DNA of 64,000 nt. Origin: Candidatus Hydrogenedentota bacterium. Its GTDB lineage: Bacteria > Hydrogenedentota > Hydrogenedentia > Hydrogenedentales > SLHB01. The translations under genes and the position numbers were made by a program. How positions within the stretch are numbered: the stretch's first letter is position 1; every line of letters begins with the position of its first letter. Under the pieces are notes generated by a model. That model ran no database searches. It was not told the DNA's origin and saw nothing but the letters and a program-made list of their open reading frames with translations. The stretch is taken from the NCBI GenBank assembly GCA_013359265.1, contig JABWCD010000015.1, positions 40,329 to 104,328 of the forward strand, given 5' to 3'. Below are positions 1 through 64,000 of this stretch, piece by piece.

Positions 1-3000
1 AGTGAAGCCTGCCCACAGTCAGATTGACGAGCGCCTCGCCGGAAACGCCGGTTAGCAGGTCGCGCGCAACAATGCGGTAACGCGTTGCGGGATCGTTCAG
101 CGCGAACGGAACGTAGGCGTCGCCTTCGCCCTTCTCGCAGACGATTTCCTGACCGTAGTGCGGCAGGGGGACGAGGGTTTCCGTGGTCACGGCGAACACA
201 TCGATCCGGACCAGGTGGTCTCCGGGCGTGGCTTTTCCCGTGTCGAGCGCGATGTGCAGCGGCGCGCGCGCGCCGGCCTGTACCGATGGAGGTGCAGTTA
301 GCGTACACGAGACGATTTCGTAGGGAAGCGCGGAGTAGAGCGCCGCGCCGCCGCGCACGAGTTCGGCCTCGACTTTCGCGGGGCGCAGGACCTTCATGCC
401 GGCGCGCAGGTCGTATACATGCGCAGACCGGTCGAATTTCAGCTTGACCTTCTGCAACTCGTCTGTGGTGTCGCGATTCGCGAGCAGGGCGACCAGGGCT
501 GCGTTCCCATACGCCGCGGCGAAGCGTTCTCCCTGGAATACTCTGCCCCTGCGCGACTCGAATTCGACTGTGCGCGTCGCGCCCGCGGACCGCAGCACTT
601 CGTCGAGCATGCCGCGCGCCCGGTCGAGCGCCGGAGCGTTGACGGAATGATTTATCAGGAGCGAAAGCGGCTGCTCCGAGCGCAATAACCACACGGGTGT
701 TGTATTCGCCAGCCCGCCGGTCTGCGCGCCGGCGGGTTCGACGCCTTCGTCCGCGCGGACATCCGCGAAGTCGCCGCTGACTTTGTGGCCGTCGATTTTC
801 AGCTCGGCCAAGGCGTTCGCGGGCGGGGCGGCGCGGGATGCGTTGGCATAGCGAATGCCAAACGTATCCGCCAGCGGCGGAGATTCGCGCGGCACACCGT
901 GTTCGTTGAACGCACCGGGCGCAATGTCCGCAATGACGCACCCTCCCGCCGCCGCGAACGATCGGATAGCCGCTACCTCCGCGTCGCTCAATGCGCGCGC
1001 CATAGGCAGAATTAACACTCGGTATCCGGCGAAGCCCGCTTTTTCGACGCGGTGCGCCGGCACGAAATCGTACGCGTAACCGAGTGCGCTCAGGGCCGAG
1101 GCAAACGCGCCTTCGGTCTCGGCGGAACTCACGCCGAACTGGTTGTCCACCTCGTTCAACCACGCGCTCGTCCGGCTGGTGTATATCGCGATATCCGCCT
1201 TCGACGGCGCGGACTTGAGCCAGAGGCGGGCGAGGCCGCCTTGGAGCGCCGTGGACTCGCCGAAAAACTCCGGCGCGAACGGCGCGACATCTCCGAACGG
1301 ATCGACAGCGGCCATCGCGGGGACGGCGGCAGTACTCGCGGTCACGTCGGGCCACCATATGCTGTGCGCGCGGTGCAGCAACGCGTACCACGGTAACCAT
1401 CGCAGTGTTTCCGGTGAGAGGTCCGCGGGCAACTGAATCCCGCCGATTCCGGATGCAGGCCGCGACGCGCGTGCAATCTCGATGGCGCGCAAGCCGGCTG
1501 GTGTCGCAAGCATATCGAGTTGCGACGCGAGCGCGCTCCAGTCGTATCCGGAGTAGAGTTCGTCGGCCGCCCGTGCCACGAGCCCCGTGCGCGAGCGCAT
1601 ATCCGCCATGCGTACGGCCCCGCGGGCCGAAACGTGAGTGCGCGCAAAACTCGCGTCCATAAACAGTCGAAAATCGATCCACGGAGCGTAGCGCTTGTTG
1701 TCGCGCGCCTGCTGCGCCGTAGCCGGCGCCGCGGCGGCGAACGATTCGTGCGATGTGCCCCATGCCCGGTTCAGCGCATCCAGGCCGGCATAGGTCTTGT
1801 TGAGGTATTCGGCGAATCCAGCCAGACAGTGGGTACACCTGCACAGGTCCTCCCGCGCCGCGCTCAGGCAATTGCCTTCGCCGAGCGACACGGCGGCCGT
1901 AGGGTAGTCGCGCACGAGTTGTGCCATGCCTTTGAGATAGGTCTGCTCCGATGCGATGAACTCGGGATTGTTGATACACGGCGCGCGGACTTCGGCGGGG
2001 GGCGAGTGATACGGCAGATATGACGTGATCTGCGGCACGACGCGCAGCCCCAGCGACGTCATGACACGCAGCGACTCCTCCGTCGCGGGAAACGAAACGG
2101 CCCCGAAACCCTGCGCCGCGAGGCTGCGGATATTTGCGCGCGCATTGAACTCGACGCCGCCGGACACGTCCGCGACCACATCGAACCGGTCCGTGGGATT
2201 TGGACCACGGACGGGCAGGTGTTTGTACGCGTAGGCGCAGTTACGCGCGTCCCACTCGGACATGACGACCGCATCCCGATCGGAGACAAAAACCTCCACT
2301 TTGACCATGTCGCCGATGAGGTCGGCGAAGCCGAGTCCGAGTTGCACCAATGCCGTTTCCGGCGGGATCGGCTGGTGGCGTTCGGCCACGATCCGCCCAA
2401 GGGGGTCAGTCGCGCGGGCCATCGCGAGGCACGGACGTTGCCGCGCGGGCATGGTGAACGTAATCCCGATACTGTCTTGCGGAAGGACGAAGGACTTGCT
2501 CAATGCGAGGTCAGCAATGCTCGGCCACGAATCGATCGTGACCACTTCGGAGTACCATTCGGCGACCTTGTCGCCATCAAGAAGCCAAATGTCGAGCCAG
2601 TATTCGCCTGCGCCCGCGACGACGACGAAATCGTGGGTTTGCGATCCCTTGCGAAGCGCATCGCGCTTTGGCGTAATCGTAATAGGCGGTTGGTTACGCC
2701 CGCGTTGGCGGACGCCGGCGCGCACGACATACGTTTTGTCCGCGGGCGCGGCGAGTTGAAGCTGGAACGGATGGAGGATTGTGGCTCCGGTGGGAAGGTT
2801 TGCGTCGACCATTTCCTCGAGACCCGGCGGGATTTGGATTTCCTCGGGGCCGGGCGCGGGCTTTGCGCTGACGCCGGCAATGGCTACCGGCACGTCGCGC
2901 CCACCCGCCCAACGTACAGCACGCGCCGCGAGCGAAAGGTAGGTGTCGAAATCCTCCTGTTCGGCGAGAAGCGGGTTCGCGAGCGCGGGAATGAGACAAT

Positions 3001-3706
3001 GGGCGAGCGGCCATTCGCCCTGATAGTCGATTTCAACGACGCGGCCTTGGCCTATCCTGCCGCATTGAACAAAGCCGAGCCCGGAGGTCCATTCCGCCGT
3101 CCGCTCCGCGCCGAGTCCGGTGGTCACGATCGCGCCCGATTCGTCCGGCGCGAACTCGTCGAGAAACGCTTTTAGTGAGTCCGGCAGGGTATGCCGGTGA
3201 TGGGCGAGCACAAGGCCAGTGCCGCCGCGGACTCTGTCGGCCAAGACCTGGAACACTTCCGGGGGCAATACGCTGAAATCGAAGTTGGCCGCGACAATGG
3301 CATCGAGCTTTCTGTCGAGTTTGTCGAGTAGATCGTGGACCACTTCATCGTGCGACGTACCTGGAATTTTGCGCGGGTACGCGTCTGGGCGGCCGAGGTG
3401 TGTGGCGTCCCACAGCGGGACAACCTCGGCGCGCATCTCGAGGCGGTGGGCCAGCTCCGCGGCGTCGCGCAACGCAAACCGCGGCGCGATGAACAGCACG
3501 CGCAACGGGCCTCCGTCCAACGGCACACCCCACTGCACGCCACCCTCGAGCGGCGGAATGACGATAGGCGCGAAGGCCGCGTCGCGTGAGTCGAGTTTTG
3601 GGGACGAATCTCCGAAGGGAAACGCAAGCGCGGCGTACGACGCAAGGAGCGCCGTGGAGTATACGATAGCGGCGCTCAACCGGCGAACCCGCAAGTTCGA
3701 GATCAC
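1..3706 (-). CDS. Large secreted glycoside-hydrolase family protein with a GH42-like (beta-galactosidase-like) core. The gene runs off the window at position 1 (3' end outside). The start is uncertain: GTG 3706, TTG 3694 or ATG 3781.
   Basis: Reverse-strand frame (end coordinate mod 3 = 1) reads through without stops from ~3781 to position 1. This explains why no long ORF is listed (no in-window stop). The N-terminus MISNLRVRRLSAAIVYSTALLASYAALA|FP is signal-peptide-like. The internal Cys cluster EGNCLSAAREDLCRCTHCLAGFAEYLNKTYAGLDALNRAWGT resembles the GH42 Zn-site plus the 'LNxAWGT' motif. All other listed ORFs in 1..3700 are short and Arg-rich (antisense artefacts). Confidence 0.6.
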   Translation of the reverse strand, partial: MISNLRVRRLSAAIVYSTALLASYAALAFPFGDSSPKLDSRDAAFAPIVIPPLEGGVQWGVPLDGGPLRVLFIAPRFALRDAAELAHRLEMRAEVVPLWDATHLGRPDAYPRKIPGTSHDEVVHDLLDKLDRKLDAIVAANFDFSVLPPEVFQVLADRVRGGTGLVLAHHRHTLPDSLKAFLDEFAPDESGAIVTTGLGAERTAEWTSGLGFVQCGRIGQGRVVEIDYQGEWPLAHCLIPALANPLLAEQEDFDTYLSLAARAVRWAGGRDVPVAIAGVSAKPAPGPEEIQIPPGLEEMVDANLPTGATILHPFQLQLAAPADKTYVVRAGVRQRGRNQPPITITPKRDALRKGSQTHDFVVVAGAGEYWLDIWLLDGDKVAEWYSEVVTIDSWPSIADLALSKSFVLPQDSIGITFTMPARQRPCLAMARATDPLGRIVAERHQPIPPETALVQLGLGFADLIGDMVKVEVFVSDRDAVVMSEWDARNCAYAYKHLPVRGPNPTDRFDVVADVSGGVEFNARANIRSLAAQGFGAVSFPATEESLRVMTSLGLRVVPQITSYLPYHSPPAEVRAPCINNPEFIASEQTYLKGMAQLVRDYPTAAVSLGEGNCLSAAREDLCRCTHCLAGFAEYLNKTYAGLDALNRAWGTSHESFAAAAPATAQQARDNKRYAPWIDFRLFMDASFARTHVSARGAVRMADMRSRTGLVARAADELYSGYDWSALASQLDMLATPAGLRAIEIARASRPASGIGGIQLPADLSPETLRWLPWYALLHRAHSIWWPDVTASTAAVPAMAAVDPFGDVAPFAPEFFGESTALQGGLARLWLKSAPSKADIAIYTSRTSAWLNEVDNQFGVSSAETEGAFASALSALGYAYDFVPAHRVEKAGFAGYRVLILPMARALSDAEVAAIRSFAAAGGCVIADIAPGAFNEHGVPRESPPLADTFGIRYANASRAAPPANALAELKIDGHKVSGDFADVRADEGVEPAGAQTGGLANTTPVWLLRSEQPLSLLINHSVNAPALDRARGMLDEVLRSAGATRTVEFESRRGRVFQGERFAAAYGNAALVALLANRDTTDELQKVKLKFDRSAHVYDLRAGMKVLRPAKVEAELVRGGAALYSALPYEIVSCTLTAPPSVQAGARAPLHIALDTGKATPGDHLVRIDVFAVTTETLVPLPHYGQEIVCEKGEGDAYVPFALNDPATRYRIVARDLLTGVSGEALVNLTVGRLH

Positions 3707-4031
3707 ACATTGAATAGCATTACTGCCATACCACGCGCGACGGCATACCACGCTCGACAGCGAGGCGGCGAATTCTCGCATGGCGCCTTGAAGTACAGCG
3801 AGACAATGCCGCTGTGGATCGTTCACGATTACTTTACTTGGCATATCGACGCGAGCGCCCGGCAGTTCGGTAAGGGTTGTACAGTTCGGGCATCCCGGTT
3901 CTCAGTTGACATGTGTTTATCATAGCGAAACCGGGAGTTAGGTGCTATGGCGCGGCGCATGTGATAGAGTATGCGCGCGCCCGGCAGTTGCAACGGGCGG
4001 TTTGGGCGCAGGGGGGCGGTGAGGTGGCAGC

Positions 4032-4493
4032 ATGCCGGACGACATGATCATGAGCCGTGACAGCCGGTCGCTGCGGCGGGGCAACCGCCGGGCGCCGCGC
4101 ACGGAGACGTGCCGGCCGTGCCTGGTGTGGCCCAAGGAAGTGCCGGGCTTGATCAACCAGGGCGTGATCATCAACATTAACCCGTTCGGGATGTGCATTC
4201 GGATGCTGGATTCGCTGGCGCCGGGCACGATGGTGCTGGTCCAGTTGATGCGGGACGAGGAGTTTCGCGTGCCGCTGTCGTCGCCGGTCGAGGGCACGGT
4301 GGTCCGGAACGCGGACGTGCCGGACGGGTTTATGGATCACGGAGTCGAAATCCTGCAGCGGGCGTTCGAGCAAAAGGAAACGAAAGTGCGCTACGCGGAC
4401 CAGCGCGCACGCGCGACGCAGCGCAGTCCGGTGCGAATGCACACCATCGATTTTCGCGTGGGGGACCGGGGCACAAGACGAACGGAGAGATAG
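4032..4493 (+). CDS. PilZ-domain protein (putative c-di-GMP binding)
   Basis: RRGNRR (RxxxR-like) followed ~25 aa later by NINPFG (D/NxSxxG-like), then beta-rich region. A GAGGTGG Shine-Dalgarno precedes the ATG. The stop is 1 nt before the next start. Confidence 0.5.
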   Translation: MPDDMIMSRDSRSLRRGNRRAPRTETCRPCLVWPKEVPGLINQGVIININPFGMCIRMLDSLAPGTMVLVQLMRDEEFRVPLSSPVEGTVVRNADVPDGFMDHGVEILQRAFEQKETKVRYADQRARATQRSPVRMHTIDFRVGDRGTRRTER

Positions 4494-4494
4494 C

Positions 4495-4872
4495 GTGAAA
4501 TCGCCTAAAATCCTAGTGGTGGACGACGAGCCGGATGTGGTGATGTTTATCGCGCGGACCCTGAACAGCGAAGGGTTTGACGTGATGAGCGCGTACGACG
4601 GAATCAGCGCGCTGGATCTTGCGGAGAACGAGACGCCGGACCTTATCGTCCTGGACATCATGATGCCGATGATGAGCGGGTACGAGGTGTGCGAACAGTT
4701 GAAGGCGAACCCGCAGACGCAGCACATTCCGATATTGTGCGTGTCGTCGGCGCACAATCCGAATGCGCGCGATCGCTCGCTCGAAGCCGGCGCGGCGACC
4801 CTGCTCCTTAAACCGTTCTCGCCGGCGGAGCTTGTCGCGCAGATCAAGCGGCACCTGCCTCAGCCGGTGTAG
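4495..4872 (+). CDS. Single-domain response regulator (CheY-like receiver)
   Basis: ILVVDDEPDV...DLIVLDIMMPMMSG...LLLKPF: the receiver fold with conserved Asp and Lys positions. Confidence 0.85.
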   Translation: MKSPKILVVDDEPDVVMFIARTLNSEGFDVMSAYDGISALDLAENETPDLIVLDIMMPMMSGYEVCEQLKANPQTQHIPILCVSSAHNPNARDRSLEAGAATLLLKPFSPAELVAQIKRHLPQPV

Positions 4873-4913
4873 CCGGCCCGTTCTTCGCGCAGCGCCCGCT
4901 CCGGACAAACCGA

Positions 4914-5471
4914 ATGACTCTCGCAAACCGCATTACCGTTGGGCGCCTCGTTTTGGTGCCCGTGTTTGTCGTGTTGATCATGTCCTACACACGGGATCAA
5001 CAGTGGCTTCGTTACGCCGCGCTGGGTGTGTTCGTGGCGGCGTCGATCTCCGACGGCATCGACGGGTTCATCGCGCGCGCGTACAACCAGAAGACGAAGT
5101 TGGGCGCGGTGCTCGATCCGCTCGCGGACAAGCTGCTGATCAATCTTGCGCTCGTATTCCTGGCCGTGAACGAGGAACTGCGCACACCGGTGCCCGCATG
5201 GTTTCCGGTGATCATACTCGGGCGCGACGTGATCATCGTGATTGGCGCATACTTGATCAACGAGTATTTCGGGCCGGTGCGGGCGCGGCCGCAAATCAGC
5301 GGCAAGCTGACGACGGCGTTTCAGATGGCGCTCATTATCGCGGTGCTGCTCGAATTGCCGCCGCGCGTTGTGTTCGGGATTCTGTATTTCACGTTGGCGG
5401 TCGCGATCGTTTCGTTTGCCGATTACCTCCGCGCGGGGATCAAACAAGTCGGAAATGAGGACCAAGCCTGA
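4914..5471 (+). CDS. pgsA: CDP-diacylglycerol--glycerol-3-phosphate 3-phosphatidyltransferase (CDP-alcohol phosphatidyltransferase family)
   Basis: DGIDGFIAR...G...DPLADK motif (D-G-x2-A-R...G-x3-D-x3-D). Multiple TM helices. The stop overlaps the der start by 1 nt. Confidence 0.85.
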   Translation: MTLANRITVGRLVLVPVFVVLIMSYTRDQQWLRYAALGVFVAASISDGIDGFIARAYNQKTKLGAVLDPLADKLLINLALVFLAVNEELRTPVPAWFPVIILGRDVIIVIGAYLINEYFGPVRARPQISGKLTTAFQMALIIAVLLELPPRVVFGILYFTLAVAIVSFADYLRAGIKQVGNEDQA

Positions 5472-6823
5472 TGGCGCGCAAAGCGAAACTGCCGTTGGTC
5501 GCGATCTGCGGCCGGCCCAACGTGGGCAAGTCGACGCTGTTCAACCGCATTGTGGGACGCCACAGCGCGATCGTTCACGACGAGGCGGGAGTGACGCGCG
5601 ACCGCGCGTACGGCGTCGCGGAGTGGGATGGTCGAAAGTTTCGGGTGGTGGACACGGGCGGGATCGTCGAGGACCCGACCGACCCCGTGACGCACAAGAT
5701 GCAGGAACAGGTGAAGGCGGCGCTGGACGAGGCCAGCATCATCGTTTTTGTCATCGACGGGCAGCACGTGTTGACGAAGGGCGACTTCGACATTCGCGAC
5801 AACCTGTTCAAGCACAGCAAGCCGATCATCGTCGCGGCGAACAAACTCGATAACGCAAGACTTCGCGAGAACCGCACGGAGTTTTACGAGTTGGGGTTGG
5901 GCGATCCGATTGCCGTGTCGTCGGGGCACGGGCTTGGTATCGAGGATCTGGTGGATGCGATCGCCGCTCACCTGCCGGAGAAGGTCGAGCACGTCGAGGA
6001 GATCGAGGAGCGGCAGGTGACGCGCGTGGCCATTCTCGGCAAGCCGAACGTCGGCAAGTCGTCGTACGTAAACGCGATTCTCAATGAGGAGCGGAGCATT
6101 GTCGACGATACCCCCGGCACTACGCGGGACGCGATCGACATCGATTTCAGGTGGAAGGGCAAAGACTATCTTCTTATCGATACCGCGGGCCTGCGAAAAA
6201 AGGCGGGTATCCGGAAGGAAGTCGAGCGGTTCAGCGTGGCGCGATCCTTGCGCGCCGTGCGCCGCGCGGACGTGTGCCTCGTGCTGATGAACGCCGACGA
6301 GGGCATCACCGAACAGGACAAACGCATCGTCAGCTACATCGTCGAGCAGGGCCGGGCGATGATTCTCGTGTGGACGAAATGGGACCTGGTCCAAGACAAG
6401 GAACGGCGCTTCAAGGACCTTGCCGACGAGATTGAATTCAAAGCGCCGTTCCTGAAACACGTGCCGAGCGTGACAATCTCGAACGTGACGCGGCAGCGCG
6501 TTTTTACCGTCTTCGAGTACATCGATCGCGTGGCGGCGGAGGCGGAGAAACGAATCCCTACGCACGAACTGAACAAGTTCGTCGAGGTCCTCCGCGCGAA
6601 CCAGGCGCCCGCGCTGCATCATGGCAAGATCGCGCGCATCAAGTACGCGACGCAGGTCAGCGTGAAACCGACGACGTTTGTGCTGTTCGTAAACAAGAAG
6701 GGGTTCTTCCACTTCAGTTACCTGCGCCACATCGAGAACCAGTTGCGCGAGAAGTACGGGTTCGACGGTGTGCCGGTCGTGCTCGAGCTGCGCGAGGGCG
6801 AGAAGCGGGAGGAGGAGGGGTGA
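5471..6823 (+). CDS. der: Ribosome-associated GTPase Der/EngA (tandem GTPase domains + KH-like C-terminus)
   Basis: Two P-loops GRPNVGKST and GKPNVGKSS, each with DTGG/DTAG G3 and NKxD G4 motifs. Confidence 0.95.
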   Translation: MARKAKLPLVAICGRPNVGKSTLFNRIVGRHSAIVHDEAGVTRDRAYGVAEWDGRKFRVVDTGGIVEDPTDPVTHKMQEQVKAALDEASIIVFVIDGQHVLTKGDFDIRDNLFKHSKPIIVAANKLDNARLRENRTEFYELGLGDPIAVSSGHGLGIEDLVDAIAAHLPEKVEHVEEIEERQVTRVAILGKPNVGKSSYVNAILNEERSIVDDTPGTTRDAIDIDFRWKGKDYLLIDTAGLRKKAGIRKEVERFSVARSLRAVRRADVCLVLMNADEGITEQDKRIVSYIVEQGRAMILVWTKWDLVQDKERRFKDLADEIEFKAPFLKHVPSVTISNVTRQRVFTVFEYIDRVAAEAEKRIPTHELNKFVEVLRANQAPALHHGKIARIKYATQVSVKPTTFVLFVNKKGFFHFSYLRHIENQLREKYGFDGVPVVLELREGEKREEEG

Positions 6824-6855
6824 TTTTGGATTTTGGACTTTGGATTTTGGATTGG
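6822..6855. repeat. Left arm of an imperfect long-range inverted repeat built from ATTTTGG-type heptads
   Basis: gattttggattttggactttggattttggattgg. Its reverse complement matches 6995..7026. Confidence 0.7.
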
Positions 6856-6994
6856 AAGTATGGCGGCGCGCAGTGGACGGCGACAGGTGCGCGCGATTCG
6901 CTCATGTGCGCGGAGCAAGAGCGAAACGACCCAAAGGACAAGAAGGACCTAAACAACGCCGGGCGGAGGGTCTGCGCCTACGAGGTTGGTCTTC

Positions 6995-7026
6995 AATCGA
7001 GAATCCAAAATCCAGAATCCAAATTC
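6995..7026. repeat. Right arm of the inverted heptad repeat (AATCCAAAATCCAGAATCCAAA)
   Basis: caatcgagaatccaaaatccagaatccaaatt. A shared 13-mer aatccaaaatcca is the reverse complement of the left arm. Confidence 0.7.
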
Positions 7027-7049
7027 GTTCAATTGTGGAAGACGGCGGC

Positions 7050-7685
7050 ATGTTAGCGACGGTACTCGCCATTGTTGCGTCGTATGTCCTCGGCTCGGTC
7101 CCCACGGGCCTTTGGCTGGGGTTGTGGCTGCGCAAGGTTGACATCCGCGAACACGGCAGTAAGAACATCGGCGCGACGAACACGATGCGCGTGTTGGGAA
7201 AGGGCCTTGGCGCGACCGCGCTGGCGGGCGACGCGCTAAAGGGCCTGATTCCGGTGTTGTTCGTCTCGCGGCTGAGCGACTGGCCGTACGCGGCGCTGGC
7301 GTGCGGTATCGCGGCGATTCTCGGCCACCTCGCGTCGGTCTTCCTGCGTTTCAAAGGCGGCAAGGGCGTCGCGACAAGTCTCGGCGTGTTCCTCGCGCTG
7401 TGTCCATTGCCGACGCTTGCCGCGGCTGTTACTTTTTTTGTTTTGGTATTTGCGACACGGATGGTCAGCGTGGGTTCGATCGGCGGGGCCATCGCTATGA
7501 CCGCAGGCGTGTATCTCATTCCGCACGATGTCGCTACCGCGCCGACGCACTTGATGCCGGGAGGTTGGGCGCTGCGCATCGTGGTGACGATCGTCGCGTT
7601 GCTGGTCATCGTGAAGCATCGCGCGAACATCGGCCGAATTATCCGCGGCGAGGAAAGCAAAGTTTTTTCAAAAGAATTGAAGTAG
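7050..7685 (+). CDS. plsY: Glycerol-3-phosphate acyltransferase PlsY
   Basis: GSKNIGATN motif and hydrophobic TM profile. The ORF track starts at 6768, but the Arg-rich upstream part overlaps the repeat element. The ATG at 7050 gives the canonical MLATVLAIV N-terminus. Confidence 0.85.
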   Translation: MLATVLAIVASYVLGSVPTGLWLGLWLRKVDIREHGSKNIGATNTMRVLGKGLGATALAGDALKGLIPVLFVSRLSDWPYAALACGIAAILGHLASVFLRFKGGKGVATSLGVFLALCPLPTLAAAVTFFVLVFATRMVSVGSIGGAIAMTAGVYLIPHDVATAPTHLMPGGWALRIVVTIVALLVIVKHRANIGRIIRGEESKVFSKELK

Positions 7686-7692
7686 CGTGGAT

Positions 7693-8139
7693 TTACACGC
7701 CGAATTGCCTGAGGTGGTGTTCGAAATGCACCACGTGCATACGCGCCCACCCATCGATTCCGATATCTCCGAAGAACGGGTGAGCGTGGGGTTTTATTTC
7801 TCCGGACTGCACGAGCTCCAAATACGTTTCGAGCACGGCGTGAAAGGTTTCGGTGTCAGCCGGGACCGGTTGGGGAACGGACAATTTCGATTCGACCTTC
7901 AGATTGCGCGGGACGGGCAGCCACCCACTCAAAGTGAGCGGACCAATTACGTTCCGCGTGAGCCAGTTTCCGGCGAACGGAAGCGCTTCGCCCTTTCCCA
8001 TCGAGTATCTCACCCAAAACGCGAGATGCCCGATCATCTGTTCGGGCGTCATGGTTCCCCAGACGGGTTTCGCGCCGGGCTTGATGCGGTTTAGGCGGGC
8101 GATGATGTCGTTAACGTAATCGTGATCGAAGGTGCGCAC
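7693..8139 (-). CDS. DinB/YfiT-like (DUF1569-type) four-helix-bundle protein
   Basis: C-terminal HVVHFEHHLRQ His-rich motif typical of the DinB_2 family. 148 aa. Confidence 0.45.
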   Translation of the reverse strand: MRTFDHDYVNDIIARLNRIKPGAKPVWGTMTPEQMIGHLAFWVRYSMGKGEALPFAGNWLTRNVIGPLTLSGWLPVPRNLKVESKLSVPQPVPADTETFHAVLETYLELVQSGEIKPHAHPFFGDIGIDGWARMHVVHFEHHLRQFGV

Positions 8140-8178
8140 GGTAATGATTGTACTTGCGGCGAATCGCGACTTGCGCGC

Positions 8179-9390
8179 TTACTCGTAGCGTAAGGCCTCG
8201 ACGGGGTCAACACTCGCCGCCTTGAGCGCGGGGTACGCGCCGAAAAAGATGCCAACCGTCGCGCTGAACGCAAACGCGACGACAATGGACCACATGGACG
8301 CCTCGATCGGAAACGACGGATAGAACTGCCGCATCACCCAGGTGCCCGCGTAGGCGAGCAGGATTCCGGCAACGCCGCCGATGCAGCTCAACGTAATCGC
8401 CTCGATGGCGAATTGCATGCCGATGTCGCGGCGGGTCGCGCCGACGGACTTGCGGATGCCGACCTCGCGCGTGCGCTCACGCACCGACACCAGCATGATG
8501 TTCATGATGCCGATACCGCCGACGAGCAGCGAAATTGACGCGATGCCCGAGAGCATGACCTTGAGTGCAACGAATATCTTGTCGAGCGTCGCAAGCATGG
8601 ACGTTTGGTCGAGAATGGTGAAATCCTCGGTGTAGTCGTGCGCGGCGATGAGAATCTTTTTCATGGAATCCGTCGCGACCTTCGTCTCATCCGGACTGTT
8701 TGCCTGGACGACGATTTGGTAGAGCTCGTCTTCGCCGCCGTAGAACATCTGTTGCCCGCTGAGCAGGGGCACGAGCGCGATATCGTCCGCGTCGATCCCC
8801 AGTGTGACGCCCTTGCGCTGCATCACGCCCACGACGAGATGTTTGCTCCGGTTGATGGATACGCGCTCGCCCAGCGGGTTGGTGCTGCCGAACAACTCGT
8901 CGCGCAGCCCCGCGCCGAGCACACAGACTTTGTTGTTCTTCTCGATGTCGTTTTCGTTGAGGAAGCGCCCGATATCGACGTGGACGTCGCGGATGCGTTC
9001 GAGGGCGGGGGTCACCGCGAGGATCATTGTGTCGCGTTCGCGGTCGCGGTATTTCACCGAGCCCGCGCCGAGCACTTCGGGCGACACCTCTTTGATGCCG
9101 ACTGCGTTGCGCTGAATCTCCTTCGAGTTCTCGTACGTGAGCTTGCGGAAGCTGCCGGCGATGATCGGCATCATGCCGGAGGTTTCCTGTTTGCCGGGCG
9201 TGATGATAAGCAGGTTGGTGCCCATGTCCGCGAATTCTTTTGCGACATAGGCCTGCGCGCCCTCACCAAGCGCGACGAGCAAAATGACGGCAAGCACGCC
9301 GATCGTAACGCCGATCATCGTCAGGAACGAGCGGACCCCGTTCTGCGCCACCGAATCGAGGGCAACGCGCATGTATTCAAGCCAAGACAT
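8179..9390 (-). CDS. ABC transporter permease, FtsX/MacB/LolCE family
   Basis: N-terminal TM, a large periplasmic domain, then 3 C-terminal TMs with the conserved [30 protein letters not shown]-like segment. No ATPase gene is adjacent. Confidence 0.85.
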   Translation of the reverse strand: [403 protein letters not shown]

Positions 9391-9513
9391 AGCTATCCTG
9401 CGTTTAGACTATGCAGTATAGCATCCGGTTGCGCGGCGCTTCACCCGCCGCGCAACGGTGACACCGGCTGGTAGCGTTCGCTACAATACGTTCGGTGCGC
9501 AGGAGTTACGACC

Positions 9514-10146
9514 ATGTGGGAAGAGATTGACGGGGCCATCGAAAAAATCAGAGATACGCGCGCGGGTTGGGTGACGCGGCGCGACGCCGTCGAGCTGCTC
9601 GGCAAGGTGGCGACCAAGGCGCTCGATGCGTTGCAGGATGCCAGCGACGAGATGGACGTGGACGTGAAGCGGTCCGTTGACGATATGCTCGGCAGAGCGT
9701 CCGCGGCGTTGAAAGGCGTGAAGCCGAAATTCGAGTCCACGCCGCCGACATTCGACGAACTTGCGAAATCATGCGCGAAGGAGGGGGTGAGGCAGGTCGA
9801 GCCGGACGACGAGGGCTACGTTGTTCGTGTGAAGTTGAAGGACGGCCGCACCCAGGCAGTTCACATCCGCCGGTTCAGTCGCGCGGACGGCGTCGCGCTG
9901 ATCCAGGTGTACACTATCTGCGGCAAGGCGGACGAGACCTCGTACGCGTGGGCGCTGCGCGCGAACATGAAGCTGATTCAGGGCGCAGTCGCACTCGCCA
10001 AGCAAGGCGACGACGAGCGGTTTGTGTTGACGATGTGCTTCCTCGCGAGCGAAGTCACGAAGTCCGAGATCAAAGCAGCCGTGAAGGAGGCCGCGTATTA
10101 CGGGGACTGGATCGAGCAGAAGGTCAGTGGCCAGGACGATTTTTGA
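9514..10146 (+). CDS. Hypothetical protein, YbjN-like (putative sensory-transduction regulator / T3SS-chaperone-like fold)
   Basis: The second half (GYVVRVKLKDGRTQAVHIRRF...LIQVYTICG...LRANMKL) resembles the YbjN family. Low-complexity N-terminus. Confidence 0.4.
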   Translation: MWEEIDGAIEKIRDTRAGWVTRRDAVELLGKVATKALDALQDASDEMDVDVKRSVDDMLGRASAALKGVKPKFESTPPTFDELAKSCAKEGVRQVEPDDEGYVVRVKLKDGRTQAVHIRRFSRADGVALIQVYTICGKADETSYAWALRANMKLIQGAVALAKQGDDERFVLTMCFLASEVTKSEIKAAVKEAAYYGDWIEQKVSGQDDF

Positions 10147-10148
10147 TC

Positions 10149-10661
10149 ATGGGCAACGCACCGGCGATGGATCGCGCACAGGCGCTCGAATTGATACGTT
10201 CCGGCTCCGCGACTGGTGCGGACCTGCGCGGCGTCGATCTGTCCGGAGCGGACTTGAGCGGTGTGCGTCTCTCCCACGCCGATCTTTCCGGGGCCAATTT
10301 GCGCGAAGCGAACCTTCGCGAAACGATCCTTGATGAAGCCGATTTGAGCGGCGCGGACGTTTCGGGCGCCAACTGCGAGTTTGTTGTCCTCGGCGGCGCG
10401 GACGTCTCGGATGCGGATTTCACCGGCGCCAATTTGCAGCGCGCGAACCTCGTGGGAACGAGGGGGCATCGCGCCAGGTTCGACCGCGCAAACCTGTATT
10501 ACTCGCGTCCGGGCAACGCCGACTTTCAAGGCGCGTCGTTTCGCGGTGCCGACATCACGCGCGCGATTTTCCGGCGTGCAAACCTGAGCGGCGCGGACCT
10601 GCGCGGGGCCGAGGGCCAGGCAAATTTTGAAAGTGCGACGCTTGAGGGGGTGCGGCGATGA
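10149..10661 (+). CDS. Pentapeptide-repeat protein
   Basis: Continuous A(D/N)LxG pentapeptide repeats (ADLRGVDLSGADLSGVRLSHADLSGANLREANL...). The ATG at 10149 is in frame within listed ORF 9771..10661. Confidence 0.8.
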   Translation: MGNAPAMDRAQALELIRSGSATGADLRGVDLSGADLSGVRLSHADLSGANLREANLRETILDEADLSGADVSGANCEFVVLGGADVSDADFTGANLQRANLVGTRGHRARFDRANLYYSRPGNADFQGASFRGADITRAIFRRANLSGADLRGAEGQANFESATLEGVRR

Positions 10662-11218
10662 TCGTCAAGCACTTTCTACTGAACGTAAACGAAGTTAATT
10701 CGTTCATCGCGGCGTGCCCCACGACGCGCGACGCGATGCTGATCGATGCGGGCGATTTCGACGAGCGCGTGTGCGCCTTTCTTGCCGAGAATGGGCTGAC
10801 GCTCTCGAAAGTTTTCATCACGCACGATCACTTCGACCACACCGACGGGCTGAGCGAGTACGTGAAGCGGTTTCGCGCGGAGGTCATTTCGGGCACGTCT
10901 CCCGTCGGTGGTTGCGGCGCGCGAATTGTCAAACACGGCGGCGAAGTCCGGTTGGGATCGCTCACCGGGCGCGTTTACTCGACGCCCGGCCACACGCCGG
11001 TCGGCTTAAGCCTTGCGTTTCCCGGACACGTCTTTACCGGCGATGCGCTCTTCGCGGGCTCGGTCGGCGGCACTGGATCGAAAGAGAACTATGATTTGCA
11101 GCTTGATTCGATCCGAAAGCACATCTTCACGCTGCCGGACGACACGCTGGTGCACGTCGGGCATGGGCCATCCAGTACCGTGGCAGTCGAGAAGAAATAC
11201 AATCCTTTTTTCGTGTAA
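10658..11218 (+). CDS. MBL-fold metallo-hydrolase (glyoxalase II-like)
   Basis: THDHFDH (HxHxDH) zinc motif and downstream His/Asp ligands. 4-nt overlap with the upstream gene. Confidence 0.8.
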   Translation: MIVKHFLLNVNEVNSFIAACPTTRDAMLIDAGDFDERVCAFLAENGLTLSKVFITHDHFDHTDGLSEYVKRFRAEVISGTSPVGGCGARIVKHGGEVRLGSLTGRVYSTPGHTPVGLSLAFPGHVFTGDALFAGSVGGTGSKENYDLQLDSIRKHIFTLPDDTLVHVGHGPSSTVAVEKKYNPFFV

Positions 11219-11269
11219 AGGGACCCGCTGTATTGCATCGTTACCCGCGCGCGCCTACCATGCGCGAAC

Positions 11270-12427
11270 ATGAGTGAGTGGAATTCGAGATCGGTGCGCG
11301 TGGTGCTGCTGCACAACTTCCTGTCGCCGACGCGCATCCCCTTGTTCGAGGCCCTCGCCGAACGCTTCGATCTTGACGTGTGGATACTCGGCGACATTCG
11401 ATCCGTGCGCGCGTGGCCGGCGGACGCGCCGGGCGCGCGTGCCCGGATTCGGACGTTGCCCCACTACACCATTCCTCTTGGCAGCCGATACAACGTCGTC
11501 CTCATTAACTACACGTTGCGCCGCGAATTGGCGCGTCTGAAGCCAGACGCAATCATTTGCTGCGGGTGGGATACGCCGGCGGCGTTCCTTGCTGCGCGAT
11601 TTGCGAGGCGAACCGGAACGCCGTTTATCGTGTGGAGCGGCAGCACGCCGGCGGAAACGACATTCGTGCGGCGCGTGACCAAGCCGTGGGTGCGCACGCT
11701 GGTGTGCGGCGCGGGCGCGTGGGTCGCATACGGGTCGCGCGCAAAAGAATATCTCGTGTCGCTCGGCGCGAACACGGACAAGACGTTCCTCGCCCACAAC
11801 ACCGTCGAACTGGCAGATTTCGCAAATGCGTGTGCGGCATCGGATGGCGTTGCATTGCGGGCGCGGCTGGGAATAGCGACGAAATATGTTGTGCTTTACT
11901 GCGGAAACCTGCTCGACTTGAAGGGTGTTGGAGACTTGATAGAAGCATTTTCGAAATTGGGCGAAAGCGACATAACGCTTGTACTCGTGGGAAGTGGCAA
12001 ACACGAAACGAAGTACCGCGCGCGCGCGAAGGAATTGGGTATCTCCGGCCGCGTTGTATTCGCGGGGTTTGCCCAGCCAGGCGATATGTCCGCGTATTAC
12101 GCCTTGGGCGATACCTTGATCGTGCCCTCGCGCAAGGAAGTTTGGGGGCTGGTAATCAACGAAGCGCTGGCTTGCGGCGTGCCGGTGATTGCGACCGACG
12201 CGTGCGGCGCGACGCCCGACCTCATCCGCGACGGCGAAAACGGATTCGTCGTTCCCGCGCGCAACCCCGACGCGCTCGCAGGCGCCATTGACGCGTACTT
12301 CGCTCACCCGGAGCGGCACCGTGCGATGCGCGATGCCGCGCGAGCATCGATCGCGCCGTTCACGATTGAGCGCGCCGCGGACGCATTTGTAGACGCTGTG
12401 CGCTGCGCCATGGGTAATCGGGCATGA
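11270..12427 (+). CDS. Glycosyltransferase family 4 (GT-B, group 1)
   Basis: EVWGLVINEALACGVPVIATD (E-x7-E motif) and C-terminal GT1 fold. Confidence 0.85.
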   Translation: MSEWNSRSVRVVLLHNFLSPTRIPLFEALAERFDLDVWILGDIRSVRAWPADAPGARARIRTLPHYTIPLGSRYNVVLINYTLRRELARLKPDAIICCGWDTPAAFLAARFARRTGTPFIVWSGSTPAETTFVRRVTKPWVRTLVCGAGAWVAYGSRAKEYLVSLGANTDKTFLAHNTVELADFANACAASDGVALRARLGIATKYVVLYCGNLLDLKGVGDLIEAFSKLGESDITLVLVGSGKHETKYRARAKELGISGRVVFAGFAQPGDMSAYYALGDTLIVPSRKEVWGLVINEALACGVPVIATDACGATPDLIRDGENGFVVPARNPDALAGAIDAYFAHPERHRAMRDAARASIAPFTIERAADAFVDAVRCAMGNRA

Positions 12428-13986
12428 ATTACGCCCGGCAGTTTGCGCAGCACGCGGCTCTGACAGTGCTGACAACGCTGCTGACCGGGGCGCTGTTCTA
12501 CGTGTTGCGCATAGTCCTGTACAAGAACCTGTCGCAGGACGAGTACGGCCTGTTCTACGTCGTGTTTTCCTGCGTCATGATCGTACAGACCATCGTCACG
12601 TTCGGTTTCGATCCGGGGCTGGTGCCGTTCATCACGCGCTATCGCGAGGAAGGAGATCCCAGCGCAATCAAATCGATCGCGTTGGGATCGCTTGTTCCCC
12701 AGGGATTCATCACGGCATTCGTCGTTGCCGCCTTTTTGGCCGTGCCGCCCCTGGCCGCGCCGTGGGTGGCGGCGTTTCCGGATGCGCCCGCGTTGTTCCG
12801 CACGCTTGCGCACCCGGCGTCGGCGTCGTTGTTCCGCATTCTCGCGCTGCACGCGGTGCTGGTGCTGATGTTCAAATGCGCGCAGCAGGTGCTGCTTGGC
12901 TTGCAGGCCATTGCCTGGCGCAACGCCGCCGACCTTGCGCGCGCGATTTTGTGCTTGGGCAGCGCTGTTGCGTTGCTGCACGCCGGTTGGGGAATCCGCG
13001 CGACCGCCGCGGCGTACACCCTCGGCGCACTTGCCGAGGCGGCGGTGCTGGCCATTGCGCTGTGGGTGTCTTTCCCGCATATAGTTCGCGCGCGCTTCAC
13101 GTGGCGTCCGGAGGCCGTGCGCCACGTGTTCGATTCGGGGAAGTGGCTGAGCGCCGGGTTCGGCGGGATCGTTGTGTTTTCTTCCGTCGATACGATGATC
13201 ATTTCGCTCGTGCGCAAGGAACTTCTCGACGCGGCCGCGTACCAGATTGCACTGCCCACCATCACGATCATGTACAGCCTGATGATCGCGGCGGGCATCA
13301 GCCTGTTGCCGATGGTGCGGACCTTGTGGCTCCGTAAGGAGTACGCGTTATTGACCGAGGGTGTGCAACGCATCTACGACACGGCGATTGGAGTCATGTT
13401 GCCCGCGGGGGTGCTTATCGCGTCCGGCTCGGACGTGCTCATGACGACGCTGTTCGGGAAAAACGTGCTGAACGCAGGGGACGCGTTTGACGTGTTGGCA
13501 GTCGGGGGCATTGCGTTCTTCCTTTCGTATATCAACCTGCACGTGCTCGCGGGAATCGACCAGGCGAGGGCTGCGGGCGTAGCGGTCATCTGCGGACTCG
13601 TCTTCGACGTCGCGCTCAGCGTGCCGCTTACGTATGCATTTGGAATCCGCGGCGCCGCCATCGCGGGAGTGCTCGGATATGCCTGCGTCATGGGTACCAG
13701 CCTTGTCGTCATTCGCCGCGCGTTGGCGATTCGGGTATCCATTAAGGCGATCATGGTCAGCGTGCTGATAAGCGCCGGCTGCGGGCTCGCTGCGCACGTG
13801 CTCAGGCGCTATGGGCTCATACATCTCGATCACCCGGTCACGAGCGCCGTATCGGGAGCGCTCCTTCTCGCGTTGGCGCTGGCCGCGCTAGAATTTATTG
13901 GAATTATTCATTTGCGTCATTTAATAACCACCATCAAGGGTGGGCAGGTGCAAACAATCCGCGAGCACAACCCGAAATGCGATTGA
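12424..13986 (+). CDS. Polysaccharide biosynthesis protein, Wzx-like MOP flippase
   Basis: ~14 predicted TM helices, 520 aa. 4-nt overlap with the GT4 gene. Confidence 0.7.
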   Translation: MNYARQFAQHAALTVLTTLLTGALFYVLRIVLYKNLSQDEYGLFYVVFSCVMIVQTIVTFGFDPGLVPFITRYREEGDPSAIKSIALGSLVPQGFITAFVVAAFLAVPPLAAPWVAAFPDAPALFRTLAHPASASLFRILALHAVLVLMFKCAQQVLLGLQAIAWRNAADLARAILCLGSAVALLHAGWGIRATAAAYTLGALAEAAVLAIALWVSFPHIVRARFTWRPEAVRHVFDSGKWLSAGFGGIVVFSSVDTMIISLVRKELLDAAAYQIALPTITIMYSLMIAAGISLLPMVRTLWLRKEYALLTEGVQRIYDTAIGVMLPAGVLIASGSDVLMTTLFGKNVLNAGDAFDVLAVGGIAFFLSYINLHVLAGIDQARAAGVAVICGLVFDVALSVPLTYAFGIRGAAIAGVLGYACVMGTSLVVIRRALAIRVSIKAIMVSVLISAGCGLAAHVLRRYGLIHLDHPVTSAVSGALLLALALAALEFIGIIHLRHLITTIKGGQVQTIREHNPKCD

Positions 13987-14040
13987 CGCTTACGCAGGCC
14001 CCCGGCACGAGTGCACATTCCAGGCACGTCGAGATGGCAC

Positions 14041-14069
14041 TTGACACGTATTGATCGCACGCGTATTCT
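14041..14069 (+). promoter_or_regulatory. Candidate sigma-70-type promoter (TTGACA-17 nt-TATTCT) upstream of the M4 protease gene
   Basis: ttgacacgtattgatcgcacgcgtattct lies in an AT-richer intergenic region ~250 nt upstream of ATG 14316. Confidence 0.25.
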
Positions 14070-14315
14070 GATGCCATTAACTACCGGTGTGTTGAAATCT
14101 TCTGGCGCGGCGATGGCGCGTGTGTGGTCTGCGAATTTTAACGTACACCAGTAGAGGTACTGACTGGGTAGTGGCCTAGGGTGTACCGATGTGCTTGCCG
14201 CGGGGGCGCTTTTCGCAAGCAGAGCGGTACGGGACGCACCATTGCGTGAACAACGGAGGATGTGCTGTACGCCGCGAGGCAGTATGGCGCAATGTTCTCA
14301 CGCGGGAGAGGTTTC

Positions 14316-17300
14316 ATGCGGTCCGGCAAGCTTGTGATTTTTGCAGTGGGGGTGGCTTTTGTGTGCGCCGCGTCGGCGCCGTACGCGCTGGCGGATACCG
14401 AAGATGCGGTGCGCGGCGTGCTGACGACGATGTCCGGCCCTAACATGCTGGACAATCCCCGCAGTTCGACAACCCCGGAGGGCTACCTGCGCCACGTCGC
14501 CGCGCCTTCCGGTAACGCATTTCAACCAAGTCCATCGGCAAAGAAGGCGGGCGCGCCAGACGCGATCGCCAAGTCGTTCTTGAAAGAACACGACGCTGCG
14601 TTCGGAATTCACGCCGGGGTGACGTTCACAACCAACCGTGTGAAGTCGGAAAACGCGCGCACGTTCGTCAAATTGGATCAGGTGTACAAAGGCGTCCCGG
14701 TGTTCGGCGCGCAGGCGATTGTTCAGATGAAGCCCGACGGCGGAATTGTTTCCATCCTGAGCGACATAATGCGTGACGCTCCGCGCGTGTACTCGGGTGA
14801 GTTGTCGCTGACTCCATTGTTGGATGGCGACGAAGCGGCGATTCTAGCGGCCGGGGTACTGGAAGACGAAAACCCGGGCATCGACTTTGAGACAAACGAT
14901 CCCGCGCTATACTTGTATGCGCCTCCGGTGATCGGCGCAACAGGCGCAGTGCGATTGGTCTACATCGTTGAAGCGAGCAACGCAGGCGCCGCCGTGGTGA
15001 TCGCGGAGCGGATATTGATAGACGCGCACAGCGGCGCAACGGCCCTGCGCATACCCATGATCCTCGAGGCGAAGAATCGCACCATCTACGACGCGGAGAA
15101 CGTGCCGGACGCAATCGGAACTTTGCGGCGCGCGGAAGGTCAGCCCGCCACAAACATCCACGATGTGGATGCCGCGTACGACTTTTACGGCGACACGTAT
15201 GATTTCTACTTATCCGAACACGGCCGCGACAGCATAGACGGCGCGGGTATGACGATGGATGCCACCGTGCGCTTTTGCTATGGATTCTGCCCTTTCCGAA
15301 ATGCGTTCTGGGACGGCGTGCGGATGTTCTTCGGCGAAGGCTGGGTGACTGACGACGTCGTCGGCCACGAACTTACACACGGCGTAACGCAACATGAGTC
15401 GAATTTAATCTATTCGTATGAGTCAGGCGCGCTTAATGAATCATTCTCAGATGTTTGGGGCGAATTTATCGATTTGGCGAATGCAGCCGGAACGGATACG
15501 CCGGAAGTCAAGTGGCTAGTTGGTGAGGACATTGCGAATCGCGGAGCGATTCGCAGCATGAAAAACCCGCCGGCCATGTCCGATCCGGACACGTATTTGG
15601 GGCCATTCTGGGTATTCGATTCGAGTGACAATGGAGGTGTCCACACGAATTCCGGCGTGAGCAACAAACTGTGCTATCTCCTAACCGACGGCGACACGTT
15701 CAATGGCTACATCATCGACCCCATGGGCATTCCGACCGTGGCCGAACTTTACTATGAGTGCCAGACCAATCTCCTCGGCGAGGGTTCGGATTACCCCGAC
15801 TTCGGCAACCAGTTGATTGTCGCGGCGGAGAACCTCGGGCTGAACGATGACGAAATCGACAATGTTGAGCGGGCGCTGTACGCGACGCGGATTCTCGAGT
15901 TTAAGTTCGATCCGCTGCGCCATTTCCGCGCCGCGGGCCGGTCGGGTGACAGCCGCGTCGCCTTGACGTGGAAAAACCCGACAGGTGGCGATTTTACTGG
16001 AGTAGATGTTGTCCGCAATTCCGACCGGTTCCCGGTGAACAATACCGATGGCACCGTTATCGCCTCGGTCATCAATGGGGCTGAAAGCCTGGTGGATACG
16101 CCGGGCGGCGGCGCGGGGACGGACTTTTATTACGGCATCTTTCCCCGTAGTGGCAGCTTCCCAGGCAACCTACCGCTGTTCGCGCGCGGGACAGTCGGGG
16201 TTGATGTGAACTTTTTGACTGAAGCGTTTTCGAACGGGACTGACCTATCGAACACGCAGATTACGATCGTTCCCGCCGGCGCAGTGCCGCTTATCGGCCC
16301 CGCTACGGAAAAGCCTGAGGTGTACTTTAACTACACGACGTACGACGCGCACGGTGCAAGCGCGGTAAAAATTGCGCCCAATTTTGACGGGACGCTTCCT
16401 GTAGCGAAGGAGGACTACTTCTTGCTCTCGATGGCGGATGACGGGGCGGTCGCATTCGAATCGAGTATTCCGATCCCGTTTTTTGGACGATTAATGGGTG
16501 ACCTGATTGTCTCGGCGAACGGGTTCATTGCCGCGGCGACCGACCAGTACGAGGCAGTGACCCTTAACCCAACCATAAGCCGAACGAGCCACTTTGCGAC
16601 GCCGCGAATTTCGTTCCTCTACTCCGATCTGGACCCGAGGAGCGGCGGAGAGGTTTGGGCGCGCACACTCGATGATCGACTGGTTATCACATTCGAAGAG
16701 GTACCGTCTTTTGATTCGAGCAACCTTGGCACACCCGGCGAAACGTTTGGAAACACGGTGCAGTGCGAGTTGTTCTATGGCGGACAAATCCGGTTCACAT
16801 ATCTTGCCCTTACCGCCGAGCGCGCCGTCGTCGGCATCTCCGACGGAAACGGCGTACCGCTGGACGTCAACGACATACTCAACGGCCAAAGCGCGGACCC
16901 GGCCGATTCCAACCTGAATTCATTGCCGGATTCGGTAGGGCTCGAGTTGCAACCGGTACCGATTGCGTTCCTCGAACCGGGCACGGTCCACGAGTTCACG
17001 GCAACGGCGCTTTCGACGCAGGGTCCACCGACCTACGCGATGTTCCCGTTGACTGAGCTCGGTGTACCTCAGATGACTGGGGCAACGCTCGACGCACAGA
17101 CTGGGGAGTTCAGTTGGGACACGACAGGCGTCTCAGACGGTGTGTACGGCATGATCCTGTGTGCCGCTGCGGGCCAGCTCACGTCGTGCCAGATTATCAC
17201 CGCTATTGTTGTTACATCAGATGTATTGCCGCAGGCGACGAATCTGTCGCTCACGCCGACCTCGCCGACGGACAGCGACAATCTCGTTGCGAGCTACACG

Positions 17301-17708
17301 TACGTGCATCCGTCTTTGCCGCAGGGTCCGTCCACGATCTACTGGTTTAAGGACAATGCCATCGTGCCGGCGTACACGAACCTGACGGTCGTGCCGCGCG
17401 CGGCGACAAAGCCGGGCGACTTATGGTACTTCCAGGTGCTTCCGGCGACCGTTTCCATCGGGACGTATGGCGGGCAACCCATATACCTGCGCGGCGCCCC
17501 GGTACTATCGAACGCGGTAAGCGTCGGGGCCGACATGAAGCTGGACACCAACGGCGACGGCAAGGTGAACTCGGTTGATCTGCAACTCGTGGTGCGCGGA
17601 TTGTTGGGTACATCCGAGCAGGGCATCGATCCGGACGTGAACGGCGACGGGAAGGAAGACGCCTCAGACGTTCAGACGATGATCAACTATATACTCGAGA
17701 AGCGTTAG
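14316..17708 (+). CDS. Secreted thermolysin-like (M4) zinc metalloprotease with a long beta-rich C-terminal extension and a terminal dockerin type-I module
   Basis: Signal peptide MRSGKLVIFAVGVAFVCAASAPYALA. HEXXH (VVGHELTHGV) plus the downstream GALNESFSD Glu ligand. The C-terminus has two Ca-loop repeats, DTNGDGKVNSVD and DVNGDGKEDASD. The listed ORF starts at GTG 14262; ATG 14316 is preferred because of the signal peptide. Confidence 0.85.
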   Translation: MRSGKLVIFAVGVAFVCAASAPYALADTEDAVRGVLTTMSGPNMLDNPRSSTTPEGYLRHVAAPSGNAFQPSPSAKKAGAPDAIAKSFLKEHDAAFGIHAGVTFTTNRVKSENARTFVKLDQVYKGVPVFGAQAIVQMKPDGGIVSILSDIMRDAPRVYSGELSLTPLLDGDEAAILAAGVLEDENPGIDFETNDPALYLYAPPVIGATGAVRLVYIVEASNAGAAVVIAERILIDAHSGATALRIPMILEAKNRTIYDAENVPDAIGTLRRAEGQPATNIHDVDAAYDFYGDTYDFYLSEHGRDSIDGAGMTMDATVRFCYGFCPFRNAFWDGVRMFFGEGWVTDDVVGHELTHGVTQHESNLIYSYESGALNESFSDVWGEFIDLANAAGTDTPEVKWLVGEDIANRGAIRSMKNPPAMSDPDTYLGPFWVFDSSDNGGVHTNSGVSNKLCYLLTDGDTFNGYIIDPMGIPTVAELYYECQTNLLGEGSDYPDFGNQLIVAAENLGLNDDEIDNVERALYATRILEFKFDPLRHFRAAGRSGDSRVALTWKNPTGGDFTGVDVVRNSDRFPVNNTDGTVIASVINGAESLVDTPGGGAGTDFYYGIFPRSGSFPGNLPLFARGTVGVDVNFLTEAFSNGTDLSNTQITIVPAGAVPLIGPATEKPEVYFNYTTYDAHGASAVKIAPNFDGTLPVAKEDYFLLSMADDGAVAFESSIPIPFFGRLMGDLIVSANGFIAAATDQYEAVTLNPTISRTSHFATPRISFLYSDLDPRSGGEVWARTLDDRLVITFEEVPSFDSSNLGTPGETFGNTVQCELFYGGQIRFTYLALTAERAVVGISDGNGVPLDVNDILNGQSADPADSNLNSLPDSVGLELQPVPIAFLEPGTVHEFTATALSTQGPPTYAMFPLTELGVPQMTGATLDAQTGEFSWDTTGVSDGVYGMILCAAAGQLTSCQIITAIVVTSDVLPQATNLSLTPTSPTDSDNLVASYTYVHPSLPQGPSTIYWFKDNAIVPAYTNLTVVPRAATKPGDLWYFQVLPATVSIGTYGGQPIYLRGAPVLSNAVSVGADMKLDTNGDGKVNSVDLQLVVRGLLGTSEQGIDPDVNGDGKEDASDVQTMINYILEKR

Positions 17709-17730
17709 GTATTAGTCGATACCGTATGAC

Positions 17731-17765
17731 GAGGCGTCAACGCAGTTGGCGCCTCGCATTTTTTC
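17731..17765 (+). terminator. Rho-independent terminator-like hairpin + T-run downstream of the protease gene
   Basis: gaggcgtcaacgcagttggcgcctcgc followed by attttttcg. Confidence 0.5.
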
Positions 17766-17947
17766 GTTTGGGGCCGGCGCATTGGACTGCGCGTGCAAAC
17801 CGTATCGTGCGACCGCCAAAGTACCTTCGACGCGGACCGATGCCCCCTGAAGAGTCTCGTGCTGTCTTGTTCGTTTTTCGAGTTCGGCGCCAAGTATCAT
17901 GACGGAATAGTCCGGTGCGCGTCGGGATTCATACTGGGTAGGGCAAA

Positions 17948-18820
17948 ATGGCAATAGACGGCGACGAAATCGCAAAGCTTCATGCGGAAGCGAAACGCAT
18001 TCGAAAGAATTTTCGCTACATTCACAAGGACCTGAAGCGTTCGCCGGAGAATATCGATCTACTGCGGCAGCGCGACCATCTGAGGAAGCGGTACGAGCAG
18101 ATTCAGGCGCGTTTGAACGAGGCAAAAGCGGCGGGCGACGCCGTGCCGCGGGAGCAGGAGGACGACTCGGACGGCGAGGCCATTGACATGTCCATCTTCG
18201 AACCGAAGCCGTACGAGATTCCGGCGGCGGTAAACGTTAAGCAGCGGGCCGCAGTTTCCGGGGGCCTGGGAGGATCGATGATTTCGGCGAAAGACATTCG
18301 AAACATCGTCAGCGTCGCGCTTTTGATCATCGTGCTGCCGTTTTTCTACCTGTACTTCGTTAAGGGAATGCGTTTTTACGAAGTGCCGACGAAATCCATG
18401 GAGCCGACGTTGAAGCCGGGCGACCGGATTATCGCGGTCCGCCCGCCGCGCTACGAACGCGGCGACGTGGTCGTGCTGCCCGATCCGCAGAATCCCGGCG
18501 ACTTCCTGGTCAAGCGGCTTGTCGCGTTCGGCGCTGACACGATTGAGATCGCGAACGGCAACCTGTTCGTCAACGGGCAGCCCGTCGGCGAGACGTACAC
18601 AAACGGACCGGCGGAAGGAAAGCTTGCGTTGACGACGGTCCCTGACGGAAACGTGTACCTGCTTGGCGACAACCGAAACGATAGCGAGGATAGCCGCGCG
18701 TGGGGGCCAAGGCCAATTGCTGATTTGGTGGGCCGCGTGTGGTTTGTCTACGCGCCGTCGGGGAGGCGAGGTTCGCTGGCAAACCATGCCGCCGCGTTTT
18801 CAGACGTTCCGGCGCCGTAA
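17948..18820 (+). CDS. lepB: Signal peptidase I (LepB). The listed ORF has a 110-aa coiled-coil-like N-terminal extension. A strong internal start (GGGAGGATCGATG at 18278) gives a canonical ~180-aa LepB.
   Basis: SMEPTL (catalytic Ser box), VKRLVAFGADTIEI, GDNRNDSEDSR box E. TM segment IVSVALLIIVLPFFYLYFV. Confidence 0.85.
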   Translation: MAIDGDEIAKLHAEAKRIRKNFRYIHKDLKRSPENIDLLRQRDHLRKRYEQIQARLNEAKAAGDAVPREQEDDSDGEAIDMSIFEPKPYEIPAAVNVKQRAAVSGGLGGSMISAKDIRNIVSVALLIIVLPFFYLYFVKGMRFYEVPTKSMEPTLKPGDRIIAVRPPRYERGDVVVLPDPQNPGDFLVKRLVAFGADTIEIANGNLFVNGQPVGETYTNGPAEGKLALTTVPDGNVYLLGDNRNDSEDSRAWGPRPIADLVGRVWFVYAPSGRRGSLANHAAAFSDVPAP

Positions 18821-18859
18821 CGGCGCACCCGGATTCGGCGAGATTCGCTTGGTAACAGG

Positions 18860-18875
18860 TTGTCACGCGTGACAA
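18860..18875. promoter_or_regulatory. Perfect 16-bp palindrome TTGTCACGCGTGACAA (candidate operator site)
   Basis: Read directly in the intergenic region downstream of lepB. No T-run follows, so it is not terminator-like. Confidence 0.4.
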
Positions 18876-19078
18876 CACAGTTGTTGTGGTCGAACACACA
18901 ACGTACTTGCCTGTTCCCGCGAAAACGCCTACCCGCCTGCAAGATAATGACTTAAGGTCGAAGTCCCGTTTGGCCCATGTCTTGCGTCACTTAAGCCCAA
19001 GTCTCGACGTCGAGGCGAAGTGGCACGGGGTCCCATGCGGGCCGCATAGGGATAGCGGCTGGAGGGCGCTAGACACCC

Positions 19079-19321
19079 ATGAGAACCATACAGGCCAACG
19101 AGTATCGGCAGCAGGCGATGCACCTGCTGCAAGAGATGAGTACTGCCTTACGGTACTTATCGACGGAGATCGACGGTGCGATTGCCGCCGATCGCAAGGT
19201 GGACCACGAATTGCTGCGGCGCATCTCGCAGGCGCTGCAAAAGCAGCAGACGCACCTCCTCAAGATAGCCGAATCGTCCGATCCCTACCGAATGCGACCG
19301 GAATTCAACCGGGCGAGATAG
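19079..19321 (+). CDS. Small hypothetical protein (80 aa, helical, not Arg-biased)
   Basis: Composition is unlike the surrounding Arg-rich artefact ORFs. GGAGGG lies ~13 nt upstream of the ATG. Weak support. Confidence 0.3.
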   Translation: MRTIQANEYRQQAMHLLQEMSTALRYLSTEIDGAIAADRKVDHELLRRISQALQKQQTHLLKIAESSDPYRMRPEFNRAR

Positions 19322-19384
19322 TTCCCGGCGAGCGTCTTCGTTGCGCGTGCGCGGAAGCTTCCGTACGCAGCTTGCACCGTTTCT

Positions 19385-20758
19385 TCACGATGCGAGCCGA
19401 GTCGCGTCCGCAGCGGAAGGCGCCGCGCCGGCGGGTTGGTTTAGCGCGGTTGCCGGCTCGGCCTGCGCGATGGGTGCGGCCGCGGCGCCGCGATTCGCCT
19501 CGCGCACAAAGACGCGGCTCAAGAACCCGCATGCGACACTGAATAACGCCGCCAGGGAGAAGCATGCGTAGAACCCCACGCCGTGAAGATGGTCGATGAG
19601 GTACCCAGCCGCGATCGGCGTAATCCCGATGGCGAGTGACGTGCCGATACTCCAAATGTTCGAGTAGACGACGCGGCGCTGCGCGCAGATGTAACCGAGC
19701 ATCGCGCGGTTCGCGGCAACGTTGAACGCGGCGTTGAACACGCTGGCAACGACAAAAACGGACCATAGCGCGACCTTGGTCCATGCCGCGCCCGGCACGA
19801 GCGCCATACACAGGAGGGCGCAGACGGCGTGGCCGAGCATCGACCAAAACATCGCGGCCGCGCTGCCCGCGTAGTCGGCGAAACGTCCCCACGATGCGAT
19901 TGTGAGGAAGATTCCCATGCTGCCTGCCGCCGTAATGCTCATGATGACAGCGGGCGTCAGCGTCAGCGCGTCGCGCATGTACAGCACGAGCGCGGAACCG
20001 AGCAGCCAGGTCAGGGCGGAATAGCCGAACGCCGCAGTGACGACGAACGCCATGAAAGCGTGGTCTCGAAACGCGGCACGGTAGCCGACGTAACTTACTT
20101 CCGGCGCCGCCGTGGCGCGGGTCGGACCGCCGCCGGGGATCAGCGCCATCCATACAAGGCTGGCCAACCCGGCGGCTATGCCGATGCCGTAGACCATGAG
20201 GAAGCGCCAGTCGTCGGCTGGGCCGGTAAGGAGCACCGCCTGAACCAGCGCAACGGCGACACTGGTCAACTGGGTGATCGCGGCTTCCATGCTGAAATAG
20301 GCGCCGCGCTGATCGACGGGCACCAGCTCGTGAAGCCAGGGCAACCAACCGCCGGCACCCATTGCGCGCAAAATGCAGAATGCGAGGATGCTCGCGACAA
20401 GCACGAACTGCGCGTAGTGAAGACCCCATCCGCGCACGAGTGGGATCAGGAAGACCGCGCCGGCGAGCAGATTGCGCAGCAGCCAGCCGGTGAGCATGAC
20501 GCGTTTCGGGCCGTAGTGGTTTACCAGCGGTACGGTCAGGCCGACGAGCAGCATGGACAGGGGCATAAAGGAAATCAGGAAGCCAACCAGCGAGGGCTGA
20601 ATATCGAGCGAGCGGGCGAACAGGATCATCGCCGGGCCGACGATGCATTGCCAGGAAACAACGTTGAAGACGATGAAGAACAGGAAGCGGCGCGAACCGC
20701 CGGTCAACCTGCTGAAGTCCGCTATGACAGGGATACCCACAATAAGTCCTTTTGCCAA
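19385..20758 (-). CDS. MFS transporter
   Basis: 12 TM-like hydrophobic segments, 457 aa. The competing same-strand ORF 19305..20648 is Arg-rich and rejected. Confidence 0.8.
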   Translation of the reverse strand: MAKGLIVGIPVIADFSRLTGGSRRFLFFIVFNVVSWQCIVGPAMILFARSLDIQPSLVGFLISFMPLSMLLVGLTVPLVNHYGPKRVMLTGWLLRNLLAGAVFLIPLVRGWGLHYAQFVLVASILAFCILRAMGAGGWLPWLHELVPVDQRGAYFSMEAAITQLTSVAVALVQAVLLTGPADDWRFLMVYGIGIAAGLASLVWMALIPGGGPTRATAAPEVSYVGYRAAFRDHAFMAFVVTAAFGYSALTWLLGSALVLYMRDALTLTPAVIMSITAAGSMGIFLTIASWGRFADYAGSAAAMFWSMLGHAVCALLCMALVPGAAWTKVALWSVFVVASVFNAAFNVAANRAMLGYICAQRRVVYSNIWSIGTSLAIGITPIAAGYLIDHLHGVGFYACFSLAALFSVACGFLSRVFVREANRGAAAAPIAQAEPATALNQPAGAAPSAADATRLAS

Positions 20759-20932
20759 CGGGCCGGGACGCGCGCCCTATGCGGATACGCGGGTATATGC
20801 GTACCGGGGCCGCCCCAGTAGCAATCCGCAGCGCGGGGAATTCGTTCCCGGAGACGGGCGGATTCCTAAACGTGATAGTTTACCGGAACCGGTACACGAT
20901 AACGAAATGACTGCGGAGAAACATGGAAACGA

Positions 20933-21619
20933 TCAAAAACGCGCTACGAGTTCGGCATATTCGACCAAGGCGTTGCGGCCCTTTTCGGTGAGGGCGTAGG
21001 TGCCCAGGGCGACGCGCTGAAACCAGCCGTAGACGTTATCGTAGAGAATAGGCGTCGTGCGTGGGCCTGTGCCGAGGGCGCGCAACGCTCGGGTGGTCAT
21101 GGGGCCGCTTTCGGCGAGCTTCAGCGCGATGCGGAGCGCGGCCTCGCGGTACGCTGTGACCAGTTTACGGCGGCTACTGCCGCCGGTGTTGTAGTCGCCG
21201 CTGCGGCCCGTCATTTCTTCGAGCATGGAGCGGCGGACCTTGTTTTGCTTGCGCCGTTGGGAAGGTTCGGGTTGGAGAACGATCTCGACCCGGCGTATGC
21301 GCGATCGCGGCGCAATGAAGATGAGGCCGACCTCGAGCCGCCGCAACAAGCGCCGGACGCCGCGCCATTGACGCGTCCATGCGCCGCCCTTGGGCCGGGG
21401 AATCGCAATGTAGACGGAATCGGTTGCGCGTTGGCGCTCGACGGCCTGGACCAACAGAGAAACGTTGAGCGTTCGTTTGAGTTCGATCACGATCAGCTCG
21501 TCCCCCCTGGTAGCGGCGACGTCGCATCCGTTCACTTCGGCGCGGACGGTGTAACCGATGGCTTCGAGATAGTCGCGCAGCGGCGGATACAAGTCCGCCT
21601 CGCGGAGAACGCGCGTCAC
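20933..21619 (-). CDS. Conserved hypothetical protein with a PD-(D/E)xK nuclease-like N-terminal motif and a winged-helix-like C-terminus
   Basis: GCDVAATRGDELIVIELK (D...E-x-K) after an N-terminal strand. The C-terminal half is helical. Confidence 0.5.
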   Translation of the reverse strand: MTRVLREADLYPPLRDYLEAIGYTVRAEVNGCDVAATRGDELIVIELKRTLNVSLLVQAVERQRATDSVYIAIPRPKGGAWTRQWRGVRRLLRRLEVGLIFIAPRSRIRRVEIVLQPEPSQRRKQNKVRRSMLEEMTGRSGDYNTGGSSRRKLVTAYREAALRIALKLAESGPMTTRALRALGTGPRTTPILYDNVYGWFQRVALGTYALTEKGRNALVEYAELVARF

Positions 21620-22797
21620 GATTCGGGGAGGGACTGGCGAAGCAAGCGCAGCGCGTTGCCGCCCATAATTTTCGCGATGTCGACGCCGGGAACACCCTGC
21701 TTTCGGAGTTCTTCGGTGATCTCGGCGAGACCCGCCGTATCGAACGGAGTCGTGACGACGCCGTCGAAATCGGAGCCGAGCCCGACGTGATCGATTCCGC
21801 CGATGTCCGCGACATATCGAATCGCAGCGACGATGGCCTTTACGTCATTCCCGCACACGGCGGTATCGAAGTACGCGACACCGACAACGCCGCCGGTCTT
21901 TGCGATGCCTTTGATATGTTCGTCGCTGATGTTCCTAACATTGTTGCAGGTACCCTTGACGCCGCCATGCGACAGAACGACCGGGCGCGTAGCCATGGCA
22001 AGCACATCGTCGATTACCGCGGGGGACGCATGAGCGACATCGACGAGAATGTGCAGCTCTTCCATCTTCTTCACACAATCGCGGCCAAACGGAGTAAGGC
22101 CGCCCTTGGACACGCCGTGCGCAGAGCCGCCGAGTTCGTTGTCGAAGAAGTGGGTAATACCCATCATGCGAAAGCCTACACTGTAGAGCGTTTGAATGTT
22201 GTCGAGTTTACCCTCGGCGCATTGCATACCCTCGATGCTCAGGATACCCGCGACAGCATTCCGATTTTCGTTGCGTTTGTCGAGGAACGCGTCCAATCCG
22301 CGGCCGGAAGTGATGACGGTAAGCGCGCCGTTCGACCGGCGCGCCGTGGCATGCAACTTCTCTGCCTGATAAATGGCGCGCTCAAGAAGGCTCGAGTAGG
22401 TGTTTCTCGGCCAACGCTGCATGATCGCGAGCGTAATGATGTTATCGGTATCGCCGGAGTTCATCTCGAAGTTCATTTTCTTGGGCGTCTTCGTAACCAC
22501 GGAGAACACCTGCAGTGCGTCATTGCCCTTCGCGAGTCGTGGGAGGTCGACGTGGCCTCGCGCGTTCTCGACGAGGAGGTCTCGGTTCCACAGCAGCGAG
22601 TCCGAATGGAAATCCGCCACGAACAGGGCGTCGTGCAACGTTTTTGCCTCGGCGGAAGGCGCGAACGGTGCGTCGCGAACGACGGCGTTGTTGTAGTAGT
22701 CGAACAAGGGCGGCACGAACATGAACGCGGCAAGTCCGCCGATCATCGCAAGTGTCAGGAGGCAACCGGCCGCCTGTATTAACCGTTTCTTCAACAC
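21616..22797 (-). CDS. Membrane dipeptidase (peptidase family M19)
   Basis: N-terminal TM anchor. DFHSDS metal motif. GITHFFDNELGGSAHG and HVGLGSDFDG motifs. Confidence 0.85.
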   Translation of the reverse strand: MLKKRLIQAAGCLLTLAMIGGLAAFMFVPPLFDYYNNAVVRDAPFAPSAEAKTLHDALFVADFHSDSLLWNRDLLVENARGHVDLPRLAKGNDALQVFSVVTKTPKKMNFEMNSGDTDNIITLAIMQRWPRNTYSSLLERAIYQAEKLHATARRSNGALTVITSGRGLDAFLDKRNENRNAVAGILSIEGMQCAEGKLDNIQTLYSVGFRMMGITHFFDNELGGSAHGVSKGGLTPFGRDCVKKMEELHILVDVAHASPAVIDDVLAMATRPVVLSHGGVKGTCNNVRNISDEHIKGIAKTGGVVGVAYFDTAVCGNDVKAIVAAIRYVADIGGIDHVGLGSDFDGVVTTPFDTAGLAEITEELRKQGVPGVDIAKIMGGNALRLLRQSLPES

Positions 22798-22826
22798 GGG
22801 TTCCCGCTTGTCACGTGATGCCGGGG

Positions 22827-23717
22827 TTACTTCGTTGCCGTCCTGGACTCGGCAATGACCGCGGCGAGCTCGGACGGGTTGTCGGTAAGAATGCTGTCCA
22901 CGCCCTGCATGACAAACTCCCTCATACGGTGCGGATCGTTGATCGTGTGGACCTGAAATCGAATCCCTTTCTCCTGCATTCTCTTAATTTCTTCGGAGGT
23001 CATGTTATAGCGGGCGATCATACCCTGATCGATCGAGAGGACATCCGCTTGCGGCAAATAGTCCGCCCACTTGGGACCACGCAATGCCATCAGCAGGGAC
23101 GTGCCGGTTTTCATGTCGTAGCAGTAGGCCATCGACGGGGCCAGTTCGCGCGCGCGGTCCATCGTCGGCGGGACGAACGATGCGAGCAATACGCGGTCTT
23201 CGGCCTTGGCATCGCGAATGACGGCGATTGCCGCGTCGGCGAGCGCGGGTTCGCCTTTGAGCTCGACAAGGACATGGGAGCCCGGTAGCGCGTCGAGCAC
23301 TTCCTTGAGAGTCGGAATTGTCAGGCCTTTTCCACGGTGCGGAAAGGTCGCGCCGTTGTCGGTCGAGAATTTGTGTCCCGCGTCGAGGGCCTTCACCTGC
23401 GCCAACGACATCGTGGAGACTTCGCCCGTGCCGTTTGTCGTCCGGTCGACGGTCTTGTCGTGCATTAGAACGACGGCCCCGTCCGACGTAAGGCGCGCGT
23501 CGGTTTCGAGCAGCACGTCAGGATGGGCCTTCAACACTTCCTGGAAGCAATACAGCGTGTTCTCCGGCCATTGGGAGGCGCCGCCACGGTGCGCACCGAG
23601 AAGGATTTGCTTGGAAAAGAAAGGCTTGTGCGCAGGCGATTGCGCGGACGCGGCAGCCGCGAACGCAAGTACTGCCGCGCAGAGCGTTGCATAAAACCTC
23701 ATTCGATGGGCTCCCAT
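22827..23717 (-). CDS. Glycerophosphodiester phosphodiesterase (GDPD family), secreted
   Basis: Signal peptide. GAHRGG...ENT...ETDARLTSDGAVVLMHD catalytic motifs. Confidence 0.85.
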   Translation of the reverse strand: MGAHRMRFYATLCAAVLAFAAAASAQSPAHKPFFSKQILLGAHRGGASQWPENTLYCFQEVLKAHPDVLLETDARLTSDGAVVLMHDKTVDRTTNGTGEVSTMSLAQVKALDAGHKFSTDNGATFPHRGKGLTIPTLKEVLDALPGSHVLVELKGEPALADAAIAVIRDAKAEDRVLLASFVPPTMDRARELAPSMAYCYDMKTGTSLLMALRGPKWADYLPQADVLSIDQGMIARYNMTSEEIKRMQEKGIRFQVHTINDPHRMREFVMQGVDSILTDNPSELAAVIAESRTATK

Positions 23718-23792
23718 TGTCGCGCCAATCCGCGAAGTGCGTATTATACACAGGCTGTATCTGAGGACGACGAGGCGAGGAGAGGCCTGAGT

Positions 23793-24671
23793 ATGACTTC
23801 ATTGGACGCATGGTGCGCAAAAGGAAAGCATTTTGATTACAGGGGATACCCAATATTCTACGTTGAGGAAGGGTCGGGCGAGCCGCTGGTGTGCATACAC
23901 GGATTTCCGACCGCCTCGTGGGACTGGGCGTGGGTTTGGCCGGAACTGACGAAGCGCTTTCGGGTCATTGCGCCGGACATGATTGGGTTTGGCTTCTCGG
24001 CAAAACCGCGCGCGTACGAGTATTCGCTGCGGGACCAGGCGACGCTGCACGAGCAGTTGTTGGCGGACCTTGGCGTGAACGCTGCAATTATCCTTGCACA
24101 CGACTATGGGGACACCGTGGCGCAGGAACTGCTCGCGCGGTTTGAAGAGCGAAACGCGGCGGGAGCGGATGGATTGCGCATTCGCGGCGTGTGCTTTCTG
24201 AACGGCGGCATCATTCCCGGTGAACACCGGCCGCGGCCCATGCAGAAGCTGCTTGCGGGGCCGTTCGGCGCGCTGATCGGCCGCCTCACGAACGAACGGA
24301 CCTTTAACAGAAGTTTCTCCGAAATCTTCGGGCCGAACACGCAACCGTCTCGCGAAGAACTGGCCCAGTTTTGGAGGCTGATCGAGCATAACGGCGGGCG
24401 TTACGTGTTGCACAAGGTCATTCGATACATGCGCGAGCGCATGCAGTATCGGGACCGGTGGGTCCACGCGCTGCAAGCGGCGAGCGTGCCGCGCCGATTC
24501 GTGAACGGGCCGGAAGACCCGGTGTCCGGGCGTCACATGGCGGAGACGTATGCAAGGATTGTCCCAGACGCGGACGTGGTACTGATCGAGGGGATTGGGC
24601 ACTATCCGCAGGTCGAAGCGCCGGAGCAGGTACTCGAGGCGTTCGATTCATTCGTCACAACGCTGCGGTAA
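23793..24671 (+). CDS. Alpha/beta-fold hydrolase
   Basis: HGFPTASWDW (HGxP oxyanion region). AHDYGD nucleophile-elbow variant (Asp nucleophile, haloalkane-dehalogenase/epoxide-hydrolase-like). C-terminal His. The ATG at 23793 is within listed ORF 23523..24671. Confidence 0.75.
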   Translation: MTSLDAWCAKGKHFDYRGYPIFYVEEGSGEPLVCIHGFPTASWDWAWVWPELTKRFRVIAPDMIGFGFSAKPRAYEYSLRDQATLHEQLLADLGVNAAIILAHDYGDTVAQELLARFEERNAAGADGLRIRGVCFLNGGIIPGEHRPRPMQKLLAGPFGALIGRLTNERTFNRSFSEIFGPNTQPSREELAQFWRLIEHNGGRYVLHKVIRYMRERMQYRDRWVHALQAASVPRRFVNGPEDPVSGRHMAETYARIVPDADVVLIEGIGHYPQVEAPEQVLEAFDSFVTTLR

Positions 24672-24746
24672 TCACGGCGGCATACTTGCGCCACATTTGT
24701 GGAAGCAGGAAATGGCGCGGGGCAAGCCGCTACAATCGGCTTGATC

Positions 24747-26789
24747 ATGGCCAGTGCGTCTGAAATGCCACAACCGCGGTTGCACGTGCGGTACCCGCGC
24801 GTGTTGCGTTTCGCGGATTACGCAGCCGGCGCCGCCGCGTTGTCAATTTCGTTTGCCGTGTACCTGAGGACGCTTGCGCCGACCGTCTATGGCGAAGACA
24901 GCGGTGAACTGATTGCGGCGGCCGAGACACTCGGCATCCCCCACCCCACCGGCTATCCGCTGTGGTGCATCGCGGCGAAAATCGTGATGACGATCGTGTA
25001 CGCGGGTGACGCGGCGTGGCGGGCCAACCTGCTGTCCGCGCTGTGCGGAAGCGGCGCAGTGTTGTGCACGGCGCTGATACTCTGCATTGTCGCGCGCAAC
25101 CGGATTGCGGCACTGGCCGGCGCGCTGTCGCTGGCGTTCTCGCTCGAGTTTTGGGAACAGAGCGTGATCGCGGAAGTGTATTCGCTGAACGCGCTCGTTA
25201 CGGCGGCGTGCATCTTGCTGCTCATCCTGTGGGCGGAGTCGCGCCGAAACGGTCTGTTGTACGCGGCGGGATTCCTGTTCGGCGTGGGGTTGGCGAACCA
25301 CCACGTGCTTTTGTTGTGCGCGCCGGCGTTCGCCGCGTATGTGCTCATGATTGGCGGCCTTCGGTGGGGCGCCTGGACGATGCACCTTATCACCCTGCTG
25401 GCCGCGTTCCTTGGGCTTTCGGTATACCTGTACCTGCCTATTCGATCGATGGCGAACCCGGCTATGGATTGGGGAAACCCGGAGACGTGGCCCGCATTTG
25501 TCGACGTGGTGACGCGGGCGCAGTACCGATTCATGATCACGGACGGCCCGCGATCATGGGAGCGGTTCTTCGATCAGGCGAGGACGTTCGGAAGCGTCTA
25601 TCTGAGCCAATTCACAATGGGCGTCGGCCTCTTTGCGCCGTTCGGCCTTCTCGTGTTGTGGAAACGCGAACATCCTGCGTTATGCGTCATGCTGGTTCTC
25701 GCATGGCTGGGCACGGTGCTTGGCGGCATACTTATTCCAAATTTTGGCCCGGACCGGTTATCGATCTGGCTTAACACAACGTATTGGATTCCGGCGTATT
25801 TGGTTTCGGCCATCTTTATTGGCGCGGCGATCGCCGGGGTGTGCGCAGCGACGCCGCGGCTGCCGGTACGCGCGGTCGTTGCGTTGGGGTTGTGCGTGGC
25901 TGCAGTCGCTGCGCCGTTCATCGCGAACTTCTCCCGCAACGACAAGAGCAGGTATTTCCTGGCGTCCGACTACGCGCGAAATATTCTGGCGACGCTCGCG
26001 CCGGGCGCGATTTATTTCGGCGACAGCGATTTGTCGCTGTTTCCCGTGATGTATTTTCAAATCGTGGAGCGGATGCGGCCGGACGTGCTGATCGCGAACC
26101 CGTATGGATATCCCATCGCGAGTGTGTATCGCGACATGCCGGAGGAGGTGCGCGCGACGTTCCAGAAGATTCCGACGGAGCAGGACGAACAGGTCATCTT
26201 CGAGTGGTTGGTACACAACAGCGGGCGTCCGGTGTACACCACCGCACAACGCCGCGCGAACGGTATCCTCGTGTATAACGAGGGTCTGCTCTACCGTTAT
26301 GCTCCCGCGGCGCAACCCATCGAACCCGATTCGCCGTGGGACCGCTATGCGTGGCGATCGGTGGACGAGTCGGATTTCGAGGATGACTGGTCTGCGGAGG
26401 TCATCCTGTCCGAATACTATTTTGCGCGCGGCCGGGCGGAGTTCGACGCGGGCCGCCGGGCGGCGGGACTGAACGCCTTCGAGCGGGCGGCCCACGTCGC
26501 GAGGGAGAACAAGGAGTCGCTGAATAACATCGGGTGCGCGGCCGCGGGCTACGGGTTGATGGATGATGCACAGCGCTACTTCGAGCTGGCGTGCGCACTC
26601 GATCCCGAATTTCATATGGCGCGGCTCAATCTTGGGCGCGCACACATGAAGAAAGGTCAATTCGAACGCGCGAAAGCGGAGTTTGACCGGGTGCCGGCAT
26701 CCGCGCCGGAAGACACCACGGCGAAGACGCTTGCAGCATATTGCGAACAAAAGATTGCCGAGGCTCCGACCGCTCCAGCGCCGTGGTAG
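24747..26789 (+). CDS. DUF2723-family polytopic membrane protein (GT-C-like, TMEM260/protein-mannosyltransferase-like) with C-terminal TPR repeats
   Basis: N-terminal ~420 aa has ~11 TM helices with a DUF2723-like GEDSGEL...HPTGYPLW motif. The C-terminus has TPR-like helices. The start could also be GTG 24699. Confidence 0.7.
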   Translation: MASASEMPQPRLHVRYPRVLRFADYAAGAAALSISFAVYLRTLAPTVYGEDSGELIAAAETLGIPHPTGYPLWCIAAKIVMTIVYAGDAAWRANLLSALCGSGAVLCTALILCIVARNRIAALAGALSLAFSLEFWEQSVIAEVYSLNALVTAACILLLILWAESRRNGLLYAAGFLFGVGLANHHVLLLCAPAFAAYVLMIGGLRWGAWTMHLITLLAAFLGLSVYLYLPIRSMANPAMDWGNPETWPAFVDVVTRAQYRFMITDGPRSWERFFDQARTFGSVYLSQFTMGVGLFAPFGLLVLWKREHPALCVMLVLAWLGTVLGGILIPNFGPDRLSIWLNTTYWIPAYLVSAIFIGAAIAGVCAATPRLPVRAVVALGLCVAAVAAPFIANFSRNDKSRYFLASDYARNILATLAPGAIYFGDSDLSLFPVMYFQIVERMRPDVLIANPYGYPIASVYRDMPEEVRATFQKIPTEQDEQVIFEWLVHNSGRPVYTTAQRRANGILVYNEGLLYRYAPAAQPIEPDSPWDRYAWRSVDESDFEDDWSAEVILSEYYFARGRAEFDAGRRAAGLNAFERAAHVARENKESLNNIGCAAAGYGLMDDAQRYFELACALDPEFHMARLNLGRAHMKKGQFERAKAEFDRVPASAPEDTTAKTLAAYCEQKIAEAPTAPAPW

Positions 26790-26937
26790 CTGGCATCGTG
26801 CGCAAGTCCCTGTTAGGCTTTCAGCGCCGGATGCGAGGGATTAATCCTTTGTCGCTTGGCCGGCATCGAAATAGACACGGAGCGGTTCGTTCCGGGTCCC
26901 GAGCGTGATCCGCAACAACAGAAGTACAGGCAGGATT

Positions 26938-28605
26938 ATGACCTTTCGATTGTTTGCCCTGGCGGCATGTCTGGCGATTAGCGTCCAAGCACAGGAAGCG
27001 ACTCCAGAGCCGGAGCGAACCGCCGAGCAAATGAGTTCACCGAGTGCCGCCGCCACCGAAATGGAAGCGCGGAAAGCCGCGGTCGAGACGCTGCTCGACC
27101 TTGCCATGGCGCAGGAGATGGCAATTCGGGACAGTCCGTCTATCGACGCCGCGGAAGCTCGCGTGACGCAGGCGGCGGCGCGCGTGAAGCAAGCGCGGGC
27201 TGCTTGGTTTCCGACGGTGTTCGCGACGGCGTCGGCGTCAAACACGTGGATTTCGGAGAGCGACTACAGTTTCGCCAAGCGGGCCGCATCGAACGGGTTT
27301 TGGACGTCGTTCGCGTTGGGCACTCAGGCGCGCTTGCAGGGCGAAGTGCTGACCTTTGCGCAGATCGTGAGCAACAATATTTCGAGCCTGTTCAATCCCG
27401 CGATTCAACCCGTCCCGCTCGTCGTCCCGAATACGGACCGGGCAATCGTGCAGGACTTGCTGAAAACGTCGCTGTATTCGATCGACGCGCGGAATGCGGT
27501 GAAAGACGAATTCGAGGCGTACACAATCAGCGTGGCGGCAGACTGGATTGTATTCAACGGGTTCGATCGGAAATTCGCGATACTGGAGGCGCGCCTCGGC
27601 GAGCTGCAGACGGAGGCCGCGCTGATTGAAGCACACCGCATTCTGCTCGACGCGGTCGCACAAGCGTACTATGCGGCGCAGCTTTCTCGCGAGAACATTG
27701 CCATCGCGGAAGCGGACGAAGCCTTCAATCAACTGCAACTGAAACAGGCGGAATTGCGCAAGAAAGTCGGTACGGGATCGCGCAGCGACGTGCTGAACTT
27801 CCAGGTCCGTGTGAACGCGGCGCGTGCGGCGTTGATCACGGCGCGCCAGAGCTACGCGATGGCGCTCATCGCATTGGCGGAACTGCTTGCCATGCCGGAG
27901 GCGAAGTTTCCGGAAACGATGGACCTCGCGCCGCTCGAAGAAGCGTCGTTAGAAACGCTAGAGCCGCCCGACCCCGATCGGCTCGTGGCGTACGCAAAGG
28001 AGCACCGCCCCGACTTGCAGGTGAACGAGTTGGGCATCGAACGCGCGAACGCAGTGATTGGCCGCGCGAAATCGCTTTTCTATCCGACAGTCCGCGCGCA
28101 CGTCTCGAAAGATGCCGTGCGGAACAACAACCTCGAGTTTCGCGAGGACGACTTCGGCACCACGATTGGTGTGACCGGAACATATGAACTGTTTGCAGGC
28201 GGGCGCAATCTGGCGCGGCTGCGCGAAACAAAGGCGGCCCGGGCCGAAGCGCAACATCTTGTAACAGAGACCGAACTGTCGGTCGCGTCCGACGTGCGGA
28301 CCGCCGTCGAGGATCTGCGCGCCGCCCAGGAACGCCTCGTCTTGCAGCGCGCGAACGCGGTCCTGGTCCAGGAGAACCGTGACCTCGTGCAGAAGGGTTA
28401 TGAAGGCCAAGTGGAACCGCTGGTGCGGCTCAACGAGGCACAGCGCGACCTGATTTCTGCCCAGGCCAACCTCGCGTTCGCGCGCGTCGCATTGCAGGCG
28501 ACATGGCACCGGGTGCGCACGAGCACCGGCGAGACGGTTGCCGGCTATTCCGTTGCCGATGGCGTCGCGACCGTCTCAAAGGACGAGAAACCCGCCGGCA
28601 AGTAG
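26938..28605 (+). CDS. TolC-family outer membrane efflux protein
   Basis: Signal peptide MTFRLFALAACLAISVQA. Two coiled-coil/beta repeats typical of outer-membrane factors. Confidence 0.75.
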   Translation: MTFRLFALAACLAISVQAQEATPEPERTAEQMSSPSAAATEMEARKAAVETLLDLAMAQEMAIRDSPSIDAAEARVTQAAARVKQARAAWFPTVFATASASNTWISESDYSFAKRAASNGFWTSFALGTQARLQGEVLTFAQIVSNNISSLFNPAIQPVPLVVPNTDRAIVQDLLKTSLYSIDARNAVKDEFEAYTISVAADWIVFNGFDRKFAILEARLGELQTEAALIEAHRILLDAVAQAYYAAQLSRENIAIAEADEAFNQLQLKQAELRKKVGTGSRSDVLNFQVRVNAARAALITARQSYAMALIALAELLAMPEAKFPETMDLAPLEEASLETLEPPDPDRLVAYAKEHRPDLQVNELGIERANAVIGRAKSLFYPTVRAHVSKDAVRNNNLEFREDDFGTTIGVTGTYELFAGGRNLARLRETKAARAEAQHLVTETELSVASDVRTAVEDLRAAQERLVLQRANAVLVQENRDLVQKGYEGQVEPLVRLNEAQRDLISAQANLAFARVALQATWHRVRTSTGETVAGYSVADGVATVSKDEKPAGK

Positions 28606-28677
28606 TGTCCGTCTCCGGTTCTGCGCGTGACTCCAACCGAGGTCTTGGCGTAGAGTACGCACTCGCGAGCCCGGTTG

Positions 28678-31347
28678 ATGCAAGTGCACCCACACAAAGA
28701 CAAAGTCACCGTTCTAATGCGCCGGTTGTTCGGCCGGTTGCGTCACGCGGCAGTGGTTTTCGCCGCGTCGCTGTTTACCGTTTCCGTTCCAAGTATCGCG
28801 GCGGAACGCAGCATGCCCATCAAGGTCGGCATTTACGAGAACCGGCCCATGGTGTTCCTCGACGACGACACGCGGCCCGCGGGGTTGCAGGTCGATATCG
28901 TTTCCGAGATTGCCAAAGCGCGAAAGTGGCCGATCGAATTTGTATACGGCACGTGGCAGGACTGCCTCGCCCGGCTGGAAGACGGCGAGATCGACGTCCT
29001 GCTCGATATTGGGTATTCGGACGAACGCGCCCAGCGATTCGATTTTACGTCCGAGTCTCTGTTTTCGACGTGGGCGCAGGTCTATGTGCCCCCGGGCTCG
29101 ACGTTGCTTGGCATACCGGACCTCGAGGGGAAACACATTGCGGTGATGCGCGGCGACGTGCACTACGCGGCGCTTCAGCGGTTATTGCGCGACTTCGGCA
29201 TCGCCGTGCACTACGTCGAGTATGACGACTACAAAGACCTGATGCAGGCGGTCGAGCATAAGCGTGTGGACGCAGGGTTGTTCAGCCGCATCGCGGGCTT
29301 GCAGCTCGAAAGCGACTACGGAGTGCGCCGCAGCTCGATCGTGCTCGATCCGATCCAGGTGCGTATCGCGTTTCCCAAGGGCAAGAATGGAGACATTCGC
29401 GACGCGATTGACGCCGACCTGCGCCGCATGAAGCGCGACCCGAATTCGGCTTATAGCGTGGCGATGGACAAATGGCTCGGAAACGTCCCGCTGATGGAGT
29501 GGCCATGGTGGTGGAAGTGGGCGGTGCTGGGTCTAGCGGCCTTTGCGTTGATAGGCGTCGGCGTCAACTCGCTACTGCGGCTCGAGGTACGCCGCAAGAC
29601 GTCGCAATTGACCGCTAAGAACGTCGAGCTCGAGCAGGAGATCGCTTCGCGCGCACGCGTCGAGTCCTTGCTTCAGGCCGGGCGTGAACGATTGTCGACG
29701 CAAAGCAGAGCGCTCATGACGCTTGCGCGAAGCGACGCGATCGACCGTGGCGATCTCGATGCCGCGCTCAGGCAAATCACGACGGCCGCGGCGCAGACGC
29801 TTGACGTCGATCGGTCGAGCGTGTGGATTGCGGAGTCGGACCTCTCCGCGATTCGCTGTATCTGCCTATTCGTTCGGTCAAAGGGCGAGTTTTCCAAAGG
29901 CGCCGAGCTGGCGCGAACCGATTACCCCATCTATTTCAGGGCGCTCGCCGAGAACCGAATCATTGCCGCGTCGGACGCCGCGCGCGATCCGAGCACATAC
30001 GAGTTCGCGGATAGTTACCTCGCGCCGTTGGGAATCACATCCATGCTGGACGCGCCGGTCCGCACAGGACAGCGGCTCATCGGGATTCTGTGCAACGAGC
30101 ATACCGGCGCCGCGCGGGAATGGAACTTGGAGGAAGAAAACTTCGCTGCATCGCTTGCGGATTTTGTCGCGCTCGCGCTGGAAGCGCACGAGCGACAAAC
30201 GGCCGAGGCGCGCCTGCGCGAGAGCGAGGAACGCAACCGTCTCATCATCGAGAAGGCGCTGGACGCGGTCATCATCGCGGACAATCGGGGTACCGTGATC
30301 GGCTGGAACGCCAAGGCGGAGGAAGTCTTCGGTTACGCGCGCGATGAAGCGATCGGACAGCCGGTTATTTCGCTCGTTGTGCCGGAGTCCATCCACGAGA
30401 TTGTTGCGCAGGAGTTTCTCGATATCCTTCGCTCCGGCCGCGGGCGTACGCGGCGCGATGTGCTGGCGAAGCGAAAAAACGGCGAGGAGTTTTACGCCGA
30501 GTTTTCGGTTTCGGCGTCTCGCGAGGGGCGGCGGTTTATCTATACCTCGTTCGTCCGCGACATCACGGAACAAAAGCGCGCGCAGGAGATGAAGGAGAAG
30601 CTCCACCAAATTGAGACCGAACTCGAACTTGCGCGAACGATTCAGCGATCGTTTCTGCCCCAACAATTTCCGGCGTTTCCGCATCGATGCGAATTCGAGG
30701 TTTACGCGGAAATGATTCCCGCCGCAAACGTCGGGGGCGACTTCTACGACTTTTATCTTCTCGACGACGAAAGGCTCGCCTTTGCGATCGGCGACGTGTC
30801 GGGCAAAGGCGTGCCCGGTGCACTGGTAATGGCAATGACCCTCACAATTTTGAAAGCGACGGCGGCTTCGACGCCGTCGGTATCGGACTGCGTTTCGCAG
30901 GTTAATCGGCTGTTGTGCAAGGAGAACGAGGCGGCGTTCTTCGTGACCTTGTTCTACGGCGTGCTGCATGTTCCGACCGGGAAGATTACCTTCGCGAACG
31001 CAGGGCATCCTCCCCCCTTTCGCGTATCCTCAACGCGGGGCGTCAAGCCGCTTGATGGAACTGGCGGGTTGATACTTGGTGTATTCGAGGAAGCACAGTA
31101 CAGTGAGGGCGAGATCGCGCTGAAGTCGGGGGAGAGCGTCCTGTTGTTCACGGACGGCGTAACCGAGGCCATGAACGAATCCAACATCCTGTATACGGAG
31201 GAACGGCTCGAACAGACGCTGCGCGGCGTTTCGGGAATGCCTGCGACGCCGCTGGTAGCGCACGTGGTGAAGGACGTTGAATCGTTCGCCGGCGACGCGC
31301 CGCGGCACGACGACATAACGCTGCTGGCGTTGCGGTATTTGAGTTGA
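28678..31347 (+). CDS. Multidomain sensor: periplasmic solute-binding (SBP family 3-like) domain - TM - GAF - PAS - PP2C/SpoIIE-type Ser/Thr phosphatase (RsbU-like)
   Basis: The N-terminus has a signal/TM plus an SBP_bac_3-like region, then a second TM (WWWKWAVLGLAAFALIGV). GAF-like region (~330-480). PAS (IIEKALDAVIIADNRGTVIGWN). PP2C motifs GGDFYDF and GDVSGKG. Confidence 0.75.
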   Translation: MQVHPHKDKVTVLMRRLFGRLRHAAVVFAASLFTVSVPSIAAERSMPIKVGIYENRPMVFLDDDTRPAGLQVDIVSEIAKARKWPIEFVYGTWQDCLARLEDGEIDVLLDIGYSDERAQRFDFTSESLFSTWAQVYVPPGSTLLGIPDLEGKHIAVMRGDVHYAALQRLLRDFGIAVHYVEYDDYKDLMQAVEHKRVDAGLFSRIAGLQLESDYGVRRSSIVLDPIQVRIAFPKGKNGDIRDAIDADLRRMKRDPNSAYSVAMDKWLGNVPLMEWPWWWKWAVLGLAAFALIGVGVNSLLRLEVRRKTSQLTAKNVELEQEIASRARVESLLQAGRERLSTQSRALMTLARSDAIDRGDLDAALRQITTAAAQTLDVDRSSVWIAESDLSAIRCICLFVRSKGEFSKGAELARTDYPIYFRALAENRIIAASDAARDPSTYEFADSYLAPLGITSMLDAPVRTGQRLIGILCNEHTGAAREWNLEEENFAASLADFVALALEAHERQTAEARLRESEERNRLIIEKALDAVIIADNRGTVIGWNAKAEEVFGYARDEAIGQPVISLVVPESIHEIVAQEFLDILRSGRGRTRRDVLAKRKNGEEFYAEFSVSASREGRRFIYTSFVRDITEQKRAQEMKEKLHQIETELELARTIQRSFLPQQFPAFPHRCEFEVYAEMIPAANVGGDFYDFYLLDDERLAFAIGDVSGKGVPGALVMAMTLTILKATAASTPSVSDCVSQVNRLLCKENEAAFFVTLFYGVLHVPTGKITFANAGHPPPFRVSSTRGVKPLDGTGGLILGVFEEAQYSEGEIALKSGESVLLFTDGVTEAMNESNILYTEERLEQTLRGVSGMPATPLVAHVVKDVESFAGDAPRHDDITLLALRYLS

Positions 31348-31476
31348 GGCGCCGCCACGGATGGACTCCGAACGTATGCCTGGGCGGCATTTCCTCCATT
31401 ACAATTGCGGCGCCGGAGCTGACGCAATTCCAATTGGTATCCGCAGCGTTTGACCGAGACTTGGGGGTAACTACCT

Positions 31477-33018
31477 GTGACTGAATTATGGGGCCGGAGG
31501 GCCTGCTGGGTTGTGATCGCGGCGGGTGTCGTGACGACGGTCGCGTTGCAGGCGTTCGTTCCGGCGGAGGAAGTGTTTTGGTCCGGCGACGGCGGCCTGA
31601 AGAACCTCATGGCGAAACAGTTTGCGCGCGGAACGATGCACGTCGATCTGCGACTGACGGAAAAGGAATGGGTACGCGAGTTATGGTCGTCCGGCCTGCA
31701 CCCGGGCGCGGTCGGCAACTACATGTTCGACATGGACGGCAAATACTTTTCGGTGTTTCCATACCCTTTTCCACTTTTCAGCGCGCCGTTCTATGCGCTG
31801 TTTGGCGTGCGTGGCTACTATATCCTTCCGGTGGTGTCGCTCTGGGCGCTTTGGATTTCGATGTACCTGGCGATGCGGCGCGCGTGTCTTGACGCATGGA
31901 AGATCGCGCTGTTGATGTTTGCGTTTATATTCGCCATGCCGGTCACGTTATACGGAGCTACATTCTGGGAGCATACGCCGGGCCTTGCACTCGCGATCAT
32001 CCCCGTTCTGTACACACTGCGTTATGACGACGAAGAGCCGGGCAGGATTGGGCCGACGCTCGCAGGTGCGTCGTTAGGACTCGCGGTGTGGTTTCGGCCG
32101 GAGACTCTGGCGCTTATTGCCGTGCTGATACCCGCGATGTTCGTGTGGCGCAAGGCGGCGCTCGGGATTCGGGGTTGGTTTCTGTTTTCGAGCGCGGCAG
32201 CCGGGATGATCGTCCTGTTCTTTGCGCTCAACTATTTTTTCTACGGCTACGCGCTCGGCACCCACGGGATTCAAATGACCAGCGGGGAACATTCGGCGCT
32301 GGGATGGGGCGTATTGGCGGAACGCTTCGCGCGCCTCGCCAGATTGACCGTGCATTATGCGCCCGTGGGCGGGTTCATGGTCTTCCTCCTCGGCGCACTT
32401 GCCGCGACGAAACGTTTCGCTTGGCGCAACGAATCCTCGTACTTGTTTGCGGTTGCCCTGCTTTTCTTTCCGCTGATGGTATTCATGGTCCCATCCGATG
32501 GTGGGTTTCAAATTGGGCCTCGGTTCGCGTTTATCGAGTTTGCTCTTATCATCCTTATCTGCGCGTTTGCATGGCGGACACTACCGCGATCGCGGGCGCT
32601 TCGCGCCGCGGCGGCCATCGTTCTCTTGTTGACCGTACTGTTGGGCATGAAACGAAGCGCGCTTCACGAAACACGTTGGCTCGCCGAAGCGTACCGAACG
32701 CGCGTACTGCCCGCCTACACGTTCATTGCCGAGCGCGACGAGAGCGTCCTGGCCGTGTCGCGCGTTGAGGCAACGCTGGAACTCGGCGGATTGATGGACG
32801 AAAAAGATTTCTTCGCCGCGTTCGATGACGAGAAATTCGCAAGACTGCTCGATGGGCTACGCGCCCGGAATATCGACCGTTTTCTGTTCGTTGCATTCGG
32901 CGATCGGAACACGGAACAAGACTCGGCGATTCAACACGAAGCAGCCAAGGCGCTTCGCATTGAGCCGCTCGGCAGATACGGCGAGCATTTCTATTGTTAC
33001 GCGGTGACAATCCCGTAA
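31477..33018 (+). CDS. Polytopic membrane protein, GT-C-type glycosyltransferase-like (ArnT/PMT_2-like)
   Basis: GTG start. ~12 TM helices, 513 aa, with loop motifs reminiscent of dolichyl-phosphate-mannose/ArnT-type transferases. Confidence 0.5.
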   Translation: MTELWGRRACWVVIAAGVVTTVALQAFVPAEEVFWSGDGGLKNLMAKQFARGTMHVDLRLTEKEWVRELWSSGLHPGAVGNYMFDMDGKYFSVFPYPFPLFSAPFYALFGVRGYYILPVVSLWALWISMYLAMRRACLDAWKIALLMFAFIFAMPVTLYGATFWEHTPGLALAIIPVLYTLRYDDEEPGRIGPTLAGASLGLAVWFRPETLALIAVLIPAMFVWRKAALGIRGWFLFSSAAAGMIVLFFALNYFFYGYALGTHGIQMTSGEHSALGWGVLAERFARLARLTVHYAPVGGFMVFLLGALAATKRFAWRNESSYLFAVALLFFPLMVFMVPSDGGFQIGPRFAFIEFALIILICAFAWRTLPRSRALRAAAAIVLLLTVLLGMKRSALHETRWLAEAYRTRVLPAYTFIAERDESVLAVSRVEATLELGGLMDEKDFFAAFDDEKFARLLDGLRARNIDRFLFVAFGDRNTEQDSAIQHEAAKALRIEPLGRYGEHFYCYAVTIP

Positions 33019-33121
33019 CGCGATTTCCACCCCCGGATTTCTGGACAGTCCCGGCGCGAATTCGCCATACTTTCTGTTCTTGGGTGGCGCCATTTTCTTG
33101 GCGAAACGTGGAGTGCAATTC

Positions 33122-35245
33122 GTGCGAGTTCGGTGGACCCATGCGGCGCTTGCGGCTGTCGCGGTTTTGAATGGCGCCTTCGCGGTACACGCTGAAATCG
33201 ACGGCGGCGTGCGCAATCAGGCGGGTTGGGAGCCGCTGTTCAACGGCAAGGACCTGACGGGCTGGTACACGTTCCTTCAACAACTCGGCAAGGGCGCCGA
33301 CCCGGACCAGGTCGTTTCCGTAGAAGACGGCGTTATTCACCTCTACAAGCACGCGCCGCAGGGCGGCAACGTCGTGATGGGTTATATTTCCACGGAGACG
33401 GAATTCGAGAACTATCACCTTCGCATCGAGTACAAGTGGGGCGGGAAGACGTTCGAGCCGCGCCTGGCGCTGCCGCGCGACGCCGGAGTCTATTACCACA
33501 TCGTTGGCGACGACGCAGTCTGGCCGAAATCGCTGCAATATCAAATCCAAGTAGACGACGTGGGCGACTTGATCGCGTTGTACGGTGTCGCGTGCGACAC
33601 CTGGATCGATCCCGCTACGAAAGCGGACGAGATGGCGACGTTTCTCGATTCTATTGACGGCGGCGAGGCGCGCACGCTCGGCGGCCCGGGTATCGCGTAT
33701 CAAAAGCGCCGCGGCATGTACGAACTCGAGGGATGGAACACGCTCGAAATCATCTGTCACGGCAGCACTTCGATGCACATTCTCAACGGCAAGCTCGTGA
33801 ACCGGTGTGAGAATATCCGCTATGCCGATCACGAGTCGGGCGCGCCGCCGCGGCCGTTGAGTAAAGGGCGCATTGCGCTCGAGATCGAAGCAGCGGAACT
33901 CTTCTACCGCAACATCGAGATCAAGCGTTTGCCCGCGCCGGGAGAAAAGCCCGCGCCCATCGAAGGGCCGGACGCGACGCTCGCGGTCGGCGCCGCCGCG
34001 GCGAACCTTATCGGCGACAACGACATGGTCATGGCGGGCGGCATCGGGCCGTGGAAGCCAAACGGGCAGGAAGGCCAACTGCGCGCGACGGCCTTGGTCG
34101 TGAGTAAGGAGCCGTACGGCGCGCTCGCGTTCGTCGGCTGTGACGTCCTGTTCGTAACGCGCGAGGTTGTGGACTCCGCGCTCGCCGAGATTCAGAGCGC
34201 AACAGGCATTCCACCGGAACGCGTGCTGGTGAACGCATCGCATACGCACAGCGCGCCGAGCACGATTCGCGTACACGGGTACGGCCCCGAGGAGCGGTTT
34301 CGCAAGGCCGTGCGCAACGGCATCGTTGAAGCCGTGAAACGGGCGCACGCAAAACTCGAAGACGGATGCACGTTCAACTATGCGCTAGGCGCGGAATACG
34401 GCGTCGGCGAAAACAGCCGGCTGCTATTGGCCGACAATACGATTTTTTGGATTGGACCGCATGAAGACCGCGTGCGCCCGACCGATCCGTTCGATCCGGA
34501 GCTGCCGGTGTTCGCGTTTTATGGCCCAGACGCAAAGCTGCGCTCAATCCTGTATAACCACTCGACGCATACGATTGGCACCGTTTCGGGCAGCGTGCGC
34601 TCGCCATCGTACTACGGACTCGCGGCACAGCAAATCGAGCAAGAGAATGGGGCGACTGTGTGCTTCCTCGAAGGCGCTTCCGGCTCCACGCACAACTTGT
34701 ACTTGACGACACCGGTAATGATCGAGCGAATGAAGGCTGCGATCAAAAACACGATCGATAAAGGAGCGCCGCAGCGCATCCCAAAGTTGGGCGCAATTCG
34801 GCGTCCTTTCACCTTTAAGGTGCGCACATTCGACGAGCAAGCCGAGGAACAGAAGGTGAGTTCCTACGTGAATAAGCGCGCCCCCGCGGGGGCGGAGTAC
34901 ACGATTGGCGTGTTCCGCACGATGCGCGAAGAAATGCGCGCGCAGCAGGGCGAAGCCCGGGAAACGTACCTGCAGGCGATACGGATTGGCGATGTCGCCG
35001 TTGTCGGTGTGCCGGCGGAGTACTTCACGGTGTTGGGAATCGAAATTAAGCGGCGGTCGCCGTTCGCAAACACGGTGGTTGCCGAGTTGAGCAACGATTG
35101 GATCGGCTACGTCGGCGACCGAAAGGGCTACGAGCGCGGGGGCTACCAAACGTGGTTCGGCTACCACAGTTATTGCGAGATTGGAACCGGGGAAGCCATT
35201 GTGGACGAAGTTGTGCGAATGCTGGACGAGCTGTTCGCAATGTAA
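33122..35245 (+). CDS. Secreted fusion protein: N-terminal DUF1080 (3-keto-disaccharide hydrolase-like jelly-roll) + C-terminal neutral/alkaline ceramidase-like domain
   Basis: GWEPLFNGKDLTGW...IEYK...GRIALEIE...FRNIEIKRL is the DUF1080 signature. The C-terminal half is ceramidase-like (MAGGIGPW...GCDVLFVTRE...NASHTHSAP). The start is ambiguous (TTG 33080 or GTG 33122 giving a signal peptide). Confidence 0.65.
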   Translation: MRVRWTHAALAAVAVLNGAFAVHAEIDGGVRNQAGWEPLFNGKDLTGWYTFLQQLGKGADPDQVVSVEDGVIHLYKHAPQGGNVVMGYISTETEFENYHLRIEYKWGGKTFEPRLALPRDAGVYYHIVGDDAVWPKSLQYQIQVDDVGDLIALYGVACDTWIDPATKADEMATFLDSIDGGEARTLGGPGIAYQKRRGMYELEGWNTLEIICHGSTSMHILNGKLVNRCENIRYADHESGAPPRPLSKGRIALEIEAAELFYRNIEIKRLPAPGEKPAPIEGPDATLAVGAAAANLIGDNDMVMAGGIGPWKPNGQEGQLRATALVVSKEPYGALAFVGCDVLFVTREVVDSALAEIQSATGIPPERVLVNASHTHSAPSTIRVHGYGPEERFRKAVRNGIVEAVKRAHAKLEDGCTFNYALGAEYGVGENSRLLLADNTIFWIGPHEDRVRPTDPFDPELPVFAFYGPDAKLRSILYNHSTHTIGTVSGSVRSPSYYGLAAQQIEQENGATVCFLEGASGSTHNLYLTTPVMIERMKAAIKNTIDKGAPQRIPKLGAIRRPFTFKVRTFDEQAEEQKVSSYVNKRAPAGAEYTIGVFRTMREEMRAQQGEARETYLQAIRIGDVAVVGVPAEYFTVLGIEIKRRSPFANTVVAELSNDWIGYVGDRKGYERGGYQTWFGYHSYCEIGTGEAIVDEVVRMLDELFAM

Positions 35246-35297
35246 CGCTCTCGTAGGAATATCGAGAGTCAGTCCGCAGGGGGAAAAAGAAGTAAAC

Positions 35298-38237
35298 ATG
35301 AAATCTATTGTGCTTGCCGTTTTGATGTGCGTTGCGGCCGCTGCGGGCCATGCTCAAGACAATCCGGCCGATCATCCGGTTGACAAAGTGCGGGCCGCAC
35401 TGCGCCTGGCCGATTCCTCGTTGACAATCGAGTGTGTGGCGAGCGAGCCGGACGTCATCGACCCCGTCGCTGTGACGTGGGACGAAGACGGACGCATGTA
35501 CGTTGTCGAGATGCGCGATTACCCGGCCGGGCCAGTGGGTGGAACCATTCGCCGGTTGACTGATGAAAACCAAGACGGACGTTACGAGCACGCTACGGTC
35601 TTTGCGGACAACCTGCCGTTTCCGAACTCCGCGCTCGCATACGACGGCGGGCTGCTCGTGACGGCGGCGCCGAACATTTGGTTTCTAAGAGACAATGACG
35701 GGGATGGTGTCGCGGACGAGCGGCGTGTCGTGCTCACCGGCTTCGGCGAAGGCAACGAGCAGTTGCGGATCAACGGGCTGTTCTGGGGCTTGGACAATTG
35801 GATTTACGCGGCCAATGGCCGTAGCGACGGTGAGGTACGCAAGCCAGACGACGGGCCGGAGACGGCAATTCCGCTTCGGCATCGAGACTTGCGTTTCAAG
35901 CCTGACGGCAGCGCGGTCGAAGCGATTGCGGGTTTCAGTCAATTCGGAATCTGTCAGGACGATTGGGGCAATCGCTTTCTCTCGTGGAACACCGTCCCGA
36001 TCCGTCACGTCGCGATCGAGGAGCGCTACCTCACGCGCAATCCGCATCTTGCCGTTACTTCGACCGAATCCCTCATAGCAGCGAAGGACCTGCGAATCTT
36101 CCCGGTTGTCCCGAAGCAGCAACGATTCAACACTGAGGTCATCGACTCGTGGAATGCGAGCTGCGGCCTGACGATTTATCGTGGCGACAAAATGCCCGCT
36201 TACGCCGGCAACGCATTTGTGTGCGAATCGGTGACCAGCCTGGTGCACCGTATGGTGCTGGAGCCCAACGGCCCGACCTTCGCGGCGCGGCGCGGCGACG
36301 CGGGCGTCGAATTTCTTGCGTCAACCGATCTGTGGTTCAAGGCAGTGAACCTTGCGACGGGACCCGATGGCGCGTTGTACGTGGTGGACTTCGCGCGCGA
36401 GTGGACCGAGCACCCTGATTTCGTGCCGGAGGGAATGCGCAGCGCCGTGAACTGGCGCAACGGCGACACGCTGGGACGCATCTGGCGCGTTCGTCCGCGA
36501 CAGTGGCCGGCGGATGGCTATGTAGTCCAGAAACTTTCGAGCGCGGCGCCGGGCGATCTGGTGCAGATCCTGGATCACGCAAACGCGTGGTACCGCGCAC
36601 AAGCGCAGCGGTTGTTGGTAACGCGGAAGGATGCATCGACCGTGCCCGCGCTAAAAGAAGTCGTACGTTCCGCATCCACGCCGCAGGGCCGCATCCATGC
36701 GCTGTGGACGCTGGAAGGAATGCAGGCGCTTGACGACGCGACCGTGGCCGGGGCGCTGGAAGACCACGACGCGCGCGTGCGCCGCCAGGCCGTATTGCTG
36801 GGCGAAACGCGCGCGGCAAACCCAAAGGTCCTTGTCGCGATGGCGAAGTTGTCCGCCGACCCCGATCCCGCGGTTCGGTTCCAACTGGCGGCATCCGCGG
36901 GAAGTCTTTCCGCGGATGCGCGCGTGGGGATTTGTCTCGAGATCGCGCAGACTGACGCGGTGGACCCGTGGTTTCGCCTCGCACTGCTTGGCAGTACGAA
37001 TGCCGAGACCCTGAAGTTCATTCTTGCGCTATTCGAGCGTTCACAAGGCGACATGGATGCGTACGCCTTCGCCAGATTCGAGTTCCTCGGCGCGTTGTGC
37101 GAAGTTGTGGGCAAGTCCGGGCACTCGGAAGATATCACGGCGCTGCTGGCGGCGATCGCGCGCCAGCAATTCATCACGGCGGTGCCGGATTTGGCGATGT
37201 TCTCCGGCCTCGCGCGGGGACTCTCGCAGTCCAAGAAGCCTTTGCGTCAATGGCTCATCGATCCGCCCGCAGGACTAACGGGAGAGACGATTGCCGCGCT
37301 GGGCCGCGTGTTCGCGTCGGCAGATTACGTTGCGCACAAGGACGACGCGCGCGACTTTCTCCGCGCCGCAGCGGTGTACGTGTTGGCGCAGGACCCCGAT
37401 CCGTCCGGTGTCGAGACCGTAAAGAAGCTGCTGGCCGGTGGCGACAACGACGCCGTGCGGAACGCCGCGCTGGATGCGTTGGTGAACGGCGGGGACCAGG
37501 CGGTGGTCGCGTCAATGATCGCGGACTGGCGCAAGCTGACGCGGCCCGCTCAGCGGGCGTTGGTCGCGAGCATGGTACGATCGCCCGACTCCGCAACGGT
37601 CCTACTGGACGCCATCGGCGCCGGCACGCCGTCGCCGTTGGAGATCGATCCGGCCGCGCGCGAAACCTTGAAAGCGTATCCGGTCCCCAAGTTAAGAGAG
37701 CGCGCGGCATCGCTTTTCGTCAGTTCGACCGCGGGCGCGAAGGCGGACGTGATTAGGACGTATTCCGCGGCGCTCGATCTTGCGGGCGACCGTGCGCGCG
37801 GGGCGGGCGTGTTCGCGCTGAATTGTCTGCCGTGCCACACGATTCAAGGCGTTGGCCAGCACGTTGGACCCGATCTGAGCGGCATTGCGAGCAAGACAAA
37901 GGAGCAACTGCTGCACTCGATCGTCGATCCGAGCGCGGAGATTTCGCCTGACTACATCAACTACACGATCTCGACCGTGGACTTCGAGATCGTCAACGGC
38001 GTGCTCGGCGGCGAGACGGCGTCGAGCATCACGCTGAGACAGGCGGCGGGAATCGAAACGACCGTGCTGCGGGAGAACATCGAGGAGATGACCGTCAGCG
38101 ATCAGTCGCTGATGCCGCAAGGATTGGAGGCAGCGTTTGACGTGCAGGGTATGGCGGACCTGCTCGAATTCCTGCACCATCCCGACCGGAAAATGTTGGA
38201 GGACGCCGCGAGAGCAGCCTTGCCGCCACAGGAGTAA
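35298..38237 (+). CDS. PVC-type heme-binding CxxCH protein: membrane-bound dehydrogenase-like beta-propeller domain + HEAT repeats + C-terminal cytochrome c domain
   Basis: Signal peptide MKSIVLAVLMCVAAAAGHA. N-terminal beta-propeller motifs (VTWDEDGRMYVVEMRDYP). HEAT-like repeats in the middle. C-terminal CLPCH heme-binding site. RBS agggggaaaaag upstream. Confidence 0.85.
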   Translation: MKSIVLAVLMCVAAAAGHAQDNPADHPVDKVRAALRLADSSLTIECVASEPDVIDPVAVTWDEDGRMYVVEMRDYPAGPVGGTIRRLTDENQDGRYEHATVFADNLPFPNSALAYDGGLLVTAAPNIWFLRDNDGDGVADERRVVLTGFGEGNEQLRINGLFWGLDNWIYAANGRSDGEVRKPDDGPETAIPLRHRDLRFKPDGSAVEAIAGFSQFGICQDDWGNRFLSWNTVPIRHVAIEERYLTRNPHLAVTSTESLIAAKDLRIFPVVPKQQRFNTEVIDSWNASCGLTIYRGDKMPAYAGNAFVCESVTSLVHRMVLEPNGPTFAARRGDAGVEFLASTDLWFKAVNLATGPDGALYVVDFAREWTEHPDFVPEGMRSAVNWRNGDTLGRIWRVRPRQWPADGYVVQKLSSAAPGDLVQILDHANAWYRAQAQRLLVTRKDASTVPALKEVVRSASTPQGRIHALWTLEGMQALDDATVAGALEDHDARVRRQAVLLGETRAANPKVLVAMAKLSADPDPAVRFQLAASAGSLSADARVGICLEIAQTDAVDPWFRLALLGSTNAETLKFILALFERSQGDMDAYAFARFEFLGALCEVVGKSGHSEDITALLAAIARQQFITAVPDLAMFSGLARGLSQSKKPLRQWLIDPPAGLTGETIAALGRVFASADYVAHKDDARDFLRAAAVYVLAQDPDPSGVETVKKLLAGGDNDAVRNAALDALVNGGDQAVVASMIADWRKLTRPAQRALVASMVRSPDSATVLLDAIGAGTPSPLEIDPAARETLKAYPVPKLRERAASLFVSSTAGAKADVIRTYSAALDLAGDRARGAGVFALNCLPCHTIQGVGQHVGPDLSGIASKTKEQLLHSIVDPSAEISPDYINYTISTVDFEIVNGVLGGETASSITLRQAAGIETTVLRENIEEMTVSDQSLMPQGLEAAFDVQGMADLLEFLHHPDRKMLEDAARAALPPQE

Positions 38238-38242
38238 GAGCC

Positions 38243-39715
38243 ATGCGTACCTACTGGGCCGCGATTCTGGCGGTGCTTGCCGCCATGGGCGCAAATGCGC
38301 AACGAAACGCGGACGACACGCCGTTACCCCAGGATCCGAAACAACTGATCTATGGCCACGCTCGCGTGGTCCACGCGCCCCCCACGTTCACGCCCCCGCC
38401 GGGCCCGCTCCTGTTTCTGGACGAGTACTTCATCGACGCGAGCGAAAACGTCTCGCGCGAAGTTGAGAGTCCCCAGCGTCGGGAATCGATTCCGAACCCC
38501 ATCGTGACCGGCAAAGAGGATGGGTGTTTTCAGCCGTACATGACAGTCCTGCGCGACGAGGAGAAGGATGTGTTTCGGCTGTGGTACGGGCGGCACACCG
38601 ATGCCATGGATTCGAACCGTTCGCGCATTGGGTACTTGGAGTCCACAGACGGAATTCGCTGGGAACGCCCGGCGCGCACGCTCAACGATCCCGGGCCAAT
38701 TCAGTTCGGTGTCGCGGTCGTTGATACCGGCGCGAATGCGCCCGAGTTGACGCGCCGGTACATTTACGCTTGGCATATCGACGGCTGGTTGAGTCTGGCC
38801 GGCTCCGCGGACGGCATCGCATGGTCCCCCCTCGATCCCTCGCGGGTGGTCAAACACAGTCATGACATCAACGGTTTGTATTTCGATCCGGTCCGCAACC
38901 GCTTCGTCGCTACCATTTCCGTCTATCGACCCGGCTACGATTGGAAGAACAACCGGCGCGTGACCATGCACAGTCTCAGCACGGATTTGAAGTCGTGGTC
39001 GGTCCCGCACTACGTCGTGCTGCCGTCTACGGAAGTCGATGACGGCGAGACGCAGTTCTACGCGATGGACGGTTACCTTGCCCGTGGGCGCACCGTGATC
39101 GGCATGGTAAAAGTGTTGCGGGACGATTTGAAAGCAGACGATCCGCCGGACCCGCCCGACGCGTACGGTGTCGGGTATACGGCGCTGGCGTGGTCCCACG
39201 ACGGCGTGCATTGGCTTCGCGACACCGCGCACTTCTTCGATCCGGACCCGCGCAAGGGGGCGTGGGACCACGCACACGCGTGGATCGACGAGCAGGTCCC
39301 GGTTGGCGGCGACGTGTATCTCTACTACGGTGGATACGCGCGCGGCCACAAGGTGAACCGATTCGAGGAACGGCAGATCGGGTTGGTGACGATGAAGCGC
39401 GACCGGTACGTAGCGCGCGTGGCCGGTAAAACGCCTGGCGTGTTGCGCACGGTTCCATTCACGTTCATTGGCGAATCGCTGTCCATCAACGCCAATGCGA
39501 GCGGCGGTGGGATTCGAGTGCGCGTACTCGACGACACGGGAGGGCCCGTTCGCGGGTTTTCATACGAGGATTGCACGCCGATTACGGGCGACTCGCTCGA
39601 TGCTCCGATTGAATGGAAGGCAAAAGCCGTCGCGTTGCGCGGAAAGTTGATTCGGCTGGAGTTTGCGCTGAAGGACGCGCGCTTATACGCGTTGAACATC
39701 GTGGGCGCGGAATAG
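38243..39715 (+). CDS. Secreted hypothetical protein, probable beta-propeller glycoside hydrolase-like (GH32/GH43/GH117-type fold) with C-terminal beta-sandwich
   Basis: Signal peptide. Repeated Trp/Asp-rich beta-strand blocks. C-terminal beta-sandwich-like region. Family not assigned with confidence. Confidence 0.45.
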   Translation: MRTYWAAILAVLAAMGANAQRNADDTPLPQDPKQLIYGHARVVHAPPTFTPPPGPLLFLDEYFIDASENVSREVESPQRRESIPNPIVTGKEDGCFQPYMTVLRDEEKDVFRLWYGRHTDAMDSNRSRIGYLESTDGIRWERPARTLNDPGPIQFGVAVVDTGANAPELTRRYIYAWHIDGWLSLAGSADGIAWSPLDPSRVVKHSHDINGLYFDPVRNRFVATISVYRPGYDWKNNRRVTMHSLSTDLKSWSVPHYVVLPSTEVDDGETQFYAMDGYLARGRTVIGMVKVLRDDLKADDPPDPPDAYGVGYTALAWSHDGVHWLRDTAHFFDPDPRKGAWDHAHAWIDEQVPVGGDVYLYYGGYARGHKVNRFEERQIGLVTMKRDRYVARVAGKTPGVLRTVPFTFIGESLSINANASGGGIRVRVLDDTGGPVRGFSYEDCTPITGDSLDAPIEWKAKAVALRGKLIRLEFALKDARLYALNIVGAE

Positions 39716-39934
39716 GGCGCGCGTCGAGGCGGTATCCACTGCGCCTCGTGTACGAAACTCAAAAAGGGGTAACCACGTACCGTCCGGGTTTGTGGCCAGA
39801 CTCGACCGTAATCCGCCCAAGCGAGGCCAGTGCAAATCGGCGTTCGGGAATTCGGGGACACCCACCGCCGGCGCAGCCGATTTCGTGTTCGTAGCCGGCC
39901 TCGCATTCGGCGGCAACAGTCGTTCACATCGAGA

Positions 39935-41620
39935 TCAGAACTCGATCGAAGTATAGAAGTAGACAAAGTCCTGGTCGTCGTCGCTGCGGCCGCCGATGTT
40001 GCGCAGGCCATATTCGTCGGTAAACGCAATACCCTCTCCAATTGCGTCGCCGGTGAACCAGTGGGACCAGCCAAGCTCGAATGTGAGGTTGTCGGAGTAC
40101 GCGTAGGTAACCCAAAGGGACGTCTGCCAGCCGAGGTCTTTCGAGCCGTCCTCAGTCCAGAACGAAAGCGCGGGCGCAACAGGAACCTTCCAGTCACCGA
40201 ATGTAACGCCAACCGGACTGTCAAACCCTTCGATCAATTCGAGGTACGACAATGTCAGTCCGAGTTCCACGCGTTCACTCGGGTATGCGTTTACGCCGAT
40301 ATAACCTTTCCAGAAGTTCGACATTGCGGTCACGTCGATGAACATGTCTTCGAGCCACGAGGTGAACAGGCGATTGAACGAAACGCTGCTATCCGGACGG
40401 TCGAACGGATTGAGCCACTCGAGAAACGAAATGTCCCGGTTGTCCTCGCCGCCGTAATACGCGCCGCCCAGAAACGCGCGGGTGCTCCACGTGAGCGGAG
40501 TCGTCCATCCCACTTCGAAGTGCCCGGCCCACGAATCGTATTCGGCGTCATCGTCGCCGTAGAGCTGGTTGGCTGGCTTGAACAGGAACCCGGTGGAATC
40601 GGCATCGCCCCACTGGTAGGCCGCCTCCGCTTCCCAGTCGAACCCGCTCCACGTGCCCGCCCCGCGCGCGCCCACGGTGTGCAACTGCGTGGCATCGTAG
40701 TCATCCAGATTTGCGGCGTCTTCCAGCCATTCGATTGGCGCGGCGAAATTAGTGTCGTTCAGGCTGCCCGCGTCGCGGAGATACATGTAGTAGGCGTCGA
40801 ACTGCAGGTTGGACGATACGGGCGCTGTACGCCCGCGAAACGGGCCGTTGCGCATGAATGCGTCGTACATGCCATAGACGACCCGCATGGGGAACAGCAT
40901 CTGGCGCATGTTCTGGGGCATGATACCCGCGCTGCCGTCACCAATTGCCCACGTGGCGTACATGCCGTAGAAGTCGACGTCTCCATCCTGCTCGCTTGCG
41001 CCACGCTCGGCGAGCTTGCTTGCCCACGCGTCGATGCGCATTGTCTCATCTCCGATCGTAAGGCGCATTGCATCGAAGGAGAGGCCGACGAACGGGTCTG
41101 GTCCGGAATCGCTTCCCATGAGCCAGCCGGAACCGAACTCCAACTCCTGCCGCCCGATGCGTAATTGCGCAGGAAGGCCGAAGAGTTTGTCGACACTGAT
41201 ATAAGCCTGATGGATATCGATTCCGTCGATCGAGTTCCCGCGGGCGTCGCGGCCAGTCAGGTAGTCGGAACGAAAATCGTCTCCCCATCCTGACACGTTG
41301 TCCAGCTCGATGAACGCGGTGACTTCGTTCGTGAAGTCGGCAAGCACGTGGAGTCGTGTGCGCTGCTCCCAATAATCGGCGTTGTGTCCACCGTCACCCG
41401 CGCGCAGCCAAGACGCAGTGTTGTATGGGCCTATAGGCCGCGAGGGCAAGAAGAAGTTTGGAATGCGCTCGGCGTTCCCGCTCCGCTCGAACAAGTTCGA
41501 ATACCACGCGCCGTAGATTTCGATTTTGCCGCCGATCTCGACATTCTGGAGATCGCCGGGCGCCGGCGCAGCGGCGAGAATAAAGATGCCGGCCACCAGT
41601 AAATACGTCGGAATTCGCAT
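39935..41620 (-). CDS. Outer-membrane beta-barrel protein (alginate-export/porin-like)
   Basis: Signal peptide MRIPTYLLVAGIFILAAAPAPG. Alternating amphipathic beta-strands rich in Y/W/G. C-terminal ...YFYTSIEF with terminal Phe. Confidence 0.65.
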   Translation of the reverse strand: MRIPTYLLVAGIFILAAAPAPGDLQNVEIGGKIEIYGAWYSNLFERSGNAERIPNFFLPSRPIGPYNTASWLRAGDGGHNADYWEQRTRLHVLADFTNEVTAFIELDNVSGWGDDFRSDYLTGRDARGNSIDGIDIHQAYISVDKLFGLPAQLRIGRQELEFGSGWLMGSDSGPDPFVGLSFDAMRLTIGDETMRIDAWASKLAERGASEQDGDVDFYGMYATWAIGDGSAGIMPQNMRQMLFPMRVVYGMYDAFMRNGPFRGRTAPVSSNLQFDAYYMYLRDAGSLNDTNFAAPIEWLEDAANLDDYDATQLHTVGARGAGTWSGFDWEAEAAYQWGDADSTGFLFKPANQLYGDDDAEYDSWAGHFEVGWTTPLTWSTRAFLGGAYYGGEDNRDISFLEWLNPFDRPDSSVSFNRLFTSWLEDMFIDVTAMSNFWKGYIGVNAYPSERVELGLTLSYLELIEGFDSPVGVTFGDWKVPVAPALSFWTEDGSKDLGWQTSLWVTYAYSDNLTFELGWSHWFTGDAIGEGIAFTDEYGLRNIGGRSDDDQDFVYFYTSIEF

Positions 41621-41689
41621 GTTTCACACCCCCGGTCGTGAAGTGTAGTTATGCAAATGACGGGCGTTTCGTCAAGCACCTTCTTGAAC

Positions 41690-43903
41690 CTACCCTGCTT
41701 CGGCGCGCGCCTCGGCCATCCCTCCCGCGGATTCCCGCTCGCGAGTCCACATCAGGAAGCGTTCGATTCGGTCATAGACTTCGATTGCGCCGTCTCCGTT
41801 GATAATGCCGTGGCGGCTGGAATCTAGGACGACCAGTTCCTTCTGGTGCGTGCCGATCTGGCTGAATATGTTTTGGCCACTCGACGGCTCGACCAGTGGG
41901 TCGCGGAACCCTTGAATGACGAGCGAAGGGACGCAGACGTCTTTCAGCACGCCCTCCATCGCGGACATCGCTTTACCCAGTTCGCGCACGCCGGTGATAG
42001 GGTTGCGCGCGTAGTTGATGTGCTTGTTCTCGGGGTGGTTCTCGATGAATTCCCAGCCCTGCCCGCCGCGCAGGCGCGTAATGAGGCTGTTCATCGACAC
42101 CAGTTGCGAGGCGAAACGCGCCATGTAGTTGCGCAATTGCAGGGGCGCGTTGATGGAAAACACCGCTTTAATCTTGTCTTTCTTGCGCCCCGCCGCCAGT
42201 AGGGCAAGCGTGCCGCCCGTGGAGAAGCCGCCAAGCACGATGTAATCGGTCAGGCTCTTGATGATCGCGTAGCCGCGGTTCAGCGATTCGTACCAGTCTT
42301 CCCACGGCGTTCGTGCAAGGTCCTCGGGCGACGTGCCGTGCCCGCGCAGCCGCACGCCGTACACCGCGAACCCGTGGTGCGCGAAAAACTCGGCCATTGC
42401 GCGGACTTCCAGCGGCGCCGCCATGTAGCCGTGCACGAGCACCATGCCTGCCTTGTATTTCGGCGGCGCAATCAGGAACGGCCGGCCGACGTCCATCGGC
42501 CGGCTTTCACCGGGTTTCGCGAAGTTCGCGTAGTCCAGTTCGAAAAGTTCGTTGTCTTCCTTGAGAAAGAGTTCGCGGATTTTTCCGGACAGCACGGGCC
42601 TGGGAATTGCCGCGACATTTCGGATGATTCCCGTGAGGATGGAGAGCGGCTCGACCTCGTTTGCGATGACGGTCGTGATTTCGTCCTTGCGCACACTGTG
42701 GAAGTCGCCTTGCCCCGTGCGCATCTGGGAGTTGCGCACGTACTCATTTCCCTCTTTGATGAGAATTCCGTCGTTAATGCACAAGTCGAGGAAGTCGGTG
42801 AAAATCGGCGCGGAATCTTCGTAGATGATGTCTCGGTATGACTTGTCCAGAAAGTGGTGCAGCCGGTGCTGATTGAGTTGCTTGATCTGGTGTACGGCCA
42901 GGAAGATGCGGTTACGATACGCGCGCTCGGTAAACTTGCGGGCACGCTGATAACGAATGAGTGTTCCGAAAATGTGATCGTAGTTTACCGTGGTGTTGCG
43001 GTAGATGTCCGCCATGAACCGAATCATCAAACGCCGAGCGGCCTCGTTAAACCCGGATTCCGGGTCTTCTTCCAGCGCGTTCAGATCGGTCTCGATCGAT
43101 TCGACGAGCAGCTTGCAGTCGGTTTCCTGCAGGTAGTGGCCCACCTCGATGGGATCGCCGAAGGTCACGTCGATGTCGGTGTCCTTCGACAGGACAGTGC
43201 CCTCGACGGACAACTCCTCGATGGCGCGTTTGCTGAGGTCTTTCGCGAACGCCCGCGCTACGCGGAGCATCATATTCTCGCGCGCGCGAATCGGAAAATA
43301 GGTAACGTTCACAGGCACGACGAAGGTGCGCTTTTGCAGGGCCTGCTCGACATTTTGCAGGCCGAGATGCGAGAGAATCGGCTGGATGGCGGGCTGTTTG
43401 TCCGCGCGGTCTTTGAAGCACGCAAGCCGTTGGCGGTAGTACTCCGCGCGCAGCGCGAGCACGGCCGCGCCGGTGTGCGGCGGGCGGCGGATGCCCTTGC
43501 TGTAGACCTTAAACTCGCCTTTCGGATCGACTACCTTTTTGTCCTTAATCATCCCGCCTTCGGGAAAGATGATCCACGGGTGCTCGCCCGTGAGCAACGA
43601 ATTGACGATGATCTTGTCGCGATCGGGATCCTGCGTGGATACGTTCCCCATCGACAACAAATATTGGCCGATCCTGCCGACGAAAAGTTCCGCCGCGGCC
43701 AGCGACCAAATCTCCTTGCCGGTGTACTTATGGAGGACATACGGGAGAAGCACGGTTTCGATGCGAGTGAAGTGGTTAACGACATAGATGATCGCCATGT
43801 CGTCCTTGATCCCGTCGATGTTATGGACGCGAATGTTGGCCTTGATGAGCTTCGTGGCGATGTCCAAGGCCCATTTGGTGGACTTTAGTGCGATTGCTCC
43901 CAT
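41690..43903 (-). CDS. Fusion protein: N-terminal 1-acyl-sn-glycerol-3-phosphate acyltransferase-like (PlsC family) + C-terminal alpha/beta hydrolase (lysophospholipase/esterase-like)
   Basis: VVNHFTRIE (NHxxxxD/E motif I) and IIFPEGGMI (FPEGG motif III) in the first ~200 aa. C-terminal VLVHGYMAAP...GFSTGG (GxSxG)...D...H hydrolase elements. Confidence 0.7.
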   Translation of the reverse strand: MGAIALKSTKWALDIATKLIKANIRVHNIDGIKDDMAIIYVVNHFTRIETVLLPYVLHKYTGKEIWSLAAAELFVGRIGQYLLSMGNVSTQDPDRDKIIVNSLLTGEHPWIIFPEGGMIKDKKVVDPKGEFKVYSKGIRRPPHTGAAVLALRAEYYRQRLACFKDRADKQPAIQPILSHLGLQNVEQALQKRTFVVPVNVTYFPIRARENMMLRVARAFAKDLSKRAIEELSVEGTVLSKDTDIDVTFGDPIEVGHYLQETDCKLLVESIETDLNALEEDPESGFNEAARRLMIRFMADIYRNTTVNYDHIFGTLIRYQRARKFTERAYRNRIFLAVHQIKQLNQHRLHHFLDKSYRDIIYEDSAPIFTDFLDLCINDGILIKEGNEYVRNSQMRTGQGDFHSVRKDEITTVIANEVEPLSILTGIIRNVAAIPRPVLSGKIRELFLKEDNELFELDYANFAKPGESRPMDVGRPFLIAPPKYKAGMVLVHGYMAAPLEVRAMAEFFAHHGFAVYGVRLRGHGTSPEDLARTPWEDWYESLNRGYAIIKSLTDYIVLGGFSTGGTLALLAAGRKKDKIKAVFSINAPLQLRNYMARFASQLVSMNSLITRLRGGQGWEFIENHPENKHINYARNPITGVRELGKAMSAMEGVLKDVCVPSLVIQGFRDPLVEPSSGQNIFSQIGTHQKELVVLDSSRHGIINGDGAIEVYDRIERFLMWTRERESAGGMAEARAEAG

Positions 43904-44032
43904 CGCGATCCCTTTGTGAGCGACTCCATTGGACGGCGCCGGACTCGCCGGCTAGCGTCGGCACTATAGCCCATTGATGACTCCCCGACAATCTATCGGT
44001 ATCATGCCGCGAAACCTTGAGCGCCGGGTGGC

Positions 44033-45250
44033 CTAATTCGATGCTGCGCCCGGCGGCCGTCCTTCACGCGCCGTGTTTTCGATGATATCAGCCGCGGTGT
44101 TTGCGCCATCGCTCGCTCGTACGAGTCCCGCCATGCGTTGCGCCGACGATCGGCACGATTCGCTCTCGACGATTTCGCGAACCGCGCCTGCAAGCATTCC
44201 GTTCACCGCGTCGCGCAATTCCAATATGCGGCAGAACCCGTGACCCGCAGCGATGCGCGCGTTGATGCGTTGTTCGTTGTGCGTGGGCACGGCGAGCATA
44301 GGCACGCCGTGCTGCAGCGCCTGGTACATGCTGCCGTTTCCACCGTGAAAGACGAGGGCACTGCACCGCTTCAGAATCTCCGCGCCGGGCGCGAAATCGG
44401 TCATGCGGAAATTCGTGGGCAGATCGCCCAGGGCGCCGCGATCGACTTGTCCGCCTGTGGTAACGATGAAACGGTATGGCAGCTTCGCAAGCGAATCGAG
44501 CGCGGCCCGCAACACGACGTCCAGGACGCCGGTCGAGCCCATCGTGAGATAAACGTTTTTCGTCCCGTCGTCCAATTCCGAAAACCAGTCAGGCGCCGGC
44601 GCCGGATAGTCGAACAGGATCGGTCCTGTCATGCGCGCGTTGCGCAACACGCCGCTCGTCTCGTACATGCCGGGCAGGTCCGGCGAGAGCAGCGGTACGG
44701 ACAGGAATAAGTCGACGGCGCGTATTGCGGGTTTGCCGTGTTTCGCGTACACGCCGCGGCGTTTTGCCGCGAGAAACACGGCATCGTAGGCGTCCCAATA
44801 AAAGCGCCACATCCGGCGAGAGAGAATGCCGTCGATATAGTAGGCGTTGTATACGTTGACGGCGGGCACGCCGGCGATATACGCGGCGTTGCTCATGGAC
44901 ATCGTTGCGAATCCGGCCACGGCGTCCGGCCGTTCCGCTTTGATGACCTCGACCTGGCTTTCCATGATCTCGCCAACGGGCATCCATTTAGCCGGTGAGC
45001 AGACGGCGCCCACGGTCCCGCGAAATCCCGCTGTCGTCATCCTTTCCCAGAGGTAAGAGAAGTTGGGCTCACGCACGGGTACCGTGTTGAAAGCCGCCTT
45101 CGCCACAATGTCCATTCGGGAACGATGGTGCGTCGTATTTTCGGCCGCGAACACTACGTCGTGTCCGCGGTCGCGCAGGACACGCGCGACCTCGTAACTC
45201 CGGGATACGTGCGCGAGAACCTGAGAGAGCGGGAAGAAGACGAACTTCAT
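44033..45250 (-). CDS. Glycosyltransferase family 1, MGT/UDP-glycosyltransferase-like
   Basis: C-terminal VFHGGNGSMYQALQHGVPMLAVPTHNEQ nucleotide-sugar binding motif (GT1/UGT signature). Confidence 0.8.
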   Translation of the reverse strand: MKFVFFPLSQVLAHVSRSYEVARVLRDRGHDVVFAAENTTHHRSRMDIVAKAAFNTVPVREPNFSYLWERMTTAGFRGTVGAVCSPAKWMPVGEIMESQVEVIKAERPDAVAGFATMSMSNAAYIAGVPAVNVYNAYYIDGILSRRMWRFYWDAYDAVFLAAKRRGVYAKHGKPAIRAVDLFLSVPLLSPDLPGMYETSGVLRNARMTGPILFDYPAPAPDWFSELDDGTKNVYLTMGSTGVLDVVLRAALDSLAKLPYRFIVTTGGQVDRGALGDLPTNFRMTDFAPGAEILKRCSALVFHGGNGSMYQALQHGVPMLAVPTHNEQRINARIAAGHGFCRILELRDAVNGMLAGAVREIVESESCRSSAQRMAGLVRASDGANTAADIIENTAREGRPPGAASN

Positions 45251-46020
45251 GGGTTTAGGCGCTGGGACAGCAGCCAGTTTACGTGGCTTGGGCGCGAATA
45301 CGTCATGTAAAAGATTTGATGGTCCGCGCCGGGAATTTCGACGTACTCGACGGTGCCACCCAATTCCCTGATCGCATCCACCAAATCACGGGATGTCTGG
45401 ACGGGCGTCGCCGGGTCCGCGTCGCCGTGGGCGATGAAGATCGGAATGTCGGTCAACATGGGTGCATACTCCACGTCGACCGAACCGGCAATGGCGAACA
45501 AACCCGCGAAGATGTCCGGCGTGTCGATGACGTAATGCATCGCCCGGATGCTGCCGGTCGACGCACCCGCAACGTAGATGCGCTCCGGGTCTACGCTGTA
45601 GTCCTGCTTGAGTTGCTCAAGGACCGCGTTGAATATCGCGTTTCCGTCCTCTATGGAAATGAAATAGGGTAGCTGCGGAAGCGCGACAAGGCAGGGGTAC
45701 AGTTCGGGGTGCGAATCGAGAGCGAGCCCGATTCCGTCCCGGTACGGCGCGGCGCCATCCGTCCCCGCTTGAAACAGGCCGTGCCAATAGAGAATCAGGG
45801 GGGTTGGCGTCGCAGGGTCGTAATTGTCCGGTACGTATACGATGTACCAAGGCTTCTCTCCTCCGACTTGTATCTGGTATCGATACAGGCGGTGCGCGAA
45901 GTTTCCTGCCGTGACGGGGTCACGCCGGGGGCAGCCCAGGTTCATGCCGGCGAGGATTAGGACAGCGATTGCGGCTGCGGCTGCGCGAGACCCGCGCCGT
46001 CGCGTATTACCTGGCTGCAT
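45247..46020 (-). CDS. Lipoprotein alpha/beta hydrolase (esterase/PHB-depolymerase-like)
   Basis: Lipobox LAGMNLGC. GASTGS nucleophile elbow plus Asp/His (IAHGDAD). 4-nt overlap with the downstream GT1 gene. Confidence 0.75.
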   Translation of the reverse strand: MQPGNTRRRGSRAAAAAIAVLILAGMNLGCPRRDPVTAGNFAHRLYRYQIQVGGEKPWYIVYVPDNYDPATPTPLILYWHGLFQAGTDGAAPYRDGIGLALDSHPELYPCLVALPQLPYFISIEDGNAIFNAVLEQLKQDYSVDPERIYVAGASTGSIRAMHYVIDTPDIFAGLFAIAGSVDVEYAPMLTDIPIFIAHGDADPATPVQTSRDLVDAIRELGGTVEYVEIPGADHQIFYMTYSRPSHVNWLLSQRLNP

Positions 46021-46029
46021 CGCTTGACA

Positions 46030-46212
46030 CTACGATTCGATGCGCAGCGCACCCGAGGGGCACCGATGGACCGTGTCGCGGATCGCGTCCTCGGCGGCCT
46101 GGGTATTGTCGATGACGATTTTGTCGTTCTCCTCGCGGAATACTTTGGGTAGCAGCGTGCAGCAATCGCCGCTGTGGATGCAGGTATCCTCGTCCCACGT
46201 AACTTTGAGCAT
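46030..46212 (-). CDS. Divergent 4Fe-4S mono-cluster ferredoxin-like protein (60 aa)
   Basis: CIHSGDCC...C pattern (C-x2-G-x-C-C...C-P). Fer4_19-like. 10-nt gap to the esterase gene. Confidence 0.55.
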   Translation of the reverse strand: MLKVTWDEDTCIHSGDCCTLLPKVFREENDKIVIDNTQAAEDAIRDTVHRCPSGALRIES

Positions 46213-46412
46213 GGTTCACACCTCCACTGGGAAGTAGTATTCCCGGCGGTGGTTCGCAATGCAACCGCCACGCGCCAGTTTGTTGGAAATCCGCCGCCCC
46301 CCATGTATACTTCCGCCGTATCAATGGCGCAGCACGTGGACCCGCCTTTCGCGCTAGGAGCCTTCAGCGCCGCCACGTGGGCTTTCCGGGATGTGGAGCG
46401 TAATGCATACGC

Positions 46413-47849
46413 ATGGGTTTTAGCGCGTACGACCCCGAGGGGTTCTATGACGAGATGTTCGAGGCGCCGGGCGAGCCCCGCCCCGGGGCACAGGTGCTCG
46501 TCGAGAAGATCAATTTGCTCGGCACCGATTTGTTGCGCGAACGCCAACACGCCGCGGAGCGAACGCTCTTTGAAATGGGCATCACATTCAACGTCTACGG
46601 CGACAACGCGGGCACGGAGCGAATCTTCCCGTTTGACATCATCCCTCGCATCGTCAGGGCCGGCGAATGGGAGCGCATCGAGAAGGGCCTGAAGCAGCGC
46701 ATTTTCGCCCTGAACAAGTTTATCGACGACGTATATCACGACGGCGCAATCTTGCGCGATGGCGTGATTCCGGAGCACGTGATCAAATCGGCCTCGTCGT
46801 TTCGTTCGCAGTGCATCGGACTGAACCCGCGGCGCGGCGTGTGGTGCCACATCACCGGCACGGACCTCGTACGCGACCGCGACGGCACCGTGTACGTGTT
46901 GGAAGACAATCTCCGCTGCCCTTCCGGCGTGTCGTACGTGCTCGAAAACCGCGACGTAATGAAGCAGACGTTTCCGCTCGTGTTCGAGGCGTTGCTGGTG
47001 CGTCCGGTGGTCGATTACCCGATGCGCCTGTTGGACATGCTGATCTCGCTGGTGCCCGAAGGCGTGGCGCGCCCGAAAGTCGTCGTGCTGACCCCCGGCA
47101 TCTACAATTCCGCCTACTTCGAGCATTCGTTTCTTGCGCAGCAGATGGGCGTCGAACTCGTTGAAGGGCGCGACCTGCTGGTGAAAGACGGCTACGTGGT
47201 CATGCGCACCACGAAGGGGTTCGAGCGCGTGGACGTCATCTACCGCCGGATCGACGACGATTTCCTCGACCCGATGGCGTTCCGGCCGGATTCGATGCTC
47301 GGGGTGCCGGGTATTCTGGACGTGTACAAAGCGGGCCGGGTGGCGCTTGCAAATGCGCCGGGAACCGGTGTGGCGGACGACAAGGTCATCTATGCGTACG
47401 TGCCGAAGATCATTAAGTATTATCTAAACGAGGACCCGATCATTCCCAACGTGCCGACTTTTGTCTGTTGGGACGACAAGGAGCGGGACCATGTCCTCGC
47501 CAATCTCGACAAACTGGTCGTAAAAGCCGCCAACGAATCCGGCGGATACGGGATGCTGGTCGGGCCGCACGCGTCCGCCGAGGACCGCGCCAAGTTTGCC
47601 GATTTGATCAAGGCTAACCCGCGGAATTACATCGCGCAGCCCACGCTGTCGCTGTCTCGCGTGCCGACGATCGTCGACGACCATTTCGAAGGCCGTCACG
47701 TGGACCTGCGCCCGTACATTTTGTACGGCGAGGACATCTACGTGCTGCCGGGCGGGCTCACGCGCGTGGCGCTCAAGAAGGGATCGCTGGTGGTGAATTC
47801 GTCGCAGGGCGGTGGCAGCAAAGACACGTGGGTGGTCGAGGAGCAGTAG
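46413..47849 (+). CDS. Circularly permuted ATP-grasp protein, type 2 (CP_ATPgrasp_2)
   Basis: 478 aa. Family-typical blocks (FNVYGDN...[28 protein letters not shown]). It pairs with the alpha-E gene 5 nt downstream. Confidence 0.75.
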
Positions 47850-47853
47850 CCGT

Positions 47854-48819
47854 ATGTTGAGCCGAGTTGCCGATTCGATCTACTGGATGAACCGATACAT
47901 CGAGCGCGCGGACAATGTCGCGCGGTTCGTCGACGTCAATTACCATCTGCACCTCGACCTGCCGTCGATGAACGGTGAGCAGTGGGAAGCGCCGATTCAG
48001 ACGACCGGTGACTACGACGCGTTCGTCGGGCGGTTGGGCAAACCGACGCGCGAAACGGCGCTCCGCTTCCTGGCCTTCGATACCCTGAACCCAAACTCGA
48101 TCCTCTCGTGCCTTAGCGCTGCGCGCGAGAACGCGCGGACGATTCGCGAGATTATTCCGTCGGAAATCTGGGAGCACGTCAACACGTTCTACATCATGGT
48201 ACGTGAAGCCGTGCAAATGCGTTCGTTCTTCGATTCGCCGCACGAATTTCTCGAACAAGTCAAGAGCGAAAGCCACCTGTTCACCGGCATTACCGAAAAC
48301 TGCATGCCGCACGGGGAAGCCTGGCACTTCGCGCGTCTTGGCCGGTTCATCGAGCGGGCGGACAAGACGCTGCGCATTCTGGACGTCAAGACCTTTCTCG
48401 CGTTGCCGTCCCGGGTCGACGTAGGCGACGCCTTCGATTCCATCCAGTGGTCCGCGCTGCTGCGTTCGGTGAGCGCGTTCGAGGCCTACCGCAAACGCCA
48501 CGGCAGCATCGAGCCCGACCGCGTTGCGCAGTTTCTCGTGCTCGACCGCGAGTTTCCGCGCGCCGTGCTTTATTGCGTGCATGCCGCGGAAGACTCGCTC
48601 CACGCCATCTCACACACGCCGGAGGACTCCTTCAGCAACAGGGCGGAACAACGCATCGGCCAACTCGCTTCGGAACTGGCGTACGCCGATATTCAATCCA
48701 TTGTCACCGAAGGATTGCACGAGTATCTCGACGATTTGCAGCTCAAGCTCAACAAGGTAGGCGACGCGATCTTCGATACGTACTTTGCGCTGCATCCCGT
48801 GGAACCGGTGCGCAGGTAA
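47854..48819 (+). CDS. Alpha-E domain protein (DUF403)
   Basis: MLSRVADSIYWMNRYIERAD N-terminus is the hallmark of alpha-E proteins that follow CP-ATP-grasp genes. The ATG at 47854 is within listed ORF 47812..48819. Confidence 0.75.
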   Translation: MLSRVADSIYWMNRYIERADNVARFVDVNYHLHLDLPSMNGEQWEAPIQTTGDYDAFVGRLGKPTRETALRFLAFDTLNPNSILSCLSAARENARTIREIIPSEIWEHVNTFYIMVREAVQMRSFFDSPHEFLEQVKSESHLFTGITENCMPHGEAWHFARLGRFIERADKTLRILDVKTFLALPSRVDVGDAFDSIQWSALLRSVSAFEAYRKRHGSIEPDRVAQFLVLDREFPRAVLYCVHAAEDSLHAISHTPEDSFSNRAEQRIGQLASELAYADIQSIVTEGLHEYLDDLQLKLNKVGDAIFDTYFALHPVEPVRR

Positions 48820-48906
48820 TTCGGCATCACGATACCGAGGGGCGCGCACGCTTCCTGCTTCACGCTGCTCGTAATCGCACCCGATTCTCCGCGATAATCG
48901 GGCCAT

Positions 48907-49821
48907 ATGAAAGAACTGCTCGAACTTCGTGGTATTGTCACCGTCCTCAATACGCCATTCCTTAGTGACGACACGTTGGACCTCGATGGGGTCCGTCGAA
49001 ACGTAGCCTACGCGATCGATGCAGGCGTGGCGGGTTTTCTCGTTCCGGCGATGGCGTCCGAGGTAGGCAAGCTTTCCGCGCACGAGCGGTTGGCCGTTGT
49101 CGACTGCGTGGTAACGACCACGTCGGGACGGGTGCCGGTCATCGGCGGCGCATCCGCGCCCTGTCAGTCCGATCGGCTCGCGGCGGCGCGCGACCTAATC
49201 GGATTGGGCTGTGCGGGCATATTGGTCAGCATTCCGTACGAAAGCGATGAATCCTACCGCCGCGACGTGCACGGGTTGGCGGAGTTGCAGCCCAACTTTC
49301 TTATGCTGCAAGACTGGGATTTCACCGGAAGCGGACTTCCTCTTCCCTTGATTGTCCAATTGTTCGACGAGGTAGAGTCGTTTCGGTGCCTTAAGATAGA
49401 GACTGCTAATGCCGGCGCAAAGTACACAAATGTGCTGAATGCAACGGCGGGGCGCCTGCACGTTTCCGGCGGGTGGGCAGTGACGCAGATGATCGAAGGA
49501 CTCGACCGCGGCGTACACGCGTTCATGCCCACGGGATTGCACCGCGCGTATGCGCGCATATTCTCGCAATACGCTGAGGATGACCGCAGCGGCGCAGTCG
49601 CCTTGTTTCATCGGCTCTGCCCGATTCTCGCTTTCTCGAACCAACATCTCGACATCTCGATTCACTTCTTCAAACGCCTATTGCACACGCAGGGCATCTA
49701 CGCGACAGCGCGCGTGCGGAATCCGATTACGCCCTTCGACGCCTATCAGGAGCGCCGAGCGGCAGAACTCATCGCGCTGGCAGTCGAAATAGAAAACGAC
49801 CTTCGCGCTGTCATCGGGTAG
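48907..49821 (+). CDS. Dihydrodipicolinate synthase-family class I aldolase (DapA/NAL-like)
   Basis: TIM-barrel aldolase pattern with a candidate Schiff-base Lys in FRCLKIE and a (G/A)xxxE N-terminal motif (AMASEVG). Substrate not assignable. Confidence 0.6.
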   Translation: MKELLELRGIVTVLNTPFLSDDTLDLDGVRRNVAYAIDAGVAGFLVPAMASEVGKLSAHERLAVVDCVVTTTSGRVPVIGGASAPCQSDRLAAARDLIGLGCAGILVSIPYESDESYRRDVHGLAELQPNFLMLQDWDFTGSGLPLPLIVQLFDEVESFRCLKIETANAGAKYTNVLNATAGRLHVSGGWAVTQMIEGLDRGVHAFMPTGLHRAYARIFSQYAEDDRSGAVALFHRLCPILAFSNQHLDISIHFFKRLLHTQGIYATARVRNPITPFDAYQERRAAELIALAVEIENDLRAVIG

Positions 49822-49836
49822 CCTCGACACGCCTCA

Positions 49837-49866
49837 GTTGCCGACGCGACGGGTCGGCAACTTCTG
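49837..49866 (+). terminator. Rho-independent terminator-like hairpin (9-bp perfect stem GTTGCCGAC/GTCGGCAAC, 7-nt loop) then TTCTG
   Basis: cagttgccgacgcgacgggtcggcaacttctg lies directly after the aldolase stop. The T-tract is short. Confidence 0.45.
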
Positions 49867-50089
49867 CACAGTTCCATCCTTCTGGGAAAGTATTGCCGAT
49901 TACCTGTCGATGTCGATGGAAAAATTTGCCGATTTTTCTTGCTTCATCTAAAGCATTCTGCTAGCATAGGGCAAGATATGCCACTATGCCTGTGAATACC
50001 ACTATATATTGTGCGATGAAGCGAATTGGCGAGTCGGCACGGTTCGTGCCTTGCTGGCAGTGGGAATCTCGGCACGGAGTTCAGGGGAC

Positions 50090-53000
50090 ATGAGCGGACC
50101 TAACACCGGTAATCCGGCGAGCGGTGGCTCATCGCCGGTTCCTCGTTTCATCGACCAAGACGAGATAGACGCAGCCTTGGCGCAGGCGCAGTCGGTGACC
50201 AAGTCAGCCCCACCGCCCGGCAACGTGAAGCTTAGGCCCGAGGACGTCCCTGCCCCGCCACCGTTCGTGCCCGGAAATGACCTCGGCCTCTTGTCCCAGA
50301 ACGAGATCGACGCGGTACTGCATGGTCAAAAGTCGGGATCGCAATCCTCGACGCAGCCGCCGCAGGAATCCCAGGCTGTTGACCAGTCGGAGATCGACCG
50401 GCTTTTGGCAGCAGCCGAAGCGGACCCGACAAACTTCGCTGCCGCCGAACAGGCATTGCGAAAAGTCGAACAGGCCGATATCGACGCCTTGGCCGCGTCG
50501 GGCAACGCAGCGGATGCGTTGGGCGACGACACCCCGCTGGCGGGTATGGACCAGAACAATGCCACTCTGACTCAATCGGAATTGGACAAGCTGATTTCCG
50601 GTGGCGAACCGGAACAGCAATTGGGCGGCGGCGAACTGGACGCCGTGCTGTCGCCCATCGAACCGGTCGATCCGTCTGAGGCGGCAATTAGCGTGGATGC
50701 CGCGCCCGTAACGCTGGGGCAAGCCGAGCTGGAGGCCCTGCTTGCTGCGCACCCGATGGAGCGGGCCGAACCCGTCGCGCCACTACCCATCGCGACGCGG
50801 ACGGATGAAGACGACCCCGTCGAACGTGCGGCGCGCGAGAACGCGCAGGCGAACGTTGGCCTTGAGAACCTTGCCGCCGCCGTGCCGGACCCGACGGCAG
50901 GCGAACAGCCGCTCGCGCAAGACTTGATCGATTCGCTCTTGGCGCAGGCTGCGCAGGCCGCGGCGACGCCGGAAGCGCCACCCAAGGCCGCATCGGCCCC
51001 GCAAGGCGTGGACCTGAAACAAGGCGAGGCCGAGGCCGTCGCGCTTTCGGACGACGATTTTGCCGATTTAGGCATCTCGATGCCGACTCCGCAAGTGTCG
51101 CTCGTCAGTGAGCCGGCCGACGAGGCGCGGGAGCCGGCAGAAGACGCCTCTCCCGTCGTGCAACGGCGGCTCAATCGCGATGCAAAGTTCCCCGCGAAGG
51201 TCGCGGCGTCCATCGCGGCCGCGCTTGTGGTGGGAACGGGTACCTTTGCGTACTTATGGTCACAGCGGGCCACTCCGGAAACACTCGAAAAACCGGCCGC
51301 CGAAGTGGAACACCGCGACCTGGAAGAAGTTATTGCAGTCGCGCGCGAGTTGATGGGAAAGGGGGAATACGTGAGCGCGATGCGGGAGCTGGGCGCGGCA
51401 ATCCGCCATGCGGAACCGGGTCTGCTGCTGAACGAAGCGCGCTTCTTGCACGTCGAGGCCGGCTATCGATCGTTGCCGCCAAAGCCAAAAGCGGTCGATA
51501 TCGAGACGGTGCTGAAGAACATCGAGGACGTCATCGCGCTCGCGCCAAAGTACTCCCGCAACCCGGAGGCGCTCGAGTGGAAGGCGGAGTTGTACGAACG
51601 AACCGGCGCCATCACCACGGCGCGGGACACGTATGAGCGCATCCTGACAAACTATCCCACCACACCAAACCGGGACCACACGCTTCTGCAGCTCGCGCGG
51701 CTCGCGTTTCAATTGAATTACTTCGATGACGCTGAGAAGGCCTTGACGAGCATCGTTCAGGATTTTCCCGATTCGCCGCACAAGAGCGAAGCGCAGATGA
51801 TGCTCGCGAAGTGCTACGAGTCCACGGGCCGCGTGGCCGACGCAATCGCGACGTATGCGACGGTAGCGGCGGAGCGGACGGAATCGCGTGTCGGCGCGGA
51901 AGCGGCACTTGCGCTTTCGCGAATTGCCGATGCGTCGGGCGACACGCCAGGCGCGATCCGGGCGCTCGAGAACCGGCTGCAAACGTCGACAACAGTGGAC
52001 GGCAATGACGCCGTGTACGTGGAGCTCGCAAAGGCCTACCGCAAGGCCGGCAAACCGGCTGACGCCGTGCGCGTGGCGCGTGAGTTGCTCAATTTCTTTC
52101 CTGATAGTTCGCGCGTGCCTGAGGCTGTTGTCGAGCTGACCAAGGCCATGGACGAGAGCGGCGATTCCCGGCAGGCGATTGACCTGGCGCAACAGGCGGC
52201 GGAGCGTTTCGACAAGAACGCGGCCGTCGCAAAGAACCGCGCGCTGATGCTGAGCAAGACGAACGATACGCGGGCCGCGGCCGAAGCGCTGGTGAAGGCC
52301 GACGAACTGGGCGCGAACGATCCCGAGGTCTTGCTCGACGCCGGCCGGAAGTATTCGGAACTTGCGGAAAAAGAAAAAGCGCTGGAAGTATTCAACAAGG
52401 TCATCGAGAAATATCCGGACACTGAGCAGGCAGTCGAGGCAGGCGTCGCATTGGGCCGCGAGCAGTATGCGGCCGGCGATATCGCGGGCGCGATCGATCG
52501 GCTTATGGCGCTGACCGAAGCGCCCAATGCGTCCAGCAAGCAACTCGCCATTCAGTCCGCCCTCGGCGATATCTATACGGACCTCGGCCTGAAGAAGCGT
52601 GCGACCGCCGCGTACGAACAGGTCGCCTCGCTCGCAACCGATCCGGAAACGCTCGCGCACGCGGCGACTGTGTTGCTCGAAAATGGGGCGATCGGTTCCG
52701 CGCTTCCCGTGATTCGTAAAGTGGACACGGCACGGTTGCCGTCAAAAGCCGGTTTCGATTTTCTCATGGCGCAAGGCCGCGCCATGCTTGACCTCGACGC
52801 GGTGGCGGCGCTCGACAAGATGCAACAGGCGTTCGAGCTGTATCCCGTCGAGCGGACACCCGAAGACTTCGAGTACCTCGTGCGGGCCTGCCTCGAAACC
52901 GGCAAGACGGCGCACGCGCGCATCCTCGTGAGCGATTTCGACACCTACGTCGAGAAACACCCGGAAGAACGAGAGCGATTGCAGCGAACCGCCGCGCTGT

Positions 53001-53326
53001 GGGGCGACGCATTGTTTAACGCGGGCGATTACCGCGGAGCGTTGGACGCGTACGCGCTCGCAGTCCCACCGGCGCCGGAACCCGCGCAGGACGACGAGGA
53101 ACCCGCCGGCGAGGCGACCGCGCCGTCGGGCGATGCGCTTTGGGCCACGTTTCAGCGTGCGAACGCGATGCTGAAACTGGACGATTACGCGAGCAGCATT
53201 CCCATCCTGGACGAGCTCGCGTCGGGCGATACGCCTTACGCGGAGGATGCGCGTATCAAGGCGGAGTATGCGCGGCTCGAACAACGCTTGCGCGGCGGCG
53301 GCGCCGTGATCGCCGAGGGCGGGTAG
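50090..53326 (+). CDS. Large membrane-anchored TPR-repeat protein with an N-terminal low-complexity region carrying ~7 tandem 'SQxEIDAxL' motifs (FliM-N/CheY-docking-like)
   Basis: Motifs: FIDQDEIDAALAQ, LSQNEIDAVLHGQ, DQSEIDRLLAAA, EQADIDALAAS, TQSELDKLISGG, GGGELDAVLSP, GQAELEALLAAH. Single TM helix VAASIAAALVVGTGTFAYLW at ~380-400. Then >600 aa of TPR-like helical repeats. The listed ORF begins at TTG 50009; the first ATG is 50090. Confidence 0.75.
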   Translation: MSGPNTGNPASGGSSPVPRFIDQDEIDAALAQAQSVTKSAPPPGNVKLRPEDVPAPPPFVPGNDLGLLSQNEIDAVLHGQKSGSQSSTQPPQESQAVDQSEIDRLLAAAEADPTNFAAAEQALRKVEQADIDALAASGNAADALGDDTPLAGMDQNNATLTQSELDKLISGGEPEQQLGGGELDAVLSPIEPVDPSEAAISVDAAPVTLGQAELEALLAAHPMERAEPVAPLPIATRTDEDDPVERAARENAQANVGLENLAAAVPDPTAGEQPLAQDLIDSLLAQAAQAAATPEAPPKAASAPQGVDLKQGEAEAVALSDDDFADLGISMPTPQVSLVSEPADEAREPAEDASPVVQRRLNRDAKFPAKVAASIAAALVVGTGTFAYLWSQRATPETLEKPAAEVEHRDLEEVIAVARELMGKGEYVSAMRELGAAIRHAEPGLLLNEARFLHVEAGYRSLPPKPKAVDIETVLKNIEDVIALAPKYSRNPEALEWKAELYERTGAITTARDTYERILTNYPTTPNRDHTLLQLARLAFQLNYFDDAEKALTSIVQDFPDSPHKSEAQMMLAKCYESTGRVADAIATYATVAAERTESRVGAEAALALSRIADASGDTPGAIRALENRLQTSTTVDGNDAVYVELAKAYRKAGKPADAVRVARELLNFFPDSSRVPEAVVELTKAMDESGDSRQAIDLAQQAAERFDKNAAVAKNRALMLSKTNDTRAAAEALVKADELGANDPEVLLDAGRKYSELAEKEKALEVFNKVIEKYPDTEQAVEAGVALGREQYAAGDIAGAIDRLMALTEAPNASSKQLAIQSALGDIYTDLGLKKRATAAYEQVASLATDPETLAHAATVLLENGAIGSALPVIRKVDTARLPSKAGFDFLMAQGRAMLDLDAVAALDKMQQAFELYPVERTPEDFEYLVRACLETGKTAHARILVSDFDTYVEKHPEERERLQRTAALWGDALFNAGDYRGALDAYALAVPPAPEPAQDDEEPAGEATAPSGDALWATFQRANAMLKLDDYASSIPILDELASGDTPYAEDARIKAEYARLEQRLRGGGAVIAEGG

Positions 53327-53758
53327 ATGACGGGCATCGTCGAGCGCATCAGCGACTATTTCGCGCGGCAAATCGCACTTTACAAGCAAATGCTCGCGGA
53401 ACAGGACCAAATTCTCGCGCTGCTGAACGCGGGCGAATTGGAGGACGCCGAGAAGCTCGCGTCCGCCCATGCGCGCGAAAGCGCCGCCCTCGAACAGGAG
53501 TTTCACGCGCTGCTGCGCGAATGGAATTCGAAGTTGCACGGCGCGGAAGAGTATGCGCCGGTCCGCGCGCTCGCCGCGGAGGCGGCGCGCCTCGCCGGGC
53601 GCCTCGAGGAATTCGTAACCGTCGCAGCGGGTAACGCGCGCGAACGGCGCGAGGCCGTAAAACGCGAGTGGGAGGCGATCCGGCGCGGACAAAACGTAAT
53701 CGACCGGTACAGGACCATCGACCCCAGTGAATTCGATCGCATCGACAAACGCGCCTAG
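53327..53758 (+). CDS. Small all-helical hypothetical protein (FlgN-like/chaperone-like), translationally coupled to the TPR gene
   Basis: TAG-ATG junction with the upstream gene. 143 aa. Heptad-rich, acidic. Confidence 0.55.
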   Translation: MTGIVERISDYFARQIALYKQMLAEQDQILALLNAGELEDAEKLASAHARESAALEQEFHALLREWNSKLHGAEEYAPVRALAAEAARLAGRLEEFVTVAAGNARERREAVKREWEAIRRGQNVIDRYRTIDPSEFDRIDKRA

Positions 53759-54923
53759 CGCGCAAGGATTGACGCCGTTTGGGCAGGACGCGGACATCCG
53801 CGCCCTCGCGGACGCGTTCGAAATCTTCACACGCACGACGCAGACGATGGAAGAGTCCTATCGCCGGCTCGAAGCGCGCCTCCAAGAGCTCGATCGCGAA
53901 CTGGAATCGAAGAACCGCGAACTCGCAATCACGACCGACTACCTTAGTTCGATCATGGAAAGCATGTCCGACGGCGTCATTGCGGTTGACACGCTGGGAA
54001 TCGTGACCACGTTCAACACCGCGGCGAGTCGCGTGCTCGGCTACGATGCGCGCGACGCCGTCGGCCAGCCGTTTATCGACGTGTTTGGGCGCGAGTTTGC
54101 CGTGCCGTCCGGCCGGCACGGGCGGGAATTGCGCGCGGAGGACGGACGCGCGGTGCGGGTCAGCGAATGCGATTCGCCGCTGTTCGATCGATCGCTACGG
54201 CGCATCGGCACAGTAAAGGTTTTTCAGGACCAAACCGAGATCGAATCCCTGCGCACACGGCTACAACATCAGGATCGCCTTGCGGCGATTGGACAGATGG
54301 CGGCGACGGTCGCGCACGAAATTCGCAATCCGCTCGGGGGCATTCGCGGGTTTGCCGCGTTGCTTGCGCGCGATATTGTCGACGAGGATCCCCGCGCGCG
54401 GCTCGTCGAGAAAATCCTTGCTGGCGCAAAGGCACTCGAACGCGTCGTCACCGATCTGCTCGAGTTTACGCGGCCGCTGCAACTCCGGCGGCAATCGGTT
54501 CCGCTGCGCGAATTGGTCACGTCCGCGCTCAGCTATGTGGACCGTGGCGCACGGACTCTATCGATCGAGAATGCGGTAAGTGGGTCTGTGCATGTTGCCG
54601 GCGACCCCGACAAGCTGAGGCAGGTGCTGCTGAATTTGCTGTTGAACGCCGTGCAAAGCATCCAGCAGGACGGTCAGATTCGGATTGAATCTGCGCTGGT
54701 GGATGGATGGATCGAACTGCGCGTAATCGACGACGGGTGTGGCATGACGCCGCGGCAATTGGAACAGATATTTTCGCCGTTCTTCACGACGAAGGAAAAA
54801 GGCACAGGACTTGGGCTGGCAATCGCGTTGAAAATCGTCGAGGCACATGGAGGTCGTGTAGCGGCGACGAGCGCGCCGGGCGCGGGGTCCACCTTTACTA
54901 TCGCGTTACCGCGGGCGGAGTGA
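53727..54923 (+). CDS. PAS-domain sensor histidine kinase (NtrB/AtoS-like, cytoplasmic)
   Basis: PAS (IMESMSDGVIAVD). H-box HEIRNPLGGIRG. N, G1 and G2 boxes (GTGLGLAI). GTG start overlaps the upstream ORF; the start is uncertain. Confidence 0.8.
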   Translation: MNSIASTNAPSAQGLTPFGQDADIRALADAFEIFTRTTQTMEESYRRLEARLQELDRELESKNRELAITTDYLSSIMESMSDGVIAVDTLGIVTTFNTAASRVLGYDARDAVGQPFIDVFGREFAVPSGRHGRELRAEDGRAVRVSECDSPLFDRSLRRIGTVKVFQDQTEIESLRTRLQHQDRLAAIGQMAATVAHEIRNPLGGIRGFAALLARDIVDEDPRARLVEKILAGAKALERVVTDLLEFTRPLQLRRQSVPLRELVTSALSYVDRGARTLSIENAVSGSVHVAGDPDKLRQVLLNLLLNAVQSIQQDGQIRIESALVDGWIELRVIDDGCGMTPRQLEQIFSPFFTTKEKGTGLGLAIALKIVEAHGGRVAATSAPGAGSTFTIALPRAE

Positions 54924-54925
54924 AT

Positions 54926-56281
<1,356 letters not shown>

Positions 56282-56291
56282 CCGGTAGCGG

Positions 56292-56780
56292 TCATTCGAG
56301 TGACCGCGTGATTTTTCCCGCGTGTACTTGGCAAATGGCGAGTGCGAGTGCGTCAGCAGCGTCGTCGGGGCGAGGCGCCGCGTCGAGGTTGAGCAGAATC
56401 TTGATCATGTTCTGCACTTGCTGCTTCGTCGCCTTGCCGTAGCCGACAACGGCGTTCTTCACCTCCAGCGGGCTGAACTCGCCGATCGGCAGGCCCGCCA
56501 TTTCCGCGGCGAGCGCGATGACGCCGCGCGATTGCGCCACGGAAATTCCGGTGGTCACGTTGCGCGAGAAGTAGAGCTTTTCTACCGCGACGGCGTCGGG
56601 GCGGTATTCAGCGATGAGGCGCGCGGTTTCCTCGTGGATCGTGTGCAGGCGCGCGGAGAAGGGCGTATTCGCGGGGGTCGAGATGACGCCGTGCGCAATG
56701 TGCGTGAGCCGCGTGCCCTTGCCCTCGACGACACCGTAGCCGGTCGTCGCGGTACCCGGGTCGAACCCCAGCACGCGCAT
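56292..56780 (-). CDS. ruvC: Holliday junction resolvase RuvC
   Basis: MRVLGFDPGTATTGYGV N-terminus and catalytic acidic residues. 162 aa. Confidence 0.9.
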   Translation of the reverse strand: MRVLGFDPGTATTGYGVVEGKGTRLTHIAHGVISTPANTPFSARLHTIHEETARLIAEYRPDAVAVEKLYFSRNVTTGISVAQSRGVIALAAEMAGLPIGEFSPLEVKNAVVGYGKATKQQVQNMIKILLNLDAAPRPDDAADALALAICQVHAGKITRSLE

Positions 56781-56785
56781 GCGGG

Positions 56786-57535
56786 CTAGTTCATGGCCGC
56801 GGCCATGTCCTCGTCGGAAATATCGAAGTTCGCATAGAAATCTTGCACGTCGTCGTTATCTTCGAGCGATTCCATCAGCCGCAGAATCGCTCCGACGTTT
56901 GCGCCCTCGACTTTAACCGTCGTCTTCGGAATCATGGTCAGTTTCGCTTCTTCAACCTTGATGCCCATCTGCTCGAGCGCGTTGACAACGGCGTGAAGGT
57001 CGGCATCGAGTGTCTTCAACTCGTACATGTCGCCATCGGTGTCGACGTCTTCGGCGCCGGCCTCGATGGCCTTCTCGAAGATTTCGTCGTCCGTCAAGCC
57101 TGTTTTCGCAACGGTAATGAGACCTTTGCGGTCGAAATTCCAACCGACCGCGCCCGCCTCAGCCATGGCGCCATTGTTCTTCGTGAAGATATGGCGAATC
57201 TCGGACACGGTGCGGTTCTTGTTGTCGGTAAGGACATCCACGAGGACGGCGACGCCCGCGGGGCCATAGGCCTCATAGCGCGTCTCTTCGTACACGACTC
57301 CGGGGATTTCGCCGGTCCCTTTCTTAATGGCGCGATCGATGTTGTCCTTGGGCATGTTTTGTCCGCGCGCGGCGAGCAGTACCGTGCGCAGGCGCGGGTT
57401 CGCGTTCGGGTCGCCCCCGCCGAGTTTTGCGGCGACGGTGATTTCCTTGGCCAATTTCGAGAATATCTTGCCGCGCTTGGCGTCCAGCGCGCCCTTCTTG
57501 CGCTTGATGGTGCTCCACTTGCTATGTCCGGACAT
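56786..57535 (-). CDS. yebC: YebC/PmpR-family DNA-binding transcriptional regulator
   Basis: [32 protein letters not shown] is a near-invariant family N-terminus. The start is set at the internal ATG 57535 rather than the listed 57628. Confidence 0.9.
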
Positions 57536-57682
57536 GACTACCCTTCTGCGCGGCGCGGGGCCGCATTTGCCCTTCAAAGACCCGATTTTGCGGCACACAG
57601 TATACCAACCGATGCCGTTTGCGCGCAATTCCCGCGAGGACTATAGTTCACACAAGCTGCGGCAATTACGTGGGTATCGATC

Positions 57683-58504
57683 ATGGCCAATCCGCTCAAA
57701 GTAGTCACGAACTACTACCAGCATTTCAGCGCGGACTTCACGCTGCCGGTGCCGGAACATGGGTTCGGCGGGTGGAAGAAGGCTGAGCTGGAATTCGCAC
57801 CGGACCACACCGCGGTCGTAGTGATGCACGCGTGGGACTGCGGGACCTACGAGCAGTTCCCTGGGTGGCATTGCGCGGTGCCGTATATTCCGCGCGCGGC
57901 GGACGTGGCGAAACATGTGTTCCCCGAACTGCTGAGTGCGGTGCGTAAATCGCCGCTGCCGCTGATGCATGTCGTAAGCAGCGCGGGTTACTACAAGAAG
58001 TATCCCGGTCACAAGGCGGCCGTTGATCTGGCGGGGCCCGCGCCGGACGGGCCGGAGCATGCGGCATCGGACCCGTTGCGCGACAAATTGTCGGAGTTCA
58101 AGCAGGCGCATGTGTTTCCGGGGACTGCGAACCTCGCGGACATCGATAAGGGATTCGGCCGGCTCGATTTCGATCCGTATGCAAGACCGCTGGACAACGA
58201 GTACATCTGCGAGGATGGACACCAATTGTTTGCCGTGTGCAAAAAGCTCGGCGTGAACCATTTGATCTATGCGGGATTCGCGATCGACGGATGTCTGCTG
58301 ATCTCGCCCGGCGGAATGGTGGACATGAACCAGCGCGGGCTGATGTGCTCCGCGATTCGGCAGGCAGTTGTTGCGATTGAAAGCAAGGAGTCGGCGCACA
58401 ATCAGTTCGCGAAAGAACTGGCGTTGTGGCGCGTGGCGCTGCTGTTCGGGTTTGTGTTCGATGCGGACGATTTCACACGGGCACTGAAAGCCTACGAGAA
58501 TTAG
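57683..58504 (+). CDS. Hypothetical protein (possible isochorismatase-like cysteine-hydrolase fold)
   Basis: 273 aa. VVVMHAWDCG and LIYAGFAIDGCLL segments loosely resemble the isochorismatase-fold Asp/Cys regions. Weak. Confidence 0.35.
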   Translation: MANPLKVVTNYYQHFSADFTLPVPEHGFGGWKKAELEFAPDHTAVVVMHAWDCGTYEQFPGWHCAVPYIPRAADVAKHVFPELLSAVRKSPLPLMHVVSSAGYYKKYPGHKAAVDLAGPAPDGPEHAASDPLRDKLSEFKQAHVFPGTANLADIDKGFGRLDFDPYARPLDNEYICEDGHQLFAVCKKLGVNHLIYAGFAIDGCLLISPGGMVDMNQRGLMCSAIRQAVVAIESKESAHNQFAKELALWRVALLFGFVFDADDFTRALKAYEN

Positions 58505-58557
58505 GTTGGAATCGATCTACCGACCAAAAGAATCTTAGCAGGAGCGCAACGCCCCAC

Positions 58558-59001
58558 CTAACCTTGCTGGCCAAAGAAATACCGATCGGAAATGCGCGCG
58601 ATTCTATCAAAGTCTTCTTCGGTCAGATGACGAGCAGCAGTACCTTCGCAAACGTAGAAATCAGTTGTAGCGACAGTCTTGAAATAGCGTTTCGCGTCTT
58701 TGTCTCGAACATTCCTGATATTGACGTGGCATTTGTCACCGGTTGGACTCGGGACGTATTCCAACGTGCATTCGAATGGAAGATTATCGGTATCGAAGGA
58801 CCAAAAGACGATCAGACTGCCTGCAACGCTCGTGTAAAACTTGGAGACGTGTTCGCAGACTGTATGTCCCAATTGTCGTATGCAAACTTCATCCACGACC
58901 GATATACCACCATCTTTTCCAGACGATTGGAAGGCAGGACTTGTGAAGCGACGCCCCCTTCTGTCGAAATGTATGGCTTGGAGAAGTCGAATGACTCGCA
59001 T
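58558..59001 (-). CDS. Hypothetical protein (147 aa). Overlaps the upstream ORF by 190 nt in another frame: possible frameshifted continuation or internal start.
   Basis: Non-Arg-biased, protein-like composition (…VPSPTGDKCHVNIRNVRDKDAKRYFKTVATTDFYVCEG…). Confidence 0.35.
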   Translation of the reverse strand: MRVIRLLQAIHFDRRGRRFTSPAFQSSGKDGGISVVDEVCIRQLGHTVCEHVSKFYTSVAGSLIVFWSFDTDNLPFECTLEYVPSPTGDKCHVNIRNVRDKDAKRYFKTVATTDFYVCEGTAARHLTEEDFDRIARISDRYFFGQQG

Positions 59002-59396
59002 AGATCCTTTCTCAGTTCCTGAATCTTGCTTGTGGACGCATCAAGTGTCAGATCGTCCTCTGATTCTATCTCAGCGTCTTCCACTTCATGGACATAATCT
59101 ATGCATCGCTCGTTTCTAACCGTAAACTCCAAACAATGTAGACCCTGATAGATCCTTATTAGAACGTCGCCTTGCATGCCAGGAAAGGCATCCGATTCGA
59201 GAAATCCGTGTTTGCGCGCGTGAAGGACGAGAGACTTAGCAGTATTAATCACAGAATCTTCGAACCGCAGGCCATCACCAAACGACCACCCTTCGCCCAG
59301 TCTTGAAAACGTCTCGATCTTTCGTACGGCGAGCGGTCGCGGATCTATCTGCGGTTGAGTTGGCGGAAGACAAGGCATCGTTGAGTAGCCGTTCAT
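58812..59396 (-). CDS. Hypothetical protein (194 aa), ATGA-coupled to the DUF3467 gene
   Basis: Start codon overlaps the DUF3467 stop (ATGA). Acidic and mixed composition; no recognisable family. Confidence 0.5.
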   Translation of the reverse strand: MNGYSTMPCLPPTQPQIDPRPLAVRKIETFSRLGEGWSFGDGLRFEDSVINTAKSLVLHARKHGFLESDAFPGMQGDVLIRIYQGLHCLEFTVRNERCIDYVHEVEDAEIESEDDLTLDASTSKIQELRKDLCESFDFSKPYISTEGGVASQVLPSNRLEKMVVYRSWMKFAYDNWDIQSANTSPSFTRALQAV

Positions 59397-59692
59397 TTCC
59401 GACTTTTTTCCAAGCTGTTATTGATGTCGTCTGTTGTCATGATCGTGTTACCGGTCAAAGCTTCGAGATTGGCGATGAGCTCATTCAACTTCTGTGACAA
59501 ACTTTTCGCTGCCGTAAACGACAAATTCAAAACAGCGGCGGGTGGGCCGTTCCGCTGCAGCACCACAACAATATCGCCGGATCCGAGCGCGTTTGTAAAT
59601 CCGTTGGCGTATATGTGGGGAATCGTGCCCTTTTGTGCCTCTTCGATGGCGTTTGCGACCACCTCTCCGAGCCCTGCCTGCTGATTCTGCAT
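59393..59692 (-). CDS. DUF3467-family small protein (99 aa)
   Basis: IPHIYANGFTNALGSGDIVVVLQRNG contains the conserved YAN block of DUF3467 proteins. Confidence 0.55.
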   Translation of the reverse strand: MQNQQAGLGEVVANAIEEAQKGTIPHIYANGFTNALGSGDIVVVLQRNGPPAAVLNLSFTAAKSLSQKLNELIANLEALTGNTIMTTDDINNSLEKSRK

Positions 59693-59797
59693 CTAACTTG
59701 TATCTCCGCTGGACGCCCTAATCATGTCACCATAAGATGATAGCGGAATCGCCTCGTTCCAAACAAAGCTTGTTTAACCCCAAAAGGTTGCGTCATT

Positions 59798-60286
59798 TCA
59801 AACTTTACCGCGAGACAACAGCGCGCTGACTACCGCGCCGAAGCCACGAAATAGCACGCCAATCGAAAAAACTTGCCCGATGACGGGCGCCATAAATGCC
59901 GCTTCCATGGTGATGCCGCCGTAGATAATCGTTTGTGTCGCCGACCAGTTGCGTTCGCCGCGCAGCCGTTGACCGATGTCGTTGTACGCGATCATGTAGC
60001 CCGTCAACGCCGCGGCCGCCGTTGCGAGCAGAATCACGATTCCCAGTACGCCCAGCGGTTTGAGCTGCGCGTTTGTAAGCGCGGTGAACAGAAAGAAAAG
60101 CAGGAGGCCGTTGACCACCCCCAACACAAACGAGCGCTTTCCGCGCGTCTGGTAAACGTTCAATGCCCGGGCGGTGAACGCCGGCGCGGACTTGTCGAGC
60201 CAAACGCTCATCGCGACACACCCGGCCTTTACGGCGAGCAGCCCGAGCAGCGCCGCCATGAAACCAAGGGCTTTCTCCGGGGTCAT
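59798..60286 (-). CDS. Small integral membrane protein (4 TM)
   Basis: The start is taken at the internal ATG (MTPEKALGFMAALLGLLAV). The listed 223-aa ORF has an Arg/Cys-rich N-terminal artefact. Lies 1 nt downstream of the anti-sigma gene. Confidence 0.5.
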   Translation of the reverse strand: MTPEKALGFMAALLGLLAVKAGCVAMSVWLDKSAPAFTARALNVYQTRGKRSFVLGVVNGLLLFFLFTALTNAQLKPLGVLGIVILLATAAAALTGYMIAYNDIGQRLRGERNWSATQTIIYGGITMEAAFMAPVIGQVFSIGVLFRGFGAVVSALLSRGKV

Positions 60287-60287
60287 C

Positions 60288-60866
60288 CTACGCTCTCCAC
60301 TTTCGGTTGCGCACGGGTTCGCCGGCCGCGAGGCGCAGACGATACGCTTCGGCGCCGTTGAGGCACACCAGCAGCACGACAGCCGCCGCGGCGACCGCCC
60401 AGAGTAACGGCGACGAGACTGACGCGAACACGGCAGTGAAGTCGCTCCAGTACCGCTGCACCGCCGCAACGTCTTCCGTGATTGACATCTCGCGCAGCAG
60501 CCAATCCGGCGTGGCGGCGGTTTGGTTCGCGTAGTCCCACCACAGGTACGGGTCCGTGGGCACAGCGTAATACACGGTCAAACCGACGAGTAACGCACAT
60601 GCGGCAACCGCGGCCGCGGGCAGCCACCAGCGGGCGTCGTTTGCGTACGAGGGTTCCGCGGCCAGACGCATTTTTACGCGTTGCTTGAGCGCATTGCGCG
60701 GGACTTCGAGCGGCATCGCGGCAAGTGATGCGGCAATTGACCACAAGGTATCGCGATACACGGCACATTCGGCGCACGTTGAAGCGTGGCCGCCGTCTGG
60801 AGGTCCCGCACCCGCATCGAACGCCTCGCGCAATTGCGCGCGGTATATGCCGCACTCGTTCGTCAT
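60288..60866 (-). CDS. Anti-sigma factor, zf-HC2 type with one TM helix
   Basis: CGIYRAQL...H-x3-C-x2-C zinc-finger-like N-terminus. Central TM (WWLPAAAVAACALLVGLTVYYAV). 4-nt overlap with the sigma factor gene. Confidence 0.7.
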   Translation of the reverse strand: MTNECGIYRAQLREAFDAGAGPPDGGHASTCAECAVYRDTLWSIAASLAAMPLEVPRNALKQRVKMRLAAEPSYANDARWWLPAAAVAACALLVGLTVYYAVPTDPYLWWDYANQTAATPDWLLREMSITEDVAAVQRYWSDFTAVFASVSSPLLWAVAAAAVVLLVCLNGAEAYRLRLAAGEPVRNRKWRA

Positions 60867-61567
60867 GTCTCTTTATCCAATAATTCGCGCAGGCGCTTGC
60901 GGGCGCGGTGCAACGCGACTTTCGCCGCTTCTTCGTTCATGTTCAGCGTGTCCGCCGCCTCGCGAATCGTCATTCCTTCCATGTAGTGCAGGTGTACGAG
61001 CGCGGCCGGCTGCGCGGGCAACAGGCTGACCGCGCGCGCCAGACGGTCGGACAACTCGCCGCGCGCCGCGAGGTCCCGCGCGTCTTCCGCTTGCGTATGG
61101 ACTGCGTCCATAACGTCATCGAAGTCGAGCGCAATACCGCATCCCCGCCGCTGCCGCGATCGAATTGCGTTCAGCGCAAGGTTCGTTGCGATCGTATACA
61201 ACCAGTTGCGAAACGGGCGCGCGCGGTCAAAACTTCCGAGATTTCGGTACGCCCGGAGAAACGTTTCCTGGACGACGTCCTCGGCTTCCTCGCGGTTTCG
61301 CGTCATGCGATACACGTGCGTATAGATGCGCGCGGTGTAGGCATCGACGAGCGCGTCGAACGCGCCGCGCTCGCCGGACAGCACGCGCGCGACGCATTCG
61401 GCTTCCCATGCGGCACCGGCACTCTGGCCCTGGGTCTCCCCCGCCACCGCGTTCTCCTGTTGACGCACGTGCGCAAGCACACGGCCAGGCCAGCGCGATG
61501 CGGCGCGGCCGCGCGGGCCATTGTCGGGCCAGCGCACAAACGCGGTCAACCACGCGGTGTCAGGCAT
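60863..61567 (-). CDS. ECF-type RNA polymerase sigma factor (sigma-70 family, sigma-24-like)
   Basis: Region 2 (EDVVQETFLRAYRNL...FRNWLYTIATN) and region 4 (LHYMEGMTIREAADTLNMNEEAAKVALHRARKRLRE). The start is uncertain (ATG 61567; the listed ORF extends to 61831). Confidence 0.8.
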   Translation of the reverse strand: MPDTAWLTAFVRWPDNGPRGRAASRWPGRVLAHVRQQENAVAGETQGQSAGAAWEAECVARVLSGERGAFDALVDAYTARIYTHVYRMTRNREEAEDVVQETFLRAYRNLGSFDRARPFRNWLYTIATNLALNAIRSRQRRGCGIALDFDDVMDAVHTQAEDARDLAARGELSDRLARAVSLLPAQPAALVHLHYMEGMTIREAADTLNMNEEAAKVALHRARKRLRELLDKET

Positions 61568-62681
61568 AGATCCCCAACGGGAGCACGGCGTAGTCCGGAA
61601 ATACGCGCGAGAAATCCGACATGCCGCTGTGCCGCGCGAGAATGGGCGCAAGCACGTCGCGGTAGTTGTTCTGCACCGGCAAATCGCCGGGGGCTTCGAG
61701 TTTGTCCATAGCGAGACCTTTCCAGTCGCAGTATACCTTGCCGCCGCGCGCGCCGCCCCCCATGACGAACATGACGCTGGCGCGGCCGTGGTCGGTGCCG
61801 AGCGACGCGTTTTCGTACACGCGGCGGCCAAATTCGGTCATCACGACGAGTGTGGTATTGCGCATCGCACCGTTCAGGTCGGCGTGGAACGCGGCCATGC
61901 CTTCGGCCAACTGCTTCATGAGGGGGTCCATCAAGGCGCCCGACGCGAAATGCGAATCCCACCCGCCGAGATCAAGACAGGCCGCTTCCAATCCGACATT
62001 CGCTTTCAGCATTTGCGCGATGCGGCAGAGTCCATCGCCAAGTTGGCCCTGGGGATAGTTTGCGCCGTTGCTTGGCGTGTAACTCTTCTCGTCGAGTTGC
62101 GTGATCTTTCCGAGCGCGGCGAGTGTCGAGCGCGCGGCGACGCCGAGCGCGTCCGTTTCGGGTGCGTAGAGGCGTTCGAGCGCGGACATCGCGGCGGGCG
62201 CGCGTTCGCCGAGCGCGAAATCTGCGAAGGATTCCATGACGACCGTCGCGGGAGCGCCGCGCAAGGCCTCCGGGGCGGCACTGCCGATGGCAACGGCTGC
62301 CAGTGGGCCGCCGGGGCCGTTTGGGCGGTAGCGCAAATACCGTCCAAGCCAGCCGCCGCCACCGGTACCGCCATGCTCCATCGAGTCCTGCGCTTCGAAG
62401 TGCGAGCGGGTCTGGTCCTCGGAGCCGGCGCAATGAACGATGGCGAGGTCGCCGGCGCGGTAGAGATCGGCGAGCGGCGCGAGCTGCGGATTGAGCGCGA
62501 AGGTCCCGTCGAGGGGTGCAGTCGATTGTTTGGATATGCCGACTAACGGACGCGCGTTGTAGTACGCATCGTCCTCGACTGGCACGACCATGTTGAGGCC
62601 GTCCGCGCCGCCGCGGAGAAAGATGACGACGAGGGCGTTCTTCGAGTCGCCGTTTCCGTTGATGAAGCCTGTGTTTTGCAT
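61560..62681 (-). CDS. DUF1501 domain protein (sulfatase-like fold)
   Basis: LVVIFLRGGADGLNMVVP N-terminal hallmark. 373 aa. Overlaps the sigma factor gene start by a few nt. Confidence 0.8.
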   Translation of the reverse strand: MQNTGFINGNGDSKNALVVIFLRGGADGLNMVVPVEDDAYYNARPLVGISKQSTAPLDGTFALNPQLAPLADLYRAGDLAIVHCAGSEDQTRSHFEAQDSMEHGGTGGGGWLGRYLRYRPNGPGGPLAAVAIGSAAPEALRGAPATVVMESFADFALGERAPAAMSALERLYAPETDALGVAARSTLAALGKITQLDEKSYTPSNGANYPQGQLGDGLCRIAQMLKANVGLEAACLDLGGWDSHFASGALMDPLMKQLAEGMAAFHADLNGAMRNTTLVVMTEFGRRVYENASLGTDHGRASVMFVMGGGARGGKVYCDWKGLAMDKLEAPGDLPVQNNYRDVLAPILARHSGMSDFSRVFPDYAVLPLGIYA

Positions 62682-62846
62682 GGTTAGGAGTCCAAGCCGA
62701 TGGGGGTTGCGGGAGGAATGGGAGCTATGGGAAGAATGGGAGCAATGAGACGAACAGGAGATGCAGATGTACGTCGGCGAAATTGCGAGGATTCTCCCAG
62801 GGCTCTCATGGTTCGCATTCCTTCCATGGGTGTCATCAATCTCATT

Positions 62847-64000
62847 CTAAAACCGTTGGAACGCGGGGGACGCGATCATGAAGACTGGGCCGGCGGCGGA
62901 TTGTGCGCAGCATTCGTTTTCCAGCGGCGTCGCGCTGCGACCGAGCAAATGGGCCACCAGCATCTGCTCGCTGCCCGCGCATTCGTCCAGTTTTTTCCAG
63001 TCGACCCGCGTGCCTGCGATTCGGTCCTGCGCGAGCGCGGCGGTAAAGTGCCAACGCCACAACATCGATCCCATCCAATGCTCGGCTTCCTCGGGGTACC
63101 CGTCGGGAGTCGGATACTGGAACGGCGTGTGACCCATGCGCAGCAGGTATTGATACAGCGCTTCGTTCGGATCGCATTCCGCCGCCGTAGCGCGCAGCGC
63201 CGACGCGATGAAGCGGAACGGGCGTTTGAACTTCGCGTCCTTCGACGAGCGAAACGCTTCCGTGGCGAACAGCGCGCGCAGGGTCGTCTTGACGTCGCCT
63301 TCCGATTCCGCGAATGCGTTCGCGACGGCGTCCACCGCGGGTTGCGGCGGTGAGTCGGCGATAAACCGGCGGCACAGTTTCCACGCGAGGTACTGCGCGG
63401 TTGAGGGGTGGGCCGTGACGATCTCGATGACGCGGTCGATGTCCTGTTCGCCCAGTCCGGCGGGTATTGTTTGTCCCAAGACCGACTTCTCGCCGTCGTC
63501 GTGCCAGTGCTTGCGGAATTCGACACGGCCCTTGAAGAACCGTTGCTCCGAGCGCACGGTCCACCCGGTCAGGCATCGCGCGACTTCCATCACGTCGCGC
63601 TGTGTGTAGCCGCCGTGTACGCCGAGCGTGTGCAATTCGAGCAGTTCACGCGCGTAGTTCTCGTTTGGTTTCTCCTCCGGATTGGTCTTGCGGTTCACGC
63701 GTCCGTCGAGGTACCAGAGCATGGCGGGACTCAGCGCCGACGCGCGGACCATGTCCTTGAAATTGCCCAGTGCGTGCTTGCGGATGACGTCGCGGTCATC
63801 CGCGGTCTTCAACCACGCGCAGTCGCCTTTCGATTGCGCGATGTTGAAGTGATCAGTCCAAAACTCGACCATCACCTCGTACAGTTGCCGCTTGCTGTAA
63901 ATGGCGCGCTGCATCGACGCGCGGGTCAGTTCGCGCAACAGCAGGTCCTGTTTGTATTCGAACAACTCGCCCAGCGGCGCGGCGACCGTTTCGTTGCGGC
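62847..64000 (-). CDS. DUF1800 domain protein, 5'-partial (N-terminus beyond window end)
   Basis: FWTDHFNI and HTLGVHGGYTQRDV motifs. The frame stays open to the window edge upstream of the listed TTG start. Canonical DUF1800-DUF1501 pair. Confidence 0.75.
   Translation of the reverse strand, partial: RNETVAAPLGELFEYKQDLLLRELTRASMQRAIYSKRQLYEVMVEFWTDHFNIAQSKGDCAWLKTADDRDVIRKHALGNFKDMVRASALSPAMLWYLDGRVNRKTNPEEKPNENYARELLELHTLGVHGGYTQRDVMEVARCLTGWTVRSEQRFFKGRVEFRKHWHDDGEKSVLGQTIPAGLGEQDIDRVIEIVTAHPSTAQYLAWKLCRRFIADSPPQPAVDAVANAFAESEGDVKTTLRALFATEAFRSSKDAKFKRPFRFIASALRATAAECDPNEALYQYLLRMGHTPFQYPTPDGYPEEAEHWMGSMLWRWHFTAALAQDRIAGTRVDWKKLDECAGSEQMLVAHLLGRSATPLENECCAQSAAGPVFMIASPAFQRF

Follow-up and report, generated by a model that had tools for sequence, protein, structure and literature searches.

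A putatively flagellar operon of Hydrogenedentota encodes a membrane-anchored TPR protein with a candidate array of FliM-N-type docking motifs

The window analysed here, a stretch of 64 kb (64,000 nucleotides) from contig JABWCD010000015.1 of a Candidatus Hydrogenedentota bacterium, contains a four-gene operon encoding, in order, a TPR protein, a four-helix protein with a FlgN fold, a soluble PAS histidine kinase and a REC–sigma54 activator. All coordinates are those of the window, all features lie on the plus strand, and residues are numbered from Met1. The first gene (50090..53326, ATG at 50090) encodes a protein of 1078 aa that consists of a disordered tail, one transmembrane (TM) helix and a TPR solenoid, and that is identical to P0001, a record titled 'MAG: tetratricopeptide repeat protein [Candidatus Hydrogenedentes bacterium]'. 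Its stop codon abuts the start codon of the gene for the four-helix-bundle protein (53327..53758, 143 aa), and the two genes that follow, for a PAS-HisKA-HATPase histidine kinase (53727..54923) and a REC-sigma54 AAA+-HTH_8 response regulator (54926..56281), overlap or abut; both domain assignments are from Pfam. A terminator-like hairpin with a T-run (56288..56307) just 3' of the regulator gene is the probable end of the operon, and ruvC and yebC are the genes after the regulator. Outside this operon, flagellar or che genes are absent from the window.

The N-terminal ~365 residues of the TPR protein are acidic, biased in composition to A, P, L, D and E, and predicted to be disordered. This tail, which a previous sequence-only reading had put at ~240 residues, extends to the TM helix (51191..51262, aa 368–391). 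The helix is flanked by charges of +5/–1 on its N side and by a net negative charge on its C side, a distribution that predicts an N-in topology with a cytoplasmic tail and a periplasmic TPR part, in agreement with the earlier placement of the tail on the cytoplasmic side of a membrane-anchored TPR protein. The TPR superhelix (51320..53290, aa 411–1067, ~660 aa) is modelled with pLDDT >90 and is presumed periplasmic. In Pfam and NCBIfam, only TPR models match the protein; FliM, SpoA and CheC domains are absent in Pfam, as are a LysM or FimV domain, and a phosphatase catalytic domain of the CheZ/CheC/CheX/FliY kind is absent in both Pfam and NCBIfam. A sequence search of the PDB returned designed consensus TPRs only. 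Among the best 50 Foldseek matches, the only bacterial structure is 9hmf_K, a TPR chain from the periplasmic scaffold of C. jejuni, which stands amid eukaryotic TPR structures; its E value of 4e-12 is accompanied by a TM-score of 0.2–0.27 and may reflect shared TPR architecture alone. Likewise, the NCBIfam FlcA model scores 20 bits (cut-off 300), a weak match for which a generic TPR likeness is possible. Like C. jejuni PflA/PflB and spirochaete FlcA, it is a TPR protein of large size with a flagellar context, and we know of no EIDAL tail in these proteins. It also resembles the HubP/FimV polar landmark proteins, which are single-pass, bear a long acidic repeat-containing cytoplasmic region and are potential recruiters of flagellar or chemotaxis factors. 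However, in HubP a periplasmic LysM domain forms the N-terminus and the repeats come after the TM segment, whereas the order here is reversed (tail, TM helix, TPR), and the HubP/FimV repeat sequence differs from the motifs described below.

The tail carries seven hxQxE[IL]DxLL motifs and an eighth copy, LAQDLIDSLL, at intervals of 18–66 residues. The seven had been listed in the sequence-only reading and are all present in the ORF, whereas the eighth was absent from that list. Motif 1 (IDQDEIDAAL, 50150..50179, aa 21–30) is accompanied by a predicted helix at residues 23–35, and motif 2 (LSQNEIDAVL, 50291..50320, aa 68–77; helix 70–78) is the copy nearest to the FliM-N sequence LSQxEIDALL. Motif 3 (VDQSEIDRLL, 50378..50407, aa 97–106; helix 99–110) is followed by a conserved EPTNFAAAE segment. 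Motif 4 (VEQADIDALA, 50465..50494, aa 126–135; helix 128–137) and motif 5 (LTQSELDKLI, 50567..50596, aa 160–169; helix 162–169) come next, and motif 6 (LGGGELDAVL, 50621..50650, aa 178–187) is kept in orthologues and has no predicted helix. A conserved AAHPM segment follows motif 7 (LGQAELEALL, 50714..50743, aa 209–218; helix 211–219). Between motifs 7 and 8 lies a conserved box, DPVERAARENAQANVGLENLAAAVP (50813..50887, aa 242–266), with a predicted helix at residues 243–263 and a 'VGxENLAAA' core that is maintained phylum-wide. Motif 8 (50912..50941, aa 275–284), in which Leu replaces Glu, is the best-conserved copy across the phylum, being invariant in close orthologues and LSQDxLDxLL in distant ones.

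The motifs stand out from the tail in structure prediction as well as in conservation. In the AF2 model, residues 1–367 have pLDDT <50 except for short helices exactly at the motifs, and 7 of the 8 motifs form such isolated helices within the predicted disordered tail, a setting that the earlier reading had correctly anticipated. Over ten orthologues (58–75% identity), the motifs are conserved islands whose positions are maintained, with an identity to the target of 0.74 in motif columns compared with 0.59 in linker columns. The family consensus, [LIV]xQxE[IL]DA[LV]LA, agrees with the FliM-N consensus at all conserved positions, which bears out the resemblance first noticed. In FliM, the consensus LSQXEIDALL is the CheY-P site and is disordered until bound (PMC6700473). 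TRF finds zero tandem repeats at 50000–51400, so the copies are not recent DNA duplications, and a slippage repeat as the origin of the array can be dismissed. The ParB-N-like ParA-stimulating peptide was likewise set aside on sequence grounds, as the motifs do not have the basic residue that is conserved in such peptides. Within the TPR family, the copy number ranges from ~2 to 15 between lineages, and in one locus (L018) the array has undergone a fresh expansion at the DNA level; both features are as expected for a valency-tuned element. Some members hold just 2–3 degenerate copies, which indicates that the core function of the family does not require a large array.

A profile built solely from the repeats of the target family and searched against 1.84e9 proteins (E<=1e-3) retrieves 247 protein clusters, with up to 25 copies per protein. 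The matches include FliM (P0163), FliN (P0152, P0107), FliY (P0155) and CheX/CheC- and CheZ-domain proteins (P0105). FliM, FliN, FliY/CheC, CheX and CheZ are partners of CheY-P. The custom-profile search suggested in the sequence-only reading has led to these proteins and to proteins of flagellar operons, and because the repeats alone retrieve FliM, FliN, FliY/CheC, CheX and CheZ, we regard them, by sequence, as genuine docking motifs of the FliM-N/'EIDAL' type. Natural multi-copy versions occur among the matches: one FliN has 4 copies, one FliY has 5, and a CheZ-like protein carries an array at its C-terminus. The multi-copy proteins are mostly uncharacterised and bitopic, with FliL-like or TPR domains, and belong to flagellar loci; one family of 33 clusters has the layout [motif]n-TM-FliL-like, and its genes directly follow flhF-flhG-fliA in two unrelated loci. 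Multi-copy arrays are, judging from these sequences, not unique to the target. The earlier statement that a tandem array is an undescribed architecture stands for the literature, in which our search found no paper describing multi-copy motif arrays, but not for sequence space, where the 247 clusters make such arrays common.

The compositional bias of the tail, together with the many of the 247 matches that have no recognisable domain, would suit a reading in which the motifs are acidic amphipathic helices of a generic kind in an Ala/Glu/Asp-rich low-complexity tail, lacking a specific partner, acting for instance as an entropic spacer or charge brush and resembling FliM-N by coincidence. When the tail was shuffled 20,000 times with its composition preserved, however, the pattern [QGSE]x[ED][IL][DE]xx[LIVA] had a mean of 0.14 occurrences and a maximum of 4, never attaining the 7 matches of the real tail. 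The linkers diverge, whereas the Q, E, I/L, D and LL positions are retained; the copies are maintained without a DNA-level repeat; and flagellar and chemotaxis proteins and loci are over-represented among the profile matches. Together, these observations make a coincidental likeness highly improbable.

The likeness to FliM-N covers the consensus (a hydrophobic residue, Q, E, I/L, D and LL), disorder with helical propensity and association with flagellar genes. The FliM N-terminal peptide is among the best-studied short docking motifs of bacterial signalling and is usually regarded as a rotor element present once. In FliM, a C-ring protein, the single copy sits at the very N-terminus, whereas the target has eight internal copies and is membrane-anchored. 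Furthermore, the peptide is combined with a phosphatase or switch domain in FliY/FliN, CheC/CheX and CheZ, but with a TM helix and a periplasmic TPR domain in the target, which would accordingly lack a catalytic or rotor function.

The sequence-only reading had linked the array to the neighbouring sigma54 regulator, and this link is now substantiated by a true operon that is conserved phylum-wide. Of the 26 loci compared, nearly all titled Hydrogenedentota, about 23 retain the operon, with 31–77% identity in the TPR part; the regulator is 66–90% identical across the phylum. The kinase is FlrB/FleS-like in domain architecture and genomic position, contains no hydrophobic segment and has no TM segment or other membrane or periplasmic sensing domain. 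The regulator is FlrC/FleR-like in position; its best HMM matches are AtoC/ZraR/NtrC, and FleR or FlgR is not assigned. The pairing of a soluble PAS kinase with a REC-sigma54-HTH regulator is the one found in FleS/FleR of Pseudomonas, FlrB/FlrC of Vibrio and FlgS/FlgR of Campylobacter, but the two additional upstream genes, for the TPR-EIDAL and FlgN-like proteins, have no known counterpart in those operons. The 143-aa protein scores 19.1 bits against Pfam FlgN, below the gathering cut-off of 30.5; 4 of 19 members of its family match this model at E<=0.1, and it also weakly matches Pfam FliT. Its best structural matches in a fold search are FlgN PA3352 (2fup) and a FlgN–FliJ fusion (8ftx), whereas its family profile gave insignificant coiled-coil matches only against PDB sequences. 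The FlgN-type helical bundle fold is present in this protein, which shares the four-helix bundle with the FlgN/FliT export chaperones although its sequence score lies below the Pfam threshold; four-helix bundles are a common fold.

The flagellar linkage of the operon comes from related genomes. In three of them (L015, L025 and L028), a TGGCAT-N5-TTGCT element, a sigma54 promoter on sequence criteria, lies ~110–190 nt after the regulator and is followed by flgB-flgC-fliE-fliF-fliG. The operon followed by these genes reproduces the fleSR/flrBC layout, and the fleSR-fliEFG arrangement resembles the order of regulator and flgBC-fliEFG in the three genomes. In two further loci (L003 and L005), flagellin genes lie 3–9 kb from the operon; sigma54 promoters were sought 5' of these flagellin genes and none was found. 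No homologues of FliM, FliN, FliP, FlhA, FlhF, FlhG or FliA are present in the 26 TPR loci or in the window. Taken by its gene content and neighbours, the phylum-wide operon appears flagellar in nature and looks like a flagellar regulatory switch, and the idea of multivalent docking has gained a plausible flagellar context.

Our tentatively favoured interpretation, which we rate at slightly below even odds, is that the tail of a flagellum-associated inner-membrane protein serves as a multivalent strip, tethered to the membrane, on which a CheY-type receiver docks. The target would be an inner-membrane protein with a periplasmic TPR solenoid, a TM helix and an acidic cytoplasmic tail, on which eight short helix-forming linear motifs would dock a CheY-type receiver protein. 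The tail might hold several phospho-CheY molecules, or one with high avidity, near the membrane and the flagellar base, and the strip might buffer or concentrate the CheY signal. The kinase/sigma54-activator pair would correspond, in Hydrogenedentota, to the flagellar checkpoint system FleS/FleR (FlrB/FlrC), and the target probably also passes information on the envelope or on flagellar assembly to it. We infer receiver-domain binding by the motifs, CheY-P as the receiver and the coupling to the kinase from these likenesses. CheY-P is not the sole candidate, because the same motif on FliM and FliY also docks FlhG; possible docked partners are CheY-P, FlhG and the operon's own regulator. One receiver that had been proposed as a partner, encoded at 4495–4872, is rejected on distance, gene context and a missing aromatic switch residue: its gene is 45 kb distant, has lipid and GTPase genes as neighbours and is probably unrelated to the array. 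When this receiver is aligned by eye on the conserved K-P-F, a Leu occupies the position of Tyr106, the aromatic switch residue of CheY.

A partner encoded within the operon would turn the TPR protein into a sensor and scaffold whose tail docks the regulator's receiver, the kinase or the FlgN-like protein and sequesters or presents the regulator in a three- or four-component system. The tight coupling and phylum-wide conservation of the four genes would fit this arrangement, as would a kinase that itself lacks a membrane or periplasmic sensing domain, and the regulator's receiver reads FDYIMKPF, with the aromatic switch residue used by CheY-type peptide docking. In NtrC-type regulators, however, the alpha4-beta5-alpha5 face serves dimerisation. 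In addition, the array is present without an adjacent two-component system in many proteins (the FliL-like family, FliN), while family members with very few motifs retain the kinase and the regulator. We consider a partner from the operon itself improbable.

FlhG (FleN), the MinD-like ATPase for flagellar number and placement, is a slightly better candidate, though still an unlikely one. In monotrichous species FlhG docks on the N-terminus of FliM, and in Bacillus on that of FliY; FlrA/FleQ, a sigma54 activator, is also modulated by FlhG. A strip that recruits or titrates FlhG dimers at the membrane would couple number control to the downstream sigma54 cascade. The target operon is a sigma54 regulatory module, and the other large multi-motif bitopic family directly follows flhF-flhG-fliA in its two unrelated loci. 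Against this reading, the profile also retrieves multi-copy CheZ-, CheX/CheC- and FliY-type proteins, whose known partner is CheY-P and for which we know of no FlhG link. Moreover, an flhG gene is absent near the TPR operon in 26 of 26 loci, and no FlrA/FleQ-like gene was noted among the loci whose gene tables were examined.

Returning to the docking of a CheY-type receiver, a broader proposal is more doubtful than that reading itself, namely that membrane-anchored FliM-N arrays form a widespread undescribed class of flagellar accessory proteins that tether many copies of phospho-CheY (or FlhG) by the motor, with a four-component checkpoint in Hydrogenedentota. The class would comprise TPR-type members in Hydrogenedentota and FliL-like members in Desulfobacterales and others. 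In the checkpoint, the periplasmic TPR sensor, the FlgN-like chaperone and the soluble kinase would set the activity of the sigma54 regulator, which would turn on rod and MS-ring genes, so linking the state of chemotaxis signalling with flagellar assembly. Arrays of 4–25 copies on membrane-anchored non-rotor proteins with genes in flagellar loci suggest an unrecognised layer of control, possibly a local buffer, sink or concentrator of CheY-P or a recruitment platform for FlhG. Such a layer, if real, would bear on motor ultrasensitivity, on the spatial distribution of CheY-P and on the relation of flagellar number to gene expression. The conserved operon of these uncultured Hydrogenedentota also obtains a first putative functional context, flagellar and sigma54-regulated, and the simple sequence profile picks out candidates by the hundred, some of them from lineages that have cultured relatives.

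The sequence-only reading had missed the flagellar nature of the operon as a whole. Two conserved palindromes lie 5' of the operon. The first, GGCACGGTTCGTGCC (50036..50050), has the form GGCAC-N6-TGCC, is located 40 nt 5' of the ATG, fits the sigma54 –24 GG/–12 GC spacing and is a candidate promoter, operator or hairpin; the second, GGCAAGATATGCC, lies further upstream at 49970..49982.

The target gene (50090–53326, plus strand) encodes a protein of 1078 amino acids; an identical database entry, from a Candidatus Hydrogenedentes MAG, bears only the title 'tetratricopeptide repeat protein'. The seven FliM-N-type motifs claimed in the sequence-only reading are all found in its tail, at amino acids 21–30, 68–77, 97–106, 126–135, 160–169, 178–187 and 209–218, and an eighth copy, LAQDLIDSLL, lies at amino acids 275–284, confirming the multi-motif tail. 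The loose motif pattern matches seven times in the 365-residue tail, as compared with a mean of 0.14 and a maximum of 4 matches in 20,000 composition-preserving shuffles. The motif region of the window gene is free of DNA-level tandem repeats, which means that the copies are old and kept at the protein level. Across ten orthologues (58–75% identity), each copy holds the same position while the linkers drift; motif columns average 0.74 identity to the window protein, the other tail columns 0.59.

In an AlphaFold2 model made with a 19-sequence family alignment, residues 1–367 have pLDDT < 50 apart from short isolated helices, which match seven of the eight motifs (residues 23–35, 70–78, 99–110, 128–137, 162–169, 211–219 and 278–291); one more predicted tail helix corresponds to a conserved box (243–263). 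The model continues with a transmembrane helix (residues 368–391) and an all-helical TPR solenoid (residues 411–1067, pLDDT > 90). Strongly basic residues (RRLNRDAKFPAK) precede the transmembrane helix and acidic ones follow it; by the positive-inside rule, this predicts a cytoplasmic tail and a periplasmic TPR domain. TPR models are the sole Pfam and NCBIfam matches of the protein, led by periplasmic types, YbgF/CpoB and BamD among them. The Foldseek top 50 includes a single bacterial structure, a TPR chain from the periplasmic motor scaffold of Campylobacter (9hmf_K), with TM-scores of just 0.2–0.27; we take this as generic TPR similarity and the match as no more than a lead.

The FliM-N segment, with the consensus LSQXEIDALL, is disordered and folds upon CheY-P binding (PMC6700473). 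By comparison, the logo of the target family reads [LIV]-x-Q-x-E-[IL]-D-A-[LV]-L-A (48 aligned copies). A custom profile of 30 columns, built solely from target-family repeats and run on proteins of other genomes as the sequence-only reading had suggested, retrieved 247 of 1.84 billion representative proteins at E ≤ 1e-3, with several copies apiece. Among the best 147 of these 247 matches, which were characterised, the motif is multiplied on known CheY-P partners: FliM (P0163, 2 copies), FliN (P0152 and P0107, 4 copies), FliY (CheC plus FliMN_C; P0155, 5 copies), CheX/CheC-domain proteins and a CheZ-like protein with the array at its C-terminus (P0105). Other motif proteins carry a transmembrane helix and ~160 further residues (33 clusters, at least five matching Pfam FliL), a homologue of the target TPR domain (~19 clusters, E 1e-84 to 1e-139), a ~230-aa C-terminal domain (12 clusters) or Ig/cadherin domains (3 clusters). 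Because the logo fits FliM-N and the profile retrieves both CheY-P partners and flagellar-operon proteins, the motif of the target family is, judged by its sequence, specifically a flagellar/chemotaxis motif, and multi-copy arrays of this type are a recurrent natural architecture. A generic acidic tail and nothing more is a very improbable explanation in view of the shuffle result, the conservation of specific positions and the enrichment of flagellar proteins among the profile matches. Tandem multimerisation of the motif had been thought undescribed; our full-text literature search on EIDAL, the consensus and the CheY-binding motif returned only papers on single-copy FliM, FliY and FliN motifs, but in sequence space such arrays recur in the 247 proteins. 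The motif itself is already known, while its array on membrane-anchored non-rotor proteins appears undescribed, as does, in particular, this Hydrogenedentota operon.

Three genes are tightly packed against the target: a 143-aa small ORF that starts at the base right after the TPR stop codon (53327–53758), a soluble PAS-HisKA-HATPase kinase (53727–54923) and a REC-sigma54 AAA+-HTH regulator (54926–56281), the last followed by a terminator-like hairpin (56288–56307). The order of the four genes is kept in close orthologues (L001, L002) and in distant homologues with only ~30–40% TPR domain identity (L003–L006). With 21 loci added from a scan that took a single genome for each species, nearly all titled Candidatus Hydrogenedentota, tblastn finds it in ~23 of 26 loci (identity 66–90% for the regulator, 51–79% for the kinase); the adjacency to a receiver-containing sigma-54 regulator pointed out earlier thus belongs to a packed, conserved operon. 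The most telling evidence is from three of these Hydrogenedentota loci (L015, L025 and L028), where a sigma54-type promoter, TGGCAT-N5-TTGCT, occurs within ~110–190 nt past the regulator gene (at 12716, 5924 and 15246, respectively) and 37–90 nt upstream of flgB, which is followed by flgC, fliE, fliF and fliG. This placement suggests that flgBC-fliEFG are directly targeted by the operon's regulator. Pseudomonas (fleSR) and Vibrio (flrBC) likewise have a soluble kinase and a sigma54 regulator directly upstream of fliEFG. Based on this linkage and layout, the TPR operon is best interpreted as a module for flagellar regulation. Flagellin genes lie 3–9 kb from the operon in L003 and L005; within the 64-kb window there are no further flagellar or chemotaxis genes, and ruvC and yebC lie downstream of the operon.

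Two palindromes of the GGCA...TGCC type precede the target, GGCAAGATATGCC at 49970–49982 and GGCACGGTTCGTGCC at 50036–50050, the latter 40 nt before the ATG. Conservation of both extends to the orthologous loci L001, L002 and L008 and in part to L009, and L001 has a compensatory change (GGCATG..CATGCC). The second is also compatible with sigma54 –24/–12 spacing, and the pair are candidates for a promoter, an activator/operator site or a 5'UTR hairpin.

Since docking of phosphorylated CheY is the common denominator of the known motif carriers, we tentatively favour the target tail as a membrane-tethered multivalent CheY-P docking strip, a reading with somewhat less than an even chance. For CheY-P phosphatases and switch proteins, which carry the motif in multiplied form, the meaning of extra docking sites is obvious; the tail would buffer or concentrate CheY-P close to the flagellar base, and the operon partners might relay its state to the sigma54 checkpoint system. 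Docking of the operon's own regulator or kinase, encoded beside the target, is rather doubtful. The main rival, itself unlikely, is that the tail docks FlhG, whose binding site on FliM and FliY is this same N-terminal region and which also has control over FlrA/FleQ, a sigma54 activator (PMC12826062). The FliL-like family is consistent with FlhG docking: two members, P0034 (L007 10001–11554) and P0023 (L030 8001–10406), one of them from a Desulfobacterales MAG, sit in flagellar operons with flhA-flhF-flhG-fliA immediately upstream and fliK downstream. This family (~33 clusters) combines 6–16 FliM-N-type motifs with one transmembrane helix and a ~160-aa FliL-like domain, and the literature searched holds no description of it; the FliM of L007 retains its own N-terminal copy.

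The earlier interpretation thus finds partial support, and the operon linkage gives it a flagellar context. The part that drew in the stand-alone receiver domain at 4495–4872 is not supported, with nothing to tie this receiver to the tail: the gene is a genuine single-domain receiver, but it lies 45 kb from the target, adjoins CDP-alcohol phosphatidyltransferase and EngA genes, and has Leu at the CheY aromatic switch position Tyr106 (by-eye alignment on the K-P-F motif), and is probably not a chemotaxis CheY.

Recognisable copies per cytoplasmic tail vary from ~2 to 15 across the family. In one orthologue (L018, 7969–9301), 14 near-identical DLSQDDLDALIA units form a DNA-level tandem array with a 78–90 nt period, a recent expansion, which shows that copy number grows by recent duplication in some lineages. 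Common to all members are a 'VGxENLAAA' box and, after it, the last motif, LSQDxLDxLL; the two thus look like a core, and the copies upstream of them like tunable valency. The box belongs to a phylum-wide conserved stretch, ERAARENAQANVGxENLAAAVP (50813–50887), and three other non-EIDAL islands at 51044–51079, 51098–51124 and 51149–51172 (LSDDDFADLGIS, VSLVSEPAD and SPVVQRRL) are conserved as well, possibly as extra linear motifs for further partners.

The highest copy number among the 247 profile matches, 25, occurs in one protein, P0020 (L029 8001–11003), whose 1000 residues carry TLGQ[ND]EIDALL / TLDQSELDALL copies repeating every 23 residues but no recognisable domain; its gene adjoins those of an MptE-like protein, possibly of Maf type, an HDOD protein and hybrid histidine kinases. 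Unrelated to the motif, the window also encodes a multidomain sensor phosphatase of SBP_bac_3-GAF-PAS-SpoIIE (PP2C) architecture (28675–31347) and an M4 (thermolysin-like) peptidase of 1148 aa that bears a dockerin domain at its C-terminus (14262–17708).
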